A stretch of 16,092 nucleotides of DNA from an archaeon (GTDB lineage Archaea > Nanobdellota > Nanobdellia > Woesearchaeales > UBA9642), in assembly GCA_043806035.1 (NCBI GenBank), contig JAZDHK010000006.1, forward strand, positions 1 through 16,092, in the 5' to 3' direction. The translations under genes were made by a program, and so were the position numbers. The notes below the pieces were generated by a model. That model did not search any database, was not told the DNA's origin, and worked only from the letters and a program-made list of their open reading frames with translations. Below are positions 1-16,092 of the stretch, piece by piece. Every line of letters starts with the position of its first letter. Position 1 is the first letter of the stretch.

Positions 1-4
1 TCAT
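1..4 (-). CDS. Start of a further gene running off the left edge (partial)
   Basis: The minus strand reads ...AACAGGTGAAAAAC-ATG-A. This is an AGGTGA Shine-Dalgarno site followed by ATG at 4..2, about 40 nt after the stop of the DUF6638-like gene. Confidence 0.55.
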
Positions 5-44
5 GTTTTTCACCTGTTCTCGTTGTTGTGTATTGTTTTGTACC

Positions 45-1445
45 TCATATATCTCTCTGTCTTGCAGTTCGGTTTTGCCGCAAGACCTTAACTAGGTAGT
101 CTTTCATATTGTTGTCAGCATCCTGGAATGTATTTTCCAAGCTACGCCTATCATAGGTGAGCATGGTTTCGTAATCGTACGGCCAGAGCCTTGTCAAGAG
201 TGCAGGCACGATGCCTTTTGCCTCTGCCATGGTCGGGGTGAGCAGTGCGGCTTTCGCCTCTGCACTCACGTGCTCTATCAGTTTTTCAAACGTGAAGCCT
301 TTCCGCAGGTCAAGCCGTATCTTTGCCAGTTCTGTTGCATGCTCATAGACGTTCTGCGCGTCAATTTTCATCTTGGTAAGCTCTGATGGCCTGGGTCTCT
401 GCAATTTGCTTGCCCGCTCGACGGCGTTTGTCGGATCGATGCCTCTCTTCAAGAGATAGACGTCTTCCAATCGTGAAATCCTCTTTTCGAGGAGTGCAGG
501 ATCATACCGTGCGAAATTGTACGTGAGGAGGAAAGAGACAATGCTTTCCTTGTCCGTGATGGGGAGGTATTGTACTGTGGGTCCGTCTTCTGGCGTGAAC
601 TCGTTCGGCGTGTAGATGACCATGGTCTTCTTGCCTGTTGAGACCGTCTGCCGCTCAATCCGTTCTGCGCTCTTCTTCGGTGCCAGTCTGGCAAGGATGA
701 GTGCCTGCAACAGCGCATCATTGGAAGAGGAGAAACTCGGCCTCCTTATCGGCGCAGTCTCCGTTTGAGTATCATAATTCCTGAAAACGAACAAACCATT
801 GAAGAATCTCGTGCTGAATGTGCTCACGTCTGTCGTGAGCGTGATATCGTGAATGTCGTACTTGCTCACATCACCGACCTGTTCCACTAAGGTATAGATC
901 CTTTTCGGCAACGCCTCATCATTTGCAATCAGCCGTTCCGGTCCTTTCTCTGGATCGTTCAGTTGTGCAAGAAGATCCTTAAGTTCTCTTGCCATGCCTA
1001 TGAATCCTGACGGGGTGTCCAAGTGTAGCTTGACCTTGTTCACAAGCAGTAAGTCTTCCAAACTCGTATACGTGCTCATTCCGTCGTCAAGCTCACCATA
1101 AAGTGAATCGACACGGGTGATGATATCTATACCTTGCATGAACTGCTCGTATAACGCGTCCAGGATCCTGCTGTCGAAGGAAAATTCCTCATGCAGCAAC
1201 GTAGCATCTTTCTGGTTCGGACTGACGACAATGGCGAATCGCTGCGCAGGGCTCGTCTGAAGGTAATTATCTCCCAGTTCCTGTTCTACCTCAGCACTTT
1301 CGCCGCGCTTGTCGATGAAGAACTTTTTCAGTGCAGTAGTCTTGCCCACTGCTTTCTGCAGCGCGGCATTGTACAGGTCAACAAGCACACCATCTACCTT
1401 AACCAGATTATCCTGCACTATGCCTTCGCCAGCGAGGGTTCTCAT
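45..1445 (-). CDS. DUF6638-like conserved hypothetical protein (466 aa)
   Basis: Long ORF with an ATGA overlap with the AAA gene stop. The N-terminal pattern (LVDLYNAAL..TALKKFFID..G.S.EV..ELGD.YL..R.AIVVSP.QK.A.LL) resembles, from memory, DUF6638 proteins encoded after an AAA ATPase in Alphaproteobacteria and Bacteroidota. Confidence 0.75.
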   Translation of the reverse strand: MRTLAGEGIVQDNLVKVDGVLVDLYNAALQKAVGKTTALKKFFIDKRGESAEVEQELGDNYLQTSPAQRFAIVVSPNQKDATLLHEEFSFDSRILDALYEQFMQGIDIITRVDSLYGELDDGMSTYTSLEDLLLVNKVKLHLDTPSGFIGMARELKDLLAQLNDPEKGPERLIANDEALPKRIYTLVEQVGDVSKYDIHDITLTTDVSTFSTRFFNGLFVFRNYDTQTETAPIRRPSFSSSNDALLQALILARLAPKKSAERIERQTVSTGKKTMVIYTPNEFTPEDGPTVQYLPITDKESIVSFLLTYNFARYDPALLEKRISRLEDVYLLKRGIDPTNAVERASKLQRPRPSELTKMKIDAQNVYEHATELAKIRLDLRKGFTFEKLIEHVSAEAKAALLTPTMAEAKGIVPALLTRLWPYDYETMLTYDRRSLENTFQDADNNMKDYLVKVLRQNRTARQRDI

Positions 1446-3424
1446 TGCTTGTCATCTCCCTTTGCGTCCTTTCCACTTTTCATTATGCCGTCAAGGACCA
1501 GCTGCATGCCACCTTGCAAGGATTGCAATTTAAGATATTCACTGTCTGCCCCTTTCTCGACCTGCCCCTCGAAGTAGCGCAAGCGTCCTTCCACTTGATG
1601 CGCAAGGGCCTTCTCTTCAGCCTCGACTGCTTCAGCCTTATCATTCGCTGTATATCTTTCTTCGGAGTCCGCATACCTTTGCGCTTCCTGCCAGAGCATA
1701 TCCGGCGTTATAGGGACATAGAGCTTGCCCACCATTGCCAGTTTCTCCGCATATGGTTTGTCGAAATATGCCTTCCTGTCCTTGAGCCATTCTTCAGGCA
1801 CGTCGAAGTCCGCAGCCCTCTCCTTAATCGCTTCCGTGATTGCTTTCATGGATCGTCCGGTGATGCTGGGGTTTTTTGCTTTCAAGTCTGCCATGAACTT
1901 ACCGAAGTCAAGAATGCTTGACTTCCCGTATTTTCTGAATTCGTCAGCCATGTAGTCCTGGACGTTCTTCTGGGACCAGTGGCCTGATTCGTCCTGCACG
2001 TCTTGCGTGGCAAAAGGCACGGCTCCGTTTTCCATCTTGAGCAGTCCTCGATTCATGAGCCTGCCCATGGTGAGGTGTATCATATCTGCGAAGTCCTCTG
2101 CAGTCTTAGGACCATCAATTAATGCCCTGTACTGGAATCTGTTTCTCATGGCTTCGTCGAGTCCTGTCGGTTTGTTTGATGCGGCAAAGTTGATGACGTT
2201 TCCCAGTCTCATCGTGAATGCGCCGTCCAAGTACTGCATGAGTATGTTGTTGATGTCGTTGTCAGCACCCTGTGCCTCTTTTCTTGTTGATGTCAAGAGG
2301 TCGATATCGTCAAGGATGCCTATAACCAAGGCAGTCGGGTCCTTTGCAACGTTGAGCCTTTCAAGGAGTATCTTGCCCGATTTGCCGTAATACTCATCCT
2401 TGATGGATTGGTCGACGGTGAAAATCTGATAGGGAACATCTAATGCTGTCGCGTACTCTCGTAGGAGGGTCATGGCCATCCTAAACATCGATGTCTTTCC
2501 CGTTCCTGGAGGCCCGTCGAAAAGCACTGACCAGTACAGGCCGCCTATATCCATGACGGGGTTCTTCTTCTCATTGAAATCGTACAGGAACAGCCGTTGG
2601 ACGTTCCTCTTGATGACGCGCTTCGCGCTCTGATTGCCCACAATTTCATTTTCGGTGATGGGCACAAACGTGAGCTGGCTTGCTGACGTCTTCACGATAG
2701 GCATGCTCTTGTTCTCGTATCCTTCAAGAGCGATGACTTCCTTTTCTTCCTTGCCCTTGCCGGAAAGGACTCTGAAGCGATGTCCTTCGAGATGTTCATT
2801 CATGTCCGTGAATGTGTCCTTCCGGTCTCTTGTCTGGTTCGCCCAGTGCTCAAAAAGTTCGAGAGCATACAGTGGGAAGTCGTATTGTGTCTTGAAGACT
2901 TGTTTCCCACCTGACACATGCTTGTTTAGTATTGCGAACAAAGGCGCGACAAGCTGATTACGCACGGTCAATTCTGGTTTTGTGGTATCGATTGCAAACC
3001 CTTTGAAGTCGGGCTTGTCCTTGATCGCGCTAAGGTCGATGTGACCATTAAGTAGGTCTTCGAGCTTTCGTTGCACGAAGGATGAGGCGACAAACGTCGC
3101 ATAATTGTACACAAAATCTTTTGTGTGCACCAGTACAGGATCCGTGCCTGTGCTGTTTACAAGCTTATCACCGAGCTCGACTTTTTTTCCGATATCATCA
3201 GCAATTGCCTTGAAGACTTGTAATCCTTGGCGTATGGTGATGTACGCTTCTGTCTCGAGCGGGTTCATGATGCATGGTTCGTCCTCATCAAGCTGGTTCA
3301 TCAGATCAGTGAGATCGAGTTTGAGCTGGCCGAGCGTGAAGGACTGTAGTCTGCTCTCTACTTCTTGCTGGTATGTCTTTAATCGTTCAGGTGTTATGTC
3401 TACTGGTGCTTTTGCGTTAACCAA
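1442..3424 (-). CDS. AAA+ ATPase (classical AAA clade) with long N-terminal domain (660 aa)
   Basis: Walker A GPPGTGKT, pore loop EYYGKS, Walker B IGILDDID, sensor-1 AASN and SRH LDEAMRNRF. TTG start preceded by GAGGGG, with an 8-nt overlap with the upstream gene. Confidence 0.93.
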   Translation of the reverse strand: MVNAKAPVDITPERLKTYQQEVESRLQSFTLGQLKLDLTDLMNQLDEDEPCIMNPLETEAYITIRQGLQVFKAIADDIGKKVELGDKLVNSTGTDPVLVHTKDFVYNYATFVASSFVQRKLEDLLNGHIDLSAIKDKPDFKGFAIDTTKPELTVRNQLVAPLFAILNKHVSGGKQVFKTQYDFPLYALELFEHWANQTRDRKDTFTDMNEHLEGHRFRVLSGKGKEEKEVIALEGYENKSMPIVKTSASQLTFVPITENEIVGNQSAKRVIKRNVQRLFLYDFNEKKNPVMDIGGLYWSVLFDGPPGTGKTSMFRMAMTLLREYATALDVPYQIFTVDQSIKDEYYGKSGKILLERLNVAKDPTALVIGILDDIDLLTSTRKEAQGADNDINNILMQYLDGAFTMRLGNVINFAASNKPTGLDEAMRNRFQYRALIDGPKTAEDFADMIHLTMGRLMNRGLLKMENGAVPFATQDVQDESGHWSQKNVQDYMADEFRKYGKSSILDFGKFMADLKAKNPSITGRSMKAITEAIKERAADFDVPEEWLKDRKAYFDKPYAEKLAMVGKLYVPITPDMLWQEAQRYADSEERYTANDKAEAVEAEEKALAHQVEGRLRYFEGQVEKGADSEYLKLQSLQGGMQLVLDGIMKSGKDAKGDDKQ

Positions 3425-4541
3425 GGATATCCCCTCTTGTATCTATTCCGTATATCATCGCCTTGCCCAGATCCAGTTTGTGGTTATGCACTTCTGGAAT
3501 GAGGACGTGAGGCATGAGCATGTAACGTGGTGAGGCGACGACGTCCGAGAAGACGCCGATGTGCCTATCGCCTGATTTCCAGGCATCCCATTTTTTGCCT
3601 ATTCCTGTTACTTCCTGCTCCTCAATGCACGTAACGAACATGCGTTGGTAGCAGAGGATGGCATGATCCTTATCTTGGATGAGTGCGGCTATCGCTTCGT
3701 TATTGTTCGTGAATTTCGTGAAGAACGGCCCAAGATCATATCGTTCTACCGCGCGTACCTGGACTCCTTCGATGGCATCGACAGCTTCTGCGAGTTCCTG
3801 CAATTCGAGGCCGACCATGCCTTCCAATGTTTTGGCCACGGTCTGTGCAAGCTCTGCCTGCCATTCCTTTTTTCGTATGCTCTTTTCTGGCACATCGAGA
3901 TAGAGTGTATAAAAGTGAGGTATGTTGTTGTAAGGGTCAAGCACCTCTACATTCTGGATGAGCTTGAATTTTTCTCCTGCTCGTTTGACTACTTCAAGCT
4001 CGTGCAGCCGTCTCGTGACAGGAATGTCCAATGCTGCTAGGCGTTCCAGATAGAGTCGTTTGTGCATGGCGAGCATCATGTCTGATGGGTAGAGCTTTCT
4101 CCGTAAGAGATAGTCTGCCCGCTCGACGATTTGCTTTGCAGAAGGCAATGCTGCAAGCTGTTGCTGCACTGTTGCCTTGTCCTGCTCGAGCACGTACATG
4201 TCGCGCATGATGACCGGATAGCCTGATTCAGACGGATCTATAGCGCAGTCTTGTTTGATGTCGCCGTTGATCGATTTTGCTTCTATGATATTTCGGAGCA
4301 GGACGAGATCGAGGCTTGATCTTAGACGAGCCATGTATTGCAGCAATGCTTGATTGTTACCGCCGACTTCTACGGGCAGTTTTTTAGAGATAAGATCCAC
4401 CATGGATCCGAGCATGTCCTTTAGCTTTGTCAGGTGCGTCACTGCATCCTGGTCAGATAGTTGTTTCAAGTCGTTTTGGATGGTGAAATTTAGAGTGGAC
4501 ATTCCCTGTAATGAATCATTGCCGGAAAGCGTGTCTGTCAT
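3417..4541 (-). CDS. Conserved hypothetical protein of the AAA/DUF6638 module (374 aa)
   Basis: GGTGA SD just before the ATG. The ID..ESGYP..D...L..LP..P....R.Y.E.L pattern resembles, from memory, the gene preceding the AAA ATPase in the bacterial DUF6638 operon. Confidence 0.8.
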   Translation of the reverse strand: MTDTLSGNDSLQGMSTLNFTIQNDLKQLSDQDAVTHLTKLKDMLGSMVDLISKKLPVEVGGNNQALLQYMARLRSSLDLVLLRNIIEAKSINGDIKQDCAIDPSESGYPVIMRDMYVLEQDKATVQQQLAALPSAKQIVERADYLLRRKLYPSDMMLAMHKRLYLERLAALDIPVTRRLHELEVVKRAGEKFKLIQNVEVLDPYNNIPHFYTLYLDVPEKSIRKKEWQAELAQTVAKTLEGMVGLELQELAEAVDAIEGVQVRAVERYDLGPFFTKFTNNNEAIAALIQDKDHAILCYQRMFVTCIEEQEVTGIGKKWDAWKSGDRHIGVFSDVVASPRYMLMPHVLIPEVHNHKLDLGKAMIYGIDTRGDILG

Positions 4542-4555
4542 GGTCTCACCGTATG

Positions 4556-4579
4556 AATAAAAAAAGATAATAAAAAAAA
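4556..4579 (-). terminator. Oligo-T tract, likely archaeal intrinsic terminator or attenuator inside the module
   Basis: The minus strand has two T runs (TTTTTTTT ATTATC TTTTTTT) immediately after the TAA of the coiled-coil gene. Confidence 0.55.
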
Positions 4580-5722
4580 TTAGATGCCGTCGCCACTCGA
4601 ACTGTTTGCGTATCGCTCAGCAAGCGTCCTCTGCGAGTTCTCAATGACCTTGCCATAGCGAACGTCGAAGTCATGGACTTCTTCCTTGAGCTTGTCAATG
4701 AGGGTCTTGACGACTTCAGCTGCAACAGTTTCTTTTTCGGTCTCGCTAGTGATTCTGTCCTTGATGACCTGTGCCATCTGGCTACCAATTCTGAGCGATT
4801 CCTGCGTTGCATAATTGAAGCTCTGGTTCGTGTCAACAGTTGCTTCTGCGATCTCCATGAGCTTCTTTGCCTTCGCACCTGCGAGCAGGATCTGCGTGCC
4901 GTCCTCAACCTTTTCCCTAATTTGGTTGGCTGCGATACCGAAGTTCCTGATGACCAACGAATAGTTGTCTCGTTGCACTTTGTTCGGCTCCATGAGTTCG
5001 CCGGCAATCTTGTAGATCATGGATACTTCGTCATATGCTGACTGGGTAGGCACGATCTTGCCGTGCTTGAGGTCCTTCAGTTCAGTCTCCAGCTTGACTC
5101 TGGTTGCAGGGTCTGCAGTCTCGAGCTGCTCTTCTAATGCTTTGTATTGTGCTTCGAGCGCATCGAGCTTCTCTTTCAGTTCTGCTTGCTTGGGCTGGCT
5201 CAATTCCAGCTTCTTTGCGAGCAGTTCAACTGTGCTTGCAAGTCCTTCATACTGCTTTATTGCTACTGCTCTGACTTGCAGCAGTTCACTGACGACTGCT
5301 GTTGCATATTTAATAATGGTTCTGAGATTCTGTTCAGGAGTCTGCGTCTTAAGACGTTCGTTTCTCCATTGCTTTGCTTTTGAAGGCCAAAACCACTTGA
5401 CGAGTTTTTCCGAGCCTTCGTATTGGCCGACTTTGCCCATGAATTCAGTGTACTGGTTGAGTTTCTCTGCCAGTCCTGACGTGAGCGTTCCGATATTGTC
5501 CTGGAATGCCTGGAATGCCTGGAAGCCTTCCTTCATGGTGTTAAGCTTTGCTAGCTGCGTTTCTTTCTGCTGCCTCAAATCGACGGTGCCGCCTGCCAAT
5601 GCTTGCTCCAGTCCCCTCATGCTTTCCATCATGTCGCTGGAACTGAGTTTCGTCTTTAGGCCACGAAGGTCTTGTAACGTTTTCAGGTCTTCATCGCCAT
5701 ATACTTGTTTTGTTTCTACCAT
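4580..5722 (-). CDS. Long coiled-coil protein, first gene of the AAA/DUF6638 module (about 380 aa)
   Basis: Heptad-rich helical sequence (ELKEKLDALEAQYKALEEQLE; RVKLETELKDLK) with a short amphipathic WFWP segment. The start is moved to ATG 5722 (MVETKQ) because AGGAGAGGG lies upstream; the ORF-track start is 5743. Confidence 0.85.
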   Translation of the reverse strand: MVETKQVYGDEDLKTLQDLRGLKTKLSSSDMMESMRGLEQALAGGTVDLRQQKETQLAKLNTMKEGFQAFQAFQDNIGTLTSGLAEKLNQYTEFMGKVGQYEGSEKLVKWFWPSKAKQWRNERLKTQTPEQNLRTIIKYATAVVSELLQVRAVAIKQYEGLASTVELLAKKLELSQPKQAELKEKLDALEAQYKALEEQLETADPATRVKLETELKDLKHGKIVPTQSAYDEVSMIYKIAGELMEPNKVQRDNYSLVIRNFGIAANQIREKVEDGTQILLAGAKAKKLMEIAEATVDTNQSFNYATQESLRIGSQMAQVIKDRITSETEKETVAAEVVKTLIDKLKEEVHDFDVRYGKVIENSQRTLAERYANSSSGDGI

Positions 5723-5808
5723 TCTTGATCCCTCTCCTTTCATCCTTTTTGTTTATGTTCCTCGTAACTCACCAATATTATTACTAAGCAGTGAGGAATG
5801 TGCTTTCC

Positions 5809-5823
5809 TTTTTAAATCTTTGC
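5809..5823 (-). promoter_or_regulatory. BRE + TATA promoter for the coiled-coil/AAA module
   Basis: The minus strand reads GCAAAGA-TTTAAAAA. Confidence 0.6.
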
Positions 5824-5955
5824 TTTTTTCCATTGTTTTTAACCATTAGTTGGTAGTAACTTTCTACTGTTTCTTTATGGAGTAAAGTCGTGCTTGCTTA
5901 TCAGTGTATCCGTCAGAAACTGCCCCTTTGCCTAAACAGTACAGAGAACAATTGC

Positions 5956-5984
5956 AAAAAAAACGTAAGAAAAAAAGAAAAAAA
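5956..5984 (-). terminator. Oligo-T terminator after the 250-aa gene
   Basis: Three T runs follow the TGA directly on the minus strand. Confidence 0.65.
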
Positions 5985-6737
5985 TCAGGCCCTGAAACCG
6001 AGCAGGTACGTCTCGACGAGCTTTCGCTTGCTTCCGTCGACGTCGTTCTTGAAATTGTACTGCTGGTCAAGCTCCATGCCATTCTGCGCAGCAGACTTTT
6101 TGAGATCTGCAAGCACATCAGAACGCGCACTTGCGCTTGTTGGCAGACGTTCCTCTGCATACTTGTAGAACTTCAAGACCGTCTCGAGATGAGGCTTAAA
6201 GAGGACCCTCTTGCCGTCGCCGATGCCCGCATACTTCGTCTCGAGCTCTTCAGCAGTCGGCCAGTACTTCCTGAACTTAGTCTCTGCGACGTTCTTTGTC
6301 ATGGTGCCAAGCCGCGAGAGCAGGCTGACACCTTCCTGGCCGTACTTCTTCGCAGCTTCCCCCTTGTCCTGCAAAACCTGCTTCACTTTGTCAGCATCAT
6401 ACCTGCCATTTGTCGTCAATGAGTCGATAGCAGATTGGTAGCTCTCCCTGATTGCAGCAAGTGCATCATTAAGATAGCCTCTTCCTGTCTGCAGGTAGCC
6501 ACCTTTCTCTTGGACGCTTGCATGTATATCCCGTACTGTTTTTACACCGTTATCGACAACATCTGCGATGTCGCCAATAACACCCTCTCTCGTCTCGAGC
6601 TGGTGCTCGATGTCATTGGCAGTCTTCTTCACTTTGCGCCTAACGCCTCGTGCTACATTGACAAATCCTTCAACAATGCTCTGAAGTCCTTGACGTATTT
6701 CACCCTTCTCAGCGGGCATATTCTTTTCATCAGTCAT
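5985..6737 (-). CDS. Hypothetical amphipathic alpha-helical protein (250 aa)
   Basis: ATG at 6737 is preceded by GGGAGGAG. The sequence is helical with no catalytic motif, and the gene is followed by an oligo-T tract. Confidence 0.8.
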   Translation of the reverse strand: MTDEKNMPAEKGEIRQGLQSIVEGFVNVARGVRRKVKKTANDIEHQLETREGVIGDIADVVDNGVKTVRDIHASVQEKGGYLQTGRGYLNDALAAIRESYQSAIDSLTTNGRYDADKVKQVLQDKGEAAKKYGQEGVSLLSRLGTMTKNVAETKFRKYWPTAEELETKYAGIGDGKRVLFKPHLETVLKFYKYAEERLPTSASARSDVLADLKKSAAQNGMELDQQYNFKNDVDGSKRKLVETYLLGFRA

Positions 6738-6777
6738 AGTCTCTCCTCCCACCCTTGCTAGGGGGAATTCGTTTTAC

Positions 6778-6792
6778 TATTTAATTGTAACG
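6778..6792 (-). promoter_or_regulatory. Possible TATA box for the 250-aa gene
   Basis: The minus strand reads CGTTACA-ATTAAATA about 40 nt upstream of the ATG; the BRE match is weak. Confidence 0.35.
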
Positions 6793-6834
6793 ATAATCAT
6801 CTCTAATAATATATTGTTGGAAAAGTGCGTTTTT

Positions 6835-6851
6835 GCCGAAAGGTATAAATA
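6835..6851 (+). promoter_or_regulatory. BRE + TATA promoter of the first Lrp gene
   Basis: GCCGAAAGG-TATAAATA is a close match to the archaeal consensus. Confidence 0.75.
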
Positions 6852-6924
6852 GAAGGCGGACACTGTCCTTGGTTATAGGCAGCACCAGAGCAAGACAAGG
6901 GTGTTGCCGGTGCGAGGAGATATC

Positions 6925-7932
6925 ATGGCAGGCCGTATCGACTATGAAAGCATGGAAGAGAACATCAAGATCGACGTCAAGGACAAGCGGATTCTCAGCT
7001 TGCTCGCCGAAAATGCACGAACCCCGCTTACTGCCATCGCAAAGAAAGTCCAGCTGAGCAGGGATGCTGTCGACTATCGGATCAAGCGGCTGCAGAAGGA
7101 CGGTGTCATCCAGCGCTTCTTCGCATCGGTCAATTATGAGAAGCTCGGCTACTACGTCTTCCATGTCTTTTACTTGCTCGATGAGGTGAACAAGGAACAG
7201 TACAGACAGCTCATGGAGCATCTCAAGAAGCACCCGAACATCATCAGCATCATCGAATACAATGACCGTTGGGACATCCACGTGGAGATGATTGCCAGGA
7301 ACCTCATCGAATTCGACATCATCCTCTCCGAGATCGCCTCGAAATACCCGGATACGATCGTCGAGAAGGACAAGGCAGAAATCATCAGGAGCTACAGCAA
7401 CAATTTCGTGCCGCCGCTCATCGCCGGGCAGGAGAGCATCAAGATCGTACAGAAGCAGCCCGTACCCGTGAAGGTCGACGATACCGACCTCAAATTATTG
7501 CGGCTGCTCTGCGAGGATTGCAGGGCCTCGACGTATCAGCTGGCACAGCAGCTGCACATCAGCCCCGATACCGTCGGGTATAGGATTCAGAACCTGCTCA
7601 AGGAGGAGGTCATCACCAAGTTCACCATCCAGGTGAATTATTCGAAGATGAAGTACATCCTGTACACGTTCAGCATCGGCATGAAGATGTTCGACCTCGC
7701 CAACGAGCAGAAGTTCAAGAGCTTCCTCGACAAAAACCTCAACATCCTCAAGAGCACCAAGACGCTCGGCGGGTGGGACTTGCTGCTCTACATCGTGGTA
7801 CAGCACCCCCGCGAATATCATGCACTGGTGAAAGACATGAAAGCGACGTTCACAAACATCATCAGGAGCTACCAGACGTGGATCGCGTACAAGGAATACA
7901 TCTACGAGCCGCTGCCCGCAGTGATCAAGTGA
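6925..7932 (+). CDS. Lrp/AsnC family transcriptional regulator, tandem duplicated (HTH-RAM-HTH-RAM, 335 aa)
   Basis: Two Lrp HTH signatures: DVKDKRILSLLAENARTPLTAIAKKVQLSRDAVDYRIKRLQKDGVI and DDTDLKLLRLLCEDCRASTYQLAQQLHISPDTVGYRIQNLLKEEVI. Each is followed by a RAM domain (DRWD, GGWD). GAGGAG SD before ATG 6925. Confidence 0.95.
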   Translation: MAGRIDYESMEENIKIDVKDKRILSLLAENARTPLTAIAKKVQLSRDAVDYRIKRLQKDGVIQRFFASVNYEKLGYYVFHVFYLLDEVNKEQYRQLMEHLKKHPNIISIIEYNDRWDIHVEMIARNLIEFDIILSEIASKYPDTIVEKDKAEIIRSYSNNFVPPLIAGQESIKIVQKQPVPVKVDDTDLKLLRLLCEDCRASTYQLAQQLHISPDTVGYRIQNLLKEEVITKFTIQVNYSKMKYILYTFSIGMKMFDLANEQKFKSFLDKNLNILKSTKTLGGWDLLLYIVVQHPREYHALVKDMKATFTNIIRSYQTWIAYKEYIYEPLPAVIK

Positions 7933-7937
7933 GCAGG

Positions 7938-8867
7938 TCAGGTGGTAAATTCTGACTCCAAATCTTGGAAATGATCCAGTGTATACGCTTCACGAAAAGC
8001 AAGAATGATGATCTGTATTTTTCTGTCATCGTATTTCGGCCGTAATTCTTTGATAATCGTGTGCATTTCGTCATCATTGCTCATCAGCTCATGCATGAGC
8101 TGGATCCCTTCCTCAAACACATCTCCCGTCATGAAAGGCATGCCCGCCTTCTCCCCGAGCGCAAGAAATATGCTCTCTCCAAGTTCTCGATATGTACGCT
8201 TCTTCTCGTCAGGAGCCATTTGCCGGGCAAGCTTCCGTGCAAATTTTTCATTATCTGTCTCCTGCAGCTCGTGCACTTCTTCCTCGAGCAGGATCGCCCG
8301 CGCTATGCACACTATCTCCTGATGCATGTGCATGCTTTCATCAGAGAACAACCGTTCCTTGAATGGCATATAGATTCTGGCTTCGCGATGAAAGACGAGG
8401 TCGAAGAGCACCGGCAATAACGTTCTTGTTTCGTCCTGTTTCTGTAACAGCCGCCGTATGATGTGCAGCTCTGCCTGTAGCACGCGAAACAGTTCCTGGA
8501 ACAATTTGAGCAGGTGTGCCTGCTTCTGCTTCGCTGAAACGATAGCAGCGGTCAATTTTTCGAGTTCTCGCTTGCTTTTCAGCCGGTTCAGATCAGCGAC
8601 CAGCTCTTCCTCATTCTTCTCCTCATCCGTAACCGTGACAAATTCTGGAGAGATCAAGGAGAGCATTTGCTGCAAGATTATCTTTGTTTCCTCAGCATGC
8701 TGCACGGCATAGTCGATACGTTTTACCGTGAATGCAGAAGACAATTGCTCCCTTTTCTCAAAATTGGCAAGATGTTCTTTCCATAATGCCATGCGTCGGG
8801 CATCGTCTCGCACCAATTCCTGAGCAAGATTCTTCTTCGTCCCGAAGAGATGATTCAGCAAGCCCAT
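7938..8867 (-). CDS. Hypothetical helical/coiled-coil protein (309 aa)
   Basis: Long ORF filling the gap between neighbours, with its own TATA box at leaderless spacing. Rich in E, K, L and R; no motif recognised. Confidence 0.8.
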   Translation of the reverse strand: MGLLNHLFGTKKNLAQELVRDDARRMALWKEHLANFEKREQLSSAFTVKRIDYAVQHAEETKIILQQMLSLISPEFVTVTDEEKNEEELVADLNRLKSKRELEKLTAAIVSAKQKQAHLLKLFQELFRVLQAELHIIRRLLQKQDETRTLLPVLFDLVFHREARIYMPFKERLFSDESMHMHQEIVCIARAILLEEEVHELQETDNEKFARKLARQMAPDEKKRTYRELGESIFLALGEKAGMPFMTGDVFEEGIQLMHELMSNDDEMHTIIKELRPKYDDRKIQIIILAFREAYTLDHFQDLESEFTT

Positions 8868-8889
8868 AGTAGTTCTCTACTCGATGAAT

Positions 8890-8904
8890 TTAATAAATGT
8901 TTCC
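8890..8904 (-). promoter_or_regulatory. BRE + TATA promoter, leaderless transcript of the 309-aa gene
   Basis: The minus strand reads GGAAACA-TTTATTAA, ending 22 nt before the ATG; no SD is present. Confidence 0.6.
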
Positions 8905-8946
8905 TTCACAGAATATGCGTGTGCTTCTTCAGAAATAGCATTCTAA

Positions 8947-8960
8947 CGAAAGTTTTATAT
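8947..8960 (+). promoter_or_regulatory. BRE + TATA promoter, leaderless transcript of the 146-aa gene
   Basis: CGAAAGT-TTTATAT ends 25 nt before ATG 8986. Confidence 0.65.
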
Positions 8961-8985
8961 GTTACTCTTCAGTTACAACTCATTT

Positions 8986-9426
8986 ATGATAGAATTGCTG
9001 TTTCATGATAATAGACTTAGACATTGCAATGTACGTGGTCTGTATGCATTGAAAGATCACAGCGATCGACTTTTCGAGGTATTGAACACGTACCAAAATG
9101 CAGTGCCAAGAGAAAAACACATAACGTATACTGACGGCAGACCAAATATCATATGGCAGCCCACCTCAAGTGTACAGCTATGCATGGACGGCATTCTCTT
9201 GCAAGGCGTCGTTACTATCGATGGAGACGAGGAAAGAGCTCCCGTTGGAGCAATCATCTTCAGACCTGACCGTGGTGAATCAGTAAGCGAATTATATCTT
9301 GTGAAACTCGTACCAAAAACACGAAAACCAGAATACAAAGTGGAAAAAATATGTCCAGAACTTCCAGACATATTGGAACCATACATTGGGAGAACAATAT
9401 TTTCTAAGACATCGCATCGAAAATAA
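8986..9426 (+). CDS. Hypothetical protein (146 aa)
   Basis: The ORF fills the gap between its neighbours. The start is moved to 8986 because the ORF-track ATG at 8959 lies within the TATA box. Codons are A/T-ending rich; no family recognised. Confidence 0.7.
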   Translation: MIELLFHDNRLRHCNVRGLYALKDHSDRLFEVLNTYQNAVPREKHITYTDGRPNIIWQPTSSVQLCMDGILLQGVVTIDGDEERAPVGAIIFRPDRGESVSELYLVKLVPKTRKPEYKVEKICPELPDILEPYIGRTIFSKTSHRK

Positions 9427-9427
9427 G

Positions 9428-10384
9428 CTATAAATACGCGTACTTGTACTCTTCATAGGCTGGCATGGTCTCGAACTGCGTGATCCCGAAAACATTCCTG
9501 AGTTCGAGTATCGTTTCATGCAGCTGTTCTGTTTTCTCAATGCACAGATAGCAGAGCACATCATACTTGCCCAGGCATGTCGTCGCCCAGAGCACGTGCT
9601 TCTGCAGGCGCAGATGATTGAGCACTTTCTCTGACTCGAGCGTCGAGAGCAGCACGGCATGGACGTCGTAGCCGAGCGCTGCATAATTGATGACAGGCAC
9701 GTAGTTGAGGATGACGCCTTCTTTCTCGAGACGTCGTACCCGCTGCAATACACTGTCATGGCTCATGCCCAGCTGAGGCCCTAATTGGTAGAACGGCTCG
9801 CGCGCATTCCGCGAGATGCTTTTCAGGATGAGTATGTCCTTCTCGTCGACAGCAACCTGTCCTTCATGGGCACGATCTGGTTCGACGCTTCCGAAACTTC
9901 GTGGGAAAACACGATGCACAGCCTGCCCGGTGAGAATGTGCACGTCAGAAGAAAAAAAGGATCCCCCAGCACGCAGGATCCCTGCCATCATGACGCTGCA
10001 TTCTTGATTCGTCCTCGCATGGAGTGCGAGTTCATAGTCGTATTTTCCCGTGTACTTGATAACGGCAGCGATGCCGTCCATCTGCTTGAGCATGTTGCGG
10101 AATTGCAGTTCTTGCTCTTTCGTGATACTGCGAAATTGGAGGAAACAGTGGAATGATTCGTAGCCAAGCGCGTGCATGTTGATGACTGCCCTGAATCCTT
10201 GGATGATGCCTTCTTCGGCAAGCTTCGTAATCCGGTAGCGCACAGCATCTCTGGAAACTCTGCACTGCCTGCCGAGCATGGTGTAGGTTGCTCGCGCATT
10301 ACGCGCAAGACCTCTGAGAATCTTCCCATCCTTCTCGTCCAGACGTATTTTATCGGAAGTCTCATGCTGCTGAATATACCTCAT
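9428..10384 (-). CDS. Lrp/AsnC family transcriptional regulator, tandem duplicated (318 aa)
   Basis: Two HTH signatures (LDEKDGKILRGLARNARATY...VRYRITKLAEEGII; VDEKDILILKSISRNAREPF...VLQRVRRLEKEGVI), each followed by a RAM domain with GKYD. Confidence 0.95.
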   Translation of the reverse strand: MRYIQQHETSDKIRLDEKDGKILRGLARNARATYTMLGRQCRVSRDAVRYRITKLAEEGIIQGFRAVINMHALGYESFHCFLQFRSITKEQELQFRNMLKQMDGIAAVIKYTGKYDYELALHARTNQECSVMMAGILRAGGSFFSSDVHILTGQAVHRVFPRSFGSVEPDRAHEGQVAVDEKDILILKSISRNAREPFYQLGPQLGMSHDSVLQRVRRLEKEGVILNYVPVINYAALGYDVHAVLLSTLESEKVLNHLRLQKHVLWATTCLGKYDVLCYLCIEKTEQLHETILELRNVFGITQFETMPAYEEYKYAYL

Positions 10385-10408
10385 TTTTTACGTTTATTAC
10401 GCTACTTA

Positions 10409-10423
10409 TATTTAAATTTTTCG
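10409..10423 (-). promoter_or_regulatory. BRE + TATA promoter, leaderless transcript of the second Lrp gene
   Basis: The minus strand reads CGAAAAA-TTTAAATA, ending 24 nt before ATG 10384. Confidence 0.7.
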
Positions 10424-10429
10424 TAAATA

Positions 10430-10455
10430 GTGGATTTTTTTAGAGAAATATTCAC
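10430..10455. promoter_or_regulatory. Imperfect inverted repeat, candidate operator
   Basis: GTGGATTTTT-N6-AAATATTCAC, with 8 of 10 arm positions complementary, lies between the Lrp gene and the HD operon. Confidence 0.35.
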
Positions 10456-10488
10456 ATATTTTGATTGCTTTTCTTGATCGGTGGAAAC

Positions 10489-11073
10489 ATGAACGCACCA
10501 GAACACGATTGGATACATACCTTCGAGCAGCTCAGCAGGACGACACGACAACTCTCCTCTGACCTGCCCTACCACAACGCAGAACACGCATTCGACGTGT
10601 GCACAGAAGTGCTCTCGCTCAGCAAGAACCTGCCTTGGAACGAACGCTACCTCTTAGGAACTGCAGCATTGCTGCACGATATCGAGTACAAAGTAGGCTA
10701 TGCGCAGAATGAAGAGCATGCTGTAGGATTCGCTGAACGCTACCTGCCTCACCTCGGTTATGTCCCACAGGAGATACAGCGCATCAGCGAGCACATCCTC
10801 TCGACGAAACTAGGATCTCCTCTCAAGAACGAGTATAGCGCGTATCTCGTCGACGCTGATCTTGCCAATCTCGGCAGAACAGACTTTTTCGAGAAGAACG
10901 AACTGCTCAGGAAGGAATGGTGTGGCAAAGATGGAAAGGAATGGCAAGAGAGAGCGCTTGCTTTCCTCAGCCAGCACACCTATCGCACGAAGGAAGCGCA
11001 GGAACAATATGATGAGCAGAAGCGAAAGAACATCGAGTGCATGCTCGAGAAGGTGAAGGTATATGCTTCTTGA
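10489..11073 (+). CDS. HD-domain metal-dependent phosphohydrolase, phosphodiesterase-like (194 aa)
   Basis: Motifs YHNAEHAFDV, AALLHD, NEE and DADL. GGTGG SD before ATG 10489. Confidence 0.9.
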   Translation: MNAPEHDWIHTFEQLSRTTRQLSSDLPYHNAEHAFDVCTEVLSLSKNLPWNERYLLGTAALLHDIEYKVGYAQNEEHAVGFAERYLPHLGYVPQEIQRISEHILSTKLGSPLKNEYSAYLVDADLANLGRTDFFEKNELLRKEWCGKDGKEWQERALAFLSQHTYRTKEAQEQYDEQKRKNIECMLEKVKVYAS

Positions 11074-12199
11074 GGAACTCACCGACAAAACATACGTGCA
11101 TTGCGAACGGTACATCAATCTCTTCAAGAAAGTCAGCAACGACGTCAATCCGGACTACTGCGCCATCAACGGCCTTGAGCACTTCCTGCTGCCTCACGCA
11201 CTACTCCCCCCTAACGACGTACAGCTCTCTACAGCACAACCCCGTGAAGAACTGCTGCGCACGTTCGTGCATGACAAAGTCCTGTTTTTTGTGCATCCTG
11301 AAGAAGCAAGCACGTTCAATTTGCCTCTATCGTACACGACCATCGCCCGTCCTACAGCATCAACGAGAACAGTCATCCCTGACGGTGCGCAGTATGCGGT
11401 GAAGCTGCATCTGAACAAGCGACTCTCCCGATTCATCCGCAGGCTCACCGAGAGCAGCGTCCGGCACAGCATCGCCATATCTCGTGAGTTAGAAAAAGCA
11501 CGCATGCCTGCTTCGTTCGCATTCCTTCCTGAATGCATCGGCGTCTGCTACAACGATAGGGGCATGATCGTTCGCGACATGACTCCCAGACCTATAATAG
11601 AGAAAAGGCAGGTGCTCCCGCTCTTTAGTCTTTACGCTCCCGATCTCAAGGATGAAACACACATTCCATTTTTTAGGCAGCTCGTGGAAAAACACGATGC
11701 AGAACCGCTCGACTATTTCCTGACGAGCATCGTCAAGCCACTCTTCACAAATCTTGCGCATGCCATCCGAAACTATGGTCTGCTGCTCGAGCCGCACGGC
11801 CAGAACGTCCTCATCGAATTTGACAAGCAATGGAACATCACCCGACTCGTGCACAGGGATTTCCAGAGCATGTACGTCGACAATGACATCAGGAAGGAGA
11901 AAGGATTGGCATTGCCGTTCACCAAGCACATCATGGGAGAGGAATGCGCAAAAGAGATCAGCTACAGTCTTGTTTACGACAATTACGTCGGCAAATACGT
12001 CTTCGAGCCATTTACTGAGTATCTCCAACGCGATTTTGGCATTGAGAAGGAGAGGAGCAGAGCAGCAATACGTGAGTATTTTGCCAAGCTCATGCCACAG
12101 CACTGCTTCCCGAAAGGGCAGTATCTTATGGCACAGAACACGTTCAAGGACAACAACACGGAGGTGCAGTATTGTGATGAACGGGCAGCATTCAGATAG
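11063..12199 (+). CDS. IucA/IucC family (NRPS-independent siderophore synthetase-like) protein, short form (378 aa)
   Basis: The NIS motifs occur in the expected order: VHP, PTASTRT, VKL, RFIRRL, LPE, IVR, EPHGQN, RDFQ. AGGTGA SD; 11-nt overlap with the HD gene. Confidence 0.88.
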   Translation: MLLEELTDKTYVHCERYINLFKKVSNDVNPDYCAINGLEHFLLPHALLPPNDVQLSTAQPREELLRTFVHDKVLFFVHPEEASTFNLPLSYTTIARPTASTRTVIPDGAQYAVKLHLNKRLSRFIRRLTESSVRHSIAISRELEKARMPASFAFLPECIGVCYNDRGMIVRDMTPRPIIEKRQVLPLFSLYAPDLKDETHIPFFRQLVEKHDAEPLDYFLTSIVKPLFTNLAHAIRNYGLLLEPHGQNVLIEFDKQWNITRLVHRDFQSMYVDNDIRKEKGLALPFTKHIMGEECAKEISYSLVYDNYVGKYVFEPFTEYLQRDFGIEKERSRAAIREYFAKLMPQHCFPKGQYLMAQNTFKDNNTEVQYCDERAAFR

Positions 12200-12839
12200 A
12201 CGTATCGTTATGATCGACGGCATGAAAGGCACGGGAAAGTCGACAATCGTCGAGTTGCTGCGCCAAGAAGGCTATCCGATTATAGCAAAATACACAAAAC
12301 AGACATACACAACAAACCATTTCTTTGAAGTCCTGGGCGCACTATGCGGGATTGCCCAACCGAATGATACGCTGGCATTGCCGTTCTACTCAACCTTGTT
12401 CGAGCGTCTCATCTCAAACGAGGGCATCATGGAAAAAGGGCTGCTCTCCATCTACTCAGCAGGCTATTACGGTTATCTCCTGCACGACAGACCAGTTCCT
12501 TTTGATGACTACCAGCACATGCTTGACTTCGTCTTTGAGAGCGCACTGAACGTGTATTCTCCGAAAGTAGAGGTCATCTCATTGCGTTGCAGCGATGCCG
12601 AACGGGAGGCAAGGCTTGGCAGGAGAACACCCTTGCATGGAGATATCGTCTTCAGAGAGCACGTTGAGCAGTACAAGCAATTCTTTTCCAGAGCAGAGGA
12701 ATTGCTGAAGGGGCACGGCATTCCCGTCATCACGTTCCAGAACGACAACAGACAAGACCTGGCAAGAATAGTACATGCACCAAGATCACTTTGCCCCTAT
12801 TTGCCGAAAAAACTGAAAGAGAAACAAGGTGTTCAATGA
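12177..12839 (+). CDS. P-loop nucleoside monophosphate kinase-like protein (thymidylate kinase fold, 220 aa)
   Basis: N-terminal IVMIDGMKGTGKST and a LID-like REARLGRR. The strong SD GGAGGTG at 12160-12166 supports a start at GTG 12174 or ATG 12177, overlapping the end of the NIS gene. Confidence 0.82.
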   Translation: MNGQHSDRRIVMIDGMKGTGKSTIVELLRQEGYPIIAKYTKQTYTTNHFFEVLGALCGIAQPNDTLALPFYSTLFERLISNEGIMEKGLLSIYSAGYYGYLLHDRPVPFDDYQHMLDFVFESALNVYSPKVEVISLRCSDAEREARLGRRTPLHGDIVFREHVEQYKQFFSRAEELLKGHGIPVITFQNDNRQDLARIVHAPRSLCPYLPKKLKEKQGVQ

Positions 12840-12847
12840 CTACCTCA

Positions 12848-12862
12848 GAAAAGGATATAAAT
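12848..12862 (+). promoter_or_regulatory. BRE + TATA promoter, leaderless transcript of the 117-aa gene
   Basis: GAAAAGGA-TATAAAT ends about 23 nt before ATG 12886. Confidence 0.6.
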
Positions 12863-12885
12863 TATTGCAGGTTTGCATATCTTAC

Positions 12886-13239
12886 ATGAGCAAATCAGCA
12901 GCGATAGCAGCAGGCATCATGAATGGGTGCCTGACGGGATTCATGGTTGGCATGGTAGATACCTGCATACACGGCAACACACCTATCGACGTTGCTTCTG
13001 CAGAGATTGCCAACACGATTGCTCCAACGCTGAGCACGAGCATCAGCGCCTACTTGGGCAAGGGATTCGTCTCCAAGAAGAAGAATATGCCCTCACCCAT
13101 GTCCCTGGACGACTACTTGAAAAAGAACCCGAAAGAATCTGCAGCAGCCAACACGGCGACGGCACTAGTGTACGCGAACATCGTCCATAGAGTAGTGTAC
13201 TATGGTCTTCGTCTGGCAGTCTATGGCCTGTCAAGATGA
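12886..13239 (+). CDS. Small hypothetical protein, possibly membrane-associated (117 aa)
   Basis: Ala/Gly-rich hydrophobic N-terminus (AAIAAGIMNGCLTGFMVGMV) and a hydrophobic C-terminus. The start is inferred from promoter spacing; the alternative is GTG 12829. Confidence 0.6.
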   Translation: MSKSAAIAAGIMNGCLTGFMVGMVDTCIHGNTPIDVASAEIANTIAPTLSTSISAYLGKGFVSKKKNMPSPMSLDDYLKKNPKESAAANTATALVYANIVHRVVYYGLRLAVYGLSR

Positions 13240-14067
13240 TGCAACGATTGCTTCCTGGACTTTCTCGAGCTCTGCAATCCGTTCCTTGAGCGGGGTTGCT
13301 TGAGAGAAAAAATGCCAAAAAACTTTTTCTAGCCAACCCACCCATAGCGGATCTTCTACGGCATAGAGCAGCGTCATGTCTTCAGTCAGCTCTTCTCCTT
13401 TGTATCGCGTCCTGTCCTTCTCGTCCTTCAGCAGGGCAACAGTTCCATCAAGGATAAAGCAACGCAATGGCTGGAAGCGATGCCGTATCTCGATGGCCTC
13501 ATATCCAAGTTTTTTGTTTATTTTGAGCAGCTCTTGTATGTTCTTCATCGTCGCAATGTCCACACGGGTGAGTATCTTTATGGACACTCCCCTTTTTGCT
13601 GCATCCTCAAGAGCAGACAAGCATGTTTTCTTCCCAGATGTCCAGGAGAGGTTGCCGCTGAAGTTCAGCAGGCTTTTTTTCGTTTCGAGAATGTGCTTGT
13701 TCAGAAGAACCTTGTATTTTTCGCCGACGCTGCGGACGGACTTTTTGCCTTGCACGTGCTGATAGAGGTCAAAAGGTTCAAATTCCTGTTTTGTCCTTCC
13801 CGTCTTTATCTGGGTGAGCAGTTCTTCCTGCACCGTGCTGGCATGAATCTTTTCAATGTGCGCCCAGTACACAATCTTCAGAGCCCCTTTCGTGCCTGGC
13901 CTGAACGTCTTCATGGCCAGCGTTCCATACTGAGCAATGATGTCTTCAACGTAGGATTCTGCGGTGCGCCAGTTCTTGCCGAGAAAATGGGCTACTTCCT
14001 GTATGGTGCGTGGCTGTGCGTAGACGAAATCCTGGATGTCTTTTGCCCGCTTGATGTCCAAAACCAC
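13231..14067 (-). CDS. TrmB-like transcriptional regulator (N-terminal winged HTH, C-terminal PLD-like effector domain, 278 aa)
   Basis: HTH PRTIQEVAHFLGKNWRTAESYVE. The C-terminal AAKRGVSIKIL...IEIRH...RCFILDG pattern fits a TrmB/PLD-like fold without an HKD motif. AGGTGA SD before the GTG start. Confidence 0.75.
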   Translation of the reverse strand: MVLDIKRAKDIQDFVYAQPRTIQEVAHFLGKNWRTAESYVEDIIAQYGTLAMKTFRPGTKGALKIVYWAHIEKIHASTVQEELLTQIKTGRTKQEFEPFDLYQHVQGKKSVRSVGEKYKVLLNKHILETKKSLLNFSGNLSWTSGKKTCLSALEDAAKRGVSIKILTRVDIATMKNIQELLKINKKLGYEAIEIRHRFQPLRCFILDGTVALLKDEKDRTRYKGEELTEDMTLLYAVEDPLWVGWLEKVFWHFFSQATPLKERIAELEKVQEAIVASS

Positions 14068-14099
14068 ACCATCACCTTATTGTTGTAATTAATGCACTA

Positions 14100-14789
14100 T
14101 TATTTATAGTTTACTGCTAATGGAATACAACTATATGCTAATTCAGGGATGCATGTTTCAGGTACTGCTTTCGATTGCTGCCCCTTGTCCTGCACCTGCT
14201 CCATCCAGGTCATGAACTGCTGCATTTCTTCCTCAAGAGAGAGGTCTTTGTCCAATTTGAGCAGGGATGTGCCGGTGAAGATGCGTTCCATGTGCGAGAA
14301 TCCGTCGTGCGCCGCGGCAAGATACGTCTTGTCTTCCTCGCGCCATTTCTTCCCTTTTGTTGTCCATCTGCGCTCAAGCCTCGTTACAATGGCATCAAGA
14401 GGTGGGACGAGCACGACAAGATGCGATGGCATGGCGTTATAGTGTGGTTCTGCACAAAATAATTGCTTGCGGAATTGCTCAAGCAAAAGATACTCTTCAG
14501 GAACTATCCATCCTATGTCCGCATACGCTTTCGTGTACACCATACCATCATACACGCACCTATCTACAAATACGGTCTTATCCGGGTATTCTTTGAGGAA
14601 TTCCTGCTGGTCTATCCATTCGTGGAAGTACTTGACGAGCTTTGCCCTGTTCCTCAGAAATGGTTCGTTGGATCTGGCAAATGAAAGTCTGTCTGGGTAG
14701 AGCACAAATCGTTCAGGATGCTGCTGCAGCAACGCATGCATGAATGTGCTCTTCCCCGCCCCGTGTGGGCCGGAGAAGCACACCATCAC
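14100..14789 (-). CDS. Deoxynucleoside kinase / thymidylate kinase-like P-loop protein (229 aa)
   Basis: Walker A FSGPHGAGKST, DRCVYDGMVY (the DR..D..Y motif of the dNK family) and LID RLERR...WREE. Overlaps the CYTH stop codon; GGTGA SD. Confidence 0.88.
   Translation of the reverse strand: MMVCFSGPHGAGKSTFMHALLQQHPERFVLYPDRLSFARSNEPFLRNRAKLVKYFHEWIDQQEFLKEYPDKTVFVDRCVYDGMVYTKAYADIGWIVPEEYLLLEQFRKQLFCAEPHYNAMPSHLVVLVPPLDAIVTRLERRWTTKGKKWREEDKTYLAAAHDGFSHMERIFTGTSLLKLDKDLSLEEEMQQFMTWMEQVQDKGQQSKAVPETCIPELAYSCIPLAVNYK
14101..14114 (-). promoter_or_regulatory. BRE + TATA promoter of the TrmB-like gene, embedded in the last codons of the kinase gene
   Basis: The minus strand reads GTAAAC-TATAAATA, which also encodes V-N-Y-K-stop. 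Confidence 0.6.
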
Positions 14790-15802
14790 GCTCTCACCCG
14801 TCTCCTTCTGGCTTTCACCGGCGGTGTCTCGAGCAGGAGCACATCATGCACCCCCGTCAGCTCTTGCACGCTCGTTGATAGTGCAATCTCGTTTCCAGAA
14901 ACGAAGTCGTACTTGCGTTCCTGCGTGGGCAGTAACTTCATACTGTAGCCTGCGTTAAGAGGAACGGAATTAAGACCGTAGCTCATGAGCAACGTGCTGT
15001 ACAAGTGAATCATCTCCTCGACAATCTGCCGCTCATCTCCTTTCTGCAATCCAGAAAAGCCAGGGATGAAGCCTGCATATTCCATCTCGAGCTGCACCTG
15101 TCTCCCCTCTCTACCATCAAGCAATTTTGCGTCACTCACCGTGCATCCATATTCCCTGCCTGTGTTGAGGTTGAGCAGGAAGAAATCACCCTTCGTCTTC
15201 TCGATCGTCCCTGCACGAGTGAGTTTGCCATCCTGGTTGAGACGAAGGATGGCTTGAGCAATTTCGTCGGGCGTCGTGGGAATCCTGGTCTCGTACCGTT
15301 TGAGGATGAACTGCTCGAGCGGCAAACCATACGAAAAAGGCTCGACGTGACCCTTCTCCTTCTTATAATAATTCCCTCCTTTGCAGATGATAACCAGTCT
15401 TTCTTCACCCTCTGTCGTGCCGTAGAACGTGTTCGTCCCTGTCGAGATGGCATTCACGGGATCCTTGAGAAACGTGCATCCTTTTGTCGGCTGCAAGTCG
15501 AGGCCGTCGAGAATCTGTTCTATCGTCGGCTCTTTGCCCTGCCCGGTAAGCTGGATGGCGAATTTTGCCTCGAGCTCATACTCGTCGCACTCTTTCGGGG
15601 CGGTCTTGAGATTTTGGTAGTCGTGCAGTTTTTTTATGAATCCCTGCTCATTGCCGTCAGCGACAAGCCCCTGATAGGCAGTGATGAGCACGCTTTTGTC
15701 CTGGCTCTTCAGGAATTCCCTGAATGCCTTCTTCAAGTCAGTGCTTTTGCTGCTCTGCCGCGATGTATACGTGTACCTATCCGAGTCATAACATCCACCC
15801 AT
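14786..15802 (-). CDS. CYTH-like (triphosphate tunnel metalloenzyme) protein with N-terminal extension (338 aa)
   Basis: ExExK signature YELEAKF, followed by KEKG, KRYE, IEKTK, QLEMEY and C-terminal RKY in the order expected for the CYTH tunnel. GAGGTG SD. Confidence 0.75.
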   Translation of the reverse strand: MGGCYDSDRYTYTSRQSSKSTDLKKAFREFLKSQDKSVLITAYQGLVADGNEQGFIKKLHDYQNLKTAPKECDEYELEAKFAIQLTGQGKEPTIEQILDGLDLQPTKGCTFLKDPVNAISTGTNTFYGTTEGEERLVIICKGGNYYKKEKGHVEPFSYGLPLEQFILKRYETRIPTTPDEIAQAILRLNQDGKLTRAGTIEKTKGDFFLLNLNTGREYGCTVSDAKLLDGREGRQVQLEMEYAGFIPGFSGLQKGDERQIVEEMIHLYSTLLMSYGLNSVPLNAGYSMKLLPTQERKYDFVSGNEIALSTSVQELTGVHDVLLLETPPVKARRRRVRA

Positions 15803-15821
15803 GCTTACACCTCAATTACGT

Positions 15822-16034
15822 TCATTCTTGATAATAAGGACAGCGTGATGCGCCGTAAGGACATTCCTTCTTTCCTCGTGGCAAGATGAGAGGGTCGTCA
15901 TCATCAAAATAGTCATGGCAACCAATCCCTCCACGATCATCTCGAGGAGGAACAGCAATAACGTCCACAGAATCCATACCCCAAACACCGATGCCACCGT
16001 GCATGCAGTTCCTGCAATCATCGTCTATGCTCAT
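15822..16034 (-). CDS. Small Cys-rich, putative metal-binding protein (70 aa; start uncertain)
   Basis: CxxC...C...Cx6C pattern. The gene ends 19 nt before the CYTH start, leaving room for its SD. A TATA-like CGCAAAG-TATTAT lies about 26 nt upstream of ATG 16034. The frame stays open to the window edge, so the gene could be longer. Confidence 0.55.
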   Translation of the reverse strand: MSIDDDCRNCMHGGIGVWGMDSVDVIAVPPRDDRGGIGCHDYFDDDDPLILPRGKKECPYGASRCPYYQE

Positions 16035-16092
16035 GCACTTCATCAGGTGTTGTAAACGACATAATACTTTGCGAACAAAAAGTACAACACGA

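Follow-up and report, generated by a model that had tools for sequence, protein, structure and literature searches.

The window, by which we mean the whole stretch of 16,092 nucleotides of archaeal DNA analyzed here, carries four adjacent genes that recur in the same order in archaea and in bacteria. They encode an all-helical protein (CC), a protein designated c2, an AAA ATPase, and a DUF6638 protein. We propose, at a probability of roughly one in three, that these four genes form the core of an AAA machine that is conserved, spread by horizontal transfer, and associated with the membrane: a remodeler that would act on a CC scaffold and that would be an analogue of ESCRT-III/Vps4, not a relative. 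The function of the module is undescribed in the searchable literature, a literature search for DUF6638 found no paper, and CC, c2, and DUF6638 all belong to families without a described function and without a solved relative. The four genes keep their company and their order over a range that extends from small-genome archaea to Vibrio and Sinorhizobium, which points to a single machine with a specific task.

The four core genes all lie on the minus strand and span positions 45 to 5743 in the open reading frame calls and their translations; the co-directional set described in the first-pass annotation is real. The features that concern the module and its surroundings are as follows:

5743 to 4580, minus strand: CC, 387 aa, all-helical protein, first gene of the module
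4541 to 3417, minus strand: c2, 374 aa
3424 to 1442, minus strand: AAA ATPase, 660 aa, TTG start, PF00004
1445 to 45, minus strand: DUF6638 protein, 466 aa, two-domain alpha/beta, PF20343
4 to 2, minus strand: ATG start codon of a fifth gene, preceded by aggtga and lying 40 nt past the DUF6638 stop
5985 to 6752, minus strand: c9, helical protein of 255 aa, directly upstream of CC, with a T-rich stretch past its stop
6901 to 7932, plus strand: c7, two AsnC-type HTH domains (Lrp/AsnC or NirDL-like), divergent from the module
9428 to 10384, minus strand: second copy of c7 (paralogue)

A second ATG at 5722 gives CC a 380-aa form, which is the form held in the protein collection and fits the end that the first-pass annotation gave to the module. 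CC and c2 are separated by a gap of 38 nt. Downstream of this gap, consecutive genes overlap, by 8 nt where c2 ends and AAA begins and by 4 nt where AAA ends and DUF6638 begins; c2, AAA, and DUF6638 are therefore coupled, as had been claimed for the last three genes. The overlap between c2 and AAA is preserved in 15 of the 16 loci measured. The fifth gene that had been placed at the left edge does start there, but the contig end truncates it, since base 1 of the window is also base 1 of contig C6. We regard CC, c2, AAA, and DUF6638 as real genes and not chance open reading frames, because their homologues are found elsewhere in the same order. The assignment of the module to an archaeon also holds: contig C15 of this assembly (completeness 93.7%, contamination 2%) encodes archaeal SSU and LSU rRNA, and the GC content of contig C6 (0.489) is in line with that of the other contigs. 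An Rfam search of the window returned nothing.

The order CC, c2, AAA, DUF6638 is found in 12 of 15 genome loci, in 5 of 10 metagenome loci, and in all 5 proteobacterial loci (Sinorhizobium, Shinella, Rhizobium, and Vibrio). Among the remaining genome and metagenome loci, 7 are cut by contig ends but keep the order, and 1 is without the three upstream genes. Synteny is thus conserved across domains, and the module spans archaea and bacteria. The operon that the first-pass annotation had placed in Alphaproteobacteria exists, with the same four genes in the same order in Sinorhizobium, Shinella, and Rhizobium. Vibrio also carries the four-gene order. Several carriers of the core are amenable to genetics (Sinorhizobium meliloti, Shinella, Rhizobium leguminosarum, and a number of Vibrio strains), so that its function is directly testable.

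The third gene encodes a classic AAA protein, whose match to PF00004 reaches 59 bits, against a cut-off of 21.2, over residues 300-435. The protein comprises a family-specific N-domain (residues ~1-255), one classic AAA module (300-435 plus the lid), and a C-terminal helical region with the conserved residues E580, R583, D586-S587-E588, and R590. Across all 23 AAA sequences, the Walker A motif GxPGTGK[ST] is invariant, the pore loop is aromatic ([YF]-Y-G or Y-Q-G), and the SRH arginines R427, R429, and R433 are invariant; a single-ring pore-loop AAA ATPase had been read from the sequence at first pass, and that reading was sound. The Walker B motif of classic AAA proteins usually places a catalytic Glu where all 23 sequences have Asp (hhhDD), which suggests that this enzyme may hydrolyze ATP slowly or serve as a switch instead of unfolding proteins processively. 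The nearest solved relatives are VAT (E 3e-13), Rpt4, Cdc48, Afg2, fidgetin-like 1, and Vps4, all matched within residues ~256-530 alone; no relative is seen for the N-domain (1-255) or for the C-terminal region. Scores against the CdvC, CDC48, PAN, and IteA models all fall far under their cut-offs.

The two proteins that flank the ATPase are less familiar. c2 matches no Pfam family, and a profile search of the PDB found no relative below E 0.01; its family alignment has 20 invariant columns, and proteobacterial homologues are found at E 6e-19 and 2e-16. The DUF6638 protein matches PF20343 at 92.5 bits (cut-off 27) over residues 13-226, which correspond to model positions 4-214 of 439, that is, to the N-terminal half of the model only; a profile of its subfamily aligns both halves to the DUF6638 proteins of Sinorhizobium and Vibrio. 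DUF6638 has 488 cluster representatives at E≤1e-3 among 1.84 billion. The AF2 model of the protein is confident (pLDDT 91.4, pTM 0.86), and it has no Foldseek match at E≤1e-3 in the PDB and viral models; the best hit of a wide VIA search has Z 6.3 (78 residues aligned, rmsd 7.5), under the typical noise level, and the alignment finds nothing below E 0.01 among PDB sequences. ESM Atlas models of DUF6638 and c2 (pLDDT 0.33 and 0.37) are unusable and gave no feature matches. An hhalign probability of 0.5% gives no sign that c2 and DUF6638 are paralogues.

The AF2 model of CC contains a long antiparallel helical hairpin at residues ~136-306. Its pLDDT is 61 overall, exceeds 80 for residues 160-260, and is low outside the hairpin, so that the hairpin, of a generic type, is the only element predicted with confidence. 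Alignments reveal a conserved loop that begins with G110-x-E112-K, continues through a hydrophobic/aromatic stretch, and ends in K-A123-x3-R127-x2-R130; a near-invariant E376-R377-Y closes the C-terminus. The first-pass annotation had proposed an amphipathic aromatic patch in this protein; what stands is a looser form of that claim, a conserved hydrophobic and then basic stretch between the invariant G110 and R127/R130. No 19-residue segment reaches a Kyte-Doolittle value of 1.6 in any of 13 CC proteins, which are in this sense free of transmembrane segments, and a PDB sequence profile search with the CC alignment found nothing below E 0.01. In hhalign, the CC profile is shown to be homologous to the first gene product of the Vibrio and Sinorhizobium operons (95.7% and 96.6%). 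As counterweights to a membrane role, we note that CC has no detectable homology to known membrane-remodeling families and that its fold matches lie within noise.

The link to membranes comes from the genes that follow the core. In relatives, the position of the fifth gene is taken by c4 (~296 aa) and then c5 (~600 aa, transmembrane), a pair found downstream in most archaeal, Moduliflexota, and Desulfobacteraceae loci; c4 follows DUF6638 in 11 of the 15 genome loci, and c5 is present in 10 of 15. Of the 8 full-length c5 proteins, 6 have a transmembrane helix near the N-terminus, with a conserved cytoplasmic stretch ahead of it, and 4 have one near the C-terminus. EF-hand matches occur in 4 of the 8, all sub-threshold; c5 has no DUF2333 match and no PDB relative below E 0.01. 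Two rhizobia have a transmembrane DUF2333 protein downstream in place of c4/c5, which in Sinorhizobium has two hydrophobic segments above the hydropathy threshold. The membrane link drawn at first pass stands, but only through c5 and DUF2333, which lie outside the window; none of the four window proteins has a transmembrane segment. It also counts against a membrane-associated machine that these partners are absent from some loci, namely locus L008, the Vibrio loci, and R. leguminosarum. A search of the rest of the window's assembly found no c4 or c5 homologue. SMc02733 may belong to the S. meliloti operon, and a connection to ChvI is a lead only: an intragenic SMc02733 fragment appears among the fragments from a ChvI DNA-binding screen. 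Another paper describes the DUF2333 gene as uncharacterized and as a neighbor of an amidase of the type VI secretion system (T6SS).

Two upstream genes accompany the archaeal version. Homologues of c9 lie directly upstream of CC in locus L027 and downstream of c5 in locus L011; c9 matches no Pfam family, and it is possibly an accessory gene of this version. It shows no kinship with CC (hhalign probability 0.1%). Homologues of c7 lie upstream and divergent in loci L011, L015, L017, L025, L027, and L030 and in none of the bacterial loci, making c7 a candidate regulator of the archaeal version.

We propose the following mechanism for the remodeler. CC, which is encoded first and translated separately, would assemble at the inner membrane face into an oligomer or scaffold of helical hairpins, polymerizing there and binding the membrane via its conserved hydrophobic-plus-basic loop. 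The AAA hexamer would dock on CC via its family-specific N-domain, and its aromatic pore loop would pull on or remodel its substrate, either CC itself or a client bound to it. c2, whose gene overlap with AAA is near-universal, would act as a stoichiometric adaptor or cofactor of the ATPase, and DUF6638 would be a further subunit or client. Transmembrane partners that differ between lineages (c4/c5 or, in two rhizobia, DUF2333) would connect the machine with the envelope and perhaps with a signal from outside, to which c5 may contribute an extracytoplasmic domain with an EF-hand-like loop. The physiological role would be envelope remodeling or repair.

Structure prediction weakly suggests the docking step. 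The contact between the AAA N-domain (1-255) and CC scores 0.53, against 0.00 for the best of 3 controls, and passes a mark that 58 of 80 solved complexes attain, as do 2 of 110 mismatched pairs; among those that attain it, only 7 of the solved complexes and both of the mismatched pairs do so with a score of 0.60 or less. Agreement between runs extends to at least 93% of contacts, and the partner pLDDT is at least 65; our own alignments were used, so these counts are only rough. The full form of the proposal goes further, and we consider it unlikely as it stands: an unrecognized membrane-remodeling or repair machine common to archaea and bacteria, with an ESCRT-III/Vps4-like way of working and unrelated proteins, in which an AAA hexamer dedicated to the task would recycle a helical-hairpin polymer of CC, with c2 and the new-fold DUF6638 as obligatory subunits, and exchangeable transmembrane sensors (c4/c5 or DUF2333) would couple the machine to the envelope.

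The same partners could be read in the opposite direction, with the membrane protein as the client and not the anchor. The AAA would then be a chaperone or extractase, with c2, DUF6638, and CC as adaptors, that inserts, assembles, extracts, or turns over the downstream membrane protein (c5/c4 or DUF2333). The conserved cytoplasmic stretch of c5 and the AAA pore loop are both consistent with such a client relationship, as is the predicted co-transcription of c5 in most loci, and lineages swap the membrane partner while keeping the four-gene core. However, the core occurs without an adjacent membrane gene in locus L008, in two Vibrio loci, and in R. leguminosarum, and the contact of the AAA N-domain with CC, the sole pair tested, passed, if weakly. 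We judge this explanation improbable; under it, the AAA would work in the manner of Bcs1, Msp1, or FtsH-type AAA proteins, whose clients are membrane proteins.

The distribution of the module raises another explanation: a biological-conflict system (anti-phage or anti-mobile-element), in which an AAA sensor/effector complex is spread by horizontal transfer. The module is patchy and rare, present in 9 of 401 genomes of the phylum and in 4 of 41 relatives. The similarity of the window AAA is 46-48% to bacterial copies and 43% to copies in the same family or order, and the window proteins overall resemble bacterial copies as much as they resemble copies from the same family or order; the AAA tree is a quick version, and we draw no direction of transfer from it. 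Matches to defense models point the same way: the AAA weakly matches the IteA model NF042959 and PADLOC IetA (E 4.6e-8), and CC matches EAD9 (PF19962), an adaptor of conflict systems, at 26.1 bits, against a cut-off of 25. Yet the IetA and IteA scores are far under cut-off (IteA 31.5 versus 510 bits), both matches cover the generic AAA core only, and EAD9 is matched by only 2 of 18 CC members at E≤0.1, amid other sporadic coiled-coil family matches across CC proteins. The likeness to IetAS/IteA thus lies in an AAA ATPase with weak model matches and in patchy distribution; the module differs in that no partner protease was found and that CC, c2, and DUF6638 match nothing in PADLOC. No nuclease, protease, or other recognizable effector domain was found, nor was a phage match or PHROG link for the module. 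The flanking genes vary between loci and are housekeeping genes, not defense islands. On the evidence of flanking genes and phage searches, the module shows no sign of mobile-element or defense origin, and we consider a conflict system quite unlikely.

Far less probable is the remaining explanation, in which CC is a soluble ClyA-type alpha-helical pore-forming or membrane-inserting protein and AAA and its partners are the chaperone or export apparatus: the top CC Foldseek rows are indeed ClyA-family toxins of similar length (SmhB at E 0.025 and TM 0.24, AhlB, PaxB, MakA, Hbl, NheA), and AhlC reaches Z 9.7 in VIA, but all rows of this pLDDT 61 model have E>1e-3 and TM-scores of 0.14-0.27, none of 13 CC proteins has a hydrophobic head, a beta-tongue segment, or a transmembrane-length segment, and neither a signal peptide nor secretion-system genes were seen in the loci. 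ClyA-family tripartite alpha-pore-forming toxins are soluble helical bundles of ~330-370 aa with long antiparallel helices, features in which CC may resemble them; CC differs from them in being cytoplasmic by context.

The membrane-associated remodeler remains our preferred reading. If an ESCRT-like remodeler has been built here from different parts, it would represent an independent invention of polymer-plus-AAA membrane mechanics. If the module instead proves to be a defense system or a membrane-protein chaperone, it still provides a new set of AAA partners and a new fold; the confident predicted fold of DUF6638 has no structural match.

Among known systems, Vps4, Cdc48, PAN, and katanin are polypeptide-threading relatives in the classic AAA clade. 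The module AAA shares its core with Cdc48/VAT, PAN/Rpt, and katanin-type proteins, including Walker A, the pore loop, and the SRH arginines; it differs in forming a single ring and not a tandem one, in its Walker B Asp, and in N- and C-terminal regions that have no relative.

Like CC, PspA/Vipp1 (IM30) and TelA are soluble and entirely helical, with a proposed action at the membrane under stress; in size, TelA is comparable to CC. The sequence comparison separates them. The genome has no Pfam match to PspA_IM30 (PF04012) or TelA (PF05816); the CC profile gives an hhalign probability of 0.8% (E 0.074) against four PspA proteins from module-bearing bacteria and 0.1% against TelA from genome G042, whereas the same profile recovers proteobacterial CC proteins at 96%. 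PspA, Vipp1, and TelA are not among the best 50 Foldseek or VIA rows, a result that excludes nothing in a model of pLDDT 61. Module-bearing genomes carry true PspA and TelA genes elsewhere, and we know of no pairing of PspA or TelA with an AAA unfoldase of the classic clade.

The comparison with ESCRT-III/Vps4 (CdvB/CdvC in archaea) is one of analogy. Membership of CC in ESCRT-III, as in PspA or TelA, toward which the first-pass annotation had leaned, is not supported: Snf7 (PF03357) has no match at E≤0.01 in the whole genome and is absent from the first 25 of the 28 families matched by 18 CC proteins at E≤0.1. ESCRT-III proteins are about half the length of CC. The ATPase reaches 44.4 bits with the CdvC model NF041006, whose cut-off is 650, and has no MIT or Vps4_C family at E≤0.1 in Pfam, and c2 and DUF6638 have no ESCRT counterpart. 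The ESCRT-III fold combines an alpha1-alpha2 hairpin with packed short helices; the CC model (pLDDT 61) matches such structures in the hairpin only, with Z 9.5 for CHMP4B, 9.7 for Shrub, 9.4 and 9.1 for Snf7, and 9.1 for Vps24, values within the helical noise of VIA, whose helical matches stop being noise at Z ~13. What the two systems share is the arrangement: a helical-hairpin protein whose gene lies next to that of a classic AAA of the single-ring type, an aromatic pore loop in this AAA, and a substrate-docking N-domain, which for the module AAA is a proposal. The likeness extends to the extreme C-terminus of the hairpin protein, where ESCRT-III proteins carry the MIM motif and CC carries its conserved ERY.

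Four co-directional genes on the minus strand form a module encoding CC (a long helical-hairpin protein), c2, an AAA ATPase and a DUF6638 protein. Their long open reading frames fill positions 45-5743, and a fifth gene opens beyond them:

5743..4580, minus strand, CC, 387 aa; a second possible ATG lies at 5722
4541..3417, minus strand, c2, 374 aa, without a Pfam family
3424..1442, minus strand, AAA ATPase, 660 aa, start codon TTG, PF00004 at residues 300-435
1445..45, minus strand, DUF6638 protein, 466 aa, matching the N-terminal half of PF20343 at 92.5 bits
4..2, minus strand, ATG only of the fifth gene, preceded by aggtga, 40 nt past the DUF6638 stop

A gap of 38 nt separates CC from c2; c2 and AAA overlap by 8 nt, and AAA and DUF6638 by 4 nt. 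The co-directional set, the coupling of its last three genes and the fifth gene at the left edge, all proposed by the first-pass annotation, are thus borne out. The fifth gene is cut off by the end of contig C6, whose first base is also that of the window. Pfam matches of the four proteins comprise AAA, DUF6638 and a borderline EAD9 match in CC (26.1 bits, cut-off 25). The source assembly (1.5 Mb, completeness 93.7%) carries archaeal SSU and LSU rRNA on contig C15, and genomes of relatives in its order span 0.6-1.7 Mb.

The gene order is kept in archaea and bacteria. A pattern scan of species-representative genomes yielded 15 loci and a metagenome scan 10. CC-c2-AAA-DUF6638 is present in 12 of the 15 genome loci, and two more are short contigs with AAA-DUF6638 alone; 5 of the 10 metagenome loci have all four genes, and the other 5 are cut short with the same order. 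Translational coupling of c2 to AAA is kept in 15/16 loci. These locus scans bear out the suggestion that the set is shared across domains. The sole locus to break the order is L016 (Moduliflexus MAG, CAZCGG010000075.1), which has DUF6638 and c4, a gene that follows DUF6638 in relatives, while the 10 kb upstream contain none of CC, c2 and AAA. A distant variant, locus L007 (G030:C138), has an AAA 27% identical to the window's; beside it, an open frame of 600 aa contains a weak DUF6638 match (29 bits), perhaps as a fused or divergent version.

Carriers include Moduliflexota (UASB14, UASB270, Vecturithrix), Desulfobacteraceae, a Woesearchaeota archaeon, Euryarchaeota SM23-78 and other archaeal MAGs. 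Among 41 related genomes, 4 have DUF6638; in a sample of 401 genomes from the phylum it is present in 9, with 7 of them scoring above the cut-off. Two relatives, G017 and G026, encode all four proteins with the order unchanged and identities of 24-43%. The window's AAA shares 46-49% identity with the Moduliflexota and SM23-78 copies, versus 43% with copies from its own family or order. This identity pattern and the patchy distribution point to horizontal transfer of the module. In an AAA tree built by a quick method only, the window's copy and those of Woesearchaeota and G026 group together (support 82), and the bacterial copies are nested as one clade. An exhaustive profile search of 1.84 billion proteins returned 488 DUF6638 cluster representatives at E<=1e-3, a number that falls to 354 at E<=1e-10 and to 173 at E<=1e-30; the family is real yet uncommon.

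In Proteobacteria, tblastn finds DUF6638 in 10 records of a plasmid collection, all large replicons, from Sinorhizobium, Shinella, Rhizobium leguminosarum, Vibrio parahaemolyticus and V. vulnificus. All five loci examined encode, in order, hypothetical proteins of ~360 and ~375 aa, an 'ATP-binding protein' of ~635 aa and DUF6638. Profiles from archaeal-type loci recognise the ATPases at ~1e-84, c2 at 6e-19 and 2e-16, DUF6638 at 2e-54 and 1e-40, and the Sinorhizobium CC at 4e-13; hhalign matches the CC profile to the first genes of the operons with probabilities of 95.7% (Vibrio) and 96.6% (Sinorhizobium). Because these matches tie the proteobacterial genes to the module, in the same order as in the window, the Alphaproteobacteria operon named in the first-pass annotation is real. 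In S. meliloti Ak57 (L034, CP090106.1), an insertion at 7054-8799 of the locus, comprising an endonuclease-domain gene and an IS4-like ISRm16 transposase, splits the operon between AAA and DUF6638; this record is titled pSymB, yet is 3.7 Mb with chromosomal-type genes. Among the fragments reported from a screen for ChvI DNA binding is one within SMc02733, a locus tag that may belong to the operon.

In an alignment of 23 ATPase sequences, Walker A (GxPGTGK[ST]) is invariant, and Walker B reads hhhDD(I/L)D, its invariant Asp standing at the position of the usual catalytic Glu of classic AAA proteins. Pore loop 1 has the sequence K-D-E-[YF]-Y-G (Y-Q-G in Proteobacteria), and the second region of homology contains three invariant arginines (R427, R429 and R433). 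The description of a pore-loop AAA protein is well founded on these motifs. A C-terminal helical motif is also conserved (E580, R583, DSE 586-588, R590). Solved relatives are VAT, Rpt4, Cdc48, Afg2, fidgetin-like 1 and CdvC/Vps4, with the match confined to the AAA core; Pfam detects no MIT domain. NCBIfam and PADLOC models match the ATPase generically (CdvC, CDC48, PAN, IteA/IetA), far below threshold.

CC lacks transmembrane segments. Modelled by AF2 from 18 sequences, it is predicted poorly as a whole (pLDDT 61, pTM 0.49), apart from one confident long antiparallel hairpin (helices 136-209 and 212-306; pLDDT 80-96 over residues 160-260), with conserved P184/K190 at the tip. The amphipathic aromatic patch claimed at first pass survives in looser form: a conserved loop, from invariant G110/E112 to A123/R127/R130, runs from a hydrophobic or aromatic stretch to basic residues. 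The C-terminal ERY is near-invariant. The AAA N-domain (residues 1-255) is predicted to contact CC with a score of 0.53 (runs 0.48, 0.53 and 0.54; best of 3 controls 0.00), in a range, at or below 0.60 and above the pass mark, that holds only 7 of 80 solved complexes and both passing mismatched pairs. The mark itself is reached by 58/80 solved complexes and 2/110 mismatched pairs. This prediction used our own alignments; contacts agree at least 93% between runs, and partner pLDDT is at least 65. It lends weak support, a modest push, to CC as a docking partner of AAA.

The first-pass comparison of CC with ESCRT-III, PspA or TelA is not supported at the level of family membership; a functional analogy may hold. 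Pfam models of Snf7, PspA_IM30 and TelA have zero matches in the source genome at E<=0.01, and the matches of 18 CC proteins at E<=0.1, over the first 25 of 28 families, are to sporadic coiled-coil families (PI3K_P85_iSH2 in 5, ING in 5, EAD9 in 2). Two module-bearing bacteria have true PspA proteins (two each) and one has TelA, all elsewhere in the genome; hhalign gives the CC profile probabilities of 0.8% against those PspA proteins and 0.1% against TelA. A VIA search with the CC model lists mostly designed helical proteins, STAT coiled coils and F-BAR domains (Z 10-12.8), and ESCRT-III hairpins at Z 9.1-9.7, all in a range that the tool deems uninformative for helical proteins.

Membrane proteins accompany the module in many loci. 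In most archaeal, Moduliflexota and Desulfobacteraceae loci, DUF6638 is followed by c4 (~296 aa; 11/15 genome and 5/10 metagenome loci) and c5 (~600 aa; 10/15 and 2/10; two separate pieces in G017), neither with a Pfam family. Their absence mostly reflects contig ends; L008 truly lacks both, and no other contig of the source genome has a homologue of either. The sole integral membrane protein of the set is c5: ~50 conserved cytoplasmic residues precede an N-terminal transmembrane helix, and a large, highly conserved domain bears NNGGY and D-x-N-G-D-G motifs, with sub-threshold EF-hand matches in 4 of 8 members; four members also have a C-terminal transmembrane helix. In Sinorhizobium and Shinella, a DUF2333 gene lies directly 3' of DUF6638, its Sinorhizobium product having two N-terminal hydrophobic segments above the hydropathy threshold; the Vibrio and R. 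leguminosarum loci have no DUF2333 or membrane neighbour after DUF6638. In the accessible literature, DUF2333 has a single mention, as an uncharacterised gene.

Other neighbours in the window are:

5985..6752, minus strand, c9, a helical protein of 255 aa outside any Pfam family, with a long T-rich tract after its stop
6901..7932, plus strand, c7, divergent from the module, two AsnC-type HTH domains
9428..10384, minus strand, c7 paralogue, two AsnC-type HTH domains

Both c7 proteins further match Lrp/AsnC ligand-binding or NirDL-like HTH families. Homologues of c7 are upstream and divergent in six archaeal-type loci (L011, L015, L017, L025, L027, L030) and in no bacterial module locus; such proteins could be dedicated regulators or siroheme-decarboxylase-like. 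In L027 a c9 homologue immediately precedes CC, and in L011 one lies downstream of c5; this change of place hints at a functional association with the module. In Woesearchaeota-type loci L020, L031 and L033, a LonB-type archaeal protease gene (635 aa) is directly upstream on the same strand. Elsewhere in the window, a 378-aa ORF (11063-12199, plus) has weak IucA/IucC and FhuF-like matches (siderophore synthetase or ferric reductase type), unexpected for a 1.5-Mb archaeal genome, and a P-loop protein (14100-14789, minus) is deoxynucleoside-kinase-like (dNK, 40 bits), beside ORFs without a family at 13231-14067 and 14786-15802.

Taken together, the results support one horizontally mobile machine built in three layers: the invariant core of CC, c2, AAA and DUF6638, the tight c2-AAA coupling, and the exchangeable transmembrane partners. 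Classic-clade AAA proteins are known to form hexamers that pull on a polypeptide, and by analogy this ATPase would most likely do so. CC is the best candidate for its scaffold or substrate: translated separately from the first gene, it combines a long hairpin with a hydrophobic-basic loop and has a conserved motif at its C-terminus. We therefore favour a membrane-associated remodeller, at a probability of roughly 35%; against it stand the lack of a transmembrane segment in any module protein of the window, the loci without a membrane partner, the Walker B Asp, the poor CC model and the weak interaction pass. A chaperone or extractase acting on the membrane partner, such as c5, is an unlikely account. 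A conflict system is rated somewhat lower again. A ClyA-like pore-former with its chaperone is very improbable: Foldseek with the low-confidence CC model gave nothing significant, its top rows being ClyA-family toxins at E ~0.025 and TM <=0.27. These four readings leave part of the probability unassigned.

We found no paper in the accessible literature that mentions DUF6638. Its AF2 model, from 133 sequences, is confident (pLDDT 91.4, pTM 0.86) and has two alpha/beta domains. Foldseek against PDB and viral models gave no match at E<=1e-3, and VIA no structural relative (best Z 6.3); a single-domain relative may escape such searches, as the model exceeds 400 residues. The module thus brings three partner families without known function, one with a confident predicted fold and no structural match. 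Among known systems, it is best filed with those that combine an AAA ATPase with dedicated partner proteins.

Follow-up and report, generated by a model that had tools for sequence, protein, structure and literature searches.

Synthetases of the NIS family, such as AcsD, IucA, IucC, SbnC, AsbB, DesD and AlcC, are, to our knowledge, known for little besides making siderophores and serving as drug targets in pathogens. These proteins of 550-650 aa carry a thumb domain. The available sections of one account give the domain order as thumb, finger and palm, with an invariant Arg in the ATP loop, a contribution of the DesD thumb to the dimer interface, and a Thr (Thr301) or a Met/Leu at one position as the marker of substrate type (PMC9356276). 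For AcsD, the accessible text of another identifies E442 as the general base and R305 as crucial for adenylate formation, and also describes H444 (PMC3323832).

The NIS-like gene considered here is the middle one of three on the plus strand of the window, the whole 16,092-nt stretch of archaeal DNA that was analysed. An HD phosphohydrolase gene (10489..11073; 194 aa, with its ATG at 10489 and its stop at 11073) is followed by the ligase gene (11063..12199; 378 aa, ATG at 11063) and by a gene for a dNK/TMK-like kinase (12177..12839; 220 aa, ATG at 12177), which is directly preceded by a GTG in frame at 12174. The original prediction described three overlapping genes, each with its own SD sequence, and the coordinates confirm it: HD and ligase genes overlap by 11 nt, ligase and kinase genes by 23 nt, and purine-rich SD-like motifs read directly from the DNA lie upstream of the starts at 10489 (GGTGG), 11063 (AAGGTGA) and 12177 (GGAGGTG). 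The same order, with gaps of no more than 27 nt or with overlaps, is kept in relatives that are only 27-52% identical, and the arrangement is therefore not due to chance. HD, ligase and kinase form a genuine operon.

Assignment of the ligase as NIS-like was borne out by Pfam matches above cut-off and by the fold of its model. FhuF scored 30.9 bits (cut-off 25.2) and IucA_IucC 26.5 bits (cut-off 25), the latter over profile positions 125-237 of 239 only; in NCBIfam, matches to SbnF, SbnC and FslA were all far below threshold. When the predicted structure (pLDDT 92.5, pTM 0.91) was searched with Foldseek, all top matches were NIS synthetases, with E-values down to 9e-17. VIA gave a Z of 29.1 both for model residues 9-376 against SbnC chain residues 133-580 and for residues 1-377 against AcsD 152-587, and Z of 23-29 over 345-362 aligned residues across SbnC, AcsD, AsbB and IucA/C, at a sequence identity to NIS synthetases of 13-17%. 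Protein-kinase-like small-molecule kinases and AMPylases (WaaP, SelO, Bud32 and APH) formed a second tier of matches (Z 10-12.6 over ∼190-260 residues), far below the NIS matches, and the motifs of the ligase are NIS-type.

The three-domain architecture is incomplete, because the start of the model (residues 1-9) aligns past the thumb, to chain residues 117-152, in six NIS structures. The missing N-terminal thumb amounts to ∼120-150 residues, and a separate gene for it was not found in the organism's own genome, where the sole other IucA_IucC match was noise at 10.1 bits. As judged from the model, the ligase is a true NIS-synthetase fold in a thumb-less 'mini' form, so that the NIS-like label stands, whereas that of an ordinary NIS synthetase does not. 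Its relatives are of similar size (∼380-410 aa).

Finger and palm folds are shared with the described NIS synthetases, as are the ATP-loop Lys and Arg, the E-P-H-x-Q-N motif and the R-D motif. Residues K114, R126, E243, H245, Q247, N248, R265 and D266 were invariant in an alignment of 23 sequences and line up with the FIK..CVRKN, MEPHLQN and RD motifs of AcsD. Alignment of LEPHGQN with MEPHLQN places E243 at the position of the general base E442, and the residues for ATP binding and adenylation are present as K114, R126, H245, N248 and D266, matching K293, R305, H444, N447 and the Asp of the RD motif in AcsD (where we take the numbering to be K293, N447 and D464).

Retention of the residues that serve ATP, the acyl-adenylate and nucleophile activation in AcsD and DesD suggests the standard two-step chemistry. 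A carboxylate (R-COOH) would first react with ATP to form R-CO-AMP, with PPi retained; an amine or hydroxyl would then attack R-CO-AMP to yield an amide or ester together with AMP and PPi. In the ligase the AcsD Thr301 position is occupied by Ser, and the loop RLSRFIRRL, with R120 and R126 invariant or nearly so, is very basic; from these features, a small, anionic carboxylate is the probable substrate. Since most members of the family stand alone in bacteria and many residues that do not contact ATP are family-invariant, the carboxylate and the nucleophile are both likely to be common metabolites.

Unlike the described NIS synthetases, the ligase has no siderophore gene context, and the partners of its family are nucleotide enzymes, radical SAM proteins or hydrolases. 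The lack of siderophore genes in the window, as originally predicted, held in Pfam searches of its 18 proteins, which contained no decarboxylase, N-hydroxylase, acyltransferase or transporter family. Nor were siderophore gene families detected among 40 + 51 + 13 neighbour proteins of other loci; homologues of the ligase were found to adjoin HD and kinase genes, and none of the loci examined held a canonical siderophore cluster. A partial match to Lys_Orn_oxgnase (25.9 bits, on contig C27 of the own genome) was discarded as uninformative, since that family is matched in all 14 control genomes.

According to the accessible part of one report, rhizoferrin requires no more than one NIS synthetase (PMC7857480), and the Ser at the Thr301 position would be compatible with a citrate-type pocket (PMC9356276, likewise seen in part). 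The short ligase could thus make a rhizoferrin-type polycarboxylate chelator from citrate and a common amine, its neighbours being incidental, and MFS transporters do adjoin the gene in bacterial loci L014, L017, L022, L069 and L077. We nevertheless consider this unlikely. Uptake or receptor genes were seen at none of the loci examined, and Peripla_BP_2, present in 13 of the 14 control genomes, was not found in the own genome (93.7% complete). The ligase also occurs in obligate symbiont-type lineages with tiny genomes, its family is rare in the phylum (7/401 genomes), and a chelator would leave the conserved coupling to HD and kinase unexplained.

The metal motif of the HD protein (H29...H63 D64...D124) is invariant in six orthologues, as is H33. 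In Pfam the window protein itself matched only PDEase_I, at 16.3 bits (cut-off 24.8), with no HD match reaching cut-off, and three of five orthologues pass the HD family at 28-32 bits (cut-off 22). A profile search of the PDB recovered 2pq7 (E 2.6e-7), YpgQ (5dqv, E 8e-4) and 3djb, and the N-terminal motif YHNxxHxxDV matches class I PDEs including PDE9A (E 1e-4). The H...HD...D and YHNxxHxxDV motifs are thus held in common with YpgQ/2pq7/3djb-type HDs and class I PDEs, although the match to the latter spans only ∼50 residues and the window HD is a stand-alone protein. The long proteins closest to it are cyclase or cNMP-binding multidomain proteins with a related domain; 114 of the 120 best carry Guanylate_cyc (103) or cNMP_binding (11). 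Structural neighbours in the Atlas (TM 0.87-0.92) are HD domains fused to cyclases, PPK N-terminal domains or PycTM. From its sequence relationships, the HD protein is probably a (cyclic) nucleotide phosphodiesterase or phosphohydrolase that yields an NMP. The case for a cNMP role in this organism is weakened by its own genome, in which neither a class III cyclase nor a cNMP-binding domain was detected.

The kinase has the P-loop GMKGTGKST, and its only Pfam signal, dNK at 14.0 bits (cut-off 27), is confined to that loop. One of five orthologues (L005) passes the cut-off of 27 with Thymidylate_kin (28.0 bits) and dNK (27.4 bits). A profile of six orthologues aligned full-length, over positions 4-195, to Mycoplasma deoxyguanosine kinase (2jas/2jaq, E 0.004), and TMK, dNK and NadR-like AAA_28 clusters are the Atlas neighbours. 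P-loop, overall length and the full-length profile alignment support likeness to the dNK/TMK family, from which the window protein is very divergent, as the E-value indicates. It appears to be a dNK/TMK-like P-loop NMP or nucleoside kinase and is not obviously an AMP kinase. A role as housekeeping TMK was rejected, the canonical TMK being encoded on contig C5 (105 bits). The predicted complex of ligase and kinase scored 0.00 against a mark of 0.32, a value that gives no verdict.

The thumb-less family of ∼400 aa comprises 466 clusters (50% identity) at E<=1e-30, with members in DPANN, CPR, Chlamydiota, Gemmatimonadota, Desulfobacterota and some Gammaproteobacteria. In the openly readable literature, partly poorly targeted searches turned up no account of a short or archaeal NIS-like ligase. 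Among 26 distinct archaeal/CPR-type ligase lineages, nine carry the full HD-ligase-kinase trio, and two further ones, cut by contig ends, are consistent with it. In six others, including one CPR bacterium, the partner of the ligase is an archaeal adenylate-kinase-like gene, and in two it is a radical-SAM gene. The adenylate-kinase-like partner aligns full-length to archaeal adenylate kinases 3h86 (E 1e-9) and 1ki9 (E 6e-9); it has only the P-loop in common with the dNK-like partner and is unrelated to it. Conservation of the trio extends over a small clade of Woesearchaeota/Pacearchaeota-type archaea. The expected co-occurrence of HD and kinase with homologues of the ligase was therefore found, but it is confined to this one clade and most family members lack these partners, which were absent from all 58 bacterial-type metagenome loci (L125-L182) and from the bacterial genome loci.

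Could HD and kinase simply be ordinary nucleotide-salvage enzymes of a reduced genome, functionally unconnected with the ligase? Overlaps are common because DPANN genomes are compact, a second, separate dNK gene lies 1.3 kb from the operon, and the HD subfamily has four paralogues in the own genome in unrelated contexts, beside housekeeping genes (for example AlaX-like and YbaK-like) and with no kinase or ligase. Conservation of the HD-ligase-kinase order at such divergence in nine distinct lineages argues against mere neighbourhood, as does the recruitment of a different kinase family to the same position in six others. Partner labels are, moreover, clustered on the ligase tree, with 8 changes versus a shuffled mean of 17.6. 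A chance association of this kind is accordingly quite improbable.

In bacteria most family members stand alone, also in the cultured, non-pathogenic Psychromonas, Oceanimonas, Reinekea and Desulfogranum. Since the bacterial loci above lack them, HD and kinase are not needed for core ligase function. Salvage of NAD (NadE-like) or CoA (PPS/PPCS-like) was dropped as an explanation, since most members occur by themselves, in bacteria whose pathways are complete. Other partners of the ligase family (radical SAM, esterase, beta-lactamase-fold and HAD) would suit the tailoring of small molecules better than a role with nucleotides. In four Gemmatimonadota loci PPK2 lies convergent to the ligase gene, which would fit a nucleotide link, although it and the HD_5 neighbours in bacteria may reflect lineage synteny. 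Two bacterial proteins, L080 and P0182, join the ligase to two cNMP_binding domains, and a cNMP_binding-PAS gene adjoins it in L040. Ligase fusions are real in L075 and L080. Apparent ones in L029, L056, L059, L072 and L073 were rejected as gene-caller artefacts, consisting of overlapping long ORFs with unrelated families or none.

The operon is, in our view, a genuine ligase module that does not serve siderophore synthesis and has a link to nucleotide metabolism. The explanation that best covers the whole, which we hold tentatively and at somewhat short of even confidence, is a non-siderophore NIS-type ligase with HD and kinase on the nucleotide side of its chemistry. The two partners would remove the NMP (AMP) associated with ligase turnover or phosphorylate it again, the adenylate-kinase-like gene taking the place of the dNK/TMK-like kinase in the sister clade; alternatively, they might adjust the concentration of a nucleotide by which the ligase is controlled. 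The four HD paralogues in unrelated settings count against this explanation. A nucleotide or cyclic-nucleotide link of the module, as distinct from a nucleotide as ligase substrate, is made more plausible by the cyclase/cNMP-fused HD subfamily, the fusions of ligase and cNMP-binding domains and the adenylate-kinase-like partner of the sister clade.

A more direct involvement, the strong form of the original prediction, in which a nucleoside, nucleotide or other phosphorylated metabolite is itself the substrate or product of the ligase, seems doubtful. Kinase and HD would then set the phosphorylation state, and the operon would make or recycle a nucleotide, cofactor or signal with an amide or ester linkage. 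The translational coupling of the ligase to two nucleotide-kinase families and a nucleotide-type HD would fit, as would the cNMP-binding fusions and a HAD phosphatase directly 5' of the ligase in L086, and the basic loop with R120 and R126 could bind phosphate. However, the stand-alone bacterial members lack kinase and phosphatase partners and yet have the same invariant pocket residues, and a nucleotide acts as acyl donor or acceptor in no NIS synthetase that we know of or that the available part of PMC9356276 describes.

It is also very improbable that the module belongs to a system of defence or biological conflict that acts on nucleotides. Its spread is patchy (besides its rarity in the phylum, it was seen in 0/11 genomes of the same family), a DUF6638/AAA/EAD9 operon also lies in the window, HD relatives are fused to Pycsar PycTM, and an integrase, resolvase or transposase is found beside the ligase in L057, L079 and L080. 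In PADLOC, however, HD and ligase had no match and the kinase gave nothing beyond P-loop noise, and the 55 pattern matches in viral contigs included no relative. In Gemmatimonadota the ligase gene keeps a stable chromosomal position beside recA and alaS, and within the bacterial clade its tree largely follows taxonomy.

Returning to the favoured non-siderophore ligase, its retained catalytic machinery, dropped domain and lack of iron context would extend the chemistry of the NIS fold to other cellular roles. With more reserve, the ∼400-aa thumb-less NIS-fold proteins might constitute an unrecognised enzyme class whose chemistry is coupled to nucleotide or cyclic-nucleotide metabolism. Such enzymes might produce a signal or metabolite of nucleotide type with a linked acyl group or amino acid, or be cNMP-controlled ligases, with the archaeal HD and kinase as a turnover or recycling arm; we consider this broader proposal speculative and rather less than likely. 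If true, the class would span DPANN, CPR, Chlamydiota and several free-living bacterial phyla. Accessory enzymes that a minimal genome has kept often bear on dependence on the host, and this thumb-less ligase family is both widespread and present in minimal-genome organisms. Its ties to nucleotide kinases, to a cyclase-associated HD subfamily and to cNMP-binding domains make for a concrete, assayable hypothesis, which is experimentally tractable because several cultured, non-pathogenic bacteria carry the stand-alone gene.

Two further genes border the operon. A small plus-strand ORF (12829..13239; 136 aa from a GTG, or 117 aa from an ATG at 12887) runs over the kinase stop and is possibly co-transcribed with the kinase, although its membership of the operon is uncertain; it has no Pfam or NCBIfam match, and with no relative among 80 genome loci it is not conserved. 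On the other side, the minus strand encodes a double Lrp/AsnC-type regulator (9428..10384; 318 aa) of two HTH+RAM repeats, transcribed divergently from the operon across an A+T-rich intergenic region (10385..10488, read directly) in which both promoters presumably lie. The divergent Lrp regulator of the original prediction was recovered in Pfam, with HTH_AsnC-type at 75.6 bits in two stretches and AsnC_trans_reg at 32.1 bits, so that the AsnC-type HTH and the RAM ligand domain are both present. NirdL-like_HTH is matched as well, at 36.6 bits, and the protein could on that account be an enzyme-like NirDL relative. An orthologue is divergent from the ligase in 13 of the 26 distinct archaeal/CPR-type lineages, and the regulator may control the operon.

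The HD phosphohydrolase (10489-11073), ligase (11063-12199) and kinase (12177-12839) genes lie on the plus strand of contig C6, in a 1.5 Mb genome of 42 contigs with an estimated completeness of 93.7%. The open reading frames overlap by 11 nt (HD/ligase) and 23 nt (ligase/kinase), each of the three is preceded by a purine-rich Shine-Dalgarno (SD)-like motif, and a 318-aa double Lrp/AsnC protein is encoded upstream on the opposite strand (9428-10384). This confirms the original prediction of three overlapping genes with their own SD-like motifs, divergent from an Lrp gene. Its second claim, that siderophore-cluster genes are missing, also held, as Pfam detected no decarboxylase, N-hydroxylase, acyltransferase or transporter families among the 18 window proteins. 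The window encodes another double Lrp/AsnC protein of 343 aa (6901-7932, plus strand; HTH_AsnC-type, 91.5 bits in two stretches), whose gene overlaps a probably spurious minus-strand ORF of 166 aa (6781-7281).

The middle protein had been called similar to the siderophore-making NIS synthetases, and both Pfam (FhuF, 30.9 bits; IucA_IucC, 26.5 bits, confined to the C-terminal half of the profile) and the predicted fold agreed. An AlphaFold model built from an alignment of 23 family sequences was confident (pLDDT 92.5, pTM 0.91), and its top Foldseek matches in the PDB were solely NIS synthetases (IucA, AsbB, NcdF, DesD, AlcC, SbnC, IucC and AcsD; E down to 9e-17, TM by query 0.58-0.71, identity 13-17%). 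An exhaustive structural scan gave Z scores of 29.1 for both SbnC and AcsD and 23-24.6 for AsbB, NcdF, IucC and IucA, followed by a second tier of protein-kinase-like folds (Z 10-12.6). NIS synthetases have the domain order thumb-finger-palm and dimerize through thumb and finger, according to PMC9356276. In every NIS match the first residues of our model paired with chain residues 117-152. The predicted window ligase is therefore the finger and palm of an NIS synthetase and lacks the N-terminal thumb. Literature searches turned up no account of an NIS-like ligase that is archaeal or has lost its thumb.

The 23-sequence alignment, which included archaeal and bacterial members, contained 35 invariant columns. 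Invariant residues include P97, S100, R102, T103, K114, R126, E243, H245, Q247, N248, R265 and D266, and in a profile search of PDB sequences they lined up with the AcsD motifs SPTASIRT, FIK...CVRKN, MEPHLQN and RD. A loop Arg is stated to be invariant across all NIS synthetases in PMC9356276. With the catalytic residues kept, this Arg included, both half-reactions look intact, and we regard adenylating activity of the window ligase as almost certain. Type B and C enzymes have Met or Leu at the position of AcsD Thr301 (PMC9356276), where the ligase family has Ser122 within a strongly basic loop (RLSRFIRRL); from these two features we infer a small, anionic acid substrate. At the C-terminus of the family an Arg in the motif (Y/W)R(P) is invariant, as the last residue or adjacent to it (R378; window 12188-12196), which suggests that the C-terminal tail may have a part in the active site or interface.

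A word-indexed search retrieved 56 ligase relatives; with an exhaustive profile search the number of cluster representatives was 1780 at E<=1e-3, falling to 1073 at <=1e-10 and to 466 at <=1e-30, mostly about 400 aa long among the 150 matches listed. We found 90 relatives on genome contigs and kept 80 of them. These came from Woesearchaeota and Pacearchaeota, from CPR (Jorgensenbacteria, Saccharibacteria) and from Chlamydiota, Gemmatimonadota, Desulfobacterota and Chloroflexota, with genera including Vibrio, Psychromonas, Oceanimonas, Reinekea and Nocardia. The nearest relatives of the window ligase are in Woesearchaeota and Pacearchaeota-type archaea. The gene is rare in its own phylum (7 of 401 genomes searched, its own counted) and was found in none of 11 genomes searched from its own family. 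Of 84 rows, 78 went into a tree (the other 6 covered <300 profile positions), which resolved an archaeal/CPR group (15 rows, SH-aLRT 85) and a bacterial group that mostly tracks taxonomy (52 rows, SH-aLRT 100), with Chlamydiota and a few long branches between them. Trio-bearing rows formed a clade of seven (99% support) that includes L007, a locus with the Lrp gene only.

To survey neighbourhoods we chose the archaeal/CPR-type rows closest to the window ligase (L001-L012, L084-L086, L103-L124) and clustered their ligases at 90% identity into 26 distinct lineages. The ligase does co-occur with HD and kinase genes: nine lineages carried the full trio with a dNK-like kinase (window, L002-L006, L104, L106, L110). 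One had HD and ligase followed by a contig end (L107), one a ligase fragment at a contig start with the kinase (L124) and one HD and ligase without the kinase (L113). The divergent double Lrp gene was present in 13 of the 26. Six lineages (L008, L009, L010, L116, L118, L119) carried an adenylate-kinase-like P-loop kinase beside the ligase, with AAA_18 and AAA_17 above the Pfam cut-off and full-length profile alignment to archaeal adenylate kinases (E 1e-9 to 1e-6). This family has the P-loop alone in common with the dNK-like one; two unrelated nucleotide-kinase families occupy the same position. Two lineages, from archaeal genomes of a different family, have a radical-SAM gene (495 aa, Radical_SAM_N2 and Radical_SAM domains; L084:12-1499, L085:2675-4162) upstream that overlaps the ligase start, and one lineage has an alpha/beta hydrolase and a HAD-like phosphatase upstream (L086). 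In Saccharibacteria-type loci (L012:7188-8827, L013, L015:8016-8771) the ligase precedes a 301-aa protein without a family match plus an alpha/beta hydrolase (cluster c29), which may be a further module variant.

HD orthologues keep the H...HD...D and YHNxxHxxDV motifs, and the profile matched 2pq7, 3djb, YpgQ (5dqv) and the N-terminal motif of class I phosphodiesterases. YpgQ is an Mn-dependent (d)NTP diphosphatase according to PMC8177086. Among the best 120 HD relatives >397 aa (E about 1e-50, 28-39% identical across most of the query), class III cyclase domains occurred in 103 and cyclic nucleotide (cNMP)-binding domains in 11; these counts cover long proteins only and do not tell how much of the subfamily as a whole is fused. 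Structural neighbours in the Atlas agreed with this association. Neither domain was found in the window's own genome (93.7% complete). That genome has four HD-subfamily paralogues, the window copy included, and a distant fifth match. The other three (C36:18310-18888, C39:4870-5391, C5:69750-70346; loci L099-L101) matched at E 2e-45 to 2e-25, and two of them lie beside aminoacyl-tRNA editing-type genes, one AlaX-like and one YbaK/tRNA_edit. The dNK/TMK-like window kinase is distinct from two other kinases, the canonical TMK of contig C5 and the dNK encoded at 14100-14789.

These partners of the archaeal/CPR-type ligases were detected in none of 58 bacterial-type metagenome loci (L125-L182, E<=1e-5), and phmmer detected none in bacterial-type genome loci. 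We consider it improbable that the trio genes are merely adjacent, and ranked this reading fourth. By Pfam, 40 + 51 neighbour proteins of other ligase loci were heterogeneous housekeeping proteins and included no siderophore functions. Recurrent neighbours were a convergent PPK2 (four Gemmatimonadota loci), HD_5 (three loci), MFS transporters (about five) and alpha/beta hydrolases (several). Annotations in the sources go no further than 'hypothetical protein', 'IucA/IucC family protein' or 'siderophore synthetase component'. The window ligase is outside any siderophore pathway in its own organism; a rhizoferrin-like chelator as its product is unlikely and was placed third.

Several relatives are fusions: radical SAM-ligase-esterase (L075:14-5737), the same preceded by two cNMP_binding domains and a B12-binding domain (L080:16-8529, 2838 aa), metallo-beta-lactamase with two cNMP_binding domains and ligase (P0182), ligase with a serine beta-lactamase fold (P0189) and a tandem ligase (P0057). 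In the giant bacterial L080 and L075 proteins the short ligase is set between radical-SAM and esterase domains; the overlapping radical-SAM genes of L084 and L085 mirror these fusions. As its partners elsewhere (radical-SAM, esterase, beta-lactamase-fold and HAD proteins) show, the ligase family is a portable module serving several small pathways, which weakens any single-function claim.

All three partner types (the two kinase families, the cyclase-associated HD subfamily and the cNMP-binding ligase fusions) indicate that the link would be through nucleoside monophosphates or cyclic nucleotides. We tentatively place first a reading in which the ligase would join two common metabolites and its partners would handle either the nucleotide product or a nucleotide with a controlling role. 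A nucleotide or phospho-metabolite as the ligase substrate itself is a possible but less probable reading that we ranked second. That the trio is a conflict or defence system seems very improbable and came last.

Elsewhere in the window, a bona fide dNK-family kinase gene (14100-14789, minus; 229 aa, dNK 40.1 bits) overlaps an upstream gene for a 338-aa protein of no assigned family (14786-15802) and is followed by one whose 278-aa product shows PLD-like and AbiK-region matches, both weak (13231-14067); none of the three genes of this region (13231-15802) had a relative at any of the 80 related genome loci. At the other end, a four-gene minus-strand run (45-5743) resembles a biological-conflict system. 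It encodes a DUF6638 protein (466 aa, 92.5 bits), a 660-aa AAA ATPase (AAA 59 bits; PADLOC IetA 30.9 bits; NCBIfam CdvC and IteA-like matches sub-threshold), a 374-aa protein with no family given and, at 387 aa, a protein whose Effector-associated domain 9 scores 26.1 bits (cut-off 25).
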